Shown here: positions 1-64,000 of the stretch, piece after piece | How the letters are laid out: every line of letters begins with the position of its first letter | Numbering within the stretch: the first letter of the stretch is position 1 | Source of the DNA: a candidate division FCPU426 bacterium | GTDB taxonomy: Bacteria; Oederibacteriota; JAAXVQ01; JAUVAV01 | Assembly (NCBI GenBank): GCA_040756875.1 | Contig: JBFLYH010000003.1 | Span: 160,001-224,000 of the forward strand | DNA length: 64,000 nt | Reading direction: 5' to 3' | Notes under the pieces: generated by a model | What the model was told of the DNA's origin: nothing | Databases searched by the model: none | The model's input: only the letters and a program-made list of their open reading frames with translations | Made by a program: the position numbers and the translations under genes

Positions 1-2013
1 AAAATCACTCCAGTTGGTGAAACTGAAATTACTATTGATAAATATTTCATCTTGCTCATTTTTATCACTAATATCATAGATACTCAATATCTTTCTTTTG
101 AAATCTTTAGTGAAAAAAGGGCACGAAAGAAGATCAAAAAGTAGTAGTGTCAATTCCGCTTTTTTTATTCTTTTTTCCTGCGGAACTTCAGAGATGGTTT
201 CACAAATATACTGTTGCAATATACATTTCAACATATTATAACGTGGTTTATTTTCTATATAGAACAACAGAACAGTTATCGAGAAATAATTCAGTTTATA
301 TTTAACCTGTTTTTCCTCAAGATCAATATTAAAACACTTGCCCAACACTTCTTCTTCTAACCGGTAATCCCTCCCCAGTTCTTTTAATGCCGTAAGAAGA
401 TAAAGCGTTTCAATTTGATAATACTCCGTATTTTTATTTTTATTGATAATAATAAATATATTGTCATATATTTTTTTAAATATTACGTTTTTATTTTCAT
501 TGTTAAAATTGCCTTTAATTTTTGCTGCCTTAATCACTTTACTAATTATCATACATAATTTAATCGTCGTATTAACTCTCGGCGATACAGAATATATAAA
601 AAATACGAATTCCAGTAATTCTAATATTGCTTTAGTCACCTTCTTTTCCTGAGCACGTTTATCTTCAATACCGCAATATATTTTAATAAGTTTCAATATC
701 CTTCTATCAATACCAGCAAGTGTATAATTCAAAACATCCTTATATTCGATTCCGGCGTTATAAATAATTATTTTAAATTTTGTGATCAACTTATTCGAAC
801 TGATATATATTGAGTACTTTTTATCACCTTCATCAGTATCATCAGCAGCATCTGTATCAATATTATCTTTTAATTCAGCAGATACTTTGTATTTCATATA
901 TTTATTCAGCAAGTCGCTAATATTTGATTTCGCAATTGTTATTTTAGTAATAATGGGTTTTTTAAATAACATTGTTTTCGAGTCGTTAATATATAAATTG
1001 TATTCTTTTAATTGACGTCTATATTCTTTTACTATTTCAGTTTTGGTTTTTTCATCATTAAAATAAACAAAATAGTCATCTACATAACGGTATATTTCGT
1101 AGTCATTTTTATAATATATTCTATTTTTCTCTAATCCGCGTAAAACATTCAAATCAATTTTTTGCATTATTATTTCAGCAAATATTCTTGAAAACTCAGG
1201 ACCAATAACAATTCCATTGGTTTCTCCATAGTTCATGTTCTGCATCATAGTATCGAACTTCCCACCAAATGTAGCTTTAGATTCTTCCGTCTTTTCTTTT
1301 ACTATTTCCTTATTCAATATTGCCCAAGAAATGGAGTGGCTATAAATACTATCAAAGCACTTTAAGATATCGAATTTCATCATTTCGTTATATTTTTTTT
1401 CACATTCATGATACTTGTATGATTCGTAAAATTTGTATACATTGCTAAATTCTTTATATGTGAAATATGTTTTCAAACTTTCATATTCTTTATCATATTC
1501 TTCCATCGATTTGTGCTCGTGATCATGAGCTAACAATTCCAAATGTGTTTTATCTTTATAGTAGATATGTTTTGCCGTTTTATATGGTCTCCTGATTGAG
1601 AAAGGGCTAATATTACAATAATATAAAATCATTTCCTTATATTTATCATAGTGTTCAATTACTGCCAGTTGATTCTTTGGATGGATAATTGTTAATTGTC
1701 TAAAATCATTTTCATTATGGGATATCCTATAATTAAATGGTATCGTTGTGTAGTCCTTCGCACATTTCAGAGATATACTTTGATTTACAATAGGCATGTT
1801 TTTTGGAAAACCAAATAATAATTTTATAACTGACCCAAAAGACGGTTCGCTATTTCCCCATTTTAGTTTATTTTCCGCAAGGCATATTTTGTTACGATTA
1901 ATAAATTCTCGAAAACGCCGGTTTGAAAATGATATCGGAATTTCATATGGTAAAACATCGGAAAGAATCACTCTTTCTTTTTTCATACTTATCTTTTTTT
2001 TCTTGTGCTTCAT
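1..2013 (-). CDS. drt3b: Antiviral reverse transcriptase Drt3b (UG8-like), DRT type 3; 3' end runs off the window
   Basis: Not in the ORF track (no stop in window). Manual translation from the ATG at 2013 gives MKHKKKKISMKKERVILSDVLPYEIPISFSNRRF...KFDILKCFDSIYSHSISWA...QNMNYGETNGIVIGPEFSRIFAEII...YRYVDDYF (YVDD at about 1075-1086)...AELTLLLFDLLSCPFF...FSFTNWSDF. 671 codons to the edge; the N-terminal, RT-core and C-terminal segments I translated are in one frame. Starts 11 nt after the drt3a stop. Confidence 0.9.
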   Translation of the reverse strand, partial: MKHKKKKISMKKERVILSDVLPYEIPISFSNRRFREFINRNKICLAENKLKWGNSEPSFGSVIKLLFGFPKNMPIVNQSISLKCAKDYTTIPFNYRISHNENDFRQLTIIHPKNQLAVIEHYDKYKEMILYYCNISPFSIRRPYKTAKHIYYKDKTHLELLAHDHEHKSMEEYDKEYESLKTYFTYKEFSNVYKFYESYKYHECEKKYNEMMKFDILKCFDSIYSHSISWAILNKEIVKEKTEESKATFGGKFDTMMQNMNYGETNGIVIGPEFSRIFAEIIMQKIDLNVLRGLEKNRIYYKNDYEIYRYVDDYFVYFNDEKTKTEIVKEYRRQLKEYNLYINDSKTMLFKKPIITKITIAKSNISDLLNKYMKYKVSAELKDNIDTDAADDTDEGDKKYSIYISSNKLITKFKIIIYNAGIEYKDVLNYTLAGIDRRILKLIKIYCGIEDKRAQEKKVTKAILELLEFVFFIYSVSPRVNTTIKLCMIISKVIKAAKIKGNFNNENKNVIFKKIYDNIFIIINKNKNTEYYQIETLYLLTALKELGRDYRLEEEVLGKCFNIDLEEKQVKYKLNYFSITVLLFYIENKPRYNMLKCILQQYICETISEVPQEKRIKKAELTLLLFDLLSCPFFTKDFKRKILSIYDISDKNEQDEIFINSNFSFTNWSDF

Positions 2014-2024
2014 TCCATTACCCT

Positions 2025-3344
2025 TTACCACATCTCAATTATTTTTTTTAATTCATATGATTCGAAAGGCGAATATCTCTTTGTCTCAAAACCTTCGCTA
2101 AAACTATACTTCAATAACCTAGCTTTAAGTTGGGAAGTATGTATTTCATTAATAATTTTAGTTCGTAAATAGTTATCCAAGTGTTGTAAATCTATCTTGT
2201 CCGTCAAATGACAATTAGAATAGTAAATACCCACTAATATATTTTGTTTATTGCCCTTTAACCGAGTATTTCCAGTTAAATATCTCACCCTTTTAACGAG
2301 TATTTTCCTCGCTTCTTTTTCATTAATTCTGCTTAAATTATTATAGTGATCGAATGACACATTTATTTTCTTGATATATTTCATATATTTTTGCTTAGTT
2401 AATTTTGTTTTGACCTGACCATCTTTAAACTCAATTCTATATCCAAGGTAATCAAATTCGCAAGATTGCTTTTTATCTAACAGGTTAAAGATAGTTGTTT
2501 TATCAATATTTATTTTTAATTCATATTTTTGTTCGATTATATCTTTTACTTGTGCTATGTAATCCGTTTTATCGCCCATTGAACTTGGAGTGAAAATAAT
2601 AACAATATCGTCAACATATCTTGAATAATATGCAAGATTAGGTAGCTTGTTGATTTCTTTATCAATTTGACTCATATATATTTCTGCAAAATAAGCGCTA
2701 ACTCCAATTCCCCTCGGAATGCCTTTTTCACTCCCGGATAATTTTTTATACTCACTAAATATTTGTCGTACAATTTTTTTCGAAGTAGGTGTTAATAGAT
2801 CATTCTCATTTATTTGATTTATCAATCTATCTCGCGGGATACTTTCATAAAAATTGCTTATATCCGTTCTTAATACCTGTTTCGGGAACTTGTCTCCAAT
2901 GATTTTCAATAATTGATCTATTATTGTATTTCTGCTTGATTGTTTAACACCAAATAGTTTCGAAACATTCATTTGCAATTGTTTCATAATAAAATACTGC
3001 TCCGGCTTATCTCTAATAACGTAAATAAATTTACCGTCTTTATTTTTATTTGCTATTATTTCTACTTTAAAATCAGTCATCAATGCTTTTTGACTGACCT
3101 CCTCCAATTTCGCAGTTAGTTCTTTTTCCTTTTGTTCTTTTAGTTTTATTCTTTCACAATATATTTTATTACTTTCATCTTTAGTTAATTCTTTATTTTC
3201 TCTCAGCCGTATCGAATACTGTTTAATTTGTTCGGAGATTTTCTTAAGATCCGGAAAATATCTTCCCTCGAGATATATTCCTTTCCTATTTTCCAGATCC
3301 AATATTCTTCTAAAATTTTCTGCTGAAAACGATTGGCTTAGCAC
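2025..3344 (-). CDS. drt3a: Antiviral reverse transcriptase Drt3a (UG3-like), DRT type 3
   Basis: 439 aa; RT motifs RTDISNFYESI, GIPRGIGVSAYFAEIYM, RYVDDIVI, FDYLGY. GTG start with a purine-rich RBS. Directly upstream of a second, larger RT. Confidence 0.88.
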   Translation of the reverse strand: MLSQSFSAENFRRILDLENRKGIYLEGRYFPDLKKISEQIKQYSIRLRENKELTKDESNKIYCERIKLKEQKEKELTAKLEEVSQKALMTDFKVEIIANKNKDGKFIYVIRDKPEQYFIMKQLQMNVSKLFGVKQSSRNTIIDQLLKIIGDKFPKQVLRTDISNFYESIPRDRLINQINENDLLTPTSKKIVRQIFSEYKKLSGSEKGIPRGIGVSAYFAEIYMSQIDKEINKLPNLAYYSRYVDDIVIIFTPSSMGDKTDYIAQVKDIIEQKYELKINIDKTTIFNLLDKKQSCEFDYLGYRIEFKDGQVKTKLTKQKYMKYIKKINVSFDHYNNLSRINEKEARKILVKRVRYLTGNTRLKGNKQNILVGIYYSNCHLTDKIDLQHLDNYLRTKIINEIHTSQLKARLLKYSFSEGFETKRYSPFESYELKKIIEMW

Positions 3345-3447
3345 GGGTTAAAAGCCACCCCCTCTATATGACAATACCGAGAATATCTAGATTCAAAATA
3401 TCGAAAGAAGTATAATGACCTCAGTTTCTATTTACTTCGTTGCCTTT

Positions 3448-4284
3448 TCATCCTAGATATGCTAAAAGTGCCCCAGTAAAATGTAATGCTAATTGAGCAT
3501 CTTTAGGTTCCATAATTACACTATTTTGCTGTTCATGTCTTGCCAAGTGTAGATACCCAGAAAGTTCAACAATTATAGAATTAATTTTATCTGCTTTCTG
3601 ATGATCAGACACAATTTTATTTATAGCTTCTAAACCCCGCCCCATATCATCGCTTCCCGATGTATCTTTTATTAATGCTTCAAATGCTTTTCGACAATTC
3701 ATTAATGTTTCATCCCACAAGCCTCGCCGATAACAATTTATAGCATCATTAAATCGATCCAATGCCCGAGCTACATTTGGTTTTCGTTGAATACTACGCG
3801 CAGGTAATTCTATCAATTCAACTTCTGACCACGCAAACATTCTAAGGTGCTTAATCCATTCCGATTGAGGAATATGATAGTCTATCCTTGTATCTTCGGT
3901 TATTTGTTTATAAACCGGTTGTCCAAGTACAATCGGTTTAGGTTCCGTCTCAACTTGACATACTAGTGCTTGGGCATAAATTGTAAAATCAACATCGCCT
4001 CCCGCACGCTGCTCTTCAATATATTTCAAGACATTAGGCGTAAACTGAATCTCAATTGATCCTTGGGTGACTGTTCCTGGTTGTATTATTGGGGATAATA
4101 TATTCATTATTTTACCTTCAGCAATTGATGTTCCAGTTTTGCCGATAACCTTTACCCACACATCTAGAATGCATATAGCACACGTAGATTGGTTTCTTAT
4201 TTCACATTTTAATTCAAGAAGTCTAAGCGGAAGGCCACTTGAATAGCATTCCTTAATGGTTGTTGATAGCCTAACTTGTTCCAT
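3448..4284 (-). CDS. Hypothetical protein with a C-terminal HEPN/DUF4145-like helical domain
   Basis: 278 aa, GAGGTG RBS. The tail ALDRFNDAINCYRRGLWDETLMNCRKAFEAL...YLHLARHE...DAQLALHFTGALLAYL resembles DUF4145/Abi-type helical bundles. Confidence 0.55.
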   Translation of the reverse strand: MEQVRLSTTIKECYSSGLPLRLLELKCEIRNQSTCAICILDVWVKVIGKTGTSIAEGKIMNILSPIIQPGTVTQGSIEIQFTPNVLKYIEEQRAGGDVDFTIYAQALVCQVETEPKPIVLGQPVYKQITEDTRIDYHIPQSEWIKHLRMFAWSEVELIELPARSIQRKPNVARALDRFNDAINCYRRGLWDETLMNCRKAFEALIKDTSGSDDMGRGLEAINKIVSDHQKADKINSIIVELSGYLHLARHEQQNSVIMEPKDAQLALHFTGALLAYLG

Positions 4285-4420
4285 CAGTCACCTCATTGTA
4301 ATTGGGAACGTTGTTTGAATGATTAGGGCCGGAGTTAACTTATTAACTTAATCGCCGCGCTAGCTCCGCCCTTTTATCGATTATAACGGCTAGTATTGCC
4401 AGTTTGCCGCACAGTTTGCT

Positions 4421-5587
4421 TTACTTAATAATTGCCAACCTTGCTTTTCCAAGTTCTTTACCATCCATCATCAAATACGCCAGATAAATCCCATGTGGTA
4501 TATCTGAGCAATCCCAAATCACCGCTTGCCCTCTACCAGCCGATAGTGACTTTTCAATACTACTAACCGGTTCACCAACTACATTAAATATCAGGATTTG
4601 AATCTTTACCGCTCTATCCAAATTCATGATAAACCGCACTTGGTCTCTGGCGGGATTAGGCGAAACCATAAATAACTTCCCCGTCATATCAATATCTGCA
4701 AGTGTTCTTCCGGAGGTGGGAGTACGAGTCGCGGTATTGGAAATCGTAGTACTAGTAGGGGATACGTAAGGAGTCACAGTAAAAGAAGGCGAAATTGTCG
4801 GTGAAATGGTTATTGAAACAGAAGGAGTCAGAGTTAATGTTGGTGTTGAAGTGAGTGTGCCCGAATAGGTAAAGGTAGGCGTAATAGTTGGAGACGGAGT
4901 AAAAGTAGGAGAAATAGTATAAGTCGGAGTAATAGTCGGTGTTGGTGTAATGGTGGGGGTATTGGTTTTGGTGGCAGTGATCACGTCCAGGGTTATATCA
5001 TCCACGCGGATGAAACTAGCATCCGAAATGCCGTCGTCATAGGCGCGAAAAACCAGTTGGACGTTCTGGCCGCTATATACGCTTAAATTGAGATATTTGT
5101 CGATCCGTGTCCAGCCAGGTGTGGGTGTGGGCTGGACTAAAAACCCGTTGCCCTGCTCCCTGAAAAGCTGGATACCACCAAATGTGGCATCGGCATACAT
5201 CTGGGTCCCGAAAATATAGGTCACAAACCACTGATAGTAAGCGGTCAAGGTTGCGCCTAGTGCATCCCGAGGTATATCAATGTACTGAATAATACAAGAA
5301 TCAGAATAGCCGCCTAGACTGTTACCAGGCGCCACTACTGCAGTATTAGTAACGCCTGTGTGGTGGATCACGCCTTCATGCTGAGTGGGATAGAAAGTGG
5401 ACGGGCTAGCGGCAGTTACCCAGTTGGGAATACCACCCGCACCCGTAGTTTCAAAGTTGCCGTTTATAATAAGCTCTGTCGCCCAAGTTGTATTTACTCC
5501 GCCGATCAATACCAGTAAGAGAATGGATATAATTGAAGTTACTAACCAAGAAAGTAAAATGGGCAATTTACTTCTTTTAGGAGGCAA
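4421..5587 (-). CDS. Secreted protein: carbohydrate-binding-like beta-sandwich, Thr/Pro linker, T9SS type-A-like C-terminal domain
   Basis: Signal peptide, LIINGNFE...W...VDDITL jelly-roll signature, (TPTI)n linker, tail SPNPARD...WDC...GIYL...KARLAIIK. Confidence 0.7.
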   Translation of the reverse strand: MPPKRSKLPILLSWLVTSIISILLLVLIGGVNTTWATELIINGNFETTGAGGIPNWVTAASPSTFYPTQHEGVIHHTGVTNTAVVAPGNSLGGYSDSCIIQYIDIPRDALGATLTAYYQWFVTYIFGTQMYADATFGGIQLFREQGNGFLVQPTPTPGWTRIDKYLNLSVYSGQNVQLVFRAYDDGISDASFIRVDDITLDVITATKTNTPTITPTPTITPTYTISPTFTPSPTITPTFTYSGTLTSTPTLTLTPSVSITISPTISPSFTVTPYVSPTSTTISNTATRTPTSGRTLADIDMTGKLFMVSPNPARDQVRFIMNLDRAVKIQILIFNVVGEPVSSIEKSLSAGRGQAVIWDCSDIPHGIYLAYLMMDGKELGKARLAIIK

Positions 5588-5690
5588 GCAGGGGTCCTCC
5601 TGGGGTGATTTTGGCTTATTATCTACCGATTAGACTCGAATTCCACCCCAAAATAACATAAATTGCATATTTTTTTAAACAGTCAAAATC

Positions 5691-5876
5691 TCACCACGAA
5701 GGCACGAAGGTTGACACGAAGGACACGAAGGAAGCCGAGGGTAAAGTCCTAAATCTAAACCTGTAACTTCTCACCACGAAGGTACGAAGACTGACACGAA
5801 GAACTCGAAGGAGTTCAGGGTTAAAGCTTTTAAACTCCAGACTAGTCTTACGCTTTCCTTCGTGGCTTCGTGGTGA
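5691..5876. repeat. CACGAAG-unit palindromic repeat (half copy plus full copy)
   Basis: TCACCACGAAG-GCACGAAG-GTTGACACGAAG-GACACGAAG arms at 5691 and 5771; inverted arm CTTCGTGGCTTCGTGGTGA ends at 5876. Confidence 0.85.
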
Positions 5877-5894
5877 AGCCTTGTTTGGATAATG

Positions 5895-5963
5895 GGGACG
5901 TTGTTTAAATGTCAAAATGACGACTAACCCAGATTGCTTCGGGCCTTTCGGCCCTCGCAATGA
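5895..5963 (+). repeat. 69-bp direct repeat, copy 1 (REP-like hairpin GATTGCTTC...CTCGCAATGA), flanking the Fic gene
   Basis: 59/69 identical by manual alignment to 7059-7127. Confidence 0.8.
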
Positions 5964-5973
5964 TGCGCAAACG

Positions 5974-6981
5974 TCAGCTTAAATAATACTTTGTCGCCCG
6001 GGCTTTCCCTGCCATCCCGACGATTCCGGCTTTGATCAAAGGCGCGATCAGTTGATTGACCCTGGCCCGGTTGATTTTCATGGCTGCGCCGATGTCTTTG
6101 GAACTGCAGCCCGCGTTTTGCTTGATAAAATGAATAAGCTCTTCCTGCTTGCCTGAAAGCGCGATCTCCTTTTTAGGCGAAACCGCCAACTGGTAGATCC
6201 TGCCCAGGGCGCTCTCCAGGGTTTCCAAAACGCCCTGGGCGAGGTAATCCAGCCAGTAGGTCAAATCGTAATCCAGCTCCCGGGCCTGGCGGATTTTCTG
6301 GTAGTATTTTTCCCGGTCTTGGGCGAAATATTCATCCAGCGCGGCAATATGCGACGGATCGTACTGCCCGTGGTAGAGAATCCACAGCGAAACCGCCCTG
6401 GCCAGCCTGCCGTTGCCGTCGGCAAAGGGGTGGATGGTCACGAACTGGTGGTGGAACACGGCGCTGGCGATGACAGGGTTCATACCTTTTGCGCGCGCGA
6501 GCCATGCCAATAAATCGCGCATGAGTTTCGGAACCGCGGGCGCAGCGGGGGGGGTGTATGCCGTGCGGCCCTTGCCATCGAGCACGTAGTTCTGCACTTC
6601 GCGGTAGCGGCCGCATTTCTCGGGGTTGACCAATCCCCGGGTGATCATGCGGTGCAGGCGCAGCAGGTCCTTTTCAGCCACGGGTTTGTCCGCGTGGTCC
6701 AGCACCCATTGCAGGGCCTGGATATAATTGGCGACTTCCCTTTTCTGCCTTTCGTCCGCCCTGACCTCTTTTCGCCCGCGCAAGGCGGCCACCTGTTCGA
6801 GCGAAAGCCGGTTCCCCTCGATCCAGGTCGAAGAATGGACGTTGCGGTTGAATGCTTCGGTTTGGAGCATCAGCTTGGCCGGCAGACGAACGCGGCTCTT
6901 GCGGATATCCGCCTGGAGCGCCGCGATCTTTTCGATGCAGCCGAGGAAATATTCGGTAATGCGGTAATTGGGTCGGTACAT
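5974..6981 (-). CDS. Fic family protein with C-terminal winged HTH
   Basis: Canonical HPFADGNGRLAR motif, SSTWIEGN inhibitory-type motif, HTH-like tail. Confidence 0.92.
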   Translation of the reverse strand: MYRPNYRITEYFLGCIEKIAALQADIRKSRVRLPAKLMLQTEAFNRNVHSSTWIEGNRLSLEQVAALRGRKEVRADERQKREVANYIQALQWVLDHADKPVAEKDLLRLHRMITRGLVNPEKCGRYREVQNYVLDGKGRTAYTPPAAPAVPKLMRDLLAWLARAKGMNPVIASAVFHHQFVTIHPFADGNGRLARAVSLWILYHGQYDPSHIAALDEYFAQDREKYYQKIRQARELDYDLTYWLDYLAQGVLETLESALGRIYQLAVSPKKEIALSGKQEELIHFIKQNAGCSSKDIGAAMKINRARVNQLIAPLIKAGIVGMAGKARATKYYLS

Positions 6982-7017
6982 GTCCGGCCTCCAGACTGGA
7001 TTATGACATATCGTATA

Positions 7018-7041
7018 GGTATTGTCTAGGGTATTGTCTAG
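7018..7041. promoter_or_regulatory. Tandem 12-bp direct repeat upstream of the Fic gene, possible operator
   Basis: GGTATTGTCTAG twice, 36 nt upstream of the start of an HTH-bearing gene. Confidence 0.4.
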
Positions 7042-7058
7042 GGCTGCTGGCGGGCCAA

Positions 7059-7127
7059 GGGATGTTGTTTAGAGGTCAAAATGACAGGTAGCACAGATTG
7101 CTTCGGGCCTTCAGGCCCTCGCAATGA
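7059..7127 (+). repeat. 69-bp direct repeat, copy 2, flanking the Fic gene
   Basis: Matches 5895-5963. Confidence 0.8.
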
Positions 7128-7275
7128 CGTGCGAAAAGCAACTCCCCCCCACCTGTCCCTTGAAAGTAGATAGGAGAAAGTTGACCGCATTTGAGGCTCT
7201 ATCCACTATCTCCTATCGCCTCTCAAATGCTCTGCTGCTCGTAGTGCGAGCAGCTAGAGGGGGATTAAGGAGGAG

Positions 7276-7587
7276 TTATGCCGCTAATCTCGGATGCCTT
7301 TTCCCTTCCACTTTCAAGCGCAGCCCGATGCATTTGATCATTTTCATGATGTTCTCAATGCTGGGATTGCCTGTTTTCGAGGTCATGCGGTACAGGCTGG
7401 CGCGGTGAACCTTGCATTCCTTCGCCAAGCGGCTTATGCTTCCCTGCGCTTCCGCGACATCCCGCAGGGCCAGCAGAAACACTTTGGGATCGCCGTCTTC
7501 CAGGGCGGCGTTGAGGTACCCCACAGCCTCCTTGGGGTCCAGTAATTCTTTCATCAGGTCTTGTTTGTATTTGCGGTAGGGTTTCAT
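7276..7587 (-). CDS. Addiction-module antitoxin (HigA/HI1420-like HTH)
   Basis: YLNAALEDGDPKVFLLALRDVAEAQG-ISRLAKEC-VHRASLYR...GNPSI signature; overlaps the toxin stop (ATGA). Confidence 0.88.
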   Translation of the reverse strand: MKPYRKYKQDLMKELLDPKEAVGYLNAALEDGDPKVFLLALRDVAEAQGSISRLAKECKVHRASLYRMTSKTGNPSIENIMKMIKCIGLRLKVEGKRHPRLAA

Positions 7588-7910
7588 AGCATTCGCTCCT
7601 TGAAGTCCGCCCAGTATTGCTTCGCTTTATCGAGGTCCTTTTTCTGTGTTCCTTTGTCTCCACCGCAAAGTAAAAGGACAATCCGGTCTTTCCAATAACC
7701 AAAATAAGTTCTATAACCAGGGCCAAAATGAAGCCGCAGTTCCCAAACTTCCCCTGCGATGTGCCTGGCGTCGCTTTGAGCGCCCAAGCGCAACCTGTTC
7801 AACCCGGCCTCAACTCGCTTCTTTGTCACCCATTCCAAGTTGTACAGCCATTCACGAAACGGTGATTTTCCCGCGGGTGTTCGGTATATCCATAGTTCCC
7901 TAGTCTCTAC
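7584..7910 (-). CDS. Type II toxin, RelE/ParE (HigB/HI1419-like); start codon uncertain
   Basis: GKSPFREWL...LNRLRLG...VWELRLHFGPGYRTYFG...LLLCGGDKGTQKKD. The RBS GGGAGG precedes a GTA codon at 7910; the ORF-track start at 7961 lies in the promoter. Confidence 0.82.
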   Translation of the reverse strand, partial: VETRELWIYRTPAGKSPFREWLYNLEWVTKKRVEAGLNRLRLGAQSDARHIAGEVWELRLHFGPGYRTYFGYWKDRIVLLLCGGDKGTQKKDLDKAKQYWADFKERML

Positions 7911-7925
7911 CCTGCCGCCTCCCCG

Positions 7926-7954
7926 AGTGTCGCATATAAGCGACATCCTGTCAA
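7926..7954 (-). promoter_or_regulatory. Toxin-antitoxin promoter with palindromic operator
   Basis: TTGACA (7954-7949), 17-bp spacer, GACACT; inverted repeat TGTCGC-N6-GCGACA at 7928-7945. Confidence 0.65.
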
Positions 7955-8032
7955 ACCACAAAAGATGGTTTATAGGAAGTTAGACCGGCAGAACCTCTTT
8001 TTCATGCGCAGAAAATGCAAGGGAACCCAAAC

Positions 8033-8306
8033 TCACCACGAAGGCACGAAGGTTGACACGAAGGACTCGAAGGAGTTCAGGGTTAAAATCATTAACCCTA
8101 GCCCTGCTTTTCTTCGTGCTCTTCGTGGCTTCGTGGTGAGATTGAAAGCCTTTACCACGAAGGCACGAAGGCTGACACAAAGGACACGAAGGAGTTCGGG
8201 GTTTAAGTCTTAAATCCAATCCACTTTTTTACCTTTTATTATTCATTCGTGCTCTTCGTGATCCATCTTTAAATGCGGACCCCGAAGGCGCGAAGATTGA
8301 CGCGAA
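8033..8306. repeat. CACGAAG-unit palindromic repeats (two copies plus a degenerate arm)
   Basis: Full copy 8033-8139 with internal GGGTTAA..TTAACCC stem, second copy about 8154-8260, remnant arm about 8281-8306. Confidence 0.85.
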
Positions 8307-8512
8307 GCCAGCCCCCCCTGTCCTGGCGGCTGCGGTCAACCGGCGCCTGGCATTGGCAACAAATTTTACCCTCCGGAAGACCTTTCGCTTTCGAGACTGA
8401 ATGTGAAATGATATAGTAAATTTAATGATTGGCCCGGGTTCAGGGCCGGCGGGCAGGACGGAAACCGGCCAAGACGAATTGAGCTTCCATTCTTCGGAGA
8501 GGCGGGCGAGAG

Positions 8513-10579
8513 ATGCGACAAGGGGCAAGGTTGGCTGTGCTGGTGTTTTTAGGAAGCCTGGTGTCCGGCATGGCCTGGGCGGCAACGACGGATTATTTCG
8601 TCATCACGGTGAAAACCGACAATGCCGGGAGCTCGGCGTCGAACGCCTTCACCATTCCCACCACGGGCGCAGGATACAGCTACGACGTGGACCTGCAAGG
8701 GCTGAATGCCTGGGAGTACATTGGCATCGCGGGCAACACGACCTGTGTTTACGCCGCGCCGGGAACGTACACCCTCCGCATCCGGGGGACCTTTCCGAGG
8801 ATCTACTTCAACAACACGGGTGACATCTTGAAGATCCTCTCCATCGACCAATGGGGCACGGGCGCCTGGGCCTCCATGGGCCACGCGTTTCATGGCTGCG
8901 CCAACCTGACGGGCCAGGCCGCGGATGCGCCCAATCTGGCCGCGGTCACGGACCTGAGCTACATGTTTGCCGGCGGATCGCTGTATTTCGGCACGACCGT
9001 GAACGCCAACACCTTCGACCAAGCCATCGGAAACTGGAACACGGCCAATGTCACCACCATGGAGGCCATGTTCAAGAACGCCAAGTTCAACCAGCCCATC
9101 GGAACCTGGAACACCGCGCAGGTCGCTAACATGTCGAGCATGTTCATGAACGCCCTGGCTTTCAACCAGGACCTTAATGCCTGGGATACGGGCAGCGTGA
9201 CGAACATGAACAACATGTTCAAGTACGCCGTCGCCTTCAACGGGCCGATCGGGAGCTGGGACACGTCCAGCGTGACGACGCTATTCGGCATGTTTTACCA
9301 GGCGGGCGCGTTCAACCAGAACATCAACGCCTGGGACATGTCCCACGTGACCACCACGCTCCAAATGTTCTATCAAGCCGCGGCGTTCAACCAACCCCTC
9401 GGAAGCTGGCAAACCGGGAACATGACCTCGATGGCGAGCATGTTTAACGGCGCGCGTGCGTTCAACCAGGACATCAGCGGCTGGAACACGGGCCAGGTGA
9501 CCACCATGTCCGGCATGTTCTCCTATGCGGATGCCTTCAACCAGGACATCAGCGCATGGGACGTGTCCCATGTGGCGGACATGAGCGACATGTTTCTCAG
9601 CGCCGACACCTTCAATCAACCGCTGGCCGGGTGGAACACGAGCGCGGTGACCGACATGGGCAATATGTTCAGGAGCGCCGTGGCGTTCAATCAGCCCATC
9701 GGCGCCTGGAACATTGGCGCGGTGACCGACATGAGCTATATGTTCATGGGCGCCACGGCGTTCAACCAGCCGCTCAGCACGTGGGACACCGGCGCGGTGA
9801 CCGACATGAACGGTATGTTTTTCAGTGCCACGGCTTTCAACCAGTCCCTCAGCGCCTGGGACACGTCGGCCGTGACGACCATGGCGTACATGTTCCAGGC
9901 CGCGTCTTCCTTCAACCAGGACCTCAGCGCCTGGAACACGGGGAGCGTGAACACCATGACCGCCATGTTTGCCAACGCCGCGGCCTTCGACCAGGACCTC
10001 GGCGGCTGGGATATCACGTCGCTGCTTACGGCCGGCTCCATGTTCGCCGGCCATGCCCTTTCGCTGGCTAATTACGAAGCGCTGTTGAACGGCTGGGGCG
10101 TGCAGAACGTCCACAGCAATGTGGTCTTTGACGGCGGGAACAGCCAATATACCAGCTTCGAGGCCACCACTCGCCGCAATGCCCTGATCGTGAACAAGAA
10201 CTGGACCATCACGGACGGCGGCGTCTATGCCACGCCTACGCCGACGCCCACCATTACCCCGACGATCGCCGCCACGCCGGCCCCCACGCCGCGCAACCCC
10301 CTGGAGGACGTGGACCTGACCGGCAGGCTGTTCCTGGTGTATCCCAATCCCGGCCGCGACCAAATAAAGTTTCTGGTCAATCCCGAGCACCCAGCGGCCG
10401 TGAAGGTCGTGCTGTTCAACCTGGGTGGTGAGCGGGTGTCCGAGGTGGAGGATTCCGTGCCCGCCGGAAAGAGCGCCGTGGCCTGGGATTGCCGCCAGGT
10501 TGCGTCCGGCTTCTACCTGGCGCGGCTCTTCCTGGATGGCCGGGAAATCGGCACGGCCAAGGTGGCGGTGGCGAGATAA
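8513..10579 (+). CDS. Secreted DUF285/BspA-like (25-residue repeat) surface protein with T9SS-like C-terminal domain
   Basis: Signal peptide; 14 repeats of FNQxLxxWxTxxVTxMxxMFxxAxx; TP linker; YPNPGRD...WDC...GFYL...KVAVAR tail. Confidence 0.88.
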   Translation: MRQGARLAVLVFLGSLVSGMAWAATTDYFVITVKTDNAGSSASNAFTIPTTGAGYSYDVDLQGLNAWEYIGIAGNTTCVYAAPGTYTLRIRGTFPRIYFNNTGDILKILSIDQWGTGAWASMGHAFHGCANLTGQAADAPNLAAVTDLSYMFAGGSLYFGTTVNANTFDQAIGNWNTANVTTMEAMFKNAKFNQPIGTWNTAQVANMSSMFMNALAFNQDLNAWDTGSVTNMNNMFKYAVAFNGPIGSWDTSSVTTLFGMFYQAGAFNQNINAWDMSHVTTTLQMFYQAAAFNQPLGSWQTGNMTSMASMFNGARAFNQDISGWNTGQVTTMSGMFSYADAFNQDISAWDVSHVADMSDMFLSADTFNQPLAGWNTSAVTDMGNMFRSAVAFNQPIGAWNIGAVTDMSYMFMGATAFNQPLSTWDTGAVTDMNGMFFSATAFNQSLSAWDTSAVTTMAYMFQAASSFNQDLSAWNTGSVNTMTAMFANAAAFDQDLGGWDITSLLTAGSMFAGHALSLANYEALLNGWGVQNVHSNVVFDGGNSQYTSFEATTRRNALIVNKNWTITDGGVYATPTPTPTITPTIAATPAPTPRNPLEDVDLTGRLFLVYPNPGRDQIKFLVNPEHPAAVKVVLFNLGGERVSEVEDSVPAGKSAVAWDCRQVASGFYLARLFLDGREIGTAKVAVAR

Positions 10580-10645
10580 GCACGTCCGAAACCAAGAAGG
10601 TTTAGGGCTTTGTTCGTCGGATTTCCTGGTTGGGATAGAAAAGTC

Positions 10646-10753
10646 TCACCACGAAGGCACGAAGATTGACGCGAAGCACACGAAGTGGCATCAGGGTTAA
10701 AATCTTATCCCCAGCCCCTGTTCTCCTTCATGCGCTCCGCGGCTTTGGGGTGA
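10646..10753. repeat. CACGAAG-unit palindromic repeat (degenerate right arm)
   Basis: TCACCACGAAGGCACGAAGATTGACGCGAAG...AGGGTTAAA...GGCTTTGGGGTGA. Confidence 0.8.
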
Positions 10754-10933
10754 ACAGGTTGGACAGTGTTTTTTCTCAAATAACAGGTGCTTTTGCGGCA
10801 ATCCCACTATACAATCCAGTTGATTCCTGGGCGAACCCCGCCTTGCCCCGCTGTTTATTGCCCTTCCTTGCGTCGCTTCCCTGCCTGGGATAACGCGCGC
10901 CAGCCCTCAGCTGGCGCCCTGCGCGGGGGGATC

Positions 10934-12625
10934 ATGATCAAAAGCATGCGCATCGGGTTCGCGGCTTTGGCCGGCATCCTGCTGGCAGCTTCACTGGCAC
11001 AGGCAGACTGGGTCTCGGACAACGGCAGCCTGAATGTCAGCAACACCCTGACCGCGGAAACCGGTCCCAGTCTTTTCATCAACGGCAGTACGCCCTACGC
11101 GGCTTTCAGCGAGTACACCGGAGGAACGAGCAACCGGATTTTCGTCAAACACCTCAACGGCAGCTCCTGGATCCAGGACGGCGGGAGCGTGAACCTCAGC
11201 CCTGTCAACAACGCCAGCTCCCCCAGCCTCTGCTTTTCAGGCAGCACGCCTTACATCGCCTGGCAGGGGCTGAATTTGTCCTCTCCCCCGGCTCAGATCT
11301 ATGTCTCCTATTGGAACGGCCTCGGCTGGCAGCAGGAGGGCGGCAGCCTGAACCTGGACCCCACTAAAAACGTTTACGATCCCAACCTGGCGATCTACAG
11401 CAACACGCCCTGGGTGGCCTGGTATGAATACACCGTGACCATGGGCATCGGCCGGCTGTACGTGAAGCACTGGAACGGCATGGGCTGGCAGCAGGACGGC
11501 GGCTATCTGAATCTGGACCCGGGGATGGGGGCCACTGCGCCCAGCATAACGATTTACAACGGCACGCCCTATGTCGCGTGGGCCGAATATGCCTCGTCGC
11601 ATCCGCAGATCAACGTAAAAAGCTGGGGCGGCGCCAGCTGGTCGTCGCTGGGCTCGAGCTTGAACATCAACCCGGCCATGGATGCGGGAGGCCCTCAGGT
11701 GGGCGTTTACAACGGCACGCCCTACGTCGCGTGGCACGAGAACAGCATCACGTCCTTCACGCAGATCAACGTCAAGTACTGGACCGGAGGCGCCTGGGCG
11801 CCGACCGGCGGCAGCCTGAACGTCAGCGCCAGCCAGAACGCCTCGAACCCAAGCCTGTACCTCTACAACGGCGTTCCTTATGTCGCCTGGCAGGAATCCA
11901 ACGGAACAGCCGATCAGATCTACGTCAAATTGTGGAACGGCAGCGCCTGGGTGCAGGTGGGATCGAGCCTGAACGTGGACACCGGCCGGAACGCCATGTC
12001 AGCCAGCCTGTTTTTCAGCGGCGACAAGCCTTATGTGGCCTGGCGGGAGACCGATGCCTCGGGGTATAACCAGGTGTATGTGAAGCATTATGATTCCCCC
12101 ACCTTCACTCCTACCCGCACGCCCACCCCGACCCGGACAGCGACCCGCACGGCCTCGCCCACCAGCACCTCAACCCGCACCGCAACCTCCACGGCCACCA
12201 TCTCCCCCACCCCGACTTCCACGGCCACTTACGTGACGCCGACCTATACCGGCACCAGCACCATCACACCCACGTCGACTAAAACCCCGACCGCCACCTC
12301 CACGCCGGTTTCCACCAGCACACCGACCACGACCGCGACCAGCGCGGTCTCGGCCGTGGACCTGGCCGGCAGGGAAGTCATCGCCTATCCCAATCCCGCG
12401 CGCCAGAGCATGCGCTTTATCATGAACCTGACCCGGCCGGCGGCCGTGAAGGTCGAGATCTATAACTCGGCCGGCGAGCGCGTGGCCACCCTGGCTGACA
12501 CCCTCACTGGCCCGGGCGCCTACCTGACCTGGAATTGCGCGGACTGCGCGCCAGGCGCCTACCTCGCGCGGGTCTTCAAGAACAACGCCGAGCTCGTTAC
12601 GCTTAAAGTGGCGTTAGTGAAATAA
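10934..12625 (+). CDS. Secreted beta-propeller-like repeat protein with Thr/Pro linker and T9SS-like C-terminal domain
   Basis: Start moved to MIKSMR. Seven repeats of about 50 aa (WxxxGGSLN...PYVAWxE...IYVKxWNG); AYPNPAR...WNC...GAYL...KVALVK tail. Confidence 0.8.
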   Translation: MIKSMRIGFAALAGILLAASLAQADWVSDNGSLNVSNTLTAETGPSLFINGSTPYAAFSEYTGGTSNRIFVKHLNGSSWIQDGGSVNLSPVNNASSPSLCFSGSTPYIAWQGLNLSSPPAQIYVSYWNGLGWQQEGGSLNLDPTKNVYDPNLAIYSNTPWVAWYEYTVTMGIGRLYVKHWNGMGWQQDGGYLNLDPGMGATAPSITIYNGTPYVAWAEYASSHPQINVKSWGGASWSSLGSSLNINPAMDAGGPQVGVYNGTPYVAWHENSITSFTQINVKYWTGGAWAPTGGSLNVSASQNASNPSLYLYNGVPYVAWQESNGTADQIYVKLWNGSAWVQVGSSLNVDTGRNAMSASLFFSGDKPYVAWRETDASGYNQVYVKHYDSPTFTPTRTPTPTRTATRTASPTSTSTRTATSTATISPTPTSTATYVTPTYTGTSTITPTSTKTPTATSTPVSTSTPTTTATSAVSAVDLAGREVIAYPNPARQSMRFIMNLTRPAAVKVEIYNSAGERVATLADTLTGPGAYLTWNCADCAPGAYLARVFKNNAELVTLKVALVK

Positions 12626-12739
12626 AGGCGGAATTGCGCAGGGGGATGGTATCAATCTAAAAGATTGTCTAATGCGCGGTGAAATCTAGCCGCAGGCCTT
12701 TTTCTTCGTGCCCTTCGCGGCGAAGCGTTTTTTATCCGC

Positions 12740-13411
12740 TTACTGCCACTGGTCCACGGACATCAGTCTGACGCCTTCCTGCTGGTACTGTTTTAGCATT
12801 CCTTCCTTTTTCTCCACGGTGCCTGAAAGCAGCGCGTCCGCGAGCGCGGTCACGGTATAGCCGCGCTGGAGAGCGCCTTTGATGGTGCGGTCCACGCACT
12901 GGGAGGCATCCAGACCGGTCATGTACAAATGATTGACGTTCAGGCTCCGCAGGTAGGCGTCGAGCTCCGGGTTGCTGAAGGCGTCCATGACGTGCTTGAT
13001 GTACGTCGGGCCGGGCACTGCCTTGACGCGCGGGTCCAGGGCCGTGGGGGGCGTGCCGGCCTTGAGGAACTTTCCGCCCGTGAGAAAATTGGCGATTGGA
13101 TCAATGGTCTCCTGCCGGATATAAATCACCGGGATCTGGCGGGCCTGCGCCTTGTCGATCGCGGCATTGACCGCCTGGATGAACGCCCCGGATTGCCGCA
13201 CCATGTTCCGATTGAACTGGGGGGCCGACTGGCCGGTAATCCCTTCCTGGATATCGATCACCAGGAGCGCCGGCCGGTCTTCGGCCTCGCGGGTAATCGG
13301 CGCGCCGGTGGTCACGACGGCCATCCGGTGGAAGAAAAAGCCCATATAAACAAAAGCGAACAGAATGAACGCAACCACGGCCGAGACAATAATGAATATT
13401 AATTTTTTCAT
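12740..13411 (-). CDS. Isochorismatase-family cysteine hydrolase with N-terminal membrane anchor
   Basis: ALLVIDIQ, K in TYIKH, TGLDASQCVDRT (D-K-C triad); start moved to MKKLIF. Confidence 0.85.
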   Translation of the reverse strand: MKKLIFIIVSAVVAFILFAFVYMGFFFHRMAVVTTGAPITREAEDRPALLVIDIQEGITGQSAPQFNRNMVRQSGAFIQAVNAAIDKAQARQIPVIYIRQETIDPIANFLTGGKFLKAGTPPTALDPRVKAVPGPTYIKHVMDAFSNPELDAYLRSLNVNHLYMTGLDASQCVDRTIKGALQRGYTVTALADALLSGTVEKKEGMLKQYQQEGVRLMSVDQWQ

Positions 13412-13422
13412 GGCTGATCTCC

Positions 13423-15330
13423 TTATTGCACTTCCACGGCCAGTTCCGCGATCTGCGACTGGTGCTCTTGGCCGGGCGTGGGATAGGCCAGGTCGCGGGC
13501 CCGGCCGCAAACTTTATACGTCCCCGGCTCGGGAAAGCTCACGTAGTAGCGGACCGTGGAAACGCTGCTGCCGTACAGGTCGTGCCAGTACCCCAGCCCG
13601 GGCACGTATTCCCACTGCCCGTTGGCCCCCTGCTTCTCCACCCACCACCACATGGCTTTCAACCCGGCCCGCGCCCGGGCCTGGAGATCGAAACTCTGGT
13701 ATTTGCCCGCGGGAACCGGGGAGGAAGCGTAGGCCCAGGTCAGCTGGGCGGTCGGCACGACCGGCTGGTCGGCGGCCACGCGGGTGACGAACAGCAGGCG
13801 CGGGTGGCTGCGCTTGCCGGCTTTCATCTGGCTGATTTCGAACGCGTTTTGCCCCAGGGCCAGGTTGACCGTGGCAGTCCAGGTGGTCAGGGTGTTTCCC
13901 GAAGCGGCCAAACTGCCGTTGATGTAAACCGCGGCCTGGCTGTCTTTCGTGCCCCTGAGGGTCCACGTGGCCTGGTTGAGCGGGTCGCCGACCGGATCGA
14001 TGAACGGGATGGTCATCAGCGTCGCGCCGGCCGGCAGCGCGGCCGGGGCGACCAGGCTCGCAATCGAATCGTCCCGGTAAAACAGCTGCTCCATATAGGG
14101 GAGGCTGTCCGCCTGGCGCATGATGTCATGATCGTGGTCGATGGTGTCGCCGATTTGGACGGTCCAGTCCTCGTGCGTGGGCAGTTCGATCACCGGCGGG
14201 TGGTCCGTGAGTGCATGCGCGTATTCATGCAGCAGGGTTTTGACGATGTACGAGTCAAGCTGGAAGCCGAAATCCGGATGGAGCCCGTACTGCAGCACGC
14301 CGCTTTTATCCGCAGTGAATCCCACGTTGTTGTAGATGCCCGAAAAATCGACGCTGCCGCTGGAGCCGCCGCCGCTGCCCGAGGGCAGGTCCACCAGCAC
14401 TTGATAGGACGGCGGAGGCGTCCAGCCGAACAGTTCCAAAGCATCCCGGCGGATCTGCAGGGTATGGACCGGCTGGTAGTACCACGCGATTTTGATGATT
14501 GCCAGGTCCTGGGGAACGGCCGGATCCAGGGGCAGCAGGCTTGTGCCCTCCAGGTCGTGCGGAAGGCTGTTCCACCATTCGGAATAGGCGTGGATCGTGT
14601 TGCCGACAAAAGCGTTGTCGTCCGGAAACGCCCGCCGGCCTTGGTCGTCCACGGTCAGGGCCGCGTACCCCTTGGTGGCCTTGAGACAGGCGGCGGAAGC
14701 CTGGGCGTGCAGGGAGGCAATGTCCGCCTCGGTCTTCTGCCCCCCCAGATACCCGAGCCTCAAGGTCCGGGTAATGAGCGGCGCCTGGGTGTTGAAGACG
14801 ATAAGGCGATCCGGCGTGGGGTCCGTCAGGTTGAAATACTTGTAAGCGTAGTAAAACGCGGTCTCGCCGGCGGGCTTGTATTTCAATTCCAGCCTCATCA
14901 CCATCAGTTCCTGGACCATGGGATCGTCCGGCAGGGTGAATTTCCACCAGCGCCAGTTGTCCGGCGAATTGCTCACGTCCACCTGGGCATCGTCCGCCGC
15001 GGCGGGATCCACCCGGAAGCAGACGTGCCGGGTGATTATTTGCAGGTCACGGATCTTCTTGGAAAACAAAATAAAGCGGTTGCCCAAGACGCTCAGGTTC
15101 GTGGTGTTGACCGCCAGCAGGTATTCTTTGCCCACCACCAGGTTGGTCTGGGCCGGCTGGCCGTAGGTGGTCTCGTAAATATCGAACAGCTTCGAATTCA
15201 GGTCCGCATGGATCCGGTCCATGACCGCGTCCGCCGCCTGCGCCGTCCCGGCGGCCGCCAGCAGGACGGCCAGCGCCCCCAGCTTCAGCCAACGGCTGCC
15301 CCAGCTTGATAACCGGCATTCGTTCCGCAT
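13423..15330 (-). CDS. Secreted hypothetical protein with HExxH motif (possible zinc metallopeptidase) and Ig-like C-terminal domains
   Basis: Signal peptide ending AQA-AD; TLLHEYAH; GGAGG RBS before MRNECR. Confidence 0.55.
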   Translation of the reverse strand: MRNECRLSSWGSRWLKLGALAVLLAAAGTAQAADAVMDRIHADLNSKLFDIYETTYGQPAQTNLVVGKEYLLAVNTTNLSVLGNRFILFSKKIRDLQIITRHVCFRVDPAAADDAQVDVSNSPDNWRWWKFTLPDDPMVQELMVMRLELKYKPAGETAFYYAYKYFNLTDPTPDRLIVFNTQAPLITRTLRLGYLGGQKTEADIASLHAQASAACLKATKGYAALTVDDQGRRAFPDDNAFVGNTIHAYSEWWNSLPHDLEGTSLLPLDPAVPQDLAIIKIAWYYQPVHTLQIRRDALELFGWTPPPSYQVLVDLPSGSGGGSSGSVDFSGIYNNVGFTADKSGVLQYGLHPDFGFQLDSYIVKTLLHEYAHALTDHPPVIELPTHEDWTVQIGDTIDHDHDIMRQADSLPYMEQLFYRDDSIASLVAPAALPAGATLMTIPFIDPVGDPLNQATWTLRGTKDSQAAVYINGSLAASGNTLTTWTATVNLALGQNAFEISQMKAGKRSHPRLLFVTRVAADQPVVPTAQLTWAYASSPVPAGKYQSFDLQARARAGLKAMWWWVEKQGANGQWEYVPGLGYWHDLYGSSVSTVRYYVSFPEPGTYKVCGRARDLAYPTPGQEHQSQIAELAVEVQ

Positions 15331-15417
15331 GAGCCCCTCCGGACATGGAATGGCTTTCAGGCTCAAGCTTAGCATAGCTTCAGCCGCTGATCCATGCCTG
15401 TCATCTCATTTAAAACC

Positions 15418-15653
15418 TCACCACGAAGGCACGAAGATTGACGCGAAGGACACGAAGGGGGGCCAGGGTTAAAGCCTTTAAACCCAGAACCGCCTTTGGC
15501 TTTTCTTCGTGCTCTTCGCGGCTTCGTGGTGAGATCGAAAGTCTTTACCACGAAGGCACGAAGGCTGACACGAAGGACACGAAGGGAGGCCAGGGTTAAT
15601 ATCTTTAACCCCGGACCTTGCTTTTCTTCGTGCTCTTCGTGGCTTCGTGGTGA
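15418..15653. repeat. Tandem pair of CACGAAG-unit palindromic repeats
   Basis: Copies 15418-15532 and 15546-15653, each with terminal ACCACGAAG/CTTCGTGGT and an internal GGGTT..AACCC stem. Confidence 0.88.
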
Positions 15654-15718
15654 AGCCTTTTTGAGGGAGGAGTGCCTCGCAACGAGGCGCGGAGAAACAG
15701 CGGGTTGGTCTGCGGCTT

Positions 15719-16093
15719 TTATTCCTTGCGCAGGATCTCGGCGATCTGCTCGCCCAGCTCGTAGGGATCGAAGGGCTTGATGATGTAGTCGTCGGCCCCG
15801 ACTTTGAGGCCCTGTTCCGCGTCGCCCTTCTGGCCTTTGGCGGTCAGCATGACCACCGGCACGTTCTTCGTGCGGTCGTCGGCCTTGAGGCGCTCGCAGA
15901 CTTCGTAGCCGTTCATATCCGGCATCATGATGTCCAGCAGATAGAGCGACGGCACCACGCCCTTGCTCTTTTCCAGGGCTTCGAGCCCGGAAAACGCCTC
16001 GATGACCTCGTAGTTGGCCATCTCCAGCGAGATTTTCACGAGCTTGACGATATCCGGCTCGTCGTCCACCACCATAATCTTATGCTTGGCCAT
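15719..16093 (-). CDS. Single-domain response regulator (receiver)
   Basis: IMVVDDEP, LLDIMMPDMNG, MLTAK, YIIKPF. Confidence 0.93.
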   Translation of the reverse strand: MAKHKIMVVDDEPDIVKLVKISLEMANYEVIEAFSGLEALEKSKGVVPSLYLLDIMMPDMNGYEVCERLKADDRTKNVPVVMLTAKGQKGDAEQGLKVGADDYIIKPFDPYELGEQIAEILRKE

Positions 16094-16103
16094 CACGTCC
16101 TCC

Positions 16104-16475
16104 TTAACGCGTGATCCAGCGGTAATAGAAGCCCCCGCCGAGCAGGGACAGCAGGCCGCCGGCCAGAATCCCGGCCAGGGACCACGCGCGCCACTGGAGA
16201 ATGAATGCGCTCATCTGAGAAATCTCGTCCACGCTGACCAACTGCTCCATCTGGGGCAGCAGCACCACGTAAGCGAAGGAATGCATGCCCACGGACAGCA
16301 GCAGGAACAGCGATCCCGCCAGCGGCAGCAGCCAGACCGGCTTCTCGCGAATGACGCCGACCAGCCGCCTGAGCACGATACTATACCAGATCATGGACAG
16401 GGCCAACAGGACAAACCCGATCTCGTACGGCAGCGCTTCGCGCGGGTAATTTTGCACCACGGCCATCCAGTCCAT
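16104..16475 (-). CDS. Small membrane protein (about 3 TM)
   Basis: MDWMAVVQNYP..., three hydrophobic stretches, GGAGG RBS, coupled to the upstream gene. Confidence 0.65.
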   Translation of the reverse strand: MDWMAVVQNYPREALPYEIGFVLLALSMIWYSIVLRRLVGVIREKPVWLLPLAGSLFLLLSVGMHSFAYVVLLPQMEQLVSVDEISQMSAFILQWRAWSLAGILAGGLLSLLGGGFYYRWITR

Positions 16476-16831
16476 CACGCCACCTCCTTGGGCTGTGCGG
16501 ACCGCAGCACGCTCTGCAGCACGCTGGCAAAGCGCCCCACGCCCAGCAGGCAGAAAAAGCCGGACGCCAGCAGGGCGATGTAGGCCAGGAGCTGGGCGAA
16601 GGACGCCAGCTTGGGGTCGCTCAAAAGCGGCGTGGCCTTGAAAATGAGGAACAGGGTGTACACCAGCAGCCCGGTCGGGGCCAGGATCAGCAGCGTGCTG
16701 TACGTGGCGCGGTGGAAGACCTGGCTGTAGCGGTGCGCGATCAGCCCCACCAGCGCGTAGTTGATCCACAGGAGCAGGCTGCCGCCGATGGCCACCAGGT
16801 AGCTGGCGCCTTCCCACAGTTGTTCAGGCAT
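16475..16831 (-). CDS. Small membrane protein (about 3 TM)
   Basis: MPEQLWEGAS..., three hydrophobic stretches, GAGGTGG RBS. Confidence 0.65.
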   Translation of the reverse strand: MPEQLWEGASYLVAIGGSLLLWINYALVGLIAHRYSQVFHRATYSTLLILAPTGLLVYTLFLIFKATPLLSDPKLASFAQLLAYIALLASGFFCLLGVGRFASVLQSVLRSAQPKEVA

Positions 16832-16854
16832 GGGTTCCACCTCTTCCCTTCGCT

Positions 16855-17619
16855 TCAGCGCTTGGAGCCTTCCCACATCAGGCCGATCACGTGCTGGGCG
16901 CGGGTCGGGCCCACCAGCAGCGTGATGTTGCGTTCCAGCTCGTTGAGCAGCGCGATGAGTTCGCGCATGTGCATGCGGTTCTGGTCCAGCCGCAGTTTGC
17001 GGAACGCCTCCCGCACCAGGGCCTCGCCCAGGTTGCCGAGCTCGCGGGTGGCGATTTCGATGACTTTGGGGATGCGGAAGCGGATCTTGCGCACGATGCC
17101 CGCGGACAGCAGCCCGTAGAGCACCTGCAGGGCCCGGCCCTTGCGCAGCCCGCTCTTCTCGCGCACCATGGCCATGGAGTCTTCGCCGTTGACGCGGATC
17201 AGAAGGTTCCACTCGTCGCGCTGGAGCTGCAGGCGCACCCACTCGCGTTCGCCGGCCACGGGCGCCAGCTGCAGCACCACTTCCTCGCCGGGCAGGTACT
17301 CGGCCGCTTCCTCGGGCGGGATTTGCCGCGAGGACTCCATGATCAGGTTTTCGATGTCCTCGTCCTTGCCCTGGACGTGTTTGGCCGGGATGGTTTCCAG
17401 GTTTTGGAAATGGAAGAAGCCTTTTTTCAGCAGCAGCAGGCGCATCACTTCCTCGTGCAGCTGTTTGCCCGGCTTGCTGGTGCCGACCAGCTGGCCGTTC
17501 TGCAGGTAGATCTCGCCCTCGCCGTCCTCGCCGCGCACGCGCAGGCTTCCGGTCTGGTGGTAGATCGCGAGCAGCCGCAGCATGCCGCCGATGCTGACAT
17601 TGGTGACTTCGCCGAACAT
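16855..17619 (-). CDS. DUF4388 (PatA N-terminal-like) domain protein
   Basis: MFGEVTNVSIGGMLRLL...TGSLRV...GEIYLQNGQLV...GFFHF...IENLIME, followed by a winged-helix-like segment EWNLLIRVNG. Confidence 0.75.
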   Translation of the reverse strand: MFGEVTNVSIGGMLRLLAIYHQTGSLRVRGEDGEGEIYLQNGQLVGTSKPGKQLHEEVMRLLLLKKGFFHFQNLETIPAKHVQGKDEDIENLIMESSRQIPPEEAAEYLPGEEVVLQLAPVAGEREWVRLQLQRDEWNLLIRVNGEDSMAMVREKSGLRKGRALQVLYGLLSAGIVRKIRFRIPKVIEIATRELGNLGEALVREAFRKLRLDQNRMHMRELIALLNELERNITLLVGPTRAQHVIGLMWEGSKR

Positions 17620-17700
17620 GAGGTCCTTCCCCGGTGACTGTTTGCCTACGCAGAGAGTAACGGATGGAAAGCAGGGGGACTTGAGCGGGAAAAAACGGGA

Positions 17701-18306
17701 TTAACGCTGGGAATACAAGCGGAAACGCCGGATGTAGCGCAGCACGGCCTCGGGCAGCAGGTAGCGGGCGCCCGTTCCGGCGCGCAGGCCGGCGCGGATG
17801 AGCGTGGAAGACACGTCGAGTCCCGGAATGGGCACGAAGGTGCAGGCGCGGCGCAGGGCCGGCGGGAAGGTCCGCCGCACCTGGCGCTGCACCGCGGTCT
17901 TGGCCGCGCCGGGCCGGGAGATGATCACGAGGCGCGCGTAGCGGACCAGGCGCAGGGGCTCGTGCCAGGACGGCAGGTGCAGGCTCTGGTCCGCGCCCAG
18001 GATCAGGAAGCGCTCGGCCCGGGGCCAGCGGGCCGCGAGCCGTTCCAGGGTGTCCACGGTGTAGGAGACGCCCGGACGCCGGACCTCCCAGTCCAGGCAG
18101 CCGAAGCGGGGGTTGCCGGCCACGGCCAGCCGGGCCATGGCCAGGCGGTGCCTGGCCGCGGTCTGGGGGTGCGCACGGTGCGGCGGCCGGCCGGCCGGGA
18201 CGAACCAGACGCGGTCCAGCTCCAGGCGCACGGCCACTTCCTCGGCCGCGCGCAGGTGCCCGATGTGGATGGGATCGAACGTTCCGCCCAGCACCCCGAT
18301 GCGCAA
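17701..18306 (-). CDS. nadD: Nicotinate-nucleotide adenylyltransferase
   Basis: GGTFDPIHIGH, SYTVDTL, ILGAD, VSSTLIR. Confidence 0.96.
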   Translation of the reverse strand: MRIGVLGGTFDPIHIGHLRAAEEVAVRLELDRVWFVPAGRPPHRAHPQTAARHRLAMARLAVAGNPRFGCLDWEVRRPGVSYTVDTLERLAARWPRAERFLILGADQSLHLPSWHEPLRLVRYARLVIISRPGAAKTAVQRQVRRTFPPALRRACTFVPIPGLDVSSTLIRAGLRAGTGARYLLPEAVLRYIRRFRLYSQR

Positions 18307-18366
18307 GGGTTGATCCTTTCTGTTGGACGCGTCGGACCTGTCAGACAGGTCGGACCGGTCCGATGG

Positions 18367-19623
18367 TTATGATCTGATCTGCCCTTGCCCCCGCACCACG
18401 AACTTGGTGGTGGTGAGCTCGCGCAGGCCCATGGGGCCGCGGGCGTGGAGCTTCTGGGTGGAGATGCCGATTTCCGCGCCCAGGCCGAACTGCCCGCCGT
18501 CCACCAGGCGCGTGGAGGCGTTCACCAGCACGGCCGCGGCGTCCACTTCGCGCAGCCAGCGCTCGGCGTGGAAATAATCCGTGGTGACGATGGCCTCCGA
18601 GTGCCCGCTGCCGTAGCGCGCCACGTGGTCCAGGGCCGCGTCCAGGTCCGGCACCACGCGCACGGCCAGGATCAGGTCCAGGTATTCGGTGCTCCAGTCC
18701 TTCTCCACCGCGGCCTTGGCCCCGGGGTACAGGGCCCGGGCGGCTTCGTCCGCCCGCAGCTCCACCCCGGCCGTGGCCAGGCGCGCCAGCATGGCGGGCA
18801 GGAACGCCGAGGCCGCCCGCTCGTGTACCAGCAGGGTCTCGGCTGCGTTGCACACGCCCGGCCGCTGCACCTTGGCGTTGAATACGATCTCCTGGGCCAT
18901 GGCCAGGTCGGCCGGATAATCCACGTACACGTGGCAGTTGCCCTCGCCGTGCTGGATCACCGGCACGGTGGCCGTGTCCGCCACCCACTTGAGGAAGGAC
19001 TGCCCACCGCGGGGGATCACGCAGTCGATCCAGCCGTCCAGGGTCAGGAGCTCGGTCACGGCCTGCCGCTCCGCGGTGCTGACCACCTGCAGGGCCGCGG
19101 CCGGCAGTCCGCTCGCGGCCACGCCTTGGGCCACCAGTTCGCCGATGGCGCGGTTGCTGTGGAGCGACTCGCTGCCGCCCCGCAGGATGACCGCGTTGCC
19201 GGCCTTGAGGCACAGCCCGGCCGCGTCGGCCGTGACATTGGGGCGCGCCTCGTACACCATGCCGATCACGCCCAGGGGCACGCGCATGCGCCCCACGCGC
19301 AGGCCGTTGGGCCTCACCCATTCGGACTCGATCTCGCCCACCGGGTCCGGCAGGGCCACGAGTTCGCGCAGGCCGGCCGCCATGTTGCTGATCCGCTTGG
19401 GATTCAGGGCCAGGCGGTCGAGCAGGGCGCCGCTCAGGCCGGCGGCTTTGGCCGCCTCCAGGTCCTTGGCATTGGCGTCGAGCAATCGCTTCTGCCCTGC
19501 TTCCAAGCCCTCGGCCATGGCCAGCAGGGCCCGGTTTTTCTGTTCGGCGCCGGCCTTGGCCAGGACCCGGCTTGCCTCGCGGCCGGCTTTGGCCAGGGCC
19601 AACACATCGTCGCGTATGCTCAT
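18367..19623 (-). CDS. proA: Gamma-glutamyl phosphate reductase
   Basis: VPLGVIGMVYEARPNVT, RPGVCNAAETLL, GAEIGISTQKLHARGPMGL. Confidence 0.97.
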   Translation of the reverse strand: MSIRDDVLALAKAGREASRVLAKAGAEQKNRALLAMAEGLEAGQKRLLDANAKDLEAAKAAGLSGALLDRLALNPKRISNMAAGLRELVALPDPVGEIESEWVRPNGLRVGRMRVPLGVIGMVYEARPNVTADAAGLCLKAGNAVILRGGSESLHSNRAIGELVAQGVAASGLPAAALQVVSTAERQAVTELLTLDGWIDCVIPRGGQSFLKWVADTATVPVIQHGEGNCHVYVDYPADLAMAQEIVFNAKVQRPGVCNAAETLLVHERAASAFLPAMLARLATAGVELRADEAARALYPGAKAAVEKDWSTEYLDLILAVRVVPDLDAALDHVARYGSGHSEAIVTTDYFHAERWLREVDAAAVLVNASTRLVDGGQFGLGAEIGISTQKLHARGPMGLRELTTTKFVVRGQGQIRS

Positions 19624-19645
19624 GATCTCCTCCTTATAACATCCG

Positions 19646-19726
19646 CCACGAAGACACGAAGAGTTTCAGGGTTATAGTTTTTAAACCCCAGACTAGTCTT
19701 TCGCTTTCCTTCGTGGCTTCGTGGTG
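19646..19726. repeat. Short CACGAAG-unit palindromic repeat between proB and proA
   Basis: CCACGAAGACACGAAG...GGGTT..AAACCC...CTTCGTGGCTTCGTGGTG; right part nearly identical to 5830-5876. Confidence 0.8.
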
Positions 19727-19745
19727 AATGGTTGTGTTTTACCGG

Positions 19746-20879
19746 TCAGCCCAGCAGGGCCAGGTCGTCGCGGTGGATGATTTCGTCCGCGTTCTTGTAG
19801 CCCAGGATGTCCTCGATCTGGCTGCTCTTGGCCCCGCACAGCTTTTGGATCTCCTCCGCGCCGTAGTTCACCAGCCCGCGCGCGAATTCGCGACCGTGCT
19901 CGTCCTTTACGCCCACGCAGTCGCCCTGCTTGAAGCGCCCTTCCACGGCCTTGACGCCCGACGGCAGCAGGCTCTTGCCGCGCTGCTTGAGGGCTGCGCT
20001 GGCGCCCGCGTCCAGAACCACGGCCCCGCGGCGCCGGAGCGCGTACGCGATCCAGCGCTTGCGGCTGGCCAGCTTGTCGCCCTGCGGGAAAAAGACCGTG
20101 CCCAGGCGCTCACCGGCGAGGAGCCGCGCCAGCACTTTGGGCTGGCGGCCGTCGGCAATGGCCATTTTCTCCCCCATGCCGGTCACCATCTTGGCTGCGC
20201 GCACCTTGGTGACCATGCCGCCGGTCCCGAGCGCGGTGCCCGGGCCGGCCGCCATCTCCTCGACGCAGCGGTCGACCGCGTCCACCTCGTGCTGCAGGCA
20301 GGCGTCCGGACGCTCGGCGGGGTTCGCGTCGTACAACCCGGCCACGTCGGTCAAAATGACGAGCAGGTCCGCGCGGGCCAGGTTGGTCACGTGGGCCGAG
20401 AGCGTGTCATTGTCCCCGAACTTGATCTCGTCCACGGCCACGGTGTCGTTTTCGTTGAAGACCGGGACCACGCCCAGCCGCAGGAGCTCCTCGAGGGCGG
20501 CGCGGGCGTGCGCGTAACGCTGGCGGTCGTGGATGTCGTCCGAGGTCAGCAGCACCTGCGCCGTGGTCAGCTGCTCCTGGCCGAACACCTGGGCGTACAC
20601 GCGCATGAGGTGGGGCTGGCCGATGGCGGCCAGGGCCTGTTTGCCGGGAATGGTGCGGGGGCGTTCCTGAAGGCGCATGACCGAAAGGCCCATGCCGATG
20701 GCGCCGGAAGTGACCAGGATGACCTCGCGGCCCGCGCGGCGCTGCTCCGCCACCTCGGCGGCCAGTTTGGCCATAAAGGACTGGTCCGGCTCGCCGCCGC
20801 CGGCGGTGAGCAGGCTGGTGCCGACCTTGACCACCAAACGCTTGGTTTTTCCCAATTGCTGACGGCGCTGCATGTCCAT
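19746..20879 (-). CDS. proB: Glutamate 5-kinase
   Basis: VVKVGTSLL, NENDTV, FGDNDTLSA, GTGGMVTK, C-terminal PUA domain. Confidence 0.97.
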   Translation of the reverse strand: MDMQRRQQLGKTKRLVVKVGTSLLTAGGGEPDQSFMAKLAAEVAEQRRAGREVILVTSGAIGMGLSVMRLQERPRTIPGKQALAAIGQPHLMRVYAQVFGQEQLTTAQVLLTSDDIHDRQRYAHARAALEELLRLGVVPVFNENDTVAVDEIKFGDNDTLSAHVTNLARADLLVILTDVAGLYDANPAERPDACLQHEVDAVDRCVEEMAAGPGTALGTGGMVTKVRAAKMVTGMGEKMAIADGRQPKVLARLLAGERLGTVFFPQGDKLASRKRWIAYALRRRGAVVLDAGASAALKQRGKSLLPSGVKAVEGRFKQGDCVGVKDEHGREFARGLVNYGAEEIQKLCGAKSSQIEDILGYKNADEIIHRDDLALLG

Positions 20880-20920
20880 TCGACCCTTTCGGCCGGAATC
20901 AGGGGATTTCGGCCATTATA

Positions 20921-22204
20921 TTATAAATCTTCGTGAAAGACGAACTCCTCCTTGCCCACCTGGATGGTGTCGCCGGGCGCCACCTGCTGGCGCTCGAATT
21001 CCGCGCTGACGCCCAGGCGGCTGAAAATGTGGCGCAGCTTCTGCACGGCCTCGCGGTTGTTGAAGTCCGTCATGGCCACCCACTTCTCCACTTCGCGCCC
21101 CGAGAGCCGCCAGTGTCGGGGCCCGGCCGGTTCCAGCGTGAAGCGGGGCGGCAGGCCGCGGACGATCTTGACCGGCACATCCAGGCCGCCGGCCGCGGGT
21201 TTGAGGGTCCGCAGCAGGCGCCGGACCCGGTCGAGCAGTTCGTCCAGGCCCTGCCGCGCGGCCGCGGAAATGGCCAGCACGTCGTACCCTGCTTCCTTGA
21301 ACCGCTTTTTCCAGGCCGCCACGGCCTTGGGGTCAATCACCAGGTCGGTCTTGGTCAGGACCACCACCTGCCGCCGCTTGGACAGGCGGGGGTTGTAGGC
21401 CTTGAGCTCCTGGTTGATCGTGGCAAAATCCTCCCACGGCTTCACGCCCGGGTAGCCCACGTCCACCAGGTGCAGCAGCAGCCGGGTGCGCTCCACGTGG
21501 CGCAGGAATTCGTGGCCCAGGCCCGCGCCCTGCGACGCGCCCTCGATCAGGCCGGGGATGTCCACCATTACGAAATGCTCCTCTTCGCCCAGGCGCACCT
21601 GGCCCAGGTTGGGCGAGAGCGTGGTGAAGGGATAGTCGGCGATTTTGGGGCGCGCGGCCGACACCGCGGCCAGCAGGGTGGACTTGCCCGCGTTGGGCAG
21701 GCCGACCAGCCCCACGTCCGCCAGCAGCTTGAGCTCCAGCACCAGCTCGCGCTCCTCGCCGGGCTCGCCTTTTTCCATGAGGCGCGGCGCCTGGCGCGTG
21801 GGCGTGGCGAAATGCATGTTGCCCCGGCCGCCCCGGCCGCCTTTGGCCGCGAGCAGACGCTGGCCGGTCTGGCGCAGGTCGCCCACCAGCTCGCCTCCGG
21901 GCGTGAGCACCACCGTGCCCACGGGCACGCGGACCACCAAGTCCTGCGCCTGCTTGCCGGCCATGCGCTTGCCGGTCCCGGGCTGCCCGCTGTCCGCGGC
22001 GAAATGCTTGCGGTAGGTGAAATCCAGCAGGGTCTTGAGGTTGGCGTCGGCCACGAACCACACGCTCCCGCCCCGGCCGCCGTCGCCGCCGTCCGGCCCG
22101 CCCAGGGGCACGAACTTCTCGCGGTGGAAGTGCATGCTGCCGTTGCCGCCCCGGCCGCCGCTGACCTGGATGGCCACGCGGTCCACAAACTGGTGCCTGC
22201 TCAT
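20921..22204 (-). CDS. obgE: GTPase Obg/CgtA
   Basis: Gly-rich Obg fold, GLPNAGKS, YPFTTL, DIPG. Confidence 0.97.
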   Translation of the reverse strand: MSRHQFVDRVAIQVSGGRGGNGSMHFHREKFVPLGGPDGGDGGRGGSVWFVADANLKTLLDFTYRKHFAADSGQPGTGKRMAGKQAQDLVVRVPVGTVVLTPGGELVGDLRQTGQRLLAAKGGRGGRGNMHFATPTRQAPRLMEKGEPGEERELVLELKLLADVGLVGLPNAGKSTLLAAVSAARPKIADYPFTTLSPNLGQVRLGEEEHFVMVDIPGLIEGASQGAGLGHEFLRHVERTRLLLHLVDVGYPGVKPWEDFATINQELKAYNPRLSKRRQVVVLTKTDLVIDPKAVAAWKKRFKEAGYDVLAISAAARQGLDELLDRVRRLLRTLKPAAGGLDVPVKIVRGLPPRFTLEPAGPRHWRLSGREVEKWVAMTDFNNREAVQKLRHIFSRLGVSAEFERQQVAPGDTIQVGKEEFVFHEDL

Positions 22205-22234
22205 TTCAATCCCCCGCTCATTTTAAAAAGAATG

Positions 22235-22359
22235 ACCACGAAGCTCACGAAGCTGAACACGAAGCCCACGAAGGAAAGAGAAAAACGGGTCCGGGGTTAA
22301 AATCTTTAACCCTAATCCCTCTTCGTGTCAACTTCGTGCCCTTCGTGCCTTCGTGGTGA
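22235..22359. repeat. CACGAAG-unit palindromic repeat between rpmA and obg
   Basis: Four CACGAAG units, GGGTTAAAATCTTTAACCC stem, four CTTCGTG units. Confidence 0.85.
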
Positions 22360-22375
22360 AGCCTTTATGTTTTGT

Positions 22376-22410
22376 AAAAAAAAAGAGCCCTAAGGCAGGC
22401 CTTAGGGCTC
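22376..22410 (-). terminator. Intrinsic terminator after rpmA
   Basis: Stem GAGCCCTAAGG/CCTTAGGGCTC followed by a T9 tract on the minus strand. Confidence 0.8.
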
Positions 22411-22427
22411 GAAAAGCGTCGGCGCGC

Positions 22428-22700
22428 CTAGGTGCGGGCGGTCTCCTCTTGAGGCAGCACGGTAATGTACCGGCGCCCCTTTTCCTGGCCCAAATACTTC
22501 ACCACGCCGCTCACCTTGGCGTACAAGGTGTCGTCCTTGCCCTGGCCGACATTGGCGCCCGGCTTGAAACGGGTGCCCCGCTGCCGCACCAGGATGCTGC
22601 CCGCGGACACGTACTGGCCGCTGAAACGCTTGCAGCCCAGCCGTTGCCCCGCGGAGTCGCGGCCGTTTGTCGTTGAACCTTGACCTTTTTTATGCGCCAT
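22428..22700 (-). CDS. rpmA: 50S ribosomal protein L27
   Basis: [16 protein letters not shown]...[10 protein letters not shown]. Confidence 0.97.
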
Positions 22701-22787
22701 GATTGACCTTTCCGGCAAGCCGCAGAATCCGATAAGGGGCGGCCTGCCATCCCCGAAAAGAGCTTTTCAGGGACCTGCGCCGAATGC

Positions 22788-23099
22788 TCAGCTTTTGATG
22801 TCCAGAATACGGACCTGGGTGTAATACTGCCGGTGCCCGCGGATTTTGGCCGAGTGCTTGCGGGCCCTATACTTATAGGAAAACACTTTGCGCGCGCGGC
22901 CCTGCCGCACGACTTCGGCGATCACTCTCGCGCCTTCGAGCAGGGGGCGGCCGACCTTGATGGCCTGCCCGTCGTTCACGAGCAGCACGCGGTCCAGTTC
23001 CACTTTCTGGCCCACGCCCGCTTCGAGGCGCTCGATTTTCAGCAGCGCGCCCTTGTCCGTCTTGTATTGTTTGCCGCCGGTTTCCACCACTGCGTACAT
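22788..23099 (-). CDS. rplU: 50S ribosomal protein L21
   Basis: MYAVVETGGKQY...RGHRQYYT. Confidence 0.97.
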   Translation of the reverse strand: MYAVVETGGKQYKTDKGALLKIERLEAGVGQKVELDRVLLVNDGQAIKVGRPLLEGARVIAEVVRQGRARKVFSYKYRARKHSAKIRGHRQYYTQVRILDIKS

Positions 23100-23135
23100 A
23101 ATTATTGTTCCTCCTGATGGCGAAAAAGAGAGGAT

Positions 23136-23164
23136 ACTATACTCAAGCGCCTGGGGGAAGTCAA
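23136..23164 (-). promoter_or_regulatory. Sigma70-type promoter of rplU
   Basis: TTGACT-17 bp-TATAGT. Confidence 0.7.
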
Positions 23165-23306
23165 GGGGATTTTAGGGAGGAAAAACGCGCCGTTGGAAAA
23201 CATTCACCTCCCTTGAGGGGAGGGTGATGAAATGCCTCTCCGGGAGGGAGAATTCCCGGTGTCCGGACAAGGCAATCGCCTTTTAAACAAAGGGTTTTCC
23301 GGACCA

Positions 23307-23714
23307 CTACACTTTGGATTTAGGCAACAGCCCGAGCTCCCTGATCTCTTCCACCAGGGTTTCCTGGTCAAACGGCTTGACGAGGTAGGAATCGCAATGG
23401 TGGATGAAGGCGCGGACCACGCTCCGGGTCTCATCCCGGGCGGTCATGATGATGATTTTCACGCCGTCCGCTTCCTGGCGGCCCTGGGCGTGCTCCAGGC
23501 CGCGGATCTTTTCCAGCACCTGGTGGCCGTCGAGGCGCGGCAGCATGAGGTCCAAAAGCACCAGGTCGAAGCCGCGGCCGCTCTTGAGGGCCGCGGAAAA
23601 CTTCTCCACGGCCGTTTGGCCGTCCAAGGCGGCCTCGCACGTGGCCAGGGAGGCAAGATAATAGCTGACCAGTTTCTGGATATCCGGCTCGTCTTCCACC
23701 ACCAGGATTCTCAT
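23307..23714 (-). CDS. CheY-like response regulator
   Basis: ILVVEDEP, VLLDLMLPRLDG, IMTAR, YLVKPF. Confidence 0.9.
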   Translation of the reverse strand: MRILVVEDEPDIQKLVSYYLASLATCEAALDGQTAVEKFSAALKSGRGFDLVLLDLMLPRLDGHQVLEKIRGLEHAQGRQEADGVKIIIMTARDETRSVVRAFIHHCDSYLVKPFDQETLVEEIRELGLLPKSKV

Positions 23715-24610
23715 GACCCGCTCCTCGCTTCAGGTTGCGCCCCGCCCCATTCCTCTTCCACCTTGGCCAGGCGCTGTTTGACCGTTTCGCACAAGCCGTC
23801 CCACTGCTCCTGTTCCAGGCCGTAGCGCCGCATGGCCGTTTCCAGCACGCCGGCCAAGGACGTGCCGCAGACCGAGCCGAAGCCGATTTGCTTGGCAGCG
23901 GCGTTGGCGATGATCACGGCGTCGAGCAGGCTGTCCTCCCGGGGGGCGGGGTCATGGTGCCGCTCGATGGCCTTCACCAGTTCCTCGGGAAACTTCAAGT
24001 ACCCGGCGATGGCGGCCCCGACCTCCGCGTGGTCGGTCTCCAGCAGGCGGCGTTCGGCCTCGATATAACACAGGCCTTCCTGCTGCTGCAGCTGCTGCAG
24101 CTGCTGGAACATTTCCTTCTGCAGGTGCTGCCCCAGCACCACCTTCCCGATGTCGTGGATCAGGGCCGCGGTGAACGCGGCCGGGGGCACGGGCCGGCGC
24201 GTCAGGGCGCCCAGGCTTTCCACGGTCAGGGCCGCGGCCACGTTGTGCCGCCACAGCTCCTGCTCGGCCAGGCGGTATCCGGGCACGGACTGTTTCATGG
24301 ACCCGGCCAGGCAGCTGCCGATGGACAGGCGGATGATGTTGTTCATGCCCAGGCGGATCACGGCGCCGCGCACGCTTTCCACGGGCATGTGGGCGCCGTA
24401 AAAAGCCGAGTTGGCCCAGCGCAGCACGTTGACCGTCAGGACCGAATCCAGTTCGATCACCCGGGCGATGTCCGAGGTCTTGGCGTTGATGTCGGACATC
24501 AGGTTCGTCAGCCGGCTGAGCGTGGCTGACATGGGCACCAGGGTCTTGATTTCCGAGGGGTGGATCTTCACTCGCATGGAAAGCGCCGGCTCCCTTGGTT
24601 GCGTTTGCAC
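23711..24610 (-). CDS. HDOD domain protein (start may be the Met at 24577)
   Basis: DSVLTVNVLRWANSAFYG, LWRHN, ALIHDIGK, DHAEVG, IERHH. Confidence 0.9.
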   Translation of the reverse strand: MQTQPREPALSMRVKIHPSEIKTLVPMSATLSRLTNLMSDINAKTSDIARVIELDSVLTVNVLRWANSAFYGAHMPVESVRGAVIRLGMNNIIRLSIGSCLAGSMKQSVPGYRLAEQELWRHNVAAALTVESLGALTRRPVPPAAFTAALIHDIGKVVLGQHLQKEMFQQLQQLQQQEGLCYIEAERRLLETDHAEVGAAIAGYLKFPEELVKAIERHHDPAPREDSLLDAVIIANAAAKQIGFGSVCGTSLAGVLETAMRRYGLEQEQWDGLCETVKQRLAKVEEEWGGAQPEARSGS

Positions 24611-24707
24611 CCTTGTCCTTCAGTGTCGTCATTTTTCAGGGGGGGATAAAAGGCGTTTTGCGGGAAGGCTTCCAAAAAACGCCGGAACGTCCGATACTCC
24701 TGGCACC

Positions 24708-24736
24708 TTGACAGAGTTTCAGCCGCCCTCTATGAT
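24708..24736 (+). promoter_or_regulatory. Sigma70-type promoter of the epimerase gene
   Basis: TTGACA-17 bp-TATGAT. Confidence 0.75.
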
Positions 24737-24766
24737 AACAGGAACCCCTTCGCTTCACGGAGAGAC

Positions 24767-25747
24767 ATGGCTGAAACGCTCGTCACCGGCGCCACCGGCT
24801 TCATTGGCAGCCACCTGGTGGAATCCCTGCTCGCGGACCGGCACGCGGTCCGCTGCCTGGTGCGCAGGACGTCCAATCCGCGCTGGCTGCCGGTTGACCG
24901 CGTCCGCCTGGTTCAGGCGGACCTGGAATCCGGCGAGGGGCTGGACGCGGCCCTGGCCGGGGTGGAAGTCGTTTTCCATCTGGCCGGCGCGACCAAGGCC
25001 CTGTCCCGCCGCGAGTACCAGGCCAGCAACGTGGCGGCCACGCGGCGGCTGCTGGCGGCCGTGGCGCGGAACGCGCCGCACCTCAAGCGCTTCGTGTTCC
25101 TGAGCAGCCAGGCCGCGGCCGGGCCGGCGCCGGCCGCGCAGGTGCGCGACGAGAGCCACGCGTGCTCGCCGCTCACGCATTACGGCGCCAGCAAGCTGGA
25201 AGCCGAGCGGGTGCTGGCCGAGCACCCGGAAATTCCGGCCGTGGTCCTGCGCAGCGTGTCCGTGTACGGCCCGCGCGACCGGGATATGCTCGAACTGGTC
25301 AAGCCCTTCCGGCGCGGCTTCGCGCCGGTGATCGGCCAGGCGGACAAGCGCCTGACTTTCGTGCACGTGGCGGACCTGGTGCAGGCCCTGCGCCTGGCCG
25401 CCGAACATCCGGCCGCCGTCGGGCAGACGTATTTCGTGACCGACGGCCGGCAGTACAACTGGGCCGAAGTCAAGGCCGTGCTGGAGCGGGTCGCGGGCCG
25501 GCGCGCGCGTTCGCTGCGCATTCCCCTGCCCGCGGTGTGGCTCGTGGCCGCGGCAGCCGGCGCCTGGGCGCGGATCACGGGCAGGCCCTCGATCCTGAAT
25601 TTGAACCGGTTCCGCGAATTCCGCGCGGCCAACTGGAGCTGCAGCAGCGAGAAACTGCAGCGCGAACTGGGATTCAAGCCGCGCTTTGACCTGGAAACCG
25701 GGCTGCGCGAAACCGTGGCTTGGGCCCGGGAAAACCGCTGGTTCTAG
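24767..25747 (+). CDS. NAD(P)-dependent epimerase/dehydratase (extended SDR); candidate ceramide/3-keto-sphingoid reductase
   Basis: TGATGFIG, HLAG, YGASK, VYGPRD. Confidence 0.85.
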   Translation: MAETLVTGATGFIGSHLVESLLADRHAVRCLVRRTSNPRWLPVDRVRLVQADLESGEGLDAALAGVEVVFHLAGATKALSRREYQASNVAATRRLLAAVARNAPHLKRFVFLSSQAAAGPAPAAQVRDESHACSPLTHYGASKLEAERVLAEHPEIPAVVLRSVSVYGPRDRDMLELVKPFRRGFAPVIGQADKRLTFVHVADLVQALRLAAEHPAAVGQTYFVTDGRQYNWAEVKAVLERVAGRRARSLRIPLPAVWLVAAAAGAWARITGRPSILNLNRFREFRAANWSCSSEKLQRELGFKPRFDLETGLRETVAWARENRWF

Positions 25748-25781
25748 CCAGAAATTTACCAGGGATACAAAAGGAGCTGAC

Positions 25782-26867
25782 ATGACCGCTGTCCCCCGCT
25801 TTTTCCGCCTCCTGCTGCCCGCGGTCCTGCTGCTGGCCGCCGGGTGCTCGCCCATCAGCCAGTGGTCGGGCTTGAACCGCCAGATCAGCCGCTACTTTTC
25901 CGAAGGCAAATACCTGCAGGCCACCGAGACCGCCCAAAAGGCCCTGGAGCTGGCCGAGCGGGCTTTCGGCCGCAACCACCTGCACGTAGCCACTTCACTG
26001 GGCAACCTGATCTTCCTGTACAACCTGCAGGGCGAATATCCCAAGGCGCGGACCCTGCTCCAGCGCGCCCTGGCCATCAAGGAACTGGAGCTCGGGCCGG
26101 ACCACATCGAAACCGGCATGCTGCTGCTGTACCTCTCCGAGAACCACCGCTTTGCCGGCCAATATCAGGAAGCCCTGGGCTTCGGCCAGCGGGCCCTGGC
26201 GATTTTGCAGAAGCAGCTGGATGAGAAGGATTTGCTGCTGACCGAGGCGCAGAACAACCTGGCGTTCATCTACGACGCGCTCAACGACAACGCGCGGGCC
26301 GAGGCCCTGTACCGCCAGGTGCTGGCGGCCCGGGAGCAGCAGCTCGGCCAGACCAGCCCGGCCCTGCAGCCGTACCTGAGCAACCTGGAAAACATCTACC
26401 GCCGCCAGGGAAAAACCAACGAAGCGATCGAGCTGTCCGTGCGCTCCCTGCTCCTGGAAAACCAGGACGCCGGACCCTCGCGCCACGATTACGTGCAGTC
26501 CGTGCTGAACCTCGCGACCCTGTACTTCAAAACCGGCCGCTACGCCGAAGCCGAGCCCCTGGCCCGCCAGGCCCTGGAACACCATCAAAAGAACCTGGGC
26601 AAACTCAACCCGCGCCTGGCTTTGGACCTGGATTTATTGGGGGAAATTTTAGTGAAACTGGGGCGGCTGGACGAGGCTGAAGCCGTGTACCGCCGCGCGC
26701 TCTCCTTGCAGCGCAGCGTGCTGGACGCCGGCCACCCCCACCGCGTGCAGGTGACCAAACACTTCATTCAGCTTTTGAAATCAATGGGCAAGGACAAGGA
26801 AGCTCAGGACCTGCAGCAGGAAATCCAGCTCAACAACGGCACGCAGAAGAAATCACCTTCCAAATAG
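25782..26867 (+). CDS. Tetratricopeptide-repeat lipoprotein
   Basis: Lipobox LAAGC; about 42-aa kinesin-light-chain-type TPR repeats; AAGGAG RBS. Confidence 0.85.
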   Translation: MTAVPRFFRLLLPAVLLLAAGCSPISQWSGLNRQISRYFSEGKYLQATETAQKALELAERAFGRNHLHVATSLGNLIFLYNLQGEYPKARTLLQRALAIKELELGPDHIETGMLLLYLSENHRFAGQYQEALGFGQRALAILQKQLDEKDLLLTEAQNNLAFIYDALNDNARAEALYRQVLAAREQQLGQTSPALQPYLSNLENIYRRQGKTNEAIELSVRSLLLENQDAGPSRHDYVQSVLNLATLYFKTGRYAEAEPLARQALEHHQKNLGKLNPRLALDLDLLGEILVKLGRLDEAEAVYRRALSLQRSVLDAGHPHRVQVTKHFIQLLKSMGKDKEAQDLQQEIQLNNGTQKKSPSK

Positions 26868-26949
26868 CAATAACCTCTCGGATTTTCCTCGCAGGGATAG
26901 CTCATATATTTTCCCGGGCAAAAAGTACTACCCTCTATCCATGAGGCAA

Positions 26950-27678
26950 TTAAAAATTATTGATATAACTTAAGCCATATTTAAAAACAAAAGGCATTTC
27001 AAAGTTATCCATTTCAATAGTAAGGCGATTGACTCCAAAGTGGGCACCCAGCGAGGAAGACTCCGAGATTTGAGTCCTCAATTGGATGCCGATATCAATA
27101 CACGGTAGTAAATTTTGCACTTCGTCATTTCCGGAATATACGGTATTCGTCGGGTCAGTGGGATCCCTCCATTCCCAGCTTAAATGATTCCGAAAATATC
27201 CATATCCAATTCCATTGAAGATTTCTATATTAATGTTTTCCAAAGTAACTCCAAACATATATTTAACCATCAGGAGGGTTGCCACACTGGATGTGTTTAC
27301 ATCCCAATTTTGACTTCGTAAAGGAAGCGTAGGCGAAACTTGCTCATTAATGATGAAACTTTTTGCACCTGTTAGTGAATAGAAGGCGGGAGCAAACCCA
27401 ATTTTCATGTTTTCAACCGAAGGGATCTGTACGCCATAAAATGGTTCAACCATTATTCCTATATTACTGATATTATTACTCCGAGTATCCACTGTATAGC
27501 TTCCCACACCGGAAACTATGCTCCAATTAATCTCTATAAATCCTTGATTACATGACTTCTTCTCCTTAAATGCATTAAAAGCCTCTATTTCGCTCTCTGG
27601 TAAATTCATTACTTCTTCTGCCCAAGTCAGATTAAAAAATGTCATTAATATAATTAACCAAAGCAACGCAATTTTCAT
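26950..27678 (-). CDS. AT-rich exported protein, probable outer-membrane beta-barrel
   Basis: Signal peptide, alternating beta-strand pattern, C-terminal YGLSYINNF. Confidence 0.55.
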   Translation of the reverse strand: MKIALLWLIILMTFFNLTWAEEVMNLPESEIEAFNAFKEKKSCNQGFIEINWSIVSGVGSYTVDTRSNNISNIGIMVEPFYGVQIPSVENMKIGFAPAFYSLTGAKSFIINEQVSPTLPLRSQNWDVNTSSVATLLMVKYMFGVTLENINIEIFNGIGYGYFRNHLSWEWRDPTDPTNTVYSGNDEVQNLLPCIDIGIQLRTQISESSSLGAHFGVNRLTIEMDNFEMPFVFKYGLSYINNF

Positions 27679-27748
27679 AGCTTCACTCTCCTCAATATTT
27701 ATTACAACTAAAAATAACTCACCACATGAATATCAGACATAATAATGC

Positions 27749-27845
27749 CCTTCCCCGTACTTGGCGGGAGGTTCTAGAGAAGGGGAAAAACCTGAATGGC
27801 ATACTCTACACCCTCCCCTTCATCCCCTCCCGTCGAGGGAGGGGA
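27749..27845. repeat. CCCCTCCC/GGGAGGGG-type REP-like hairpins
   Basis: CCTTCCCC...GGGAGG and CACCCTCCCCTTCATCCCCTCCCGTCGAGGGAGGGG; related to 28710-28837 and 23205-23250. Confidence 0.6.
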
Positions 27846-27956
27846 ATGTTATTAATGTGACGACTCCTATAAGTAGTGCGCGTTTAAGGAATAACTTGCA
27901 CTGTTCAATGAGAACATTGTTTGATAAGCAAGGTGACTTTGATTGCCACGCAAAAC

Positions 27957-28658
27957 TCAGATATTGTCTTTTTTTCTGTTACATTTTCCCTGCGCCCATC
28001 TTTCCCCCACCCACGGATACTCCTCCCGCCGCCGCGCGAAGGCGCGTCGCAGGGCAGGGGTCACGAAGGTTTCCCGCAGCCAAGCCTGCCAGCCATACCT
28101 GCGCTTTTGCTCCACGGCCCGCACCAGCGTGCGGGCAAGCCTGCCGGCGCGCGCATACACTTTCTTTTCCTGCTCAAACCCTTTTTTGTCGCGATGCTTG
28201 GAAATCCCCCAGGCCGACCCCACGGAGCTTCCGCCGCACAGCCAGATTGCCTGGCCCAGGCGCCGCGCGATGCTCCGGGTGCCGAACCAGTGCCCGGCCA
28301 CGCACAGCCCCGCGCCGTACTTGCCGGCCAGGGCCTGGCGGTAATAAAGGAAGGCGTGGCTGCGGTCCATGACCGCTTTGATTTGCGCGGAAACGTCGAA
28401 AGCGTAATTGGGGGTGGCCAGGACCAGGGCGTCGGCCGCGAGGATTTTGGGAAGCAGGGGGAGGTAATCATCCGGCACCGGGCAAGTGCCCTGGCGCATG
28501 CACTGTTCGCAGGCCCGGCAGAACTCCACCCAGCGATCCGCGGCGGTGAAAAGTTCGGTTTCCGCGCCCAGGCGGCGGCATTCCGCGAGAAAGAATTCCA
28601 GCAGGCGGCGGGTGTTGCCTTGCGGCCGGGGCGAGGCGCACAGACCGATGATCTTCAT
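27957..28658 (-). CDS. Iron-sulfur flavoprotein / NADPH-dependent FMN reductase family
   Basis: ASPRPQGNT, CRACEQC-x5-C, LATPNY, KAVMDR; start moved to MKIIG. Confidence 0.88.
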   Translation of the reverse strand: MKIIGLCASPRPQGNTRRLLEFFLAECRRLGAETELFTAADRWVEFCRACEQCMRQGTCPVPDDYLPLLPKILAADALVLATPNYAFDVSAQIKAVMDRSHAFLYYRQALAGKYGAGLCVAGHWFGTRSIARRLGQAIWLCGGSSVGSAWGISKHRDKKGFEQEKKVYARAGRLARTLVRAVEQKRRYGWQAWLRETFVTPALRRAFARRREEYPWVGERWAQGKCNRKKDNI

Positions 28659-28709
28659 GGCAATCGTCACCTCGCCCGGTTGGACTTTTCGTGGCATCAA
28701 TTGATTGAA

Positions 28710-28837
28710 TTCCCCTCCCCGAGATTAATGGCGGGAGGGGATGAAGGGGAGGGGGTGTCTAGCCTGTGACATCCGGAATAAAATCAGATTGAGGGACCCC
28801 TCACCCTCTCCCTCTCCCCGCTTGCGCGGGGCGAGGA
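28710..28837. repeat. CCCCTCCC/CCCTCACC-type REP-like inverted pair
   Basis: TCCCCTCCCC...GGGAGGGG..GGGGAGGGGGTG and CCCTCACCCTCTCCCTCTCCCCGC..GCGGGGCGAGG. Confidence 0.6.
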
Positions 28838-28883
28838 GAAAATAGTATTGGGGTAACCGCGGGATGCGCGGTCATTTCGCTGT

Positions 28884-31271
28884 TCACGCCAGCGGCGATT
28901 CCTCGTGCGCGGCCACCGGCATTTCGTACACCCGGTAGGTTTTGATGCGGCGGCCGCCGTTCTCCGCAATCTCCTGGTTGAGCTGCTGGTTGTCCTCCGG
29001 GACCCACGACAGCTCCCCGTGGGAATAGCCCAGGTGCTTGGCCGCACGGAACGACTCGAAATACAGCAGGGTTTCCAGCCCCCGGCGGCGGAATTCCTTT
29101 TTCACCGCCAGCAGGGCGAAGCGGATGGACTTGATCTTGCGGGAATAAAGGTAGAAGCTCAGCATGTCCGTGATCCCGACCTTGCCGTTGAAGCGCTTGA
29201 GCACCTCGCTGTAATTGGGCAGCAGCAGGGAGAACGCCACGGGCTTGCCCTGGACCTCCACGAAATGGACCAGGTCCGGCTCGATCAGGGGCTTGAGCTT
29301 GGTGCTGAGGTATTTCAGGTCCCCGGTGCCGAGGGAGGTGTAGCCCAGGGCCTCGGCGCCCACGTCGGTCAAAATGTCCATCAAGGCCTGCATCTCGCTG
29401 CGGAAGCGGCTCTTGCGGAAGCGGCGGGTGGTGACGCCCTCTTTTTGGCGCGTGCGCTCGGCCAGGCTGACCAGCCGGTCGGACAAGGAGCTGCGCGCCT
29501 CCAGTTGGAAGGCATAGAGGTCCTTGGCTTTGGCCAGGCCGAATCGCTCGAAAAACCCGGCGTAATAACCGGGATTGTAGGGCATCATGATCGCCGGCGG
29601 ATAATCGAAGCCTTCCACCTGGCAGCCCAGCCCGTCCAGGGGCGAAAACGCCATGGGGCCGCGCATAAGGGTCAGGCCCTTGTCCGCGAGCCAGGCGCGG
29701 GCCGCTCCCAGCAGCGCGGCCGCGGCGCCGTAGTCCTCGTCCACCTCGAAGTAGCCGAAGAAGCCGGTTTTTTCGTTGCGCTCGGTGTTGGCGCGATGGT
29801 CCACGGCCGCCACGATGCGGCCCACCACGTCGCTGCCCCGCCGGGCCAGGAACGCCTGGGCCTCGCCGTGGCGGTAGAAGGCGTTCTTGTCGCGCCGGAA
29901 CAGGATCTCCACCTCGGAAAGCAGGGGCGGAACCCACTGCTTGTCGCGGTGATAGATGGTCCACGGCACCTTGAGGAACTGCTTTTGGGGCGAGGCGTCC
30001 TTCTCGCGGCTCATGAGCGCCTTGGCCCGCGAAGGCACGCGCATGGGCACGCTCACGACCTCGACCGGCGCTCCGGGCGCGTTGGGGCCGATAATGCCGA
30101 GCTCCGTGCCCACGAGCTGGAGTTTTTCCAGGGCGAAGTCCAGCTCCTCGCGCTTGTGGGTGGCGGTGTACGAGGTGCGCACGCAGGCCAGGCCCGGCGG
30201 CACGGCCGGCGAGACCACGGGGTTCACGTACACGCCCTCCTGCTCCAGGCGCTTGGCGAACTGGAAGGTCTTCAAATCGTCGCCGATGATGATGGGGATA
30301 ATGGCCGACTCCGTGGGCCAGGTGCGGAAGCCCAGGGCCTTGACGCGCTCCAGCATGTAGGCCACGTTTTCCCGCAGCTTCACCAGGCGCTCGGGCTCCC
30401 GTTCGAGGATGTTCAGGGCCGCCAGGGTCGCGGCCACGGCGGCCGGGGGCGGCGCGGCCTGGAAAATGAAGGCGCGCGAGTTGTGCTTGAGGAACGAAAT
30501 GACCTTGGCCTCGCCGGCGATGAAGCCGCCCAGGCTGGCGAAGGACTTGGAAAACGTGGCCATGACCAGGTCCACGTCGTCGAGCACGCCCAGTTCCTCG
30601 CAGGTGCCGCGGCCGCGCTTGCCGAGCACGCCGATGCCGTGCGCCTCGTCCACCATCAGGCGGGCGCCGTATTTCTTGGCCAGGGGCACGATGCGCTTGA
30701 GGTCCGCCAGGTCGCCTTCCATGGAAAACACGCCGTCCACCACGATCAGCTTGCCCACGTCCTTGCCTTCCAGGTTCTGCAGGATGCGCTCCAGGTCTTC
30801 CATATCGTTGTGGCGGAACTTCAGCAGCTTCCCGTAGGCCAGCCGGCAGCCGTCCAGGATCGAGGCGTGGTTGGTGCGGTCCGAGATCACCACGTCGCCG
30901 CGCGACACCAGGGTGGAGATGACCCCCTGGTTGGTGGTGAAGCCCGTGGTGAAGACCAGAGCCGCCTCTTTCTGCATGAACTTGGCCAGGCGCTCCTCGA
31001 GCTCCACGTGCAGGTCGATGGTGCCGTTTAAAAAGCGCGAGCCCGTGCAGCCGGTGCCGTATTTTTCCACGGCCGCGACAGCCGCGGCCTTGACCTCGGG
31101 ATGCGTGGTCAGGCCCAGGTAATTGTTCGAACCGATCATGACGGTCTTCTTGCCGTTCATGATGGAGGTGGTGTCCACGGCGGCCTGATTCATCCGGAAA
31201 TACGGATATAAGCCCAGGGCCATGACTTTTTCAGCGTCCTGGTAATCGTAGGCTTTCTTAAAAAGATCCAT
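28884..31271 (-). CDS. spt: Serine palmitoyltransferase (PLP alpha-oxoamine synthase) fused to a bacterial ceramide synthase-like GNAT domain
   Basis: N-terminal about 400 aa: GLYPYFR, GSNNYLGL, GSRFLNGT, NHASI, DGVFSMEGD, DEAHG, TFSKSF. C-terminal about 370 aa: PWTIY..DKQWVPPL, VGRIVA, GFFGYFE, RGPM, VEGFDYPP..MPYNPGYY, ELSWVPEDN, KTYRVY. Confidence 0.85.
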   Translation of the reverse strand: MDLFKKAYDYQDAEKVMALGLYPYFRMNQAAVDTTSIMNGKKTVMIGSNNYLGLTTHPEVKAAAVAAVEKYGTGCTGSRFLNGTIDLHVELEERLAKFMQKEAALVFTTGFTTNQGVISTLVSRGDVVISDRTNHASILDGCRLAYGKLLKFRHNDMEDLERILQNLEGKDVGKLIVVDGVFSMEGDLADLKRIVPLAKKYGARLMVDEAHGIGVLGKRGRGTCEELGVLDDVDLVMATFSKSFASLGGFIAGEAKVISFLKHNSRAFIFQAAPPPAAVAATLAALNILEREPERLVKLRENVAYMLERVKALGFRTWPTESAIIPIIIGDDLKTFQFAKRLEQEGVYVNPVVSPAVPPGLACVRTSYTATHKREELDFALEKLQLVGTELGIIGPNAPGAPVEVVSVPMRVPSRAKALMSREKDASPQKQFLKVPWTIYHRDKQWVPPLLSEVEILFRRDKNAFYRHGEAQAFLARRGSDVVGRIVAAVDHRANTERNEKTGFFGYFEVDEDYGAAAALLGAARAWLADKGLTLMRGPMAFSPLDGLGCQVEGFDYPPAIMMPYNPGYYAGFFERFGLAKAKDLYAFQLEARSSLSDRLVSLAERTRQKEGVTTRRFRKSRFRSEMQALMDILTDVGAEALGYTSLGTGDLKYLSTKLKPLIEPDLVHFVEVQGKPVAFSLLLPNYSEVLKRFNGKVGITDMLSFYLYSRKIKSIRFALLAVKKEFRRRGLETLLYFESFRAAKHLGYSHGELSWVPEDNQQLNQEIAENGGRRIKTYRVYEMPVAAHEESPLA

Positions 31272-31314
31272 TCCTAATCACCTCTGTCAACAGCAACATT
31301 CTCAAACGAGGGCG

Positions 31315-31343
31315 ATTGTAGAAGGTTCGCCCGGCCTTGTCAA
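31315..31343 (-). promoter_or_regulatory. Sigma70-type promoter of the spt fusion gene
   Basis: TTGACA-17 bp-TACAAT. Confidence 0.75.
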
Positions 31344-31410
31344 TCCCTTCGCAAAATATACATATAGGATTGCAGGATTGGTATGCGAAGAGAGGGAGCC
31401 CCCACCGGAT

Positions 31411-31452
31411 CTATATGTACTTTCGGCGCCGGGGGATTTCCTGCGGTCGCCC
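31411..31452 (-). repeat. GCGACCG-AGGAAGTCCC family repeat
   Basis: Reverse complement GGCGACCGCAGGAAATCCCCCGGCGCCGAAAGTACATATAG resembles 54288-54334 and 39965-40015. Confidence 0.6.
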
Positions 31453-31478
31453 AGATCATCGGTCCCATTTAGGGAACT

Positions 31479-32231
31479 TTAGGCCGGGGGAGCGCTCCGC
31501 TGCCCTTGCCCCGGCTGGCCCTCTGGCCGCGGTTCCTGCTCCAGGAAATTTTCGATCTGCCGCTCTTCTTCCTGCATGTGCCGCTGCTCGAATTCTTTTT
31601 GCGTAAAGCAGTTTTTCTCGAGCATGAGCTGGGTCAGGGCAATGATCCGGTTGTCCAGGTGGCGCACCACGTCCAGCACCGGGTCAGGCAGCTGGTTGTG
31701 GTCCAGGGGCGAAGGCGGCCGCTCGCCCGAGGGCAGGCGCACGACCTTGCCGGGATTTCCGACCACCGTGCAGCCGGCCGGCACGTCGCGCACCACCACG
31801 GCCATGGCGCCGATCTTGGCGCCCCGGCCGACGGTCAGCGCGCCGAGCACCTTGGCCCCCACGCCGATGACCACGTCCGGCTCGATGGTGGGATGGCGCT
31901 TGACCTTTTGCAGGGAGGTGCCGCCCAGGGTCACGCCCTGGTAGAGGAGCACGTTGTCCCCCACCTCGGCCGTCTCGCCGATGACCACGCCCTGGCCGTG
32001 GTCGATGAACACGCCGCGGCCGAGCCTGGCCCCGGGATGGATCTCGATCCCGGTCAGGAAGCGCGAAACGTGCGACACCAGACGGCCCAGGGTCTTGAGT
32101 TTGAGGCGCCAGAGCGCGTGCGCCAGCCGGTGCAGCCACAGGGCGTGCAGCCCCGGATAGCACAGCAGCACCTCGATGATGTTCCGTGCCGCCGGGTCCT
32201 TGGCGAAAACCGCTTTTACGTTGTCGAACAT
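31479..32231 (-). CDS. cysE: Serine O-acetyltransferase
   Basis: [48 protein letters not shown]. Confidence 0.95.
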
Positions 32232-32251
32232 GATCCACCTCCACGATCCTC

Positions 32252-32279
32252 GTGGGGGCGTTCAATTGAACGCCCCTAC
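32252..32279. repeat. GTAG-family REP palindrome
   Basis: GTGGGGGCGTTCAATTGAACGCCCCTAC, one mismatch to the perfect copy at 54228. Confidence 0.75.
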
Positions 32280-32320
32280 AATCTTCACCGCAGGGACCTA
32301 CTCCTGGCGGTTGGAAAAAT

Positions 32321-33931
32321 TCATTCCTCCCCGATCACCACCACGTTGGTGGCCGTGGACACCACCTTCAGGGCGTCGGACCGCAGCCCCGGATTGACCG
32401 CGATCACGAGCTGGCGCTTGGCCTGCTGTGCGCGGTCCACCAGGTCCGCGGCCTGGGCCTGGCCCTGCCACTGGGCCGGCACTTCCAGCTTGAAGGACTT
32501 TTCGCCGGTCAGGCGCTCGGCGCGTTCGAGCAGGCGCAGCACCCGGATCCGGATCGAGTCCGGCGAGGACACCCAACCCAGGCCCTGGCAGTGCGGACAG
32601 GGGCTGCCCATGGAGCGGAGCAGGCTGCCGCGCACACGCTTGCGGGTCATTTCGATGAGCCCCAGGTCGGTCAGTTTGCGCACGCTGGTCTTGGCCCGGT
32701 CGCGGCGCACGGCCTTGAGCAGCTCCTGGTACACCCGCTCCTTGTGTTCGGGCAGGCGCATGTCGATGAAATCCAGCACGATGATGCCGCCCAGGTCGCG
32801 CAGGCGCAGCTGCCGCCCGATTTCCTGCGCGGCCTCGAGGTTGGTCCGCAGGATGGTCTCGTCCTGGCGCTGCCGGCCCACGTTGCGGCCGGTGTTCACG
32901 TCCACCACCACCAGGGCCTCGGTTTCCTCGATCACCAGGTAGCCGCCGCATTTGAGCCAGACCTTGGGGCGCAGGGCCTTCTCGACCTCGGCGTCCAGGT
33001 TCAGGGCCTCGAACAGCGGCAGCTTGCCGCGGTAGAGGTCCACCTTGGGCTTGAGCGAGGTGAGGAAGCTTCCCAGCCACTTCTTGACATCCTTGCCGTG
33101 GCGCAGGGAGTCGATCACGATCTTTTTGTCCTCGTCGGTCAGGAGGTCCCTGATCACGCGGTGCAGCAGCCCCTGCTCGCTGTGCAGGGCCGCGGGCGCG
33201 GTCACGCGCTTTTCCTGGGTCTTGATCTGCTTCCACAGCTTGAGCAGGAACTGGACCTCGGCCGCCAGCTCCTTTTCCGTGGCGTTCTCGGCCGAGGTGC
33301 GCGCGATCACGCCGAACCCCTTGGGCGTGATGCGGTCGAGGATTTTTTTCAGCCGGCTGCGGGTCGCCTCCTGGGTGAGCCGGTGCGAGACCCCGGAATG
33401 CTGCGCGCCCGGAATGAGCACCAGCATGCGCGACGGCATGGACAGCTGGGCCGTGAGCCGCGGCCCCTTGGTGGAGATGGATTCCTTTTCCACCTGCACC
33501 AGGATTTCCTGGCCCTTGGTCAGCAGTTCCTGGATCGGGCGGCGGCCGCCGCGGCCGCCTTCGTTGCGCTCCGGCTCCTCGTCGCCCAGGGCGTCCTCCT
33601 GCTTGCGCGCCTGCTTGGCGTCCATGTAGTCCTCGATGGTGAACGAATCGGTCACCACGTCCCGGGCGTGGAGGAACCCGGCTTTCTCCAGGCCGATGTC
33701 CACGAACGCGGCCTGCAAACCCGGCAGCACGGCGTTGACCCGGCCCTTGTAAATGTTGCCCACGATCGAGGCTTCGGCCTGGCGCTCGAAATAGTATTCG
33801 GCCAGCCGTCCTTCCTCCAAAAATGCGACGCGGGTTTCGAAATCATCCTGGGAGATGATCATCTCCCGTTCCTGCTTTAAATACGGCGTAAGCACCGGCC
33901 TTTCCCGCCGGTGGCGTTTTCTATTACGCAT
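32321..33931 (-). CDS. rng: Ribonuclease G/E family
   Basis: GNIYKGRV..VLPGLQAAFVDIG, KGPRLT, VDVNTG, RLRDLGGIIVLDFIDM, CPHCQG. Confidence 0.93.
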   Translation of the reverse strand: MRNRKRHRRERPVLTPYLKQEREMIISQDDFETRVAFLEEGRLAEYYFERQAEASIVGNIYKGRVNAVLPGLQAAFVDIGLEKAGFLHARDVVTDSFTIEDYMDAKQARKQEDALGDEEPERNEGGRGGRRPIQELLTKGQEILVQVEKESISTKGPRLTAQLSMPSRMLVLIPGAQHSGVSHRLTQEATRSRLKKILDRITPKGFGVIARTSAENATEKELAAEVQFLLKLWKQIKTQEKRVTAPAALHSEQGLLHRVIRDLLTDEDKKIVIDSLRHGKDVKKWLGSFLTSLKPKVDLYRGKLPLFEALNLDAEVEKALRPKVWLKCGGYLVIEETEALVVVDVNTGRNVGRQRQDETILRTNLEAAQEIGRQLRLRDLGGIIVLDFIDMRLPEHKERVYQELLKAVRRDRAKTSVRKLTDLGLIEMTRKRVRGSLLRSMGSPCPHCQGLGWVSSPDSIRIRVLRLLERAERLTGEKSFKLEVPAQWQGQAQAADLVDRAQQAKRQLVIAVNPGLRSDALKVVSTATNVVVIGEE

Positions 33932-34112
33932 GGTAAAAACCTCTTTTCATTGTGTAATGATACGTTTTGGATTGTTTTGTCATTGCAAAGCAATCCTGTT
34001 CTGTTTCTTCATTTCAAATTGCTTCGGCCCCCTTCGGCAAGCTCAGGGTGCCTCTAAACGGCTTTCCTTCCTTACATATATTATGAGTTAACGAATCTCC
34101 TCCTGTTTCCTT

Positions 34113-36701
34113 TCACGGAATCGTAATTTTCCCCTGGCTGATGCGGCCCGAGGCGGTCCGGGTCACCAGCACTTCCCAGGGTTCGGCCCCGGGTTCGCAC
34201 AAATACTGGACCAGGGTCGAGACTTTGGCCGCGTGCGGCGCCTCCGTGGAATGGAGCAGGCGGAGGTCCGCCGTTTCCGCTTCCGAGGGCTGCAGGGCCA
34301 GTTCCCGCACCGAGGTCTTGAGGTCCACGTCCACGGTGCCGCGTTTGGACCACTGGGGCCGCAGCAGCTGGTCCGCGGCCTGCAAGGCCCGGATCCGCTC
34401 CGCGAGCAGCTCCTGCAGGCCCTGGCGCCCGGGGAACTTCAGGAGGTATTCGCCGGCCTGGATCTGCTCGCTCAGGGCCGGGGTGCTGAGCGGGATTTCG
34501 CGGCAGGCCTCCACCTGCAGCCCGCCCGGCAGCTTGGCATTCAAAGCCGGAGCCATCTCCCGCGGGTCCCGCCATTGGTCCAGCCCGATGTCCAGCCATT
34601 CGGCCAGGCCCGTATAGCCGAGGGACAAGGGCGGCCCAAAAGCGAGAGCCGGCTGCGGATGGAACCCCACGGAATAATGCAGGGGCAATCCGGCGCGGCG
34701 CGCGGCCCGGCGGAACAAATTGACCAGGTCCAGATGGCCGACGAACCGCAGGTCGCCGGTCTTGCGGTAGCGCAGGCGCAGGCGCACGGTTTCTCGCTCC
34801 GGCCGGCTGGGCGCGGCCGCAGGGGCCGGAGAAGTCATTCCGCCGGGCGCCGCCGGCAGCGGGCACGCGCCGGGCTCGCCGGCGCCGCATTGCCGGCAGG
34901 GGCCGTCCAGCCGGCAGTCCGGGGTGGTCTCCCCGGCCAGGGCCCGCCGGCGCTCGTCCTCCAAAAAGGCGCGCGTCACGCCCGTGTCCAGATGGTCCCA
35001 CGGCAGCGGGGCGTCCACGGGCCTGGCGGCCAGGGCGTAGCGGTCCGGATCAACGCCCGTTTCCCGGAACGCCTGTTCCCACAGTTCGAAGCGGAACTGG
35101 TCGCCCCAGCTGTCAAAGCGCGCGCCCAGCTCCCAGGCGCGCTTCACCGCGGGCCAGAGCCGGCGGTCGCCCCGCGCCAGCACGGCCTCCAGGTAGCTGT
35201 GGTCCAATTCTTCCTTGAGCCGGCGGTCATGGGGCAGGCCCACGGACCGCGGCAGGCTGCGCGCCAGCAGTTGCCACCGCCGCTGCGCCTCGGCGCGCGG
35301 AAGCTGGGGCTCCCACTGAAACGGCGTGTGCGGCTTGGGCACGAACAGAGTCAGCCCCAGGTTGAAGCGCGGCGCCCGGCGCGACGTGGCGCCGGCGCGG
35401 CCGGCGTCGAGCAGGCGCCGCACCAGCCGGCCGATGGCCGCCACGTCCTCCTCGGTTTCGGTCGGCAGGCCGAGCATGAAATACAGCTTCACCAGGTCCC
35501 AGCCTTCGGCGAACACCGAGCCCAGGTTGCGGAGGAGCTGCTCCTCGTCGAGCGGTTTGTTGATCACCCGCCGCAGCCGGTCGCTGCCCGCCTCGGGCGC
35601 GAACGTCAGGCCGGTCCGGCGCACCACGCGGACGATCTCCGCGAGCTCTCGCTGGAAGGAATCAAGGCGCAGCGACGGCAGCGAGAGCGCCACCCGCTCC
35701 GCGGCCAGGGGCGGCAGCAGGCACCGGAGCAGCGGCACCACCTGGGTGTAATCGCCCGAGGACAGGGCGGTGAACGACACTTCCTCGTAGCCCGTGGCGC
35801 GCACCATCTCCAGCAGCTGGCCGAACACTTCCTGCGGGTCGCGCTCGCGCACCGGCCGGTTGAGCATGCCTGCCTGGCAGAAGCGGCAGCCGCGCGCGCA
35901 GCCCCGGAAGAGCTCGGTTGAGAGCCGGTCGTGCGTCACGCCCAGGTACGGCACCAGGGGCGTCCGGGGCAGGGCCGGCGGCGCCTCGCTGCGGCGCCGG
36001 ACGACCGGCGGCGCGCCCGCCAGGGGCGCAATCCCCTGGAAGCCGCCGTCCGCGCCGTACTGCGGCTCGTACAGGGACGGCACGTAAACGCCCGGCAGCT
36101 TCGCCAGTTCCCGCAGGCGCTCCCCGCGCGGCCGGGACCGCAATTCGTGGTGGCGCAGGATCACTTCCAAAAAGGCCTGCTCCCCGTCCCCCAGGACCAG
36201 CAGGTCGAACACTTCGGCCAGGGGCTCGGGATTGGCCGCGCCCGGCCCGCCGCCCGCCACCAGCGGGTGTTCGTCCGTGCGCGCGCGGGCCGCAACCGGG
36301 ATCCCGCCCAGGTCCAGGAGGTTGAGCACGTTGGTGTACGAAAGCTCGTGCTGCAGGGTGACGCCCACCACGCCGAAGTCGGAAAGCGGCGTGCCGGTTT
36401 CGAGGGAGACCAGGGGCAGGCGCCGCTCGCGCAGAAGCTGCTCGGCGTCGGTCCAGGGCGAGAAGACGCGCTCGGCGTACACGCGCGGATGCCGGTTCAG
36501 GAGCTCGTACAGGATTTGGAACCCGAGGTAGGAGAAACCGATCTCGTACACGTCCGGGAACGCCAGGACCGCGCGGCAGTCAACCTGCCGCGGATCCTTG
36601 CGGATTTCGTTCCACTCCCCGCCGATGTACCGGGCCGGTTTCTGGACGCGCGGAAAAACATCCCGGCGCAGAATCTGGGACCATTCAGTCGTCTTGGACA
36701 A
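34113..36701 (-). CDS. TIGR03960-type radical SAM protein fused to a TIGR03936/DUF2344 domain
   Basis: VQKPARYIGGE, FPDVYEIG, RGCARGCRFCQAG, TFAPEAG, PKPHTPFQW; then RFVGHLDL...GFHPQP. Confidence 0.9.
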   Translation of the reverse strand: MSKTTEWSQILRRDVFPRVQKPARYIGGEWNEIRKDPRQVDCRAVLAFPDVYEIGFSYLGFQILYELLNRHPRVYAERVFSPWTDAEQLLRERRLPLVSLETGTPLSDFGVVGVTLQHELSYTNVLNLLDLGGIPVAARARTDEHPLVAGGGPGAANPEPLAEVFDLLVLGDGEQAFLEVILRHHELRSRPRGERLRELAKLPGVYVPSLYEPQYGADGGFQGIAPLAGAPPVVRRRSEAPPALPRTPLVPYLGVTHDRLSTELFRGCARGCRFCQAGMLNRPVRERDPQEVFGQLLEMVRATGYEEVSFTALSSGDYTQVVPLLRCLLPPLAAERVALSLPSLRLDSFQRELAEIVRVVRRTGLTFAPEAGSDRLRRVINKPLDEEQLLRNLGSVFAEGWDLVKLYFMLGLPTETEEDVAAIGRLVRRLLDAGRAGATSRRAPRFNLGLTLFVPKPHTPFQWEPQLPRAEAQRRWQLLARSLPRSVGLPHDRRLKEELDHSYLEAVLARGDRRLWPAVKRAWELGARFDSWGDQFRFELWEQAFRETGVDPDRYALAARPVDAPLPWDHLDTGVTRAFLEDERRRALAGETTPDCRLDGPCRQCGAGEPGACPLPAAPGGMTSPAPAAAPSRPERETVRLRLRYRKTGDLRFVGHLDLVNLFRRAARRAGLPLHYSVGFHPQPALAFGPPLSLGYTGLAEWLDIGLDQWRDPREMAPALNAKLPGGLQVEACREIPLSTPALSEQIQAGEYLLKFPGRQGLQELLAERIRALQAADQLLRPQWSKRGTVDVDLKTSVRELALQPSEAETADLRLLHSTEAPHAAKVSTLVQYLCEPGAEPWEVLVTRTASGRISQGKITIP

Positions 36702-36936
36702 GTAACGAACCTGCTTTAATTTATTGGGCCGCGTCCCGCCATCGGGGGCCTGCGGCCGTATCTGTGAAGCCCCGCGCCGCGCCGCGGCCGGGGCAATCGG
36801 TGACGGTCAATAGGTGCACATTATAGAGCTAAACCCAGAAAAATACCTGAAATATTTTAGGTTTCCACAACTGCCATCTTAAACACCCTTTAAATTCGTC
36901 AGCCGCGGCGCGAAAGAGACTCCATGTTCTTGACCG

Positions 36937-38073
36937 CTATTTGACGGTGCGCCCGGTCCAGATGCTGTTCAGGATCCCCAGCAGGCTGAACACCGCGATC
37001 AGCGAGGACCCGCCGTAGGAAATCAGGGGCAGGGTCATGCCGGTCACGGGCAGAATGCCCGACGCCACGCCCAGGTTGACCGTGATTTGGGTGAACAGCA
37101 TGGTCGTCAGGCCGATGGCGGTCAGGCTGCCTTCCAGGTCCCGGGCCGAACGGGCCACGCGCAACGCCTGCAGCAGCAGGAGGATGAAAAGCAGCACCAC
37201 CACCAGCGCGCCCACGAACCCCCACTCCTCGGCCAGCACGGAAAAAATGAAATCCGTGTGGTGCTCGGGCACGAAACGCAGCTGCCCCTGCGTGCCGGAA
37301 AGCCAGCCCTTGCCGGTGAGCATCCCGGACCCGATCGCGATTTTGGACTGGATGACGTTGTAGCCCGCGCCCAGCGTGTCGCTGCTGGGATTCAAAAAGA
37401 CCAGCAGCCGGCGGCGCTGGTAATCCTTGAGCAGCAGCCAGACCAGGGGCGAGGCCAGCAGCCCGGCGCCGACCGTTCCCAGCAGGCGCCGGAGCGGCAC
37501 GCCCTGCACGAACAGCAGCACCAGCACCATGGGAATGAACACCAGGGCCGTGCCCAAGTCGGGCTCGCGCAGGATCAGGAGCATGGGCAGCCCGGCCAGG
37601 AGCAGCGCGCCCCAGAACGTGCCCCATTCGTGCGTGCGGTCGTGCCGGTTGGCCAGGAACTTCGCCAGCACCAGCACGGTCGCGATTTTGGCGAACTCCG
37701 AGGGCTGAATGCCGAAGGGCCCGAGGGACAGCCAGCGCCGCGAACCGGCGATCTCCTCGCCCGCGGCCAGCAGCAACGCCAGCAGCACGACCAGCGCCCA
37801 ATACGCCGGGAACGAATAGCGTTCGATCAGCACCTGGTAGTTGAGCGAGGCGAAAAACAGCATGGCCAGCAGGCTCAGGGACAGCCAGACGACCTGCTTC
37901 AGGTACAGCACCTGGGCGCCGGTCTTGCTGAAGGTCGCGGCATAGACCATGGCGACGCCGATCGCGGCCAGCAGCAACGCCGGCAGCAACACGGTCAAAT
38001 CGATTTCCCGGACAAGACGCAGGGTCCTCGCGGCCCTACGGGGTCTCCAGGTCCTGAGAGCTGGCAGCGCCAA
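36937..38073 (-). CDS. rodA: Rod shape-determining protein RodA
   Basis: IQPSEFAK, EPDLGT, QSKIAIGSG, PEHHTDFIF, LPLISYGGSS. Confidence 0.95.
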   Translation of the reverse strand: MALPALRTWRPRRAARTLRLVREIDLTVLLPALLLAAIGVAMVYAATFSKTGAQVLYLKQVVWLSLSLLAMLFFASLNYQVLIERYSFPAYWALVVLLALLLAAGEEIAGSRRWLSLGPFGIQPSEFAKIATVLVLAKFLANRHDRTHEWGTFWGALLLAGLPMLLILREPDLGTALVFIPMVLVLLFVQGVPLRRLLGTVGAGLLASPLVWLLLKDYQRRRLLVFLNPSSDTLGAGYNVIQSKIAIGSGMLTGKGWLSGTQGQLRFVPEHHTDFIFSVLAEEWGFVGALVVVLLFILLLLQALRVARSARDLEGSLTAIGLTTMLFTQITVNLGVASGILPVTGMTLPLISYGGSSLIAVFSLLGILNSIWTGRTVK

Positions 38074-39841
38074 AATAGGCCTCCAACATGTCCCGGGCCA
38101 GGGGTGCGGCCTGGCTGCCGCCCCCGCCCGCGTTTTCCAGATACACCAGCACCGCGACCTCGGGCTTGTTGGCCGGAGCGTACGCGGCGAAGCCCGCGTG
38201 GTCCTCGCCGTGCGGGTTCTGCGCGGTGGCGGTTTTGCCCGCCACCAGAATGTCGTCCAGCTGGGCGCGCTTGCCCGTGCCCTGCCGCTTCTGCACCACG
38301 TTGAGCAGGCCGCGCTGCAGCAGGTCCCAGGTCTCGGACGAGGCCGGCACCTTGGTCAGCAGGGCGGGCTGGACTTCGTGGATCAGGCGGCCGGAGCGGC
38401 TCTGGACCGCCTTGAGCAGGTGCGGCTTGTACACCGGGCCGCGGTTCGCGACCGCGACGATGGTGCCGAGAATCTGCAGGGGCGTGGCCAGGATGAACCC
38501 CTGGCCGATGGACATCATCACCGTGTTGCCCGGGAACCACGGCATGTTCTGCGTGCGTTCCTTCCACTGGGCGCTGGGCACCAGGCCCGCGAGCTCGTTG
38601 GGCAGGTCCACGCCCGTGGCCTGGCCGTAGCCGAAGATCTTGGCCCACCGGCCCAGCTTGTCGATCTTCACGCGCAGGCCGAGATGGTAGTAATAGATGT
38701 CGCAGGATTCCACCAGGGACCGGTGCGCGCTCACCAGGCCGTGGCCCTCGGACTGCCAGCAGCGATAGGGCCAGGTGGAGATCCAGAACACGCCCTTGCA
38801 CAGGAACGTCTGCTGGGGCGTGACCAGGTGCTCCTCCAGCGCGGACACCAGGGTCACGATCTTGAAGATGGAGCCCGGCGGATACAGCCCCTGCATGGCC
38901 CGGTTGGTCAGCGGATAATCCCGGTCCTGGCGGAGCTTTTCCCATTCGGCCTGGGTCAGGCCGCGGGCGAAGCCGTTGGGGTCGAAGGAAGGCGACGAGG
39001 CCATGGCCAGGATGCCGCCGGTTTTGACTTCCTCGAGGAGGATGACGCCCTTCTGCTTGCCCAGCAGCTCCTCGGCCCTGGCCTGCAGCCTGCGGTCCAG
39101 CGTCAGGATCAGGTTGTGGCCGGGCCAGGGGTCCTCGCGCCCGAGAATGCCTTTCTGCCGACCCAGGGCGTCCACTTCGATGTGCAGCCAGCCGTTGCGC
39201 CCCTTCAGGTACTGGTCATAGGCCTTCTCCACGCCCAGCTGGCCGATGATGTCCCCGGTCTGGTAGCCGTCCCGCAGCGCCAGTTCGTGCTCGGAAATTT
39301 CGCCCACGTATCCCAGCACGTGGAAGCCCAAGGCGCCCTGAGGGTAATTGCGCCGGGACTCGGTGAACACCACCACGCCCGGCAGCTCCGGCCGGTGCTC
39401 CTCGACGCGCGAGGCGGTGAAGCGGTCGATGTTGGTTTTGAGGCGCAGCGGTTCGTAGTAGCGCAGGCCCCGGTTCTTCAGCTTGGTCTCCACTTCGTCC
39501 CGGCTCAAGCCCAGCAGCGATTCCAGAAGCGTCAGGGCCTGCTGCCGGCTGTCGGCGTCCGAGGGAAACAGCGCCGGGATCAGCGCCACGCTGAAGGTGG
39601 GCACGTTGCCCACCAGGAGCTCGCCGTTGCGGTCGTAAATCAGCCCCCGCTGGGCCTTGATCGGCACCAGGCGGATCCGGTTGCGCAGGGAGAGTTCGCG
39701 GTAGCGGGAGCCTTCCCACACTTGCAGGTAGGCCAGCCGCACCACCAGCAGACCCAGGCAGGCCACCATGATCGTGCCCAGGAGCCGGATGCGCTTGCGG
39801 AATTTTTCGGTCTTGCGCTCGAGAAATTGTTCCCACAGCAT
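38036..39841 (-). CDS. mrdA: Penicillin-binding protein 2
   Basis: RGLIYDRNG, PPGSIFK (SxxK), SCD, KTAT; start moved to MLWEQF. Confidence 0.95.
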   Translation of the reverse strand: MLWEQFLERKTEKFRKRIRLLGTIMVACLGLLVVRLAYLQVWEGSRYRELSLRNRIRLVPIKAQRGLIYDRNGELLVGNVPTFSVALIPALFPSDADSRQQALTLLESLLGLSRDEVETKLKNRGLRYYEPLRLKTNIDRFTASRVEEHRPELPGVVVFTESRRNYPQGALGFHVLGYVGEISEHELALRDGYQTGDIIGQLGVEKAYDQYLKGRNGWLHIEVDALGRQKGILGREDPWPGHNLILTLDRRLQARAEELLGKQKGVILLEEVKTGGILAMASSPSFDPNGFARGLTQAEWEKLRQDRDYPLTNRAMQGLYPPGSIFKIVTLVSALEEHLVTPQQTFLCKGVFWISTWPYRCWQSEGHGLVSAHRSLVESCDIYYYHLGLRVKIDKLGRWAKIFGYGQATGVDLPNELAGLVPSAQWKERTQNMPWFPGNTVMMSIGQGFILATPLQILGTIVAVANRGPVYKPHLLKAVQSRSGRLIHEVQPALLTKVPASSETWDLLQRGLLNVVQKRQGTGKRAQLDDILVAGKTATAQNPHGEDHAGFAAYAPANKPEVAVLVYLENAGGGGSQAAPLARDMLEAYFGAASSQDLETP

Positions 39842-39964
39842 GGAGCCCCCCCGGCGTATTGTGCCGGGGTACCCCCTTTCATTTTTCACATTCAACTCCA
39901 GGGGGAGGGCGACATCCCCGGAGCAGGGCATTCTATTATTTACTTGAGTGGCCCGACGTCCCCT

Positions 39965-40015
39965 GCGACCGAAGGAAGTCCCCTATCCATCAAGTCGGGG
40001 CGAAGGGGATATAGG
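39965..40015 (+). repeat. GCGACCG-AGGAAGTCCC family repeat abutting the mreD stop
   Basis: GCGACCGAAGGAAGTCCC...CGAAGGGGATATAGG directly followed by the mreD stop (tca on +). Confidence 0.6.
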
Positions 40016-40528
40016 TCAATTCAAACGTAAATGATGCGCGTGCGGGTCTTCCCTGAGGTTCAGCCACTGGTCCAGCCCGAGGTACAGCCAGGGCCCGAGC
40101 AGGGCCTGGAACAGGGACAGGCCGGCCGCGCGCCCCAGCCAGATCCCGAACGGCAGGCTGGCGCCCAACAGGGTGTTGAGCCAGAACAGAGCCAGGAACT
40201 GGTGCAGCCAGGTGAACCCCAGCACGATCAGCAGCTGGGAGATGAAATTGTCCTGCACGAACCGGCGGCGCAAATACAGCGCCACGTACGCCACGCCCAG
40301 CAGCAGGAAGGCGTTGAACCCCATCCGGCCCCCGGCGGCGATGTCCTGCAGCAGCCCCGCGCTGAACGCCACCCACAGGCCGAGCGTGGTCTGGCGCCGC
40401 AGGGCCACGTACAGCACCCACAGGAGCACCAGGTCCGGGCCCAGGCCGGCGATGGACAGCGCGTGCACCCAGGTGGTTTGCAGGACCACGGCCAGCAGCG
40501 TGAACAAAGCGATCAATACCACGGACAC
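40016..40528 (-). CDS. mreD: Rod shape-determining protein MreD
   Basis: LQTT...PDLVLL...GLLQD...G; hydrophobic; located between mreC and mrdA. Confidence 0.88.
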   Translation of the reverse strand: MSVVLIALFTLLAVVLQTTWVHALSIAGLGPDLVLLWVLYVALRRQTTLGLWVAFSAGLLQDIAAGGRMGFNAFLLLGVAYVALYLRRRFVQDNFISQLLIVLGFTWLHQFLALFWLNTLLGASLPFGIWLGRAAGLSLFQALLGPWLYLGLDQWLNLREDPHAHHLRLN

Positions 40529-40530
40529 GT

Positions 40531-41349
40531 TCAATTCTCCGGCAGCAGGATCAAAAAGCGGTCCTGGTTCTTGAAATCCACGCAGGGTTTGAGGCGGATG
40601 TCCAGCATCAGCCCGTTTTCCGCCGGGGCCACGCTCACCACGTCGCCGATGGGCAGGCCGGCCGGAAAGAGCGTGCTCAGGTGGGAGGTGACCACGCGGT
40701 CGCCGGCCCGGACGTCCTCGCCGCCGGCCACGTACACCATGCGCAGCGTGTCTTCGCCCGTGCCCTTGACCGTGCCGTGCACTTTCGAGCGCTCCACCCA
40801 GCCCGCGACCGAGCTCTGGGAATCGACCATCAGCATCACCGTGGCCGAGAAGGGGTTCACGTCCTGCACCCGGCCGGCCACGCCGGCCGGCGTGATCGCG
40901 CCCGAGCCGGCGGTCACGCCGTCGGTCGAGCCGCGGTCCACCACCACCCGCTCCAGCCAGCTCACCGGGTCGCGGGCGATGACCTCGGCCGGCAGGAACG
41001 ACCACTCGGTGCGGCGCTTGTATTCCAGTTCAGTGCGCAGTTGCTCGTTCTCGCGGGCCTGCTCCCGCAGCAGCTGGTTGCGCAGGCTGAGTTTTTCGAC
41101 CTGGGAGGAAAGCTCCTGGTTTTCTCGGCGCAGGGAACTGAGCGAGGTGAAGAAGGAGACCCACCCCTGGGCCGTGCGGACCAGGGAGGAGGAGGCTTTT
41201 TGGAACGGAAAAACCACCAGGGACACGGTCTGGCGCAGCGTGCGCCCGAAAATGCCGGGCTGGCGCAGGGACAGCACCATGCCCAGCGAGACCAGCACCA
41301 GCAGCGCAAAGATGATCTCGCGGCGCCATTTCCACAGGAAATCAGGCAC
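40531..41349 (-). CDS. mreC: Rod shape-determining protein MreC
   Basis: TM, coiled coil ENEQLR, AEVIARDP, GDRVVTS..FPAGLPIG. Confidence 0.93.
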   Translation of the reverse strand: MPDFLWKWRREIIFALLVLVSLGMVLSLRQPGIFGRTLRQTVSLVVFPFQKASSSLVRTAQGWVSFFTSLSSLRRENQELSSQVEKLSLRNQLLREQARENEQLRTELEYKRRTEWSFLPAEVIARDPVSWLERVVVDRGSTDGVTAGSGAITPAGVAGRVQDVNPFSATVMLMVDSQSSVAGWVERSKVHGTVKGTGEDTLRMVYVAGGEDVRAGDRVVTSHLSTLFPAGLPIGDVVSVAPAENGLMLDIRLKPCVDFKNQDRFLILLPEN

Positions 41350-41432
41350 GCCGTCCTCCTGGGGACGGGACTTCTTCGCTTGCTCCGCAGCTGTACCAGC
41401 GGAGGCCTATTTTATTTATAAGGGGCAATCTG

Positions 41433-42596
<1,164 letters not shown>

Positions 42597-42878
42597 TTAG
42601 GACCGGCGGGTTCCGCGGGATTTCTTCCGAGCCGCGGGTTTCGTCCGGGAACGGGCGGGTTTGCGGCCCGTCCTTTTGGAAACGGCCGGGCCGGATGCAG
42701 GCGCCGCCACCGCAGCGGCCGAAACAGCCGCGGCCGGCGAGGCCGCGGCCTTGGGCTTGATGCCCAGCCAGGAAGACATCAAATCCACCACATCCCGGTC
42801 CGTCCATTCCGCGACGGCCATAGCGAAGATCAGAAACAGCACCAATAAAACGGCTAAAAACCCGATAAGCAAGCCCAC
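42597..42878 (-). CDS. Small hypothetical protein: N-terminal TM and basic low-complexity tail
   Basis: GTG start with AGGAGG RBS; hydrophobic N-terminus, Ala/Lys/Arg-rich tail. Confidence 0.5.
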   Translation of the reverse strand: MGLLIGFLAVLLVLFLIFAMAVAEWTDRDVVDLMSSWLGIKPKAAASPAAAVSAAAVAAPASGPAVSKRTGRKPARSRTKPAARKKSRGTRRS

Positions 42879-42949
42879 TGCGTTTTCCTCCTGAAAATGT
42901 GGGCCAATTATACCCATTTGCCCTGGCACCCGCAATAGGTTTTTTGCGG

Positions 42950-42977
42950 TTGCAACCCGGGACTGATTTGCTATAAT
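42950..42977 (+). promoter_or_regulatory. Sigma70-type promoter (extended -10)
   Basis: TTGCAA-16 bp-TATAAT with a TG extension. Confidence 0.6.
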
Positions 42978-43032
42978 GGCCGCCTATTTCAATGAATTTT
43001 TCCCCGTTCAGGAAAGGACCGGACCCTCGGCC

Positions 43033-44550
43033 ATGATGAATCTGATGCGCAAGTACACGAAAATCGTGCTCTGGATCGTGGTGGCGGCCTTCGTGGCCAC
43101 CATCTTCTTCGTCTGGGGCATGGACCTGGGCAAACGCCAGCAGTCCCTGGAACTCGCTTCCGCCGCCATGGTGAACGGCGAGCCGATCAGTTACGAGGAA
43201 TTCGGCCGGTATTGGGAGCAGCAGTACCGGCAGCTCTTCGGGCAGACCGACGAAGAGCCCTCGCCCCAGGAGGTCCGGAGGCTGCGCGAGGACCTGGTGG
43301 ACAACCTGATCGACAGCCTCCTGCTGCGCCAGCTGGCCAAACGCCTCAAGCTCAGCGTGCTGGACGAGGAGGTGGCGTCGCGCATCTACAACCAGCCGGC
43401 GTTCCAGCAGAACGGCAAGTTCTCCCAGGAAAAATACCTGCAGCTCCTCAATTACAGCCGGATCTCGCCCGCGGAATTCGAGCAGGAACAGGCCCAGGGC
43501 ATCCTGATCGCGAAAGTCAACCAGGCCCTGCGCGACATGCTGGTGGTCACGGACGAAGACGTGCGCGCCTATTACCAAAGCCGCATGCGCAAGCTGAAGC
43601 TCCAGGTCGTGGAATTCCCCTGGCAGCGCTATCTTCCCCGCGTCGAGATCCCCGAAACCCAGATCGAGGAGTACTACCAGTACCACCGCGCCGAATTCGA
43701 CCAGCCCGAGGAAGTGGCGGCCTCGCACATCCTGGTGCGCACCAGCGCCAACGCCACGGAAGAGGAAAAACTGACCGCCAAGCTCAAGCTCGAAAACCTG
43801 CGCAATGAGATCGTCAAGGGCAAGGATTTCGCGGAGATGGCCCGCGAGCATTCGGACGACCCGGGCAGCGCGTCCAAAGGCGGGGACCTGGGCTATTTTA
43901 AGCGCGGCGCCATGGTCAAGCCGTTTGAGGAAGCCGCCTTCAAGCTCAAGGCGGGCGAACTTTCGGCCCCGGTGGAAACGCCCTTCGGCTATCACCTCAT
44001 CAAGGTGACCGGCCGCAAGGAAGCCAAACCCTCCACCCTGGCGGGCGTGCGCAGCCAGATCGTGGAGCGCCTGAAGAACGCCGAAGCCAAGCGCCAAGCC
44101 CAGCGCGCCGCCGCCGAGTTCCACCTCCTGCTCAAAGACGTCCGCGACCTGTCCAAAGCCGCCGCCCAGTCCGGGCTGGCCGTCACCAGCACGGACTGGC
44201 TCCGCGCCGGGGATGCGCTGCCGAAAGTGGCGGATTCCAAAACCATCGTGGACCAGGCCTTTGACCTGCCGCTCAACCAACCCGGCCAGCCGATGTTCGC
44301 GGGCGAGAACGTCGTCTTCGTGCAGGGCGTGGCCGAACAGATCCAGCCGTGGGACGAAACCAAATACCTTGCCGAGCGCGACGCCCTGCGCGAAAAGCTG
44401 AAATCCCTGCGGGGCAACCAGGCCATCCACGACTGGCTGGCCAATGCCCGCAAGACCGCCAAAATCACGAATAACATCATCAAGGAAAAGGACGAAGAGC
44501 AGCAACCAGGCGCCGAAGCGGCGCCCGCGGCCGAGCCGGCGAAGCAATAA
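43033..44550 (+). CDS. PpiD/SurA-like parvulin peptidyl-prolyl isomerase chaperone
   Basis: N-terminal TM, SurA-N domain, ASHILV...[36 protein letters not shown]. Confidence 0.9.
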
Positions 44551-44709
44551 TCCTCCTTCCCCAGGGGCGTGCCCGTCGACGCCCCTGCCTTGACCGGCCC
44601 TCTCCTGCCGGCTTTCACCTGCGTCCATCTTTTCAGGTCATTTTCTTTTCACAGCCGCCGTTTAACTGATATGATTGTATCGATTTTTTACCCGCCGTTG
44701 GAGGCTGCC

Positions 44710-46038
44710 TTGCGTCTTTCATTCTTTGTTCAGGCATTCCTCTCCGCTGCCTGGGCCGCGCTGCTGCTGCCCTGGCCGGCCGGGGCCGGGCAGCAGAATT
44801 TTCCGGCCGCAGCCAGTGCCAACGCCTTCCTGGAAGTGGGCATCGGCTCGCGGGCCGTGGGCATGGGCGAGGCCTTCACCGCGGTCGCGGACGACGTCAG
44901 CAGCCTGTACTGGAACCCGGCGGGCCTGGGCGGGCTGAAGTCCGCGCAGGTGCTGCTCATGCACAACCAGTGGCTGCAGAACGTGCTCTTCGAACACGGC
45001 GCGGTTTCCGCGCCCCTGCCGGCCGGCAGCCTGGCCGCCTCCGTTACCTTCGTGAATTACGGCACCATGGACAAAATCGACGACGCCGGCCGGGTCACGG
45101 GCAGCTTCAGCGCGTATGATCTGAGCCTCGCGCTCGGCTACGGGCTGGATCTGTCCCCTGCCCTCAGCGCCGGCCTGGCGGTTAAACTGCCTTGGTCGCA
45201 GGTGGACCAGCAGAACACTTTTTCCTTGGCCGCGGACGCGGGGCTGCTTTACCGCTGGCCGGGCTGGGAGCCGCTGCGCATCGGATTGGCCTTGCGGAAC
45301 CTCGGCACCCGCGTGCAGGATTACAGCCAGCCGCTGCAGTCCCGGCTGGGCGTGGCGCTGGTCAACTGGCCGCAAAACCTGGTCTTCAGCCTGGACGCGG
45401 ACTGGCGCCCGCTGGAAAACAGCTGGCGGGGCGAGCTCGGCGCGGAATACCGCTGCTTCGGCCTGCTGGCCGCCCGGGCGGGCTACCAGCACCCGTTCGC
45501 CGAAACCGGGCTGGGCTCCGGGTTGTCCGGTTTGACGCTGGGCGCGGGGTTCAGCCAGCGCTTTGCGGAGACGGTCTTCAACCTGGATTATGTGTTCGTG
45601 CCTTACGGCGATCTGGGTTCGACCCACCGCCTGGCCTTGACCGTGGAACTGGGCGCGCCCCCTGCCAGCCGGCCGCAAACTGCCCCGGCCCGGACCGCGG
45701 AAAAAGCTCCGGCCCAGCCGGCGGCTCCGGAGCCGTCAGCCGAACCCGAGGCCGCGCCGCCGTTGCTGCCGCCGGTCAAACTCACGGTGTCGCCCCAGGG
45801 CCGGCGCGTCATGCTGTCGTGGGCGCCGGCTGCATCCAGCCGGCCTTCCGGATATCAGGTGTACATGAAAGCCGCCAAAGGCCGCTGGACCAAAGTGAAC
45901 TCCAGGCCCGTCACCCAGACGAAGTACACCCTCTCCCAACTGGCCCGGAAAAAAACTTATGAATTCAAGGTGACGGCCGTGGACGCGTCCGGCCAAGAGA
46001 GCGAAAGCAGCCAGGCCGCCAGGTGCTTTGTCAAGTAA
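44710..46038 (+). CDS. PorV/PorQ-family outer-membrane barrel with C-terminal fibronectin type III domain
   Basis: FLEVGIGSRAVGMGEAFTAVADDVSSLYWNPAGL...LDYVFVPYGDLGSTHRLAL; Pro/Ala linker; FN3 (LSW..GYQVY..YEFKVTAVD..ES). TTG start after GGAGG. Confidence 0.82.
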   Translation: MRLSFFVQAFLSAAWAALLLPWPAGAGQQNFPAAASANAFLEVGIGSRAVGMGEAFTAVADDVSSLYWNPAGLGGLKSAQVLLMHNQWLQNVLFEHGAVSAPLPAGSLAASVTFVNYGTMDKIDDAGRVTGSFSAYDLSLALGYGLDLSPALSAGLAVKLPWSQVDQQNTFSLAADAGLLYRWPGWEPLRIGLALRNLGTRVQDYSQPLQSRLGVALVNWPQNLVFSLDADWRPLENSWRGELGAEYRCFGLLAARAGYQHPFAETGLGSGLSGLTLGAGFSQRFAETVFNLDYVFVPYGDLGSTHRLALTVELGAPPASRPQTAPARTAEKAPAQPAAPEPSAEPEAAPPLLPPVKLTVSPQGRRVMLSWAPAASSRPSGYQVYMKAAKGRWTKVNSRPVTQTKYTLSQLARKKTYEFKVTAVDASGQESESSQAARCFVK

Positions 46039-46078
46039 TGCCTGCCGGTCCGAATCGCGCTGTCTTGCAGAGGGGCCT

Positions 46079-48142
46079 ATGCCTGATGTGAAGCGGATAG
46101 CCGCCATCGCAGTTTCCTTTTCCTGCCTGTTTTCCGCCTGGACTCCGGCCGCCTTCTCTGTTCCGGCCGTTTCGCAGGTTTCCGGAACCATCGGGCACGG
46201 CCAGACAATCACCGTTTCCGGTTCCGGATTCGGAACCAAAACCCCGGCCGCGCCCCTGTGGTGGGACGACGCCGAAGGTGCGGCTGACGGGGCAATTGCC
46301 AGCCGGACGGCCGAGATCCCGCACGTGGTTTCTTTTCTTTCCGGAAGCGCCAAACACTACAATGATTTCTGGCCGATCGACCTGACCGGGACCGACGCGG
46401 CTGACAACATGACCTACCGCAGCGAAGGGTACAAAGGCACGGCCGGCCCCCATGCGCACGGGTCCAAATACCTGGTGGGGTGCCACAATGCCGCCGGCGA
46501 ATGCCTGGGAGGCGAGGCCGCCCAGACCGTGGCGCTCAATGTCGCGGACATCTCCAACAAAGTCCCGAAAGACACATGGTATGTTTCCTATTATTACCGC
46601 ATGGCCTCGGACTGGCCGGATTACGCAGTGGGCAACAATTACAAGGAAGTGAACTGGGAAACCATCGGCCCCAACTACCACATCTATGACGACATGGGCA
46701 ATTACGACGCTGTGGGTGCCTGCAGCGGCGGCACCGGCGGGCTGCGGCGCTCCCCGCCATGCAAAGAAGCGTGGATCGCGGTCGACAACATCAATATTCT
46801 GGCGACCCTGGAGGGCGGCACCTACGCAGGCGCGAGCGGCGCGTCCCTTCTGACCGACGCGTCCAAAAATTGGCCGGCCAATTACTGGGTCAACGCGTAT
46901 TTGTGGAACCGCACCGACGGCTCGCGGGGCCTGGTGACGGCCAACGACGCCCAGACCGCGACCTGCGCGTTGTCCGGCGGGACCAACAACGTTTGGAACG
47001 CCGGCGATTCCTACGCCTTCAGCCCCTCCGGCGCCTCGCTGCCCGGCCCCTTGGGCGCGTCCTGGAACAACTGCGTGGACCTGCAAAACCAGGGCGGCCC
47101 GGTCGTGACCTATGACACCGGCGTCAAAAACCCGGTCTTCCAGTGGGTCCATTACGAACGCCTGCAGTCGTATCCCGCCAGTTTCTATAAAAAACTTTCC
47201 GACAACGTGGTGGAGCTGGACACCACCTTGCGCACGGGCTGCCATTTGGACCTGTACCACGGCCACGCCGCGGCCGTGACCATCGGCGGCTATTACGGCA
47301 AGGACACGTGCGCCAGCTGCAACGGCACCATCGTGCGCGGCATCACCACCGCCAATTTCAATACCGTATGCGTCCCCCTGTTCGACGCCTGGCAGGCTTC
47401 CTACGACTACGCCGTGGGCGACAAAGTCCGCGCCACCACGCCCAACGGCTATGTGTACCGGGTCAGCGCCGACAGCGGCGTCTCCGGAGGCACGGAACCG
47501 GCCTGGCCGGCCACAGGCACAGTCGTGGACGGGCAGCTGACCTGGACCACCGAAGGCGTGGCCAGCTATCTGCAAACCGGCCTGGACGACCGCGCTTGCC
47601 GCTACTTCGACGACCTGTACGTGGACAACACCTTCTCCCGCGTCGTGCTGGCCGACAACCCGGATTACGACCTGGCCACGGTCATCGAACCCCAGATCCC
47701 CTCGGCCTGGTCCGACGGCTCGGTCACGATCAGGGTCAACGCCGGAAAGCTCGCGGACAACCAGCAGGCGTATGTGTTCGTTTTCGACGCCGCGAACCAG
47801 CACAACGCCGCCGGCTTCCCGGTGCTGCTGGGCGCCTCGCTCGCGCCGGCGGACACGCCCACCCCGGCTGTCCCGGCCGCAGGCACCGCCCGCCTGCTGC
47901 GCGTGGCCCCGCAGCCGGCCCGGGAAACCGCGGTCTTTCATTTCGCGGCCGCGGGCCAGGCCCGGGTCGAAATCAGCATCTTCAACTCCGCCGGCAGGCT
48001 GGTCAGCAAAGTCACCGGGACCGTCGGGGAGGGCGCAACGGACTTGGCCTGGGACGCGCGCTCCGTTCCGCCGGGAATCTATCTGTACCGCCTGGTTATC
48101 CAGAACCAGCCGGCTGGCACCGGAAAAATCGCGGTGCAATGA
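46079..48142 (+). CDS. Secreted multidomain protein with T9SS-like C-terminal domain
   Basis: Signal peptide, ITVSGSGFGTK (IPT-like), YFDDLYVDNT, CBM5/12-like AWQASYDYAVGDKV, tail APQPARE...WD...GIYLYR...KIAVQ. Confidence 0.7.
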   Translation: MPDVKRIAAIAVSFSCLFSAWTPAAFSVPAVSQVSGTIGHGQTITVSGSGFGTKTPAAPLWWDDAEGAADGAIASRTAEIPHVVSFLSGSAKHYNDFWPIDLTGTDAADNMTYRSEGYKGTAGPHAHGSKYLVGCHNAAGECLGGEAAQTVALNVADISNKVPKDTWYVSYYYRMASDWPDYAVGNNYKEVNWETIGPNYHIYDDMGNYDAVGACSGGTGGLRRSPPCKEAWIAVDNINILATLEGGTYAGASGASLLTDASKNWPANYWVNAYLWNRTDGSRGLVTANDAQTATCALSGGTNNVWNAGDSYAFSPSGASLPGPLGASWNNCVDLQNQGGPVVTYDTGVKNPVFQWVHYERLQSYPASFYKKLSDNVVELDTTLRTGCHLDLYHGHAAAVTIGGYYGKDTCASCNGTIVRGITTANFNTVCVPLFDAWQASYDYAVGDKVRATTPNGYVYRVSADSGVSGGTEPAWPATGTVVDGQLTWTTEGVASYLQTGLDDRACRYFDDLYVDNTFSRVVLADNPDYDLATVIEPQIPSAWSDGSVTIRVNAGKLADNQQAYVFVFDAANQHNAAGFPVLLGASLAPADTPTPAVPAAGTARLLRVAPQPARETAVFHFAAAGQARVEISIFNSAGRLVSKVTGTVGEGATDLAWDARSVPPGIYLYRLVIQNQPAGTGKIAVQ

Positions 48143-48165
48143 CCCGCCCTCAGGGAGCACGGACC

Positions 48166-49242
48166 ATGCGAACGTTTCATGCGATGCCCTGCGCTTTTGC
48201 CCTTGTCCGCGGGCTCGTGGTTGTCTGCGGCGCCTGGCTGCTCTCGATCCATCCGGCCCCTGCGGGCGCGGCCGTGCCGGTTGCGCATCCCGACACCGCG
48301 GCCGCGGTTGCGGACATCCGCTTCGACGCCGCGGAGTATTCCTTCGGCGAAGCCTGGGCCGGCGACAAGGTTGACGCGGTCTTCCACTTTTCCAACCAGG
48401 GCGCGGGGGCCCTGGAAATATTTTACGTCAAGCCCGGCTGCGGCTGCACCCAGGCCGGAGAATGGGACCGCCGCGTCGGGCCGGGAAAGCGGGGCCGCAT
48501 CCCCCTGCGCCTCAACACCGCCGGCCTGTCCGGGTTCATCAAACGCAAAGTGACGGTAACCAGCAACAGCCCCAAAAACCCGAACGTAACGCTGACCATT
48601 CAAGGCCAGGTGAATCCGCTGGCAGACCTTGATCCGCCGGAGCTGGTTTTCGGCCGGCTTGATCCCGGGCAATTGCCGGCTGCCCAAAAAGCCACGGCCA
48701 CCTTCCACTTGCCCGCACCGGTCCGGACCGCCCGCACGGCGTGCACCCTGTCCGGCTTTGCTGCGCGCACGAGGGAAATCAAGCGCGGCCAGGCTTTTGA
48801 AATCGAGGTCACTACGCCCGCGGCCCTGGCCCCTGGCGCCTACGCCGGCGTCGTGCGGCTGGAACTGGCAGAGCCGTCCGGACGTTCGCTCACTGTCCCG
48901 GTCAGCGCCTGGGTGCCGTCGGCCGTGGAAGTCCAGCCCGACCGCTTGCAGGTGCCCGCCGGCCCCCTGCCCGCAGACCTGGAGCGGACGCTGACCGTGC
49001 GCGGGGCCGGCAGCCAGGCATTGACGATCACTGACCTGGCCACCAATCTGCCCGAAACCCAAATCAATTGCGCGGACGGCCCGTCCCCGCAGTCGCAGAA
49101 AATCATGGTGCGCTTCAAGCGCGGGTGCCGCCTGTCTCCGCGCCAATCCTGGTGGATCGATGTCACCTTCGGCGACTCCCGCCTCGGCCGGCTGCGCATC
49201 CCCGTGTCCGCGCAAGCCGCCGGCGCGCCTGCCGAACCATGA
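48166..49242 (+). CDS. DUF1573 domain exported protein
   Basis: FHFSNQG..LEI..VKPGCGCT, followed by further Ig-like domains. Confidence 0.8.
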   Translation: MRTFHAMPCAFALVRGLVVVCGAWLLSIHPAPAGAAVPVAHPDTAAAVADIRFDAAEYSFGEAWAGDKVDAVFHFSNQGAGALEIFYVKPGCGCTQAGEWDRRVGPGKRGRIPLRLNTAGLSGFIKRKVTVTSNSPKNPNVTLTIQGQVNPLADLDPPELVFGRLDPGQLPAAQKATATFHLPAPVRTARTACTLSGFAARTREIKRGQAFEIEVTTPAALAPGAYAGVVRLELAEPSGRSLTVPVSAWVPSAVEVQPDRLQVPAGPLPADLERTLTVRGAGSQALTITDLATNLPETQINCADGPSPQSQKIMVRFKRGCRLSPRQSWWIDVTFGDSRLGRLRIPVSAQAAGAPAEP

Positions 49243-49718
49243 CCCGGCCGCGGCTGTTCTCCGCTTCCTCCCTGCTCGGGCAGACCCTGCTGCTGGCAGC
49301 CGTAGCCAGCGGCGCGGCCCTGCTGGCCAACCAGCTCCGGCCCCACGGACTGGCCTGGCGCGGGCCTGAATTCCGCGCAATCGCCCTCGCTGAAATGACG
49401 ACCCTGGTCCTGTCCGGCCAGGCCCAGCTGGTGGACGCCCGGCCGACAGCCGAGTTCGCCGCCGGGCACGTCGCCGGCGCCCTCAATCTTCCCGAGGAAG
49501 AAAAAACCCTGGCCCTGCAGCGGGTTTTCCGGCAGCTGCCTGAAGACCAGCTTCTGATCGTTTATTGCCGGGGTCCGGAATGCCAGGCCAGCCTGCGACT
49601 GGCCAGGTTCCTGGCGCAAAACGGCGTGCCGGCTTCGCGCCTCGCCGTATTTCAGCCGGGGTGGGAAGCTCTGCAAGCGCAGACCGCCCTGCCCCTGGCA
49701 ACCGGAGCGGCGCCATGA
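49239..49718 (+). CDS. Membrane-anchored rhodanese-like protein
   Basis: LVDARP..FAAGHVAGALNLP, IVYCRGPEC, GW; ATGA overlaps on both sides. Confidence 0.85.
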   Translation: MTRPRLFSASSLLGQTLLLAAVASGAALLANQLRPHGLAWRGPEFRAIALAEMTTLVLSGQAQLVDARPTAEFAAGHVAGALNLPEEEKTLALQRVFRQLPEDQLLIVYCRGPECQASLRLARFLAQNGVPASRLAVFQPGWEALQAQTALPLATGAAP

Positions 49719-50137
49719 ACCCAGGAGCCAGGCGTGCGGTTGCCGCGGCCAGCGCGTGGTTGTTGGCGGGAATTTTTCTGTTTGCGGGGCTGGAGAAGTG
49801 GCTGCAACCCGGCGCTTTCGCCGATGCCATCGCGGACTACCGGCTGCTGCCCGGGGCGTGGGTCAACCTGGCGGCCGTGCTCATCCCGGCCTGGGAAATC
49901 GCGGCTGCGCTGGCCCTGCTGGTTCCCGGCTGGAGGCGGTCCGGCGCGTTGATCATCCTGGGATTGTGCGCGGTTTTTTTCGCGGCCGTGGTCTCGGCGC
50001 TGGCCCGCGGGCTGGACATTGATTGCGGCTGTTTCGGCCCGCTCGCCAGGCGGGCGGACTGGATGACGCTATTGCTGGATCTGGCGCTGGGAGCGTGCGC
50101 GCTGTATCTGGCGAAGCCCTCCCGGGGCGGGACGTGA
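49715..50137 (+). CDS. MauE/DoxX family membrane protein
   Basis: FLFAGLEK..P..FA..IADYRLLP, RGLDIDCGCFG. Confidence 0.87.
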   Translation: MNPGARRAVAAASAWLLAGIFLFAGLEKWLQPGAFADAIADYRLLPGAWVNLAAVLIPAWEIAAALALLVPGWRRSGALIILGLCAVFFAAVVSALARGLDIDCGCFGPLARRADWMTLLLDLALGACALYLAKPSRGGT

Positions 50138-50149
50138 CGGTGCAAACGG

Positions 50150-50524
50150 TCAGGCCGGCGCCGGGGCCCCGGTCTTGGGGTTGACCGCCAGGGGCACGAT
50201 CAGGGTCCACAGCACCAGCAGCACCGATCCGATCCACGGCTGGTACAGCCCCCAGTACTGAAACGGCCCGCCCAGGGTGTACAGCCACACCACCACCGCG
50301 ATCGTGGTCATGACCACCTGGCCGGTCCGGCGCACCTGCTGGAGCCGCGTCAGGTACAGCGGCGTCAGCGCCACCAAAAGCACTCCGGCGATCAGGGTCG
50401 CCCACTTGGCGTAGGCCGGCGGCACCACGCCCTGCAGGGCCATGTACGCGCCGACGATCTCCGTGGGAATCAGTTTGAGCATGCGGTCCTGGTAGGATTG
50501 TACGGTCTGGATTTCGCGCGCCAT
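50150..50524 (-). CDS. Hypothetical membrane protein (about 4 TM)
   Basis: YQDRMLKLIPTEIVGAY..., hydrophobic segments, AGGAGG RBS. Confidence 0.65.
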   Translation of the reverse strand: MAREIQTVQSYQDRMLKLIPTEIVGAYMALQGVVPPAYAKWATLIAGVLLVALTPLYLTRLQQVRRTGQVVMTTIAVVVWLYTLGGPFQYWGLYQPWIGSVLLVLWTLIVPLAVNPKTGAPAPA

Positions 50525-50569
50525 GTTCCCCTCCTGGAATGGATTTCCCTCTGCCGGGCCGGCAGGATG

Positions 50570-51373
50570 TTATTTCAGCTTCTCGTCCCCGGTTTCCTGC
50601 CGCATGGTCAGGCCGATCGACCCTTCGGCTTTCTCGCCCAGCCTGAAAAAAATGCGCGGCGGCAGCTTGACAGGCCGCTCGAAATACAGCACGCCGGTGA
50701 CCGTTTCCCCGGGGCCCAGCGAACGCGGCCAGAGATAGTTTTCGGCGACCCGGTTGATTTCCTCGATCATCTGCGCGGCCCGGCGGTAGTCCTCGGGGCC
50801 GGCCGGTTTCCTGCCGGCCACCCAGTCACCCACCTGGCGCCACCAGGGCACGGGCCAGCCCCGCTCCTTGAGCAGGGTCAGCCGGCCGTAAACTTCCACG
50901 AGCTTCTGCTTGCCGTAATCGGAGCGGATCGAACTGAGCAGGTCGTCGATTTCCGAGACATGCTGGGGCAGAAGGCGCCGCAAAGCCTTGAGGTTTTCCG
51001 CGACCAGCTCGTCGGCCAGGACCGGCCTGAGCCGGCGGGTGTCCGCGTCGGTCAGGTCCGCGAATTCCGGCGAAATGCCGAAGACTTTTTTCCAGCGGGA
51101 ATAGCCGGTCAGGGCCCCGTCCCAGTCGCGCGTCATGCCGTCGAAGGTCATGTACAGGAGATCCGTGGACTTTTCATGGCCCAGCTTCAGGGGCTGGGTG
51201 AGCGAATGGTTTTCCACCCGCAGCATCACCATCACCGGGTCCGTGGCGTCGTCGAGTTCCGCATACACGTCCGCGAAACCGATCGGGAGCTCGGCCTTCC
51301 ACACCGCGGCCTGGCCGGAGACCGCGGGTGCCAGGCCCGCCAGGAGCAGGAGTCCCCAACCCGCCCGTTTCAC
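50570..51373 (-). CDS. Hypothetical exported protein
   Basis: GTG start overlapping the maf stop, signal-peptide-like N-terminus, LGPGETVTGVLYF. Confidence 0.55.
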   Translation of the reverse strand: MKRAGWGLLLLAGLAPAVSGQAAVWKAELPIGFADVYAELDDATDPVMVMLRVENHSLTQPLKLGHEKSTDLLYMTFDGMTRDWDGALTGYSRWKKVFGISPEFADLTDADTRRLRPVLADELVAENLKALRRLLPQHVSEIDDLLSSIRSDYGKQKLVEVYGRLTLLKERGWPVPWWRQVGDWVAGRKPAGPEDYRRAAQMIEEINRVAENYLWPRSLGPGETVTGVLYFERPVKLPPRIFFRLGEKAEGSIGLTMRQETGDEKLK

Positions 51374-51957
51374 GCGCGCACCCCCAGCCGTGCCAAGGCC
51401 GCGCACACGGCGGCCAGCGGAAGTCCCACCACGTTGGCGGCGCAGCCTTCGATCCGGTGAATAAAGGCGCCGGCCCGACCCTGGATGCCGTAGGCGCCGG
51501 CCTTGTCACGCCACTCGCCCGCTTGCAGGTAACGCGCCTCCTCGGACCGGCTGATGGGCCGCATCCAGACGCGGGTTACCTCGCGCCAGGAATAGCCGCG
51601 CCCCGTGGCCGAATGCAGCAGCGCCACGCCGGTCACGACCCGGTGCCTGCGGCCCGCCAGGCGCCGCAGCATGCGGCGGGCCTGGGCCCGGTCAACAGGC
51701 TTGCCGAACGCTTCCCGGCCCGCGATCACCACCGTGTCCGCGGCCAGCACCCACGCCGGCCGGCTGAGCCGCGCGGCCACGTCCCGGGCTTTGTGGCGCG
51801 CCGCCGCCTCGGCAAAGCGCCCCGGGTCGCCCTGGGGCCGCCCTTCCTCCCAGCGGGAGGGCACCACCCGGAAGCGCAGGCCCGCCTGCCGCAGGAGCTG
51901 CCGCCGCCGCGGCGACGCCGAGGCCAGGACCAGGGGCGCGGTGTTCTTTTTACTCAT
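51370..51957 (-). CDS. maf: Maf family nucleotide pyrophosphatase
   Basis: LVLASASPRRRQLL, AADTVV, GKP, DKAGAYGIQG, NVVGLP. Confidence 0.94.
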   Translation of the reverse strand: MSKKNTAPLVLASASPRRRQLLRQAGLRFRVVPSRWEEGRPQGDPGRFAEAAARHKARDVAARLSRPAWVLAADTVVIAGREAFGKPVDRAQARRMLRRLAGRRHRVVTGVALLHSATGRGYSWREVTRVWMRPISRSEEARYLQAGEWRDKAGAYGIQGRAGAFIHRIEGCAANVVGLPLAAVCAALARLGVRA

Positions 51958-51983
51958 ATTAAAACCCTCGCAATATAATGATG

Positions 51984-52238
51984 ACCACGAAGGACACGAA
52001 GCACAAACCAAGAAACCAAAATAGAATCGGGGTTTAGACCCCGGAATCAACATTCCTCCCGAAAAGCAGACAGGGGAGTGACCCCCCGGACTAAAGTCCG
52101 GGGCTCCCTCCCTACGCAAACAAATCCCGCAACCCTCTCCCCGGGTTAAAGCCCGGGGATTCTTGCGGAGGGATTAAAATGGAAATGGAGTTAAAACCCT
52201 CTCCAACTTCGTGTTCGTTTTTTTTGTGCTCTTCGTGG
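51984..52238. repeat. CACGAAG-type repeat arms enclosing extra GC-rich hairpins
   Basis: Left arm ACCACGAAGGACACGAAG, right arm CTTCGTG...CTCTTCGTGG; inner hairpins CCCCGGACTAAAGTCCGGGG and CCCCGGGTTAAAGCCCGGGG. Confidence 0.65.
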
Positions 52239-52265
52239 ATAGCTTTTATCAGGTATATGGTTTCC

Positions 52266-52754
52266 TCACCGCAGCACGCGGTGCACGCCGCGAAACCGGC
52301 TGCGCCAATACGGTTCGTTGGCATCGGAGATCTTCACTTCCCCGCCGCTGCTGGGCGCGTGCACGAACCGCCCTTTTCCCAGGTAAATGCCCACGTGGGA
52401 AATGCCGCGGCCGTTGATGTCGAAAAACAGCAGGTCCGCCGGCTCTTCCCCGCCCAGCGGCACGTGCCGGGTGGCGGCGAACTGGCGCCTGCTGGTGCGG
52501 GGCAGCGCCACGCCGGCCGCCTGGCGGAATACGTACTGCACCAAACCCGAGCAGTCGAAGCCCGCCGGAGTCGTGCCTCCATATCGGTACGGTTTGCCCT
52601 GCAGGGAGGTTGCCAGCTGCACCACGCGCTCCACGGCCGCGGGATTCGCCGGCAGCGGCCGCACCGCGGCGCAACCGCCGGCCGCCACCGCGCAGCCCGC
52701 CACCCAGGCGGTCAGGACCGCCCGGCGCCGGAGGAGGCTAAACGTTGTCCTCAT
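52266..52754 (-). CDS. NlpC/P60 (C40) peptidoglycan endopeptidase lipoprotein
   Basis: GKPYRYGG..PAGFDCSGLV, LPRTS, SHVGIYLG, FVHA. Confidence 0.93.
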   Translation of the reverse strand: MRTTFSLLRRRAVLTAWVAGCAVAAGGCAAVRPLPANPAAVERVVQLATSLQGKPYRYGGTTPAGFDCSGLVQYVFRQAAGVALPRTSRRQFAATRHVPLGGEEPADLLFFDINGRGISHVGIYLGKGRFVHAPSSGGEVKISDANEPYWRSRFRGVHRVLR

Positions 52755-53295
52755 TCTTGGGCGGATCGGCTGAACGCGCGGACCGCAGCATGCTGTTGAG
52801 GATTTCCTCTTCCGATTCGGTGGACGCCACCAGGAGCAGCTTTTCGATGGTCGTGGCCCGCAGGCAATGTTCGACCACGGTGAGGAAGGTGGTTTCGAAC
52901 GCGCGCGCCAGGGAAAAGCCGCCCACGCACAGGCCGGACGGCATCATGGCCACGCTCGCGCAGCGGTGTTCCCGGGCCACTTTGAGGGCCTCGGCCAGAG
53001 CCTGGTGGACCTGGCGCTCGTTGACCATCATGTCCTGCCCCCAGGCGGCCGCGTGGATCAGGTATTTGCATTTCAGGCGCCCGGCCGTGGTCAGCACGGC
53101 CCGGCCGACGGACACCGGGCCCAGTTCCATGGCCTCCCGCTCCAAATTGGAGCCGCCGCGCCGCTTGAGGGAATCGGAAAGATAGGAAGAAAACCACAGA
53201 TAATTGTTGGTGGGATGGATGATGACATCCACTTCCTGGGCGGCCAGGTCGCCGAACGCCACCACGATGCGGGTCGAACCGATTTTCAATTCCAT
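52738..53295 (-). CDS. Macro domain protein (divergent ligand-binding loops)
   Basis: GDLAAQEVDVII, GRAVLTTAGRLKCKYLIHAA. Confidence 0.82.
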   Translation of the reverse strand: MELKIGSTRIVVAFGDLAAQEVDVIIHPTNNYLWFSSYLSDSLKRRGGSNLEREAMELGPVSVGRAVLTTAGRLKCKYLIHAAAWGQDMMVNERQVHQALAEALKVAREHRCASVAMMPSGLCVGGFSLARAFETTFLTVVEHCLRATTIEKLLLVASTESEEEILNSMLRSARSADPPKNEDNV

Positions 53296-53427
53296 GCGGT
53301 TTTCTCCGGGCAGAGTTTAGAAATTGTAGCACGCCGGAGCGCGGGCGGGCAAACAACTTTTCCGTACCTTTTTCCGCGGCACCCTGCTAGACTAGCGGCC
53401 GTCATCTGTTTTAAACAGGAGCCGTCC

Positions 53428-54225
53428 ATGCCCCCGAAAAACCGCTTCCCCGAACTGGTCCGCCTGATGGCCCGGCTGCGCGCGCCCGACGGCTGCCCGT
53501 GGGACCGCAAGCAGACGCACCGCTCGCTGCGCCCCTTTCTGCTCGAGGAAACGCACGAAGTGCTCGAAGCCATCGCCAGCCGGAGCCCCCGGCGCCTGCA
53601 GGACGAGCTCGGCGACCTCCTCTTCCAGATCATTTTTCACGCCCAGCTGGCCGCGGAAGCCGGGCAGTTCACCATCGACGACGTCGTCGCGGGCAGCCTC
53701 GCCAAAATGAAGCGGCGGCACCCGCATGTCTTCGGGAACGAACGCCTGCGGACGTCGGGGCAGGTGCTGGAAAACTGGGAGGAGATCAAACGCCGCGAAC
53801 GCGGCGGCTCGGGCAAATCGCTTCTGGACGGCGTGCCCCGCACGCTGCCGGCCCTGGTGCGCGCCCACCGCGTGCAGTCCAAGGCTGCGCGCGTGGGGTT
53901 CACCTGGAGCCGCTGGGAGGAGGCGATGGCCAAGGTTTTGGAGGAAGTCCGGGAATTGGAGCAGGCCCTGCTGTCCCGGCGCACGGTCCGCGTCCAGGAG
54001 GAACTGGGCGACGCCTTTTTCGCCCTCGTCAATCTGGCCCGCTTCGCCGGCACCAATCCCGAGGACGCCCTGCACCTGGCCGTGGCCAAATTCATCCGGC
54101 GCTTTGCGCGCGTGGAAAAGGAATCCAAGCGCCGGGGCCGTCCGCTGTCGGATTTTTCCCTGACCGAGCTGCTGCGGATCTGGAAGGGCGGGAAGAAATC
54201 GCGGCGCAAACGCCATCCGCGATAA
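53428..54225 (+). CDS. mazG: Nucleoside triphosphate pyrophosphohydrolase MazG
   Basis: LRAPDGCPWDRKQT, EETHEV, ELGDLLFQ, RRHPHVF, EELGD. Confidence 0.96.
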   Translation: MPPKNRFPELVRLMARLRAPDGCPWDRKQTHRSLRPFLLEETHEVLEAIASRSPRRLQDELGDLLFQIIFHAQLAAEAGQFTIDDVVAGSLAKMKRRHPHVFGNERLRTSGQVLENWEEIKRRERGGSGKSLLDGVPRTLPALVRAHRVQSKAARVGFTWSRWEEAMAKVLEEVRELEQALLSRRTVRVQEELGDAFFALVNLARFAGTNPEDALHLAVAKFIRRFARVEKESKRRGRPLSDFSLTELLRIWKGGKKSRRKRHPR

Positions 54226-54227
54226 TC

Positions 54228-54255
54228 GTAGGGGCGTTCAATTGAACGCCCCTAC
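54228..54255. repeat. GTAG-family REP, perfect 28-bp palindrome
   Basis: GTAGGGGCGTTCAA/TTGAACGCCCCTAC. Confidence 0.8.
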
Positions 54256-54275
54256 CCAATGAAATCATTCCGGCA

Positions 54276-54408
54276 GGGGCGACCGCAGGCGACCGCAGGA
54301 AGTCCCTCGGCGTCCGAAGGACGCATATATAGGTCATTCAGGTAGGGGCGACCAAAGGAAGTCCCTTTAGGGAAAGTCCCTCGGCGTCCGAAGGACGCAT
54401 ATATAGGT
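54276..54408 (+). repeat. Tandem GCGACC-GGAAGTCCC family repeats with an exact 35-bp duplication
   Basis: AAGTCCCTCGGCGTCCGAAGGACGCATATATAGGT at 54300-54334 and 54374-54408. Confidence 0.8.
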
Positions 54409-55583
54409 TATTCCGGCAGGGGCGGCTCCCCTGGCGCGCGGAAAATTTCCACGCCGCGGACGAACACCCGGCGGATCGAGAGGTCCGGCCCGGCCAGCAC
54501 CAGGTCCGCCAGACCGTTCACTCCGATGCGGCCCAGGCCTTTATGTCTGAGCAGCCGCGCGGGGTTGCGCGTGGCCATGCGGACCGCGTTGAAGATCGTC
54601 ATTTTCGGCATGTCCGCCGCCACGGTCACGCCCCGCCACAATGGATACACGCCGCCCGCGATCGTGCCGTCGGCCTGGCGCGCCAGGCCTTGCTCCACCT
54701 TCAAGGTTTCGACCTTCGGCTGGGTGTATTCGCCGTCCGGCAGTCCGGCCACCCAGCGGCAATCGGAAACCAGAATCAGCTCCCCCACCTTGCCCCGCAG
54801 GAACATGCTGAGCGCTTCCGGCGCCAGATGCACGCCGTCCGCGATCACTTCCGCGGTCAGCCGCGGATCAGCCAGGGCGGCGCCCACCAGGCCGGGATCC
54901 CGCTGGTGAAAAGGCCGCATGGCGTTGCCGAGATGCGTAACCAGGGTGGCCCCCCACTCCGCGGCGGCATGGGCCTGTTCAGCCGTGGCCAGCGAGTGGC
55001 CTAGGGCCGCCACCACGCCTTCGGAACGCAATTTCCTGACGACATCCTCGGCGCCCGGCAGTTCGGGCGCCACGGTCATGACCCTGATCTCACCCAAGCC
55101 GGCTTCCAGAATGGCGTCCAGCTCGTCCAAATCCACGGGCCGCACGACGTCAGCCGGAATCGAGCCGCGGGCTTCGGGGTTGAGATACGGCCCCTCCAGG
55201 TGCAGCCCCAGCAGCCGCAGGGGCGCCTGCTGCCGGGCTTCCTGCAGCAGCTCCGCCTGCCGAGCCAGATCGTCGAGGTCCCTGAAAAACACGGATAACA
55301 GCATGGCCGTGGTGCCCTGGCTGGCGTGGAAATAGCTCGCCGCCAGCAGGCCGCCCAGGGTCGAGGTGTCCGCCCCGCCGCCGCCGTGGCAGTGGATGTC
55401 CACCAGGCCGGGAAGCACCAGATAGCGCTGGGCGCCGATGAAGCTCTTGGGCGAAAACCGCCCGGCGGCTGACGAAGGCAGGATGTTCTCGATCCGCCGG
55501 CCGGAAATCACCACCAGCTTGTCTTCCAGCGGCTCTTCGTCGCCGGCCAAAGCCCGGGCCCGGATGATGAAGCGTTTGAGCAT
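54408..55583 (-). CDS. nagA: N-acetylglucosamine-6-phosphate deacetylase
   Basis: PGLVDIHCHG, GLHLEGPYL, TVAPE, GHS, THLGNAM, IADGVH. Confidence 0.9.
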   Translation of the reverse strand: MLKRFIIRARALAGDEEPLEDKLVVISGRRIENILPSSAAGRFSPKSFIGAQRYLVLPGLVDIHCHGGGGADTSTLGGLLAASYFHASQGTTAMLLSVFFRDLDDLARQAELLQEARQQAPLRLLGLHLEGPYLNPEARGSIPADVVRPVDLDELDAILEAGLGEIRVMTVAPELPGAEDVVRKLRSEGVVAALGHSLATAEQAHAAAEWGATLVTHLGNAMRPFHQRDPGLVGAALADPRLTAEVIADGVHLAPEALSMFLRGKVGELILVSDCRWVAGLPDGEYTQPKVETLKVEQGLARQADGTIAGGVYPLWRGVTVAADMPKMTIFNAVRMATRNPARLLRHKGLGRIGVNGLADLVLAGPDLSIRRVFVRGVEIFRAPGEPPLPE

Positions 55584-55590
55584 GTTCGCC

Positions 55591-55968
55591 CTACCCTTCC
55601 AACACGACGGTGGCGGCCGCGTAGCCGTAGCTGTGGGACAGGGACAGCCAGTTCCGTTTGACCCCCGCGCGCCGCGACAGCTCCTGCGCGCGCCCGCTCA
55701 GGCGCAATTGCGGCCGGCCGGTGCGGTTGCGCACTACTTCCACTTCCGTCCACTTGACGCCCCGCGCCCAGCCGGTCCCCAGGGCCTTGAAAAACGCCTC
55801 TTTAGCGCAAAAGCGGCCGCAAAAATGCTGGCCCGAGCGCTTCTGCCGACGGCAGTAGGCGATTTCGGCGGGCGTGAAGGTCTTGCGGAGAAACGCCGCG
55901 CCGCTGCGCTCGATCGCGCGCTCCAAGCGCGCGATTTCCTGGATGTCGAGGCCCACGCCGATCACCAT
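55591..55968 (-). CDS. acpS: Holo-[acyl-carrier-protein] synthase
   Basis: GVGLDI, FTPAEI, GRFCAKEAFFKALGTG, LSLSH. Confidence 0.95.
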   Translation of the reverse strand: MVIGVGLDIQEIARLERAIERSGAAFLRKTFTPAEIAYCRRQKRSGQHFCGRFCAKEAFFKALGTGWARGVKWTEVEVVRNRTGRPQLRLSGRAQELSRRAGVKRNWLSLSHSYGYAAATVVLEG

Positions 55969-56034
55969 GTGCGAAAGTTCCTTTCAGGATTCGATCGATT
56001 ATACACCAAGAAAGGGCCGGGGGGAATGGATGGT

Positions 56035-57501
56035 TCAGCGGAGCTGTTCCAGGCGGAGAAACAGGTGCACCAGTTCCGGGTCCAGTTCGCTGCCGGCGAG
56101 CCGGCGCAGCGATTCCCGCGCCTGTCCGGCGGGCTGGGGCGTGGCCCCGGGATAATCGCTGGTCAGCCGGTCGAAGGCGTTGGCCACGGCCAGCAGGCGC
56201 GCGAACAGGGGGATGGCTTCGCCGCGCAGCCGGTCCGGATAGCCGGAACCGTCAAACCATTCATGATGGGCCCGGATCAAGGCCGGCGCGTCGGGCAAAA
56301 ATCCCAGAGGCTTGACGATGTTCGCGCCGACTTCCACGTGCGTGCGCAGCACCTGCTGCTCCCAATCGCTGAGCTTGGCCCGCTGGCGGAGGATGTCCTC
56401 GGGCACCGCGATCTTGCCGATGTCGTGCAGCAGGGCGAGATATTCCAGCCGGTGAAGTTCCACCTCGTCCAGCTTCAGTCCCTGCCCCAGGCGCCGGGCA
56501 TAGCGGGCCACGCGCTGCGAATGGTTGAAGGTGAAGGCGTCCTTGGCTTCCAGCGTGGCCAGCAGGGCTTTCACCGAGCCGTGGAAGGACCGCTGCAGTT
56601 CGCGCGTCAGTTCGAGGTGGTCCAGGGCCGAGGCGGCCAGGCTTCCGAGCACCCCCAAAAATTGCAGCGTCTCGGAACCAAAGGCCGGGGCCGCGTTTCC
56701 GCGGTAAAGCAGCAGGGCGCCGCGGACCCGTCCGTTCCGCAAAAACGGCATGGCCAGGATCGAGCCGCCGGCGAAGGTGTCGACGAAATCCTGGTCCCGG
56801 GCCACGTCCGGCACGTACAGGGCGCGGCGGTGGCGCTGCAGCCATTCCAGGACGTATTCCTCGCCCGCGGAGATCTCCCCGGCCGCGGGCTGTCCGCGGA
56901 GAAAAAGGCTGCGGAATGCGAAGCCGGGCTGGTCCGCCTGGTATAAAACCAGCAGGGACCGGTCGGACTTGAGGATCTGCTGCACCATGGTCTGCAGCCG
57001 GGAGCCGAGCTTCGTCAAGTCCTGGTCCCGGGAAAACGCCATCCCGATTTCCTCGAGCACCGAATATTCCAGCAGGCGTTGTTTGAGGTTCCGGTCCTGG
57101 CGGCGTTCCTGGATCTTGGCCGGGGCCGGCGGGAAGCTGTTGCGGGTCAGCGCGTAGTCCACCGCCTCACGGACCGTGGCAACGTCGAAGGGTTTGACGA
57201 TCAAATCGCGGGCGCCCTGGTCCAGGGCCTCGGTCACCGTGGCTTCCGTGGCATAAGCGGAAATCAGGATCACGGACGTGAGGGTGCCCCAGCGTTCGCG
57301 GATGGTCCGCAGGAGTTCCATGCCGTCCATGCGGGGCATAAGGATGTCCGAGAGCACCAGGTCGAACGTCCGCTGCCCCAGCCGCTCCATGGCTTCCATG
57401 CCGTCCACTGCGGTCTCGATGACGTGGTTCTGGTCCCCCAGGATCAGGCTGAGGGACTCCCGGATGCCGCGGTCGTCGTCCACGACCAGAATTCTCGACA
57501 T
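56035..57501 (-). CDS. Response regulator with GAF and HD-GYP phosphodiesterase domains
   Basis: Receiver (SDILMPRMDG), GAF, HSQRV, LHDIGK, HHEWFDGSGYP. Confidence 0.9.
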   Translation of the reverse strand: MSRILVVDDDRGIRESLSLILGDQNHVIETAVDGMEAMERLGQRTFDLVLSDILMPRMDGMELLRTIRERWGTLTSVILISAYATEATVTEALDQGARDLIVKPFDVATVREAVDYALTRNSFPPAPAKIQERRQDRNLKQRLLEYSVLEEIGMAFSRDQDLTKLGSRLQTMVQQILKSDRSLLVLYQADQPGFAFRSLFLRGQPAAGEISAGEEYVLEWLQRHRRALYVPDVARDQDFVDTFAGGSILAMPFLRNGRVRGALLLYRGNAAPAFGSETLQFLGVLGSLAASALDHLELTRELQRSFHGSVKALLATLEAKDAFTFNHSQRVARYARRLGQGLKLDEVELHRLEYLALLHDIGKIAVPEDILRQRAKLSDWEQQVLRTHVEVGANIVKPLGFLPDAPALIRAHHEWFDGSGYPDRLRGEAIPLFARLLAVANAFDRLTSDYPGATPQPAGQARESLRRLAGSELDPELVHLFLRLEQLR

Positions 57502-57712
57502 GCCGACCTCCCAGGCGCTGCTTGCGGCCTATGCACACTTTCGGAAGCCGCTTCCCCGGACCTTAGACGACCGCTGTGATTATACCATCCTTTCTCGCCC
57601 CCGAATGACGCTCCCAAAAAGTGCTTTCGCGGATCCCTTTTCTTCCCTATAATAACCCCATTCTCGCTTCTGTGGAGGCCCGGGGCCTGCACAGGGAATT
57701 CTCAGGGTATCC

Positions 57713-58582
57713 ATGCGGACCAAAGAACCAATCACCTCCGTCATCCGGCGGCGCAAATCCTGGCGCACTTTTCTGAACCGTCCCCTGTCGGCGCAGGTCC
57801 GCGAACGCATCAACCGGCTGCTCTCGGAAGAGTTGCAGGCTCCGTTCCCGGGTTCCTGGCGGTTTCACCTGAAGGACTACAAACCGGCCGGCGGCCAAAC
57901 CCCGGTCCGCCTCGGGACATACGGCACCATCGCCGGAGCCCGGCATTTCGTCATCGGCGCCGTCTCCGAGGGAGCGTTCGATCTGGTGAACTACGGCTAC
58001 CTGATGGAGCGGATCATTCTCGAACTCACGTCCCTGGGGCTGGGAACCTGCTGGCTGGGCGCGACCTTCGACCACCGCTCGTTCGCCGCATTGATTTCCG
58101 CCCGGCCGGACGAATTGGTGCCGGCGGTCACGCCGGTGGGCGAAATGTCCCCGCGCCGCGGCCTCAACGGGCACATCATGGATCTGTACGCCACGGCGCA
58201 CACCCGCAAGCCCTGGCAGGAGCGTTTCTTTCTGGGCGGCTTCTCCCGGCCGCTCCTGCCGGCTGAAGCCGGCTTGTACGCCGAGCCCCTGGAGATGGTG
58301 CGCATCGCCCCCTCGGCTTCGAACCGCCAGCCCTGGCGGATCGTGCGGGACGCCCGCGCCGGCGTCTACCATTTCTATCTGCGCCGCAATCCCGTATATA
58401 TCGGATTGATCCACGCCGCTTTCAAGGCGCACGATCTCCAGCAATTGGATTTGGGAATAGCCATGTGCCATTTCGAATTGACGGCCAGGGAGTTCGGACT
58501 GTCCGGCAGCTGGGTCGTGGCAGATCCCGGGCTGAAACCGCTTCCCAAGCTGACGGATTATTTCGTCACTTGGGCCGGTTGA
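57713..58582 (+). CDS. Nitroreductase family protein (two-domain type)
   Basis: IRRRKSWRTF, GTYGTI, GLGTCWLG, APSASNRQPW, DLGIAMCHF. Confidence 0.88.
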   Translation: MRTKEPITSVIRRRKSWRTFLNRPLSAQVRERINRLLSEELQAPFPGSWRFHLKDYKPAGGQTPVRLGTYGTIAGARHFVIGAVSEGAFDLVNYGYLMERIILELTSLGLGTCWLGATFDHRSFAALISARPDELVPAVTPVGEMSPRRGLNGHIMDLYATAHTRKPWQERFFLGGFSRPLLPAEAGLYAEPLEMVRIAPSASNRQPWRIVRDARAGVYHFYLRRNPVYIGLIHAAFKAHDLQQLDLGIAMCHFELTAREFGLSGSWVVADPGLKPLPKLTDYFVTWAG

Positions 58583-58603
58583 ACTCAGCGCGGAAGGGTC
58601 CGC

Positions 58604-59239
58604 ATGCCTACAGCCTCCCCGGAATTTTTCTGGTTCTCGGGCCTCTTGCTGGGATTGACCGGCGCCCTGACGCCGGGGCCGCTTTTCCTGCTGGTGGTCT
58701 CGAACAGCCTGCGTCACGGAACCGCGGCCGGCGTGCAGGTCGCTTTCGCGCCCTTGCTCACCGATCTCCCCATCTTTTGCGCCAGTTTCTGGCTCACCCG
58801 CCACGCCGGCCTGCATCCGGGCTGGCTGGCGCTGCTGCAGGCGGCCGGAGGAATTTTTCTGCTTTTCTTGTCCTGGAAAACCGTGCGCAGCCGCATGCCC
58901 GCGCCTGGCCAAGGCCCTGAAACGCCCGCGCCCTGGCTGCAGGGCGTGATCGCCAACAGTCTGAACCCCCACCCGTATTTGTTCTGGTTCACGGTCGGCA
59001 GCCCCCTGGCCTGGCAGGGGTTCGCGCACGGGGCGGCCTCGGGCATCGGCGTGATCGCGGGCATTTACCTGGCCCTGGTGGGCGGAAAAATATTCCTGGC
59101 CTGGCTGGCAGGGCGCGGCCGGCAGGCGTGGCTGGAGCAGCCGGTTTTTCTCTGGCTCCTGCGCGGATTGGGGCTGGTGTTGGGGGCGTACGCCCTGCTG
59201 TTTTTATACGCCGGCTTCCACGCCTGGGGATGGATATAA
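58604..59239 (+). CDS. LysE family translocator
   Basis: ALTPGPL, APLLTD, NSLNPHPYLFW. Confidence 0.88.
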   Translation: MPTASPEFFWFSGLLLGLTGALTPGPLFLLVVSNSLRHGTAAGVQVAFAPLLTDLPIFCASFWLTRHAGLHPGWLALLQAAGGIFLLFLSWKTVRSRMPAPGQGPETPAPWLQGVIANSLNPHPYLFWFTVGSPLAWQGFAHGAASGIGVIAGIYLALVGGKIFLAWLAGRGRQAWLEQPVFLWLLRGLGLVLGAYALLFLYAGFHAWGWI

Positions 59240-59301
59240 CCCGGGGTATTGCCTTCTTTTTTTCGGGCGCCCCCGCAGTTCATTACACAGGAGGTGCGTT
59301 C

Positions 59302-59907
59302 ATGCACGGAAAACTCATCGTCATTTCGGGTCTGCTGGCCTTTAGCCTCGGGGCCGCGGCTGCCGCGGCCGAACAACCCGCGGCCGCGCGCGGCGCGCTG
59401 GACATCATCCATGCGCGTAAAAGCGTCCGGCACTACCTGCCGCAGCCGGTCAGCGAAGAACTGCTCACCACGCTTATGAAAGCCGGCATGGCCGCACCCA
59501 CGGCCGCCGACAAGCGGCCGTGGGCGTTCGTGGCCGTCACGGACCCGGCCCGGCGCCGCTCGCTGGCGCAAGCCCTGCCCTACGGAAAGATGCTGGAACA
59601 GGCGGGCGGCGCCATCGTGGTTTGCGGTCTTCCAAAGCAGTCCATGCCGGGCAAGGAATCCGAATATTGGATCCAGGATTGCTCCGCTGCCTCGGAAAAC
59701 ATCCTGCTCGCCTGCGAAGCCCTGGGGTTGGGCGCGGTCTGGGTCGGCGTGCATCCCGTGCCCGCCCGGGTCGAGGCGGTCCGGCGCGCGCTCTCCCTGC
59801 CCGCGTCCGTGGTGCCGCTCAATGTCATTTCCCTCGGCTATCCGGCGGGCGTCGAGAAGCCCAAGGACAAATTCGATCCTGCGGCCATCCATTGGAACCA
59901 GTGGTGA
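59302..59907 (+). CDS. Nitroreductase family protein with N-terminal signal peptide
   Basis: MHGKLIVISGLLAFSLGAAAAA-AE, IHARKSVRHY, AAPTA..KRPW, QDCSAASENILLA, LGAVW; AGGAGG RBS. Confidence 0.88.
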   Translation: MHGKLIVISGLLAFSLGAAAAAAEQPAAARGALDIIHARKSVRHYLPQPVSEELLTTLMKAGMAAPTAADKRPWAFVAVTDPARRRSLAQALPYGKMLEQAGGAIVVCGLPKQSMPGKESEYWIQDCSAASENILLACEALGLGAVWVGVHPVPARVEAVRRALSLPASVVPLNVISLGYPAGVEKPKDKFDPAAIHWNQW

Positions 59908-61118
59908 AGCGGCCCCGTTTCTCCCCCTGGCTGCGACTGCTGCTCGTCGCGGCGGTGGCAGGCTGGGCCGGGCTGGGCCACTGGCAGCGCAGCCGCCAAG
60001 CGGCTGAAACCGGCGCGGTGCTGGCGGTGCAACAGGTCGACTGGGAAACCGTGCTTTCCCTGTTTCCCGGAGCCAAGCAGCTGGCGCCCCTGTCCGGGGA
60101 CCCGGGCCTGGGCCAGGTGAAGGACGCCCAGGGCCGCCTGCTCGGCGCCTTGCTCCTGAGTTCCCCGCGCAGCGACCTGATCCGGGGCTACCATGGCCCC
60201 ACGCCGCTGGCCATCGGCTTGAAGCCTGACGGCCGGATCGCGGGCGTGCGGCTGCTGGCCAACGGAGAAAGCCGCGGCTTCGTGCGGCAGATGGAGGAAG
60301 CGGGCCTGCTGCGAAGCTGGGACGAACTCCCCTGGCAGGAGGCCGCAAGCTTGAAGGTTGACGCGGTCACCCGCGCCACCCTGACCTCCTCGGCGGTCAT
60401 CCGCACCCTGCAGCACCGGCTCTCTCTGCTGACGCCAGGCGCCCTGCGCCGGCCGGCCGCTCCGGCGGGCGTGGATTGGCCAGCGCTGGCCTTGCTGCTG
60501 GCCGCCGCCGTGCTTTTCCTGCGGCCTTTTCCCCCGGCGCGCTGGCTGCGCCTGTTGCTGCTCCTGGGTTCGGTGCTTTACCTGGGAATAGGGCGGGGCT
60601 GGTTTCTGTCGCTGGATTTGTTTGCAGGCTGGCTGAACTACGGCTGGTCCTGGCCCGGCGTGCTGGTCCTGGCGCTAATGGCCGGTTTGGCCGTGATCCT
60701 GGCGCTGGCCACGCGCCGGCCTTTCTACTGCTACTATGTCTGCCCGTTCGGCGCGGCGCAGGAATTGCTGTTCCGCTTTTCGCCGTTTAAAAACCGCTGG
60801 CCCAGGCCCCGGTTTCCCTGGCTCAAACGGGCGCGCGAAGCGCTGCTGGCCGCCGGCGCCCTCCTGCTGCTGGCCGGCGCGGGCTCCTGGCTGTCGCAAC
60901 TCGAGCCTTTTGCCGCGTTCCTGCCGCGCTCGGCCGGCGCCTGGGTGCTGATTCTGGCCGGCCTCATGCTGGCTGTGTCTTTGATTTGGAACCGTTGGTG
61001 GTGCACGACCTTCTGCCCCACCGGCGCCTTGTTGGATGGTTTTTGCCTGCGGCCCCCCGACCGCGCGCGCAAACCGGCGCGGCCGGGAGAAAATCCGGCA
61101 ACCGAACAGACGGGCTAA
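59904..61118 (+). CDS. Membrane protein with extracytoplasmic FMN-binding domain and 4Fe-4S-binding (NosR/NapH-like) region
   Basis: GYHGPTP, VDAVTRATLTS, two CxxxCP motifs (YCYYVCPFGA, WCTTFCPTGA); GTGA overlap with the upstream gene. Confidence 0.85.
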   Translation: MKRPRFSPWLRLLLVAAVAGWAGLGHWQRSRQAAETGAVLAVQQVDWETVLSLFPGAKQLAPLSGDPGLGQVKDAQGRLLGALLLSSPRSDLIRGYHGPTPLAIGLKPDGRIAGVRLLANGESRGFVRQMEEAGLLRSWDELPWQEAASLKVDAVTRATLTSSAVIRTLQHRLSLLTPGALRRPAAPAGVDWPALALLLAAAVLFLRPFPPARWLRLLLLLGSVLYLGIGRGWFLSLDLFAGWLNYGWSWPGVLVLALMAGLAVILALATRRPFYCYYVCPFGAAQELLFRFSPFKNRWPRPRFPWLKRAREALLAAGALLLLAGAGSWLSQLEPFAAFLPRSAGAWVLILAGLMLAVSLIWNRWWCTTFCPTGALLDGFCLRPPDRARKPARPGENPATEQTG

Positions 61119-62026
61119 CGGACCATGCGGATGTTGGGCACGGCCGGTACATCCGCAATGCCCAGGGCCTTGCTGGTCTCCATGTTGATGAAGGTGATGA
61201 TCAGGCGCGGATACTCCAGGATGACGTTCTCCTGCAGCTGTTTTCCCAGCAGGCGTTCCACCAGGTCCGCGGTCTGCCTTCCCATGTCCTGGTAGTCCAC
61301 CGAAAAAGCCGCGAAAGCGCCGGCCCGCACCTGATATTCCGAGATGCCGATCAGGGGCAGTTTGTGATCCAGGGCAAACTGGTTGACCACCGCAAAAGCC
61401 TGGGGATGGGCCGCGGTTTTATCCGGGATGGACCAAATCAAATCGGGTTTCTTGCCTTCGAGGGACTGAAGCGCCATGGCCGCGTCCTCGGGCTCCTTGA
61501 CCACGGCCGTGACCAGCTTCAAACCCTGCTTTTCGGCGGCCGCCAGGGCTTTTTGGATCAACGGTTCCGAATCAGCCGGGTTGTACAGCACGCCCGCGGT
61601 CTTGGCCGAGGGCAGCAGTTTGCGGATGCGGCTGAACTGGCTGTCCGTGTCCACGGTCATCACCAGTCCGGCCACCTTCTTCGCATCAGGCAGGGCTTGC
61701 GGCTCGATCACCATGGTGTAAATGATGGGCACGGCGGGCGTGGACTGCTGGGCGGCGCGCACTGCACTGATCCCCAGCAGCACCACGGCGTCCAGCCGCT
61801 TGTCCGCCAGGCTTTCAAACACGCGCCGGCCTTCCTCCACGGATCCTTTGAGATTGAAGGTCATGACTTCCTGGGAGATGGCGTGTTCGAACGCCTCCTG
61901 GGCTTCGCGGTACGGACCCAGGGTTTCCCCCGTGATCACCGCCAGGCCTTTGGCTCCCGCGGCCGCCGGCAACAACAGGGCAGCCGCCCATCCTGCAATC
62001 CACCACTGCCAGATGCGTTTGTTCAT
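61115..62026 (-). CDS. ABC-type substrate-binding protein (ABC_sub_bind-like)
   Basis: Signal peptide, GVLYNP, GAFAAFSVDYQDMGRQTA, INMETSKALGI. Confidence 0.8.
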   Translation of the reverse strand: MNKRIWQWWIAGWAAALLLPAAAGAKGLAVITGETLGPYREAQEAFEHAISQEVMTFNLKGSVEEGRRVFESLADKRLDAVVLLGISAVRAAQQSTPAVPIIYTMVIEPQALPDAKKVAGLVMTVDTDSQFSRIRKLLPSAKTAGVLYNPADSEPLIQKALAAAEKQGLKLVTAVVKEPEDAAMALQSLEGKKPDLIWSIPDKTAAHPQAFAVVNQFALDHKLPLIGISEYQVRAGAFAAFSVDYQDMGRQTADLVERLLGKQLQENVILEYPRLIITFINMETSKALGIADVPAVPNIRMVR

Positions 62027-62059
62027 AAGTCCCTCGCAGGCCCCGCGTTCGCGGGACGG

Positions 62060-64000
62060 TTAGAACTCCAGGCTGAACCCGTAATCCACGCGAATGCCGT
62101 GGATGAGGGGAATTTCATTCAGCGTGCGGCGGGCGTATTCCGGAACCGTCATATTGTTGTTGGCCAGGTTCCGTGCCGCCAGGGTATGCCGGATATTGCC
62201 GTGCTGGTACGCCAGCGAAGCATCCACCGAGAAGTTCGCGGGAATCAGCGAGACCCGGCCGTGCATGTCACCGTAGTAATTGATCAGGGCCGAGAGCGTG
62301 AACGGCCCCAGGTTCTGGGTCGCTCCGCCCGAGGCGGTCCAATGCGGCACGTATTTGAAGTTCCAGGTATAGGAGTTGGTGGCTGACTCGTAGATGCGGT
62401 CGCCGTCGTCCCCGTCCACGTAATCGCCGGAGGCGAAGATCCGCGTCGTGGGCAGACGGTATTCCACCTCCAATTCCGCACCCTTGGCGATGATCCGGTC
62501 GCCGTTCTGGTATACGTTGACGTTGTTGTAGGTCACGCCGTCGTAGGTGGCGGAGCCCAGGGCCCGGCCGATGCTGTTCTCGTAAATGGCATAGTAGCCC
62601 AAGGCCTGCACGAAGAAACCGGCCACCTTGGTCAGGTAGGCGAGCTCGGCGGACGTGGCCAGTTCGGGTTTGAGTTCCGAGTTGCCGAAGACCGTGCGCT
62701 GCGGCAGGGTGACGAAGTTCAACTCGAACAGCGACGGCGCGCGGTAGGATTGGCCCACGATCAGCTTCACGCTGTTGGTCTCGTCAAGGGTGCAGACGAT
62801 GGTGCCGCGCGAGGAGACGTTGGTCCCAAACAATTCGTTCTGCGTGGCCCGGGTCCCCACCAGGACCTTGAGCGGCTGGTGGCTGTACCCCAGCTGGACG
62901 TACCCGGACCCTTCGGCCACCCGGCGGTCGCGCATGTTGTTTTCGGTGATGACCCGGTCTTCGTACACCAGGTAGTTGGTGAAAGCCGTGCTGTACCGCA
63001 GCTCATGGTCGGCACCGGCCTCGATGTTCCAGTCGTTCCAGAACGAATAGGAGGCGTTCAGCTGGTTCATCAGGCGCGAGCCCACGATGTCCGCGCGGGT
63101 ATTGTCGTCGAAACTGCGCGAATAATTCCGCCGCGACCAGTCGAACGTCAGGGAGTAATTCGCCTGCAACTGCTCCCATTTGTAATGGTAGGCATAATTG
63201 GCCAGGTGCAGTTCGATCTCGTGGTCGCGGTCAACGCCCGCCGAACGCTGCGGCGTGACGCCCAGGTACAGCTCGTGGTTGACCACGGAATTGATCAGCC
63301 AGGAATGGCCGCCGTACTGGCCGCTGAACGTGACGTTGGCCAGATCCAGGTATTCGTTGACCATCATGCGGTTGGTGGCGGCGGTGCCTTCGGCGTTGAA
63401 GATGTATTGCGGCCAGATTTCCTTCCGGCTGTTGGCCGACAGGCGGTACTGCAAATCCCCTTCGGACTGGCTGTAACTGGCGCCGGCCTGCTGGGAGCCC
63501 ATGGGTCCGCGAAAGCCTTCCGCGCCGCTTCCCAGGCCGCCGTGCGCAAACCCCTGGCTCTTGCCGGGCTTGGCTTTGCGCAGCACGATGTTGACCGCGC
63601 CGCTGTAGGCATTCGAGCCGTACAGCACCGAAGCCGGCCCTTTTAGGACTTCAATGCGCTCCACGTCGCTGATGTCCACGCGGTCGAGGTCGCCCTCGCC
63701 GGTCACCGCATGCCAGGCCGGCACGTTATTGATCATGACCAGCACCTTGTTGGCATAGTGATCCTGCAGCAGGCCGCGCGAAATCGGCAGGCGGTTCTTC
63801 AGGTAAGTCCGCCAGGCCATGAACCCGGCCACGGTTTCGACCGCCTGGCTGACCGTGGTGAAATTGAAGCGTTTGATCATGTCCCGGTCGATGACCGAGA
63901 CCGTCGAAACCGAGTTGAAAACGGTTTCCTCGGCCCAGGAGGACGCCACGGTCACGGGCGCGAATTCGTAGAAATACATGTCCTCGAGTTCCATTGATCC
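62060..64000 (-). CDS. TonB-dependent receptor; 5' end outside the window
   Basis: Plug motif DVERIEVLKGPASVLYGSNAYSGAVNI, YRAPSLFEL, LKPE, C-terminal F; frame open to the right edge, no signal peptide seen. Confidence 0.92.
   Translation of the reverse strand, partial: GSMELEDMYFYEFAPVTVASSWAEETVFNSVSTVSVIDRDMIKRFNFTTVSQAVETVAGFMAWRTYLKNRLPISRGLLQDHYANKVLVMINNVPAWHAVTGEGDLDRVDISDVERIEVLKGPASVLYGSNAYSGAVNIVLRKAKPGKSQGFAHGGLGSGAEGFRGPMGSQQAGASYSQSEGDLQYRLSANSRKEIWPQYIFNAEGTAATNRMMVNEYLDLANVTFSGQYGGHSWLINSVVNHELYLGVTPQRSAGVDRDHEIELHLANYAYHYKWEQLQANYSLTFDWSRRNYSRSFDDNTRADIVGSRLMNQLNASYSFWNDWNIEAGADHELRYSTAFTNYLVYEDRVITENNMRDRRVAEGSGYVQLGYSHQPLKVLVGTRATQNELFGTNVSSRGTIVCTLDETNSVKLIVGQSYRAPSLFELNFVTLPQRTVFGNSELKPELATSAELAYLTKVAGFFVQALGYYAIYENSIGRALGSATYDGVTYNNVNVYQNGDRIIAKGAELEVEYRLPTTRIFASGDYVDGDDGDRIYESATNSYTWNFKYVPHWTASGGATQNLGPFTLSALINYYGDMHGRVSLIPANFSVDASLAYQHGNIRHTLAARNLANNNMTVPEYARRTLNEIPLIHGIRVDYGFSLEF

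Follow-up and report, generated by a model that had tools for sequence, protein, structure and literature searches.

A probably complete DRT3 anti-phage locus in an AT-rich genomic insertion of a candidate division FCPU426 bacterium

The window analysed here, that is, the whole stretch of 64,000 nucleotides, is part of contig C3 of a 3.22-Mb host genome that comprises 7 contigs and is 100% complete. The host is an uncultured groundwater bacterium from a candidate phylum known only from metagenomes; its RecA resembles that of candidate division FCPU426, which fits the poorly studied lineage suspected in the original prediction for this DNA. The left end of the window encompasses two reverse transcriptase (RT) genes, and the features associated with them extend past the window edge into a flank-extended stretch, L001 (C3:159841-159955 corresponds to L001 9841-9955). 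The features are the following (coordinates are those of the window unless L001 or C3 is specified):

1..2013 and 47 nt more beyond the left edge (complete reading frame L001 9953-12031), minus strand: drt3b, a UG8-type (Class 1) RT of 686 aa
2025..3344, minus strand: drt3a, a UG3-type (Class 2) RT of 439 aa (ORF, PADLOC Drt3a, NF041747, PDB 9z6y_A)
3448..4284, minus strand: p278, a HEPN/Abi_C-like protein (weak Pfam HEPN match)
4421-5587, minus strand: p388, a T9SS-tail protein
C3:159841-159955 (L001 9841-9955), 45 to 159 nt left of window base 1, minus strand: DRT3 non-coding RNA (ncRNA; covariance model)
L001 9951-9946 with 9919-9914, minus strand: ncRNA helix P1, which closes a 26-nt loop
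L001 9927-9922, minus strand: the 5'-ACACAC-3' template in the P1 loop, unpaired in the MFE fold
L001 9913-9883, minus strand: ncRNA stem-loop 2
L001 9882-9857, minus strand: ncRNA stem-loop 3 with a U-run
L001 9074-9325, outside the window, minus strand: XRE-type HTH gene
C3:159072-165586 (1..5586 in the window and 928 nt beyond the left edge), no strand: strain-specific 6.5-kb insertion (empty site, GC profile)
5895..5921, plus strand: right copy of a 27-nt dispersed repeat (inverted repeat I1)
C3:159041-159067, outside the window and abutting the left end of the insertion, inverted: left partner of this repeat, 100% complementary to the right copy

Both RT genes are uninterrupted. The minus-strand ORF of drt3a carries its YVDD motif at 2607-2618 (residue 243), where the original prediction had placed a 439-aa RT, and 11 nt separate its stop codon from the ATG of drt3b on the same strand. 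The second RT had been described as an unlisted minus-strand frame of at least 671 codons with a YVDD of its own, and this description proved exact: the frame is open from 2031 to window base 1, the motif is located at 1075-1086 (residue 310), and the ATG at 2013 is the start in the database gene call as well as the consensus start of the family. Beyond the 671 codons inside the window, the adjacent DNA contains 15 further codons ending ...KSQEVY-stop, with the stop codon at C3:159953-159955; an internal stop was looked for in the window frame (1-2013) and in the left flank, and none was found.

Two independent model libraries, together with solved structures, assign the two proteins to their families. 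Drt3a matches the PADLOC Drt3a model with an E-value of 8e-113 (next-best family RT_UG17, 1.7e-30), scores 375.5 bits against the NCBIfam Drt3a equivalog NF041747 (cut-off 200), with residues 1-439 aligned to model positions 1-412 of 412, and is similar to PDB 9z6y_A, “Drt3a reverse transcriptase protein” (E 5.4e-23). Drt3b matches the PADLOC Drt3b model with an E-value of 4.2e-203 (next-best Drt6, 3.1e-46) and the equivalog NF041748 with 742.1 bits (cut-off 350; residues 14-686 covered); it aligns with the solved Drt3b chains along its whole length, including the C-terminal alpha-repeat domain (PDB 26cz_A, E 1.8e-88; 9z6y_H, “Drt3b”, E 2.1e-64). Among the related loci, drt3a is located directly upstream of drt3b in 78 of 80, and the remaining 2 are cut at a contig end.

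The residues E24, R105, D215, F220, R276, Y310, D312, D313 and the C-terminal Y686 of Drt3b are invariant across 28 homologues. In the alignment with the SUMO-EcoDRT3b chain of 26cz, the E. coli residues E22, R71, D182/I183, F187, R241 and Y276-V277-D278 correspond to identical residues in Drt3b; from this alignment and the 28 homologues, the counterparts of E22, R241, R71 and Y666 are E24, R276, R105 and Y686, respectively. The roles of these residues, namely, the templating Glu/Arg pair, the stacking Arg and the priming Tyr, have been described in PMC13174585. By alignment, Drt3b retains all the residues to which the priming and “templating” of poly(dC-dA) synthesis have been ascribed. The tail ends in VY-stop in the present protein and in 74 of the 79 complete tails; of the other five, 4 carry a single additional residue and 1 (L020) diverges.

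Immediately after the drt3b stop codon, there is a structured RNA of roughly 100 nt that contains ACACAC, so the expectation that the ncRNA lay just beyond the left edge was correct. A covariance model, R1, trained on 30 DRT3 loci that did not include the present one, scores this RNA at 94.8 bits (E 2.3e-19), the sole match in the entire genome. The identification rests on this model of our own because Rfam has no family for this RNA: a scan of the left flank yielded no family at E-values up to 1, and Rfam 15 apparently lacks a DRT3 ncRNA model. The MFE of the RNA is -32.2 kcal/mol (z -5.3), with 0 of 200 shuffles as good, and stem-loop 3 is the sole terminator-like site on the minus strand in the ncRNA region, the RNA being predicted to terminate near C3:159850; a promoter scan produced 25 sites, with 24.5 expected. 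In the alignment fitted to R1, the three helices of the model are 94.2% paired over 68 sequences vs 72.8% in shuffles, and both-sided changes occur in all 17 pairs, a result matched by none of 500 shuffles; RNAalifold applied to a plain MAFFT alignment detected compensatory changes in 15 of the 17 pairs.

All 79 related loci that have downstream DNA contain ACACAC no more than 250 nt past the drt3b stop, and the DRT3 locus of an E. coli plasmid shows the same P1/loop/ACACAC layout. Of the 68 aligned ncRNAs, 51 have a hairpin that abuts the 5' side of the template, as does the E. coli plasmid copy; in the remaining 17, the present RNA among them, the 18 nt that precede ACACAC are unstructured. 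We did not treat the hairpin as a defining feature, given that it is missing from a quarter of clear DRT3 loci.

Examination of the nucleotide composition bears out the earlier remark that the locus lies in AT-rich DNA: GC content is 27-32% over 1-3500 and 50-64% beyond 5000, and the cassette as a whole has 28% GC vs 60% for the genome. On the minus strand, the insertion comprises, in this order, p388, p278, drt3a, drt3b, the ncRNA, a spacer of ~0.5 kb and the XRE-type HTH gene. Drt3b was not found in 40 relatives, and in a same-genus genome, the site is empty, with the 27-nt repeat joined directly to a homologue of window 5587-5674. Given the GC contrast, the absence in 40 relatives and the empty site, the cassette is horizontally acquired, as originally proposed; the intact RT genes with their catalytic, templating and priming residues, and the ncRNA with its template, arrived within the 6.5-kb insertion. 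We considered the 27-nt inverted repeats as the termini of a DRT3-specific transposon and rejected this candidate because 20 dispersed copies, with the look of a REP family, are present in the genome (at ≤5 mismatches), one pair of which flanks a gene resembling a REP-associated tyrosine transposase. The ORFs of the insertion and their Pfam and NCBIfam matches include no integrase or transposase, and there is no tRNA gene within 18 kb.

With a probability of about 0.9, the locus represents the known anti-phage system DRT3 in full, with drt3a, drt3b and the ncRNA; the original prediction of an intact DRT3 holds with respect to the two uninterrupted genes, their family assignments and the ACACAC-containing ncRNA. 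It shares with EcoDRT3 (structures PDB 26cz and 9z6y/9z6z) the gene order drt3a-drt3b-ncRNA on one strand, the YVDD motif in both RTs, a Drt3b with the templating Glu/Arg, stacking Arg and C-terminal priming Tyr, and an ncRNA with ACACAC in a helix-closed loop right after the drt3b stop. It differs in that Drt3b is about 41% identical to that of the E. coli plasmid copy, the ncRNA is shorter, with no hairpin directly 5' of the template, and neither RecBCD nor AddAB is detectable in the host, which is a member of a candidate phylum and carries the cassette at a GC content 32 points below that of the genome.

DRT3 is by now a mechanistically solved, widespread system. In EcoDRT3, poly(dT-dG) is copied from ACACAC (Wang, Yoneyama et al. 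2026, PMC13174585), and the poly(GT/AC) product, which the original prediction had described as alternating GT/AC repeats, is in print in this paper and in two reviews (PMC13213688, PMC13314766), both of which also refer to a further DRT3 study (Deng et al. 2026, Science). By homology to its characterised E. coli counterpart, Drt3a would associate with the ncRNA and produce poly(dT-dG) by repeated copying of the exposed ACACAC. For Drt3b, the primer would be its own C-terminal tyrosine, Y686, to which it would add dC and dA in turn without a nucleic acid template, with the alternation enforced by E24 and R276 next to the catalytic site. The resulting strands would then anneal into poly(GT/AC) duplex DNA that a host nuclease would normally clear; when a phage blocks the clearing, the duplex would build up and the cell would stop, that is, undergo abortive infection. 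By analogy, the locus is presumably expressed in its FCPU426 host, where it would make such a DNA product and respond to a trigger by defending the cell against phages.

Like the missing hairpin of the ncRNA, the nuclease complement of the host is a minor departure. EcoDRT3 is restrained by RecBCD and triggered by the phage inhibitor Gam, and wild-type DRT3 could not be propagated in E. coli without RecBCD (PMC13174585). RecC, RecD and AddB were not found in the complete host genome, and the RecB and AddA models, far under their cut-offs, match nothing but a 974-aa fusion of a PcrA-like helicase and a PD-(D/E)XK nuclease (C1:656288-659212), the single such fusion in the genome. Because E. coli needs RecBCD for DRT3 and this host lacks it, either the restraint and the trigger differ here or the system may be silent. 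Among 25 other DRT3-bearing genomes, none has a RecC match and 3, including 2 from the clade of the present locus, have no match to either RecC or AddB, so that life without RecBCD is common among DRT3 carriers. We tentatively suggest, as a possibility less probable than its negation, that DRT3 works here without RecBCD or AddAB, with a nuclease and a phage trigger different from RecBCD and Gam, and that the hairpin-less ncRNA sets the template boundary by sequence or protein contacts. The candidates for the restraint would be the PcrA-like helicase-nuclease or transcriptional restraint by the XRE gene.

The silent alternative, under which the cassette is sequence-intact DRT3 cargo that does not function in this host, being either recently acquired, unexpressed AT-rich DNA of foreign origin or tolerated only when repressed, is improbable in our assessment. 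It would accommodate the missing RecC, RecD and AddB; a cassette of 28% GC might be poorly expressed in a 60% GC host, and the 32-point gap exceeds that in all 76 comparison loci, the largest of which is 24 points. Arguably, the XRE-type regulator in the same insertion, which matches defence “control protein”/CapH models with E-values of about 1e-10 to 1e-11, could keep the system repressed; such a gene, however, is present in only 1 of 80 other DRT3 loci, and was rejected as a part of DRT3. Furthermore, decay is seen neither in the two ORFs nor in the ncRNA or any of the key residues, all of which are intact, and the other DRT3-bearing genomes without RecC or AddB matches show that this host is no exception.

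Less probable still is an assembly or binning chimera, in which a true DRT3 from another organism would have been misjoined to this genome. Apart from the extreme compositional contrast, such an error could be suspected from the Logan contigs of the DNA run that may be the source: these cover the stretch without differences but break at the 27-nt repeat, with the left-flank contig ending at L083 5069 and the island contig starting at 5042, and no Logan contig has at least 31 letters on both sides of the left junction. The right junction, however, is spanned by a 516-nt contig (L083 11204-11719) with 0 differences, and the left one coincides exactly with the 27-nt repeat by which the empty site of the same-genus genome is marked. 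In addition, the island lies inside a contig of 431,916 bases, and other low-GC patches in the genome also adjoin copies of this repeat.

The UG3-UG8-ncRNA order and the exposed, globally conserved “CACACA”-like motif downstream of UG8 are shared with the UG3+UG8 groups of Mestre et al. 2022 (PMC9226505; groups 1-17 with the “canonical architecture”, 20 ncRNA groups), and we see no essential difference from these groups. DRT10, which consists of a UG17 RT, an ncRNA and a SLATT protein and performs telomerase-like repeat addition (PMC12632851), is similar in that a short ncRNA template is copied repeatedly and RT_UG17 is the nearest other family of Drt3a, but it combines one RT with the SLATT effector and has no protein-templated second strand. 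Retron identity was considered as well and rejected: the 25 PADLOC families listed for each RT include no retron model, the flank scan gave no Rfam family, and there is no adjacent effector gene. That the two RTs come from another RT system (a retron, DRT10/UG17 plus an effector, or adjacent single RTs of the AbiK/DRT4 type) is hardly credible: although both contain only the generic Pfam RVT_1 domain and show weaker matches to RT_UG17, Drt6, Drt4 and AbiK models, the E-values of the Drt3a and Drt3b models are better by more than 80 and more than 150 orders of magnitude, respectively, the curated equivalog cut-offs are passed, the locus has the ncRNA specific to DRT3, no SLATT or other effector lies next to the RTs, and the true UG17 and SLATT pair of this genome is located elsewhere (C1:1274757-1276901). 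When checked with PADLOC and NCBIfam for membership in retron or other UG clades, the RTs fell in UG3/Drt3a and UG8/Drt3b instead.

As a complete DRT3, the locus adds an ordinary new member to a recently solved family and leaves the knowledge of DRT3 unchanged. It does extend to a candidate phylum a mechanistically remarkable scheme, the use of a protein active site to specify an alternating DNA sequence, and provides a natural compact variant for comparison, with a short, hairpin-less template RNA and a host without RecBCD. There is also a lesson for annotation: half of the system, namely, the end of drt3b and the ncRNA, fell beyond the window and beyond any ORF list.

The neighbouring genes p278 and p388, along with a 74-aa BrnA-like gene, were considered as DRT3 accessories and rejected; each is found in 0 of 80 other DRT3 loci. 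The Pfam HEPN match of p278 is weak (E 0.0054, 17.3 bits, under the cut-off of 22), and the protein belongs to no PADLOC or NCBIfam family; its own family consists of 29 proteins, 4 of which contain PF14355 (Abi_C). Thus, p278 is probably a separate abortive-infection gene outside DRT3.

The left end of the window, together with the adjoining flank, carries a complete DRT3 locus, a member of a family that is already known and recently solved. The original prediction of an intact DRT3 in AT-rich DNA was correct in both observation and interpretation. The genes concerned are listed below; the window corresponds to G000:C3:160001-224000, and L001 denotes the fetched left flank (L001 coordinate = window coordinate + 10000).

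2025-3344, minus strand: drt3a (UG3-type RT), closed 439-aa ORF
2031 to base 1 of the window, minus strand: drt3b (UG8-type RT), open frame from the ORF scan
L001 9841-9955, minus strand: template ncRNA, located by covariance model
3448-4284, minus strand: p278, 278 aa, directly upstream of drt3a, 33-39% GC

The YVDD motifs of the two RTs lie exactly at the predicted positions, 2607-2618 (drt3a) and 1075-1086 (drt3b), and the predicted 11-nt gap separates the drt3a stop codon from the drt3b ATG at 2013, a start that matches the database gene call (686 aa) and the family consensus. The stop of drt3b, which was to be sought in the adjacent flank, was found there: the frame closes 15 codons past the window edge (...KSQEVY-stop, stop codon at L001 9953-9955), with no internal stops across the whole frame as read through window and flank. 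The GC content is 27-32% across 1-3500 versus 50-64% from 5000 onward. In PADLOC, Drt3a (E 8e-113; runner-up family RT_UG17, 1.7e-30) and Drt3b (E 4.2e-203; runner-up family Drt6, 3.1e-46) are the top families, and both proteins match the respective NCBI curated equivalogs end to end and above the cut-offs (375.5 bits versus 200, and 742.1 bits versus 350); RVT_1 is the sole Pfam domain found in each. Among PDB structures, Drt3b matches 26cz, a SUMO-fused RNA-directed DNA polymerase (E 1.8e-88), and the 'Drt3b' of 9z6y/9z6z (E 2.1e-64), and Drt3a matches the 'Drt3a' of 9z6y (E 5.4e-23). Out of 7999 scored candidates in the protein collection, 4452 are Drt3b relatives at E ≤1e-10, several of which carry the source annotation 'antiviral reverse transcriptase Drt3b'; the closest non-self relative is 65% identical.

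In the characterized E. coli system (EcoDRT3), drt3b is followed by the gene for the ncRNA, in which a loop presents the exposed tract 5'-ACACAC-3' (PMC13174585), and Mestre et al. 2022 describe, 3' of UG8, a 'CACACA'-like motif that is globally conserved (PMC9226505). The ncRNA of the present locus, anticipated just beyond the left edge as a structured RNA with an AC-repeat tract, is indeed a folded RNA exposing ACACAC, 45 to 159 nt left of window base 1. In the 100 nt following the drt3b stop, helix P1 (CCAUGC...GCAUGG) encloses a 26-nt loop that includes AUCACACACAU and is followed by a 12-bp stem-loop and a 9-bp stem-loop with a U-run, the latter being the only terminator-like site on its strand. 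The minimum free energy is -32.2 kcal/mol (z -5.3; none of 200 shuffles is as stable). No Rfam family was detected in this flank at E ≤1.

For an independent test of the ncRNA, 80 DRT3 loci from many phyla were gathered with an alignment query. All 79 loci with sequence available beyond drt3b have ACACAC within 250 nt after the stop; in 72 of them, the distance is 20-60 nt. Thirty of the 72, picked for diversity and with the present locus left out, formed the training alignment, for which RNAalifold gave 17 pairs in three helices, with compensatory changes in 15. The covariance model built from these 30 other loci scores the present ncRNA at 94.8 bits (E 2.3e-19), a match that is unique both in L001 plus the window and in the whole 3.22-Mb genome. 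Across 81 sources, the model produced 68 matches at E ≤0.01 (including the 30 training loci and the present one), all directly 3' of drt3b; the 13 misses are a locus cut at a contig end (L052) and 12 divergent Bacteroidota-clade loci that still have ACACAC. In the 68-sequence alignment, which is biased towards structure because it was fitted to the model, 94.2% of the cells are paired versus 72.8% in shuffles, and each of the 17 pairs has changes in both partners; none of 500 shuffles attains any of these measures.

Drt3b retains the functional residues described for the E. coli enzyme. EcoDRT3b primes DNA on Y666, enforces alternate dA/dC addition through E22 and R241 with the help of R71, holds a Mg2+ ion with D182, I183, and D278 (the latter inside YVDD), and contacts the sugar through F187 (PMC13174585). 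In the 26cz alignment used for residue transfer (chain numbering offset by 108 due to the SUMO tag), all these residues fall on identical ones in the present Drt3b, the counterparts being E24, R105, D215, F220, R276, Y310-V311-D312-D313, and the terminal Y686 (686-aa numbering). E24, R105, D215, F220, R276, Y310, D312, D313, and Y686 are invariant in 28 aligned homologues, with V311 conserved to 90% or more. Among 79 related loci with an intact Drt3b C-terminal tail (the count omits L052, where the contig end cuts drt3b), 74 terminate in ...VY-stop, 4 have one extra residue, and the tail of 1 (L020) is frameshift-like. From the homology of these residues and of the ncRNA to EcoDRT3, we infer a mechanism whereby Drt3a would copy ACACAC of the ncRNA repeatedly into poly(dT-dG), and Drt3b, priming on Y686, would add dC and dA in alternation, as dictated by E24 and R276; the two strands would anneal into a duplex, which a host dsDNA nuclease would normally keep from building up and whose accumulation would lead to abortive infection.

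The present locus and an E. coli plasmid DRT3, in which drt3b is annotated as two pieces and the ncRNA model match is 23 bits (E 2e-4), have P1, the loop, and ACACAC in a common layout; however, the plasmid ncRNA has a template-adjacent hairpin, which is lacking here, where the 18 loop nt 5' of ACACAC are unstructured. A 4-8-bp hairpin ending 0-3 nt before ACACAC is found in 51 of the 68 aligned ncRNAs, as well as in the plasmid copy, and is absent in 17, including the present one. Given that, according to Wang et al. (PMC13174585), read-through into the template-adjacent stem-loop truncates products, this hairpin may be a template boundary. In the Drt3b tree (78 rows; L052, L020, and L054 dropped by the length filter or for lack of downstream DNA), the present protein belongs to a clade (SH-aLRT 98) with two Omnitrophota MAGs, a Eubacteriales MAG, and a Termititenax genome, all hairpin-less. 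Over the well-supported branches, no fewer than 6 changes are needed to explain the hairpin-less state, which thus was gained and lost repeatedly; it is a modest lead, with no novelty in kind.

Among the 80 related loci (L002-L081), drt3a is immediately upstream of drt3b in 78, the other two being cut at a contig end. None of the 80 contains p278, the T9SS-tail protein p388, or the 74-aa BrnA-like gene, and one contains the XRE-type gene; judging by this comparison, no other gene beside the present locus is conserved with DRT3. Of 5.8 billion proteins, 29 belong to the p278 family, and Pfam Abi_C (PF14355) is present in 4 of these; the p278 C-terminus shows a weak HEPN match. p278 is probably an independent abortive-infection gene. 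The DRT3 cassette is AT-rich whatever the host: in all 76 related loci with at least 2.5 kb of flank, the GC content of drt3a-drt3b is below that of the flanks, by 9.5 points on average.

Horizontal acquisition, also part of the original prediction, is borne out by the extreme GC gap, the lack of Drt3b in relatives, and an uninserted site in a same-genus genome (G001). At 28.4% GC versus 60.2% for the genome, drt3ab ranks with the most AT-rich segments of 3.4 kb that the latter contains; the gap is 32 points, compared with 24 at most between RT genes and flanks in the 76 comparison loci. No Drt3b over the cut-off was detected in 40 relatives (1 from the same genus, 9 family, 4 order, and 26 phylum). 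In G001, the left-flank gene (77% identical) is followed by a 27-nt repeat abutting the homologue of window 5587-5674; because this repeat is directly joined to the right-flank homologue, the present genome (G000) carries a 6.5-kb insertion.

G000:C3:159072-165586 (928 nt left of the window to window 5586): insertion, from the G001 comparison
G000:C3:159041-159067, outside the window: left copy of the 27-nt repeat, abutting the insertion
5895-5921: right copy, perfect inverted partner of the left copy

The insertion consists of the XRE gene, a spacer, the ncRNA, drt3b, drt3a, p278, and p388; no tRNA or recombinase was seen in it. The sole DNA run containing the locus, labelled groundwater metagenome, may be its source: its Logan contigs show 0 differences, crossing the right junction and breaking at the repeat on the left. 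Mean word depth is 37.9 for the island contig (5042-11051 in L083, that is, to window 5051) and 50-56 for the flanking contigs, which could reflect library AT-bias or an insertion-free sub-population but is a flag only, contig depth being unreliable here. By RecA, the host is closest, among named relatives, to candidate division FCPU426 (86% identical across 87% of the query).

E. coli knock-outs of recB, recC, or recD could not propagate wild-type DRT3, and in E. coli the system is triggered by lambda Gam (PMC13174585). Unlike the EcoDRT3 host, which has RecBCD, the present genome, 100% complete by marker genes, yielded neither RecBCD nor AddAB: there was no match to RecC or RecD, none to the Gram-positive AddB model, and one of 22 bits, confined to the nuclease domain, to the alpha-type AddB model; the best RecB score was 141.7 bits versus the cut-off of 696. 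All weak RecB/AddB-type matches fall on one protein, the only RecB/AddA-like candidate, for which the RecC, RecD, and AddB partners were not found.

G000:C1:656288-659212: 974-aa PcrA-like helicase (PcrA model 467 bits, cut-off 911) with a C-terminal Cas4-like PD-(D/E)XK nuclease domain

Among 25 other DRT3-bearing genomes (completeness not given), RecC is found in none, and AddB-like matches in 19 with the alpha-type and in 14 with the Gram-positive model; neither matched in 3, 2 of them in the clade of the present locus. The RecC model matched E. coli alone among 14 control genomes. Against these 25 genomes, the missing RecBCD/AddAB appears less unusual than at first, a modest lead with no novelty in kind.

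The 27-nt repeat has 20 genome copies with up to 5 mismatches, often clustered or tandem with a period of ~82 nt, which adjoin low-GC patches bearing toxin-antitoxin pairs and defence-type genes. Between two inverted copies is a Y1 transposase that contains a DnaA-C-like HTH and, against the model for REP-associated tyrosine transposases (cut-off 80), scores 79.8 bits; the repeat looks like a REP/RAYT family with sites coinciding with island junctions.

G000:C1:109110, C1:1033667, C2:197275, and C2:398517-398710: examples of the 18 further 27-nt repeat copies
G000:C1:1274757-1276901 (5757-7901 in L095, a stretch of that contig), minus strand: UG17-type RT and SLATT_5, second RT defence system in the genome
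5693-5876, 8035-8222, and 10648-10716 (L083 11693-11876, 14035-14222, and 16648-16716; families D3/D5, I3-I12): second repeat family, ~70 nt (ACCACGAAGGCACGAAGG...)
5974-6981, minus strand: Fic-domain protein with a C-terminal winged-helix domain

By its PADLOC profiles (RT_UG17, E 3.9e-130; RTasSLATT, E 5.7e-40), the second RT system is assigned as a DRT10 gene pair; it has 31% GC and adjoins two 27-nt repeat copies. On the island's right side, the ~70-nt repeats form intergenic inverted pairs, and the Fic gene lies between two 77-nt repeats that are 83% alike and each start with the 27-nt repeat.

Follow-up and report, generated by a model that had tools for sequence, protein, structure and literature searches.

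A fused gene joining an Spt-like and a bCerS-like domain in a bacterium of an uncultured candidate phylum

The question raised by this locus is whether one gene can encode the first two enzymes of bacterial ceramide synthesis as a single polypeptide. The window, a 64,000 nt stretch of contig JBFLYH010000003.1 from a candidate division FCPU426 bacterium (assembly GCA_040756875.1), contains a frame that the first-pass annotation read as an uninterrupted 795 aa fusion of serine palmitoyltransferase (Spt) with a bacterial ceramide synthase (bCerS), adding that these are encoded by separate genes in characterised organisms. The loci of E. coli and Sphingomonas, and the gene numbers in Caulobacter, bear out the latter statement. 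The frame itself is unbroken, and lies on the minus strand, which had not been specified; it and its surroundings comprise the following features.

28884..31271, minus strand: the whole fused gene, an uninterrupted open reading frame of 795 codons plus stop
30093..31271, minus strand: Spt-like PLP domain, residues 1-393, with the PLP lysine K242 in TFSKS
29991..30092, minus strand: linker, residues 394-427, a conserved IGPNAPGAPVE and then a variable part
28887..29990, minus strand: bCerS-like tandem-GNAT domain, residues 428-795, assigned through Pfam, an AF2 model, Foldseek and locus context
31343..31315, minus strand: promoter-like site, TTGACA-17 nt-TACAAT, sigma-70-like with 11 of 12 matches
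31279..31285, minus strand: ribosome-binding site GAGGTGA, 7 nt before the ATG, read from the sequence
28791..28808, minus strand: terminator-like hairpin around 80 nt past the stop codon, a consensus match only

The start position is common to all 23 of the full-length fused homologues, which begin MDLF. The promoter that had been attributed to the gene is a near-consensus site, and is the sole sigma-70-like site on either strand of 28500..31700, where 50 shuffles averaged 0.5 sites (sd 0.7). Of the nine motifs previously picked out, eight occur exactly as they were written: LYPYF (residues 21-25), GSRFLNGT (77-84) and TFSKS (239-243) in the N-half, with WVPPL (446-450), VGRI (483-486), GFFGYFE (503-509), RGP (537-539) and ELSWVPEDN (753-761, listed as ELSW..EDN) in the C-half. 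The ninth, EGF..PP..MPYNP.YY, needs amending, having three rather than two residues between PP and MPYNP.

Six related genomes of one order also have the fusion, as do one other species genome (L006) and about 23 clusters of metagenomic proteins. In four of the related genomes (G032, G025, G023 and G019) it is a single open frame of 798-810 aa, whilst G020 and G024 have pieces cut by contig ends that run through or up to the linker; the frame in L006 is 792 aa long. Among the longer proteins retrieved with the C-half, 24 of 35 belong to the fused clade, their sources being JGI, ENA, NCBI and Logan. A second assembly, of what is probably the source run, has positions 28700..31500 on a single contig of 16,321 bases that matches without a difference over 2801 bases. 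In most species the homologous genes are adjacent on the same strand with gaps of 0-150 nt, and one indel could join such a pair; however, the likelihood of such an artefact, whether from assembly or a frameshift, is negligible, given the single frames in five other genomes, the 24 protein clusters with the same architecture and conserved linker motif, and the base-for-base identity of the second assembly. On the strength of these independent assemblies, the linker motif and the second assembly, the artefact reading was rejected, as far as sequence data reach.

The linker opens with IGPNAPGAPVE, which 23 fused homologues conserve, and then continues into a stretch whose length varies. The expected linker is hence present, but the description of it as Pro/Ala-rich is only moderately apt, there being five Pro and five Ala in 34 residues. 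A full-length AF2 model (pTM 0.64), in which linker segments 415-417 and 419-425 have pLDDT below 50, gave no confident arrangement of the two domains, and a predicted complex of the N-half with the C-half scored 0.00 relative to a mark of 0.32, a result that counts neither for nor against their association. Separately, sequencing run X2 contained only short conserved pieces.

The fused N-halves form one clade and the fused C-halves form one clade, each with a support of 100, and the fused clade sits within a set of unfused pairs from its own phylum. Besides the clade described here (clade A), there are fused forms that diverge further: clade B (P0155-P0157), with an unrelated linker, and a PilZ-Spt-GNAT type in which a PilZ domain is present. 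Two changes are required by the trees, which suggests an independent origin of clade B, although an AU test did not reject a single clade (p 0.284). No description of an Spt-bCerS fusion was found in the literature searched, and the accessible portion of PMC11334938 makes no mention of one; as far as that literature extends, the fusion is a previously undescribed form of a known pathway.

The identities of the two domains are drawn from homology and fold. The N-half is an alpha-oxoamine synthase (AOS), matching Pfam Aminotran_1_2 with 208 bits. Its best match among 48 NCBIfam families is SerpalmtaseCFB (NF047600, Spt of the CFB type) at 528 bits, with Spt-beta at 406 and the BioF/Kbl models at around 403, and its best match in the PDB is the Spt of Sphingobacterium multivorum (3a2b/8guh; 410 bits over residues 6-387). 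Weaker scores were obtained for ThAOS (328 bits), alphaproteobacterial Spt (286 and 279), KBL (275), cysteate-C-fatty acyltransferase (256) and BioF (214). Comparison with KBL and BioF in a tree had been proposed as a check, and in a 70-row AOS tree the N-half groups with Spt-locus genes: a branch with SH-aLRT 93 separates all 66 of the GNAT-linked or sphingolipid-locus AOS, among them those of the Sphingomonas Spt locus and the E. coli sphingolipid locus, from four outgroup rows on long branches. These four are BioF and Kbl of E. coli and the two other AOS paralogues of this genome, one a BioF beside BioA and the other a BioF/Kbl-family gene. The part of PMC10196870 available names 15 residues around PLP and serine in Sphingobacterium Spt, and 14 of these are identical here (N49, G77, S78, F80, L81, H135, S183, D208, A210, H211, T239, S241, K242 and F270), the lone change being Met271 to Ile269. 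The best NCBIfam and PDB matches, the tree and the conserved active site bear out the proposal of an Spt-type N-domain, and support its classification as Spt-like and closest to the Bacteroidota-type Spt.

The same architecture could conceal other chemistry, with the PLP domain using alanine, glycine, cysteate or similar, and the GNAT N-acylating the result to give an N-acyl amino-ketone or amino-alcohol (a deoxy-ceramide, or something sulfonolipid-like) and no true sphingolipid. The N-half lies under the NCBI curated cut-off of every Spt model (528 bits relative to 640 for NF047600, 406 to 500 for NF047599 and 323 to 670 for NF047603), and the solved cysteate-C-fatty acyltransferase still reaches the score given above. 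According to the same part of PMC10196870, Sphingobacterium Spt turns over alanine and glycine too, and recognises the hydroxyl of serine mainly via the PLP phosphate and water; hence sequence cannot fix the amino acid substrate. Nevertheless, we regard this alternative as unlikely, as scores to the Spt models and structures exceed those to KBL, BioF and the cysteate enzyme by a wide margin, all but one of the active site residues are those of characterised Spt, and the triad of Spt, GNAT and SDR is that described for ceramide synthesis and is present in Myxococcus genomes.

The C-half alone had no significant match among NCBIfam and PDB sequences. It matches Pfam Acetyltransf_1 in two stretches (29 bits, cut-off 20.7), and its AF2 model, a tandem GNAT of approximately 390 aa (pLDDT 89, pTM 0.87), retrieved the tandem GNATs 5kf1, 7q3a, 2wpw and MshD with Foldseek (E 8e-15 to 2e-11; query-normalised TM 0.50-0.58). 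Matches in the ESM Atlas were clusters of 367-393 aa, unnamed or labelled only as GNAT, from Planctomycetota, Bacteroidota, Myxococcota and Chloroflexota. Among 8000 entries scored, 1764 were homologues at E<=1e-3; the 120 listed were mostly stand-alone proteins of 370-393 aa, Myxococcus and Corallococcus being represented. Searches using tblastn found matches of 31-34% identity over 90-97% of the domain (E 1e-33 to 1e-41) at the bCerS position of annotated sphingolipid loci, which are ordered as follows.

Sphingomonas parapaucimobilis: NAD(P)H-binding protein, ACP, Spt, lptF, lptG, desaturase, N-acetyltransferase (the C-half match)
E. coli: lptF, lptG, AOS, ACP, epimerase, fatty-acyl-AMP ligase, yghO (the C-half match)
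Roseomonas: LptF/G, desaturase, the C-half match

The link to bCerS, of which Caulobacter CCNA_01212 is the characterised enzyme, is by way of synteny in Sphingomonas, Roseomonas and E. coli at this level of identity. As far as sequence, fold and gene context reach, the suggestion of a bCerS-like C-domain stands: the C-half appears to belong to the family found at the bCerS position of proteobacterial sphingolipid loci, and is likely to be a ceramide-forming acyltransferase.

Relatives of the C-half were found in at least 602 species genomes. In the best 80 loci, taken one per species and from many phyla, an AOS lies on the same strand in 53, and one is fused. The gap between AOS and GNAT is no more than 458 nt in 51 of the 53 same-strand loci, and the AOS precedes the GNAT, as in the fusion, in 44; the reverse order is found in nine Acidobacteriota loci. 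In thirteen of the 80, no AOS is seen in the upstream 2.8 kb or more, and some of these loci constitute a clade of their own, hence the GNAT family is not exclusively linked to Spt.

The existence of such members, together with the nearest solved folds being acetyltransferases rather than long-chain acyltransferases, raises the alternative that the fused GNAT is not the ceramide synthase, instead performing, for instance, short-chain N-acetylation of the long-chain base or acting on another amine, whilst a paralogue or an unrelated enzyme makes ceramide. A stand-alone paralogue of the C-half is encoded in this genome (L002, 386 aa, G000:C3:235389-236519), and is slightly closer than the fused domain to two of the three proteobacterial bCerS-position proteins: it scores 168 bits to 140 with E. 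coli YghO and 179 to 156 with the Roseomonas protein, whereas the Sphingomonas protein is closer to the fused domain (162 bits to 154). However, the neighbours of the paralogue include no AOS or lipid gene, linkage to Spt on the same strand is a property of the fused subfamily and not of the paralogue, and fusion to Spt makes the product of Spt the obvious acceptor. We consider this alternative very unlikely, and retain the fused domain as the candidate ceramide synthase.

The third member of the triad has a candidate elsewhere in the window, 3.1 kb from the fused gene.

24767..25747, plus strand: CerR-like extended SDR of 326 aa, candidate 3-keto reductase, from its genome-wide best match, linkage and Pfam Epimerase

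When the SDRs of two sphingolipid loci are searched against the whole genome, this one is the best match to both, E. coli (32%, E 7e-36; next 2e-9) and Sphingomonas (27%, 7e-20; next 2e-14). It falls below the cut-off of every curated model, the top one being HpnA at 140 bits relative to 368. Full-length homologues lie beside Spt and GNAT in 43 of 54 loci, and in all five of the unfused loci in the same phylum, and the spacing between SDR and fusion is repeated in G032 and G019. In G023, which has the fusion, there is no SDR match at E 1e-20, and the best match in L006 is around 80 kb from the fusion. The first-pass suggestion of a lineage in which sphingolipids are probably unreported reduces to this: about half of the examined genomes of this uncultured candidate phylum carry pathway genes, and its members therefore probably make sphingolipids.

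The reading that we consider probable is that the fused protein is a bifunctional enzyme of the cytoplasm which catalyses steps one and two of the ceramide pathway, with the SDR reducing its product, and that the fusion was born from an adjacent spt-bcerS pair. The substrates, the product, the sequence of reactions and whatever kinetic benefit there may be, such as retention of an amphiphilic intermediate, we infer as follows. The N-terminal PLP domain would be a serine palmitoyltransferase, probably a homodimer like other Spt, that converts L-serine and a long-chain acyl thioester to 3-ketosphinganine; acyl-CoA is the probable acyl donor, since neither a dedicated ACP nor an ACP-synthetase was found here. 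The C-terminal tandem GNAT, carried on a flexible linker of about 35 residues, would N-acylate 3-ketosphinganine to form 3-keto-dihydroceramide ('oxidised ceramide'), and the SDR would then reduce the 3-keto group to yield dihydroceramide. The fusion was probably derived from the widespread adjacent gene pair within one order of the phylum.

The order of these steps is disputed, as set out in the available part of PMC11087976: either Spt acts first, then bCerS and then CerR, or reduction comes first as in eukaryotes, with that paper arguing for acylation before reduction in bacteria. A more speculative extension, which we think possible but hold with some doubt, is that the fusion serves as a 'Rosetta stone', indicating that the product of Spt is passed straight to the acyltransferase and acylated before reduction. 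A toxic, amphiphilic intermediate would be channelled by a self-contained 3-keto-dihydroceramide synthase, and this coupling would have been selected, with fusions arising more than once (clade A, clade B and the PilZ-Spt-GNAT type). If so, the PilZ-Spt-GNAT type would place sphingolipid synthesis under c-di-GMP control. The conserved fusion, nested among adjacent unfused pairs, itself provides independent comparative evidence of consecutive action by Spt and the acyltransferase, bearing on the dispute over order; the hand-over of substrate is directly testable in one protein, and the fused gene could serve as a compact part for ceramide precursors in a heterologous host.

Amongst known systems, the C-half has its double-GNAT fold in common with the tandem-GNAT amine N-acetyltransferases 5kf1 (glucosamine N-acetyltransferase), MshD (1ozp), MAB_4324 (7q3a) and 2wpw, from which it differs in being only 11-15% identical; those enzymes use acetyl-CoA and the amines of sugars or thiol-sugars. 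The Spt of S. multivorum is the best solved match to the N-half, but is a stand-alone protein of about 398 aa that lacks an acyltransferase domain. E. coli YghO shares 31% identity with the C-half across 90% of its length, and its locus has every other gene type of the Caulobacter pathway; in the available portion of 10.64898/2026.04.12.717747, a figure sets the 'sphingolipid operon' of E. coli UTI89 alongside the operons of Caulobacter and S. wittichii. However, yghO is a separate gene on the opposite strand to the AOS, and is part of a proteobacterial branch distant from the fused clade.

In Caulobacter crescentus, Spt (CCNA_01220), bCerS (CCNA_01212, as assigned in the accessible part of PMC9393093) and CerR (CCNA_01222) are the same three enzyme types as those found here, the likeness of the GNAT being drawn via related proteobacterial loci; the reductase is an NDUFA9/epimerase-type SDR, and an SDR is likewise present here. 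CCNA_01212 adjoins lptG2 (CCNA_01213) and lptF2 (CCNA_01214), according to the portion of the bioRxiv preprint cited above. The part of PMC11087976 available gives Spt and bCerS as cytoplasmic, which fits their fusion, and CerR as periplasmic. In contrast to the single polypeptide encoded here, the Caulobacter genes are separate, eight gene numbers apart, and the pathway has a dedicated ACP and ACP-synthetase, as described in that part of PMC9393093. Myxococcus, Nitrospirota, Zixibacteria, Gemmatimonadota, Acidobacteriota and other phyla have adjacent pairs homologous to both halves (44-61% for the AOS and 34-43% for the GNAT), usually with an SDR alongside; there, the spt-like and GNAT functions are encoded by two genes, rather than by one as in the fusion.

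The first two enzymes of the known bacterial ceramide pathway are predicted from sequence to lie on one polypeptide chain, encoded by a single frame in which a serine palmitoyltransferase (Spt)-like half of the alpha-oxoamine synthase (AOS) family precedes a tandem GNAT half resembling the bacterial ceramide synthase (bCerS). The gene and its surroundings are as follows, in window coordinates.

31479..32231, minus strand: CysE, serine O-acetyltransferase, above its NCBIfam cut-off, directly upstream of the fusion gene
31343..31315, minus strand: sigma-70-like site TTGACA-17 nt-TACAAT, 11 of 12 matches, upstream of the fusion gene
7 nt 5' of the ATG of the fusion gene, minus strand: GAGGTGA, read from the sequence
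28884..31271, minus strand: fusion gene, uninterrupted ORF of 795 codons, read from the window sequence
29991..30092, minus strand: linker, residues 394-427, with five Pro and five Ala among 34 residues
28808..28791, minus strand: terminator-like hairpin, 3' of the fusion-gene stop
27957..28700, minus strand: FMN-reductase-type flavoprotein, directly downstream of the fusion gene
26950..27678, minus strand: ORF of 242 aa whose start resembles a signal peptide, located between SDR and fusion gene
24767..25747: SDR, CerR-like, candidate 3-keto reductase; best match in the source genome (G000) for the sphingolipid-locus SDRs of E. coli and Sphingomonas

The uninterrupted 795-aa frame and the promoter of its own proposed in the first-pass annotation were both recovered, the latter being the sole sigma-70-like site found in 28500..31700, where 50 shuffles average 0.5 sites. 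Eight of nine protein motifs listed there occur exactly as written, the ninth having one extra spacer residue; the linker described as Pro/Ala-rich is present, its richness amounting to the ten residues noted. The position of CysE, which places two serine-consuming enzymes next to one another, is kept at four further loci (L090, L091, L093 and L094), and that of the flavoprotein at three (L090, L092 and L007). The 242-aa ORF has no Pfam match, and its GC content is 0.37 where the window as a whole has 0.61; it may have been inserted from a foreign source. Just 3' of the fusion gene, the G/C-rich intergenic stretch 28728..28836 has additional short matches on other contigs of the sequencing run X1, and its summed depth is around 90, compared with 55 elsewhere; G000 probably carries it as a small dispersed repeat.

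Residues 44-384 of the N-half match Aminotran_1_2 in Pfam (208 bits). Amongst NCBIfam models, the Bacteroidota-type serine palmitoyltransferase ranks first with 528 bits, ahead of the beta-type Spt model (406 bits) and the BioF/Kbl models (about 403 bits), all of these scores lying under the curated cut-offs (640 bits for the Bacteroidota-type model). The best match to a solved structure is Sphingobacterium multivorum Spt (410 bits), followed by a Thermus BioF/KBL-type enzyme (328), two alphaproteobacterial Spt structures (286 and 279), KBL (275), cysteate-C-fatty acyltransferase (256) and BioF (214). When aligned with the S. multivorum enzyme, 14 of the 15 residues surrounding PLP and serine that are named in the accessible text of PMC10196870 are identical, among them His135, Asp208, His211 and the PLP lysine Lys242; the sole change is Met271 to Ile269. 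A tree of 70 rows places the fused N-half with 65 other AOS sequences that are GNAT-linked or come from annotated sphingolipid loci (Sphingomonas, E. coli); a branch of SH-aLRT 93 divides this group from the BioF and Kbl of E. coli and from the two further AOS genes of G000, a BioF adjoining BioA and a BioF/Kbl-family gene. This tree supports the score-based assignment, but is not sufficient by itself because the outgroup is small and long-branched. The claimed Spt-type domain is thus favoured over KBL or BioF by scores, active-site residues and the suggested tree, whilst substrate choice is not readable from sequence.

The C-half matches only Acetyltransf_1 in Pfam (29 bits, in two stretches), with no match among NCBIfam models or PDB sequences. 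A structure model built from 111 sequences (pLDDT 89, pTM 0.87) has a predicted tandem GNAT fold, the nearest solved fold being glucosamine N-acetyltransferase 5kf1 (E 8e-15); MAB_4324, a clavulanate tandem GNAT and MshD are also near, with FemX and MprF lower down. Since these nearest folds transfer acyl groups to amines, the model would fit N-acylation of an amino-ketone.

Using tblastn against annotated plasmid records, homologues with 31-34% identity across 90-97% of the domain were found. That of Sphingomonas parapaucimobilis, annotated 'N-acetyltransferase', ends a series of genes for an NAD(P)H-binding protein, an ACP, a class-I/II aminotransferase, an ATP-binding protein, lptF, lptG and a desaturase; the Roseomonas homologue follows LptF/G permeases and a desaturase; and the E. 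coli homologue, YghO, neighbours lptF, lptG, an AOS, an ACP, an epimerase-type SDR and a fatty-acyl-AMP ligase. The bcerS gene of Caulobacter is CCNA_01212, according to the accessible text of PMC9393093, and by number adjoins the sphingolipid-specific lptG2 (CCNA_01213) and lptF2 (CCNA_01214) identified in the available part of 10.64898/2026.04.12.717747, which also draws the E. coli UTI89 sphingolipid operon alongside those of Caulobacter and S. wittichii. Therefore the C-half family occupies the position of bCerS, a link made through gene context that marks the C-half as a candidate bCerS. Part of the GNAT family is not Spt-linked in the GNAT tree. Outside the window, G000 has a stand-alone paralogue of the C-domain (L002; 386 aa, 34% identical; G000:C3:235389-236519, L002 1501..2661, minus strand), with a secreted metallophosphoesterase and small ORFs as neighbours and neither an AOS nor a lipid gene in its vicinity. 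YghO and the Roseomonas protein match this paralogue slightly better than the fused domain; the Sphingomonas protein at the bCerS position prefers the fused domain.

The proposal that the fusion is natural was borne out by its recurrence in several of the 99 species genomes (23 families) examined in the phylum. Single open frames of 798-810 aa match residues 1 to about 787 in G032 (89%), G025 (73%), G023 (72%) and G019 (70%), and pieces cut short by contig ends extend to residue 509 in G020 and 417 in G024. Counting G000, seven of the 15 genomes in families f1 and f2 carry the fusion, which was found in none of the remaining 84; in six f1 genomes the matches are at paralogue level only. A best match at E<=1e-110, a level reached only by an Spt-like gene, occurs in 52 of the 99. 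In family f12, the AOS (404-428 aa) and then the GNAT (387-403 aa) are adjacent but separate at the four loci checked. A single clade with support 100 unites the 8 fused N-half rows, and another, equally supported, the 7 fused C-half rows. Within the AOS tree, the fused clade and same-phylum unfused genes constitute a 13-row set (SH-aLRT 90) with no resolution of the inner branching, and the GNAT tree gives no clear placement of the one relative to the other. The C-half retrieved 35 long proteins from protein collections, and 24 of them fall in the fused clade (52-100% identity); one of these carries the NCBI label 'candidate division FCPU426', which NCBI taxonomy places as a candidate phylum within 'Bacteria candidate phyla'. 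In all 23 full-length fused members the Spt domain is followed by IGPNAPGAPVE and then by a segment whose length varies. The gene is covered without any difference in a second assembly of the run that is probably its source. An artefactual join is ruled out by the recurrent single frames, the shared linker motif and this second assembly.

Other architectures exist. Metagenomic proteins P0155, P0156 and P0157 represent another type of Spt-GNAT fusion, about 780 aa long and with a short Arg-rich linker; P0155 and P0156 (782 and 780 aa) have the same domain order as the window protein and 41% overall identity, their linker being shorter and unrelated. In both trees an unfused gene from Gemmatimonadales groups with their N-halves, at local support 95 under FastTree and without a star in the quick tree, though a single fused clade is not rejected by the AU test (p 0.284). 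Of the 150 best matches in a search of 1.84 billion representatives, five align continuously over both halves (P0009, P0157, P0161, P0180 and the fragment P0196). P0161 (919 aa) and P0180 (933 aa) have an N-terminal PilZ ahead of the AOS and GNAT, and this c-di-GMP-binding domain hints at second-messenger control of the lipid pathway. P0172 (814 aa) and P0168 (1022 aa, with an additional C-terminal PilZ) differ from the window protein in acyltransferase family and in their reversed order, a FemAB-like domain being fused N-terminal to an AOS 49-53% identical to the N-half; P0182, P0191, P0214, P0227 and P0272 (789-827 aa), matching solely through a C-terminal AOS, may resemble them. The GNAT unit of about 390 aa is doubled in P0025, P0146-P0154 and P0160 (770-828 aa), and L033, L044 and L068 have two tandem GNAT genes, sometimes adjoining an spt-GNAT pair; such copies may supply the pathway with a second acyltransferase.

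The GNAT family is present in at least 602 species genomes. Its best 80 loci include one fusion (L006) and 53 in which an Spt-like AOS shares the strand of the GNAT gene, two Myxococcus species being represented among these; the gap is no more than 458 nt in 51 of the 53, the AOS comes first in 44, and the nine reversed loci are all acidobacterial. No AOS was seen in 26, half with less than 2 kb of upstream sequence and half with at least 2.8 kb. Full-length SDR homologues (>=130 bits) accompany 43 of the 54 AOS-bearing loci, including all five unfused loci of the window's phylum; matches were weak or cut in four and not found in seven, L006 being one, in whose genome the best match lies about 80 kb from the fusion. 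In G000, the window SDR is matched by the E. coli sphingolipid-locus SDR at 32% (E 7e-36; next 2e-9) and by that of Sphingomonas at 27% (7e-20; next 2e-14). In G032 and G019 its distance from the fusion remains 2-3 kb; G023 has no match at E 1e-20.

A literature search found no described Spt-bCerS fusion, the defining 2022 bCerS paper lying outside its scope, and the words fused and fusion are absent from the main text, without supplements, of the Black Sea survey PMC11334938. The joined halves could channel the intermediate; the full-length model (pTM 0.64) does not show their relative placement. The main value of the fusion lies in the disputed order of steps: the accessible text of PMC11087976 argues that acylation precedes reduction, for which a conserved union of Spt and acyltransferase is independent evidence and a direct experimental handle. 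From sequence searches, G000 seems to lack the dedicated supply of acyl-ACP that the proteobacterial pathway has: the E. coli fatty-acyl-AMP ligase has no tblastn match at E 1e-3, and E. coli and Sphingomonas queries found no dedicated ACP, the one weak match being to E. coli ACP (E 9e-4, C1:538756). This fits a CoA-using Spt like that of the Bacteroidota.
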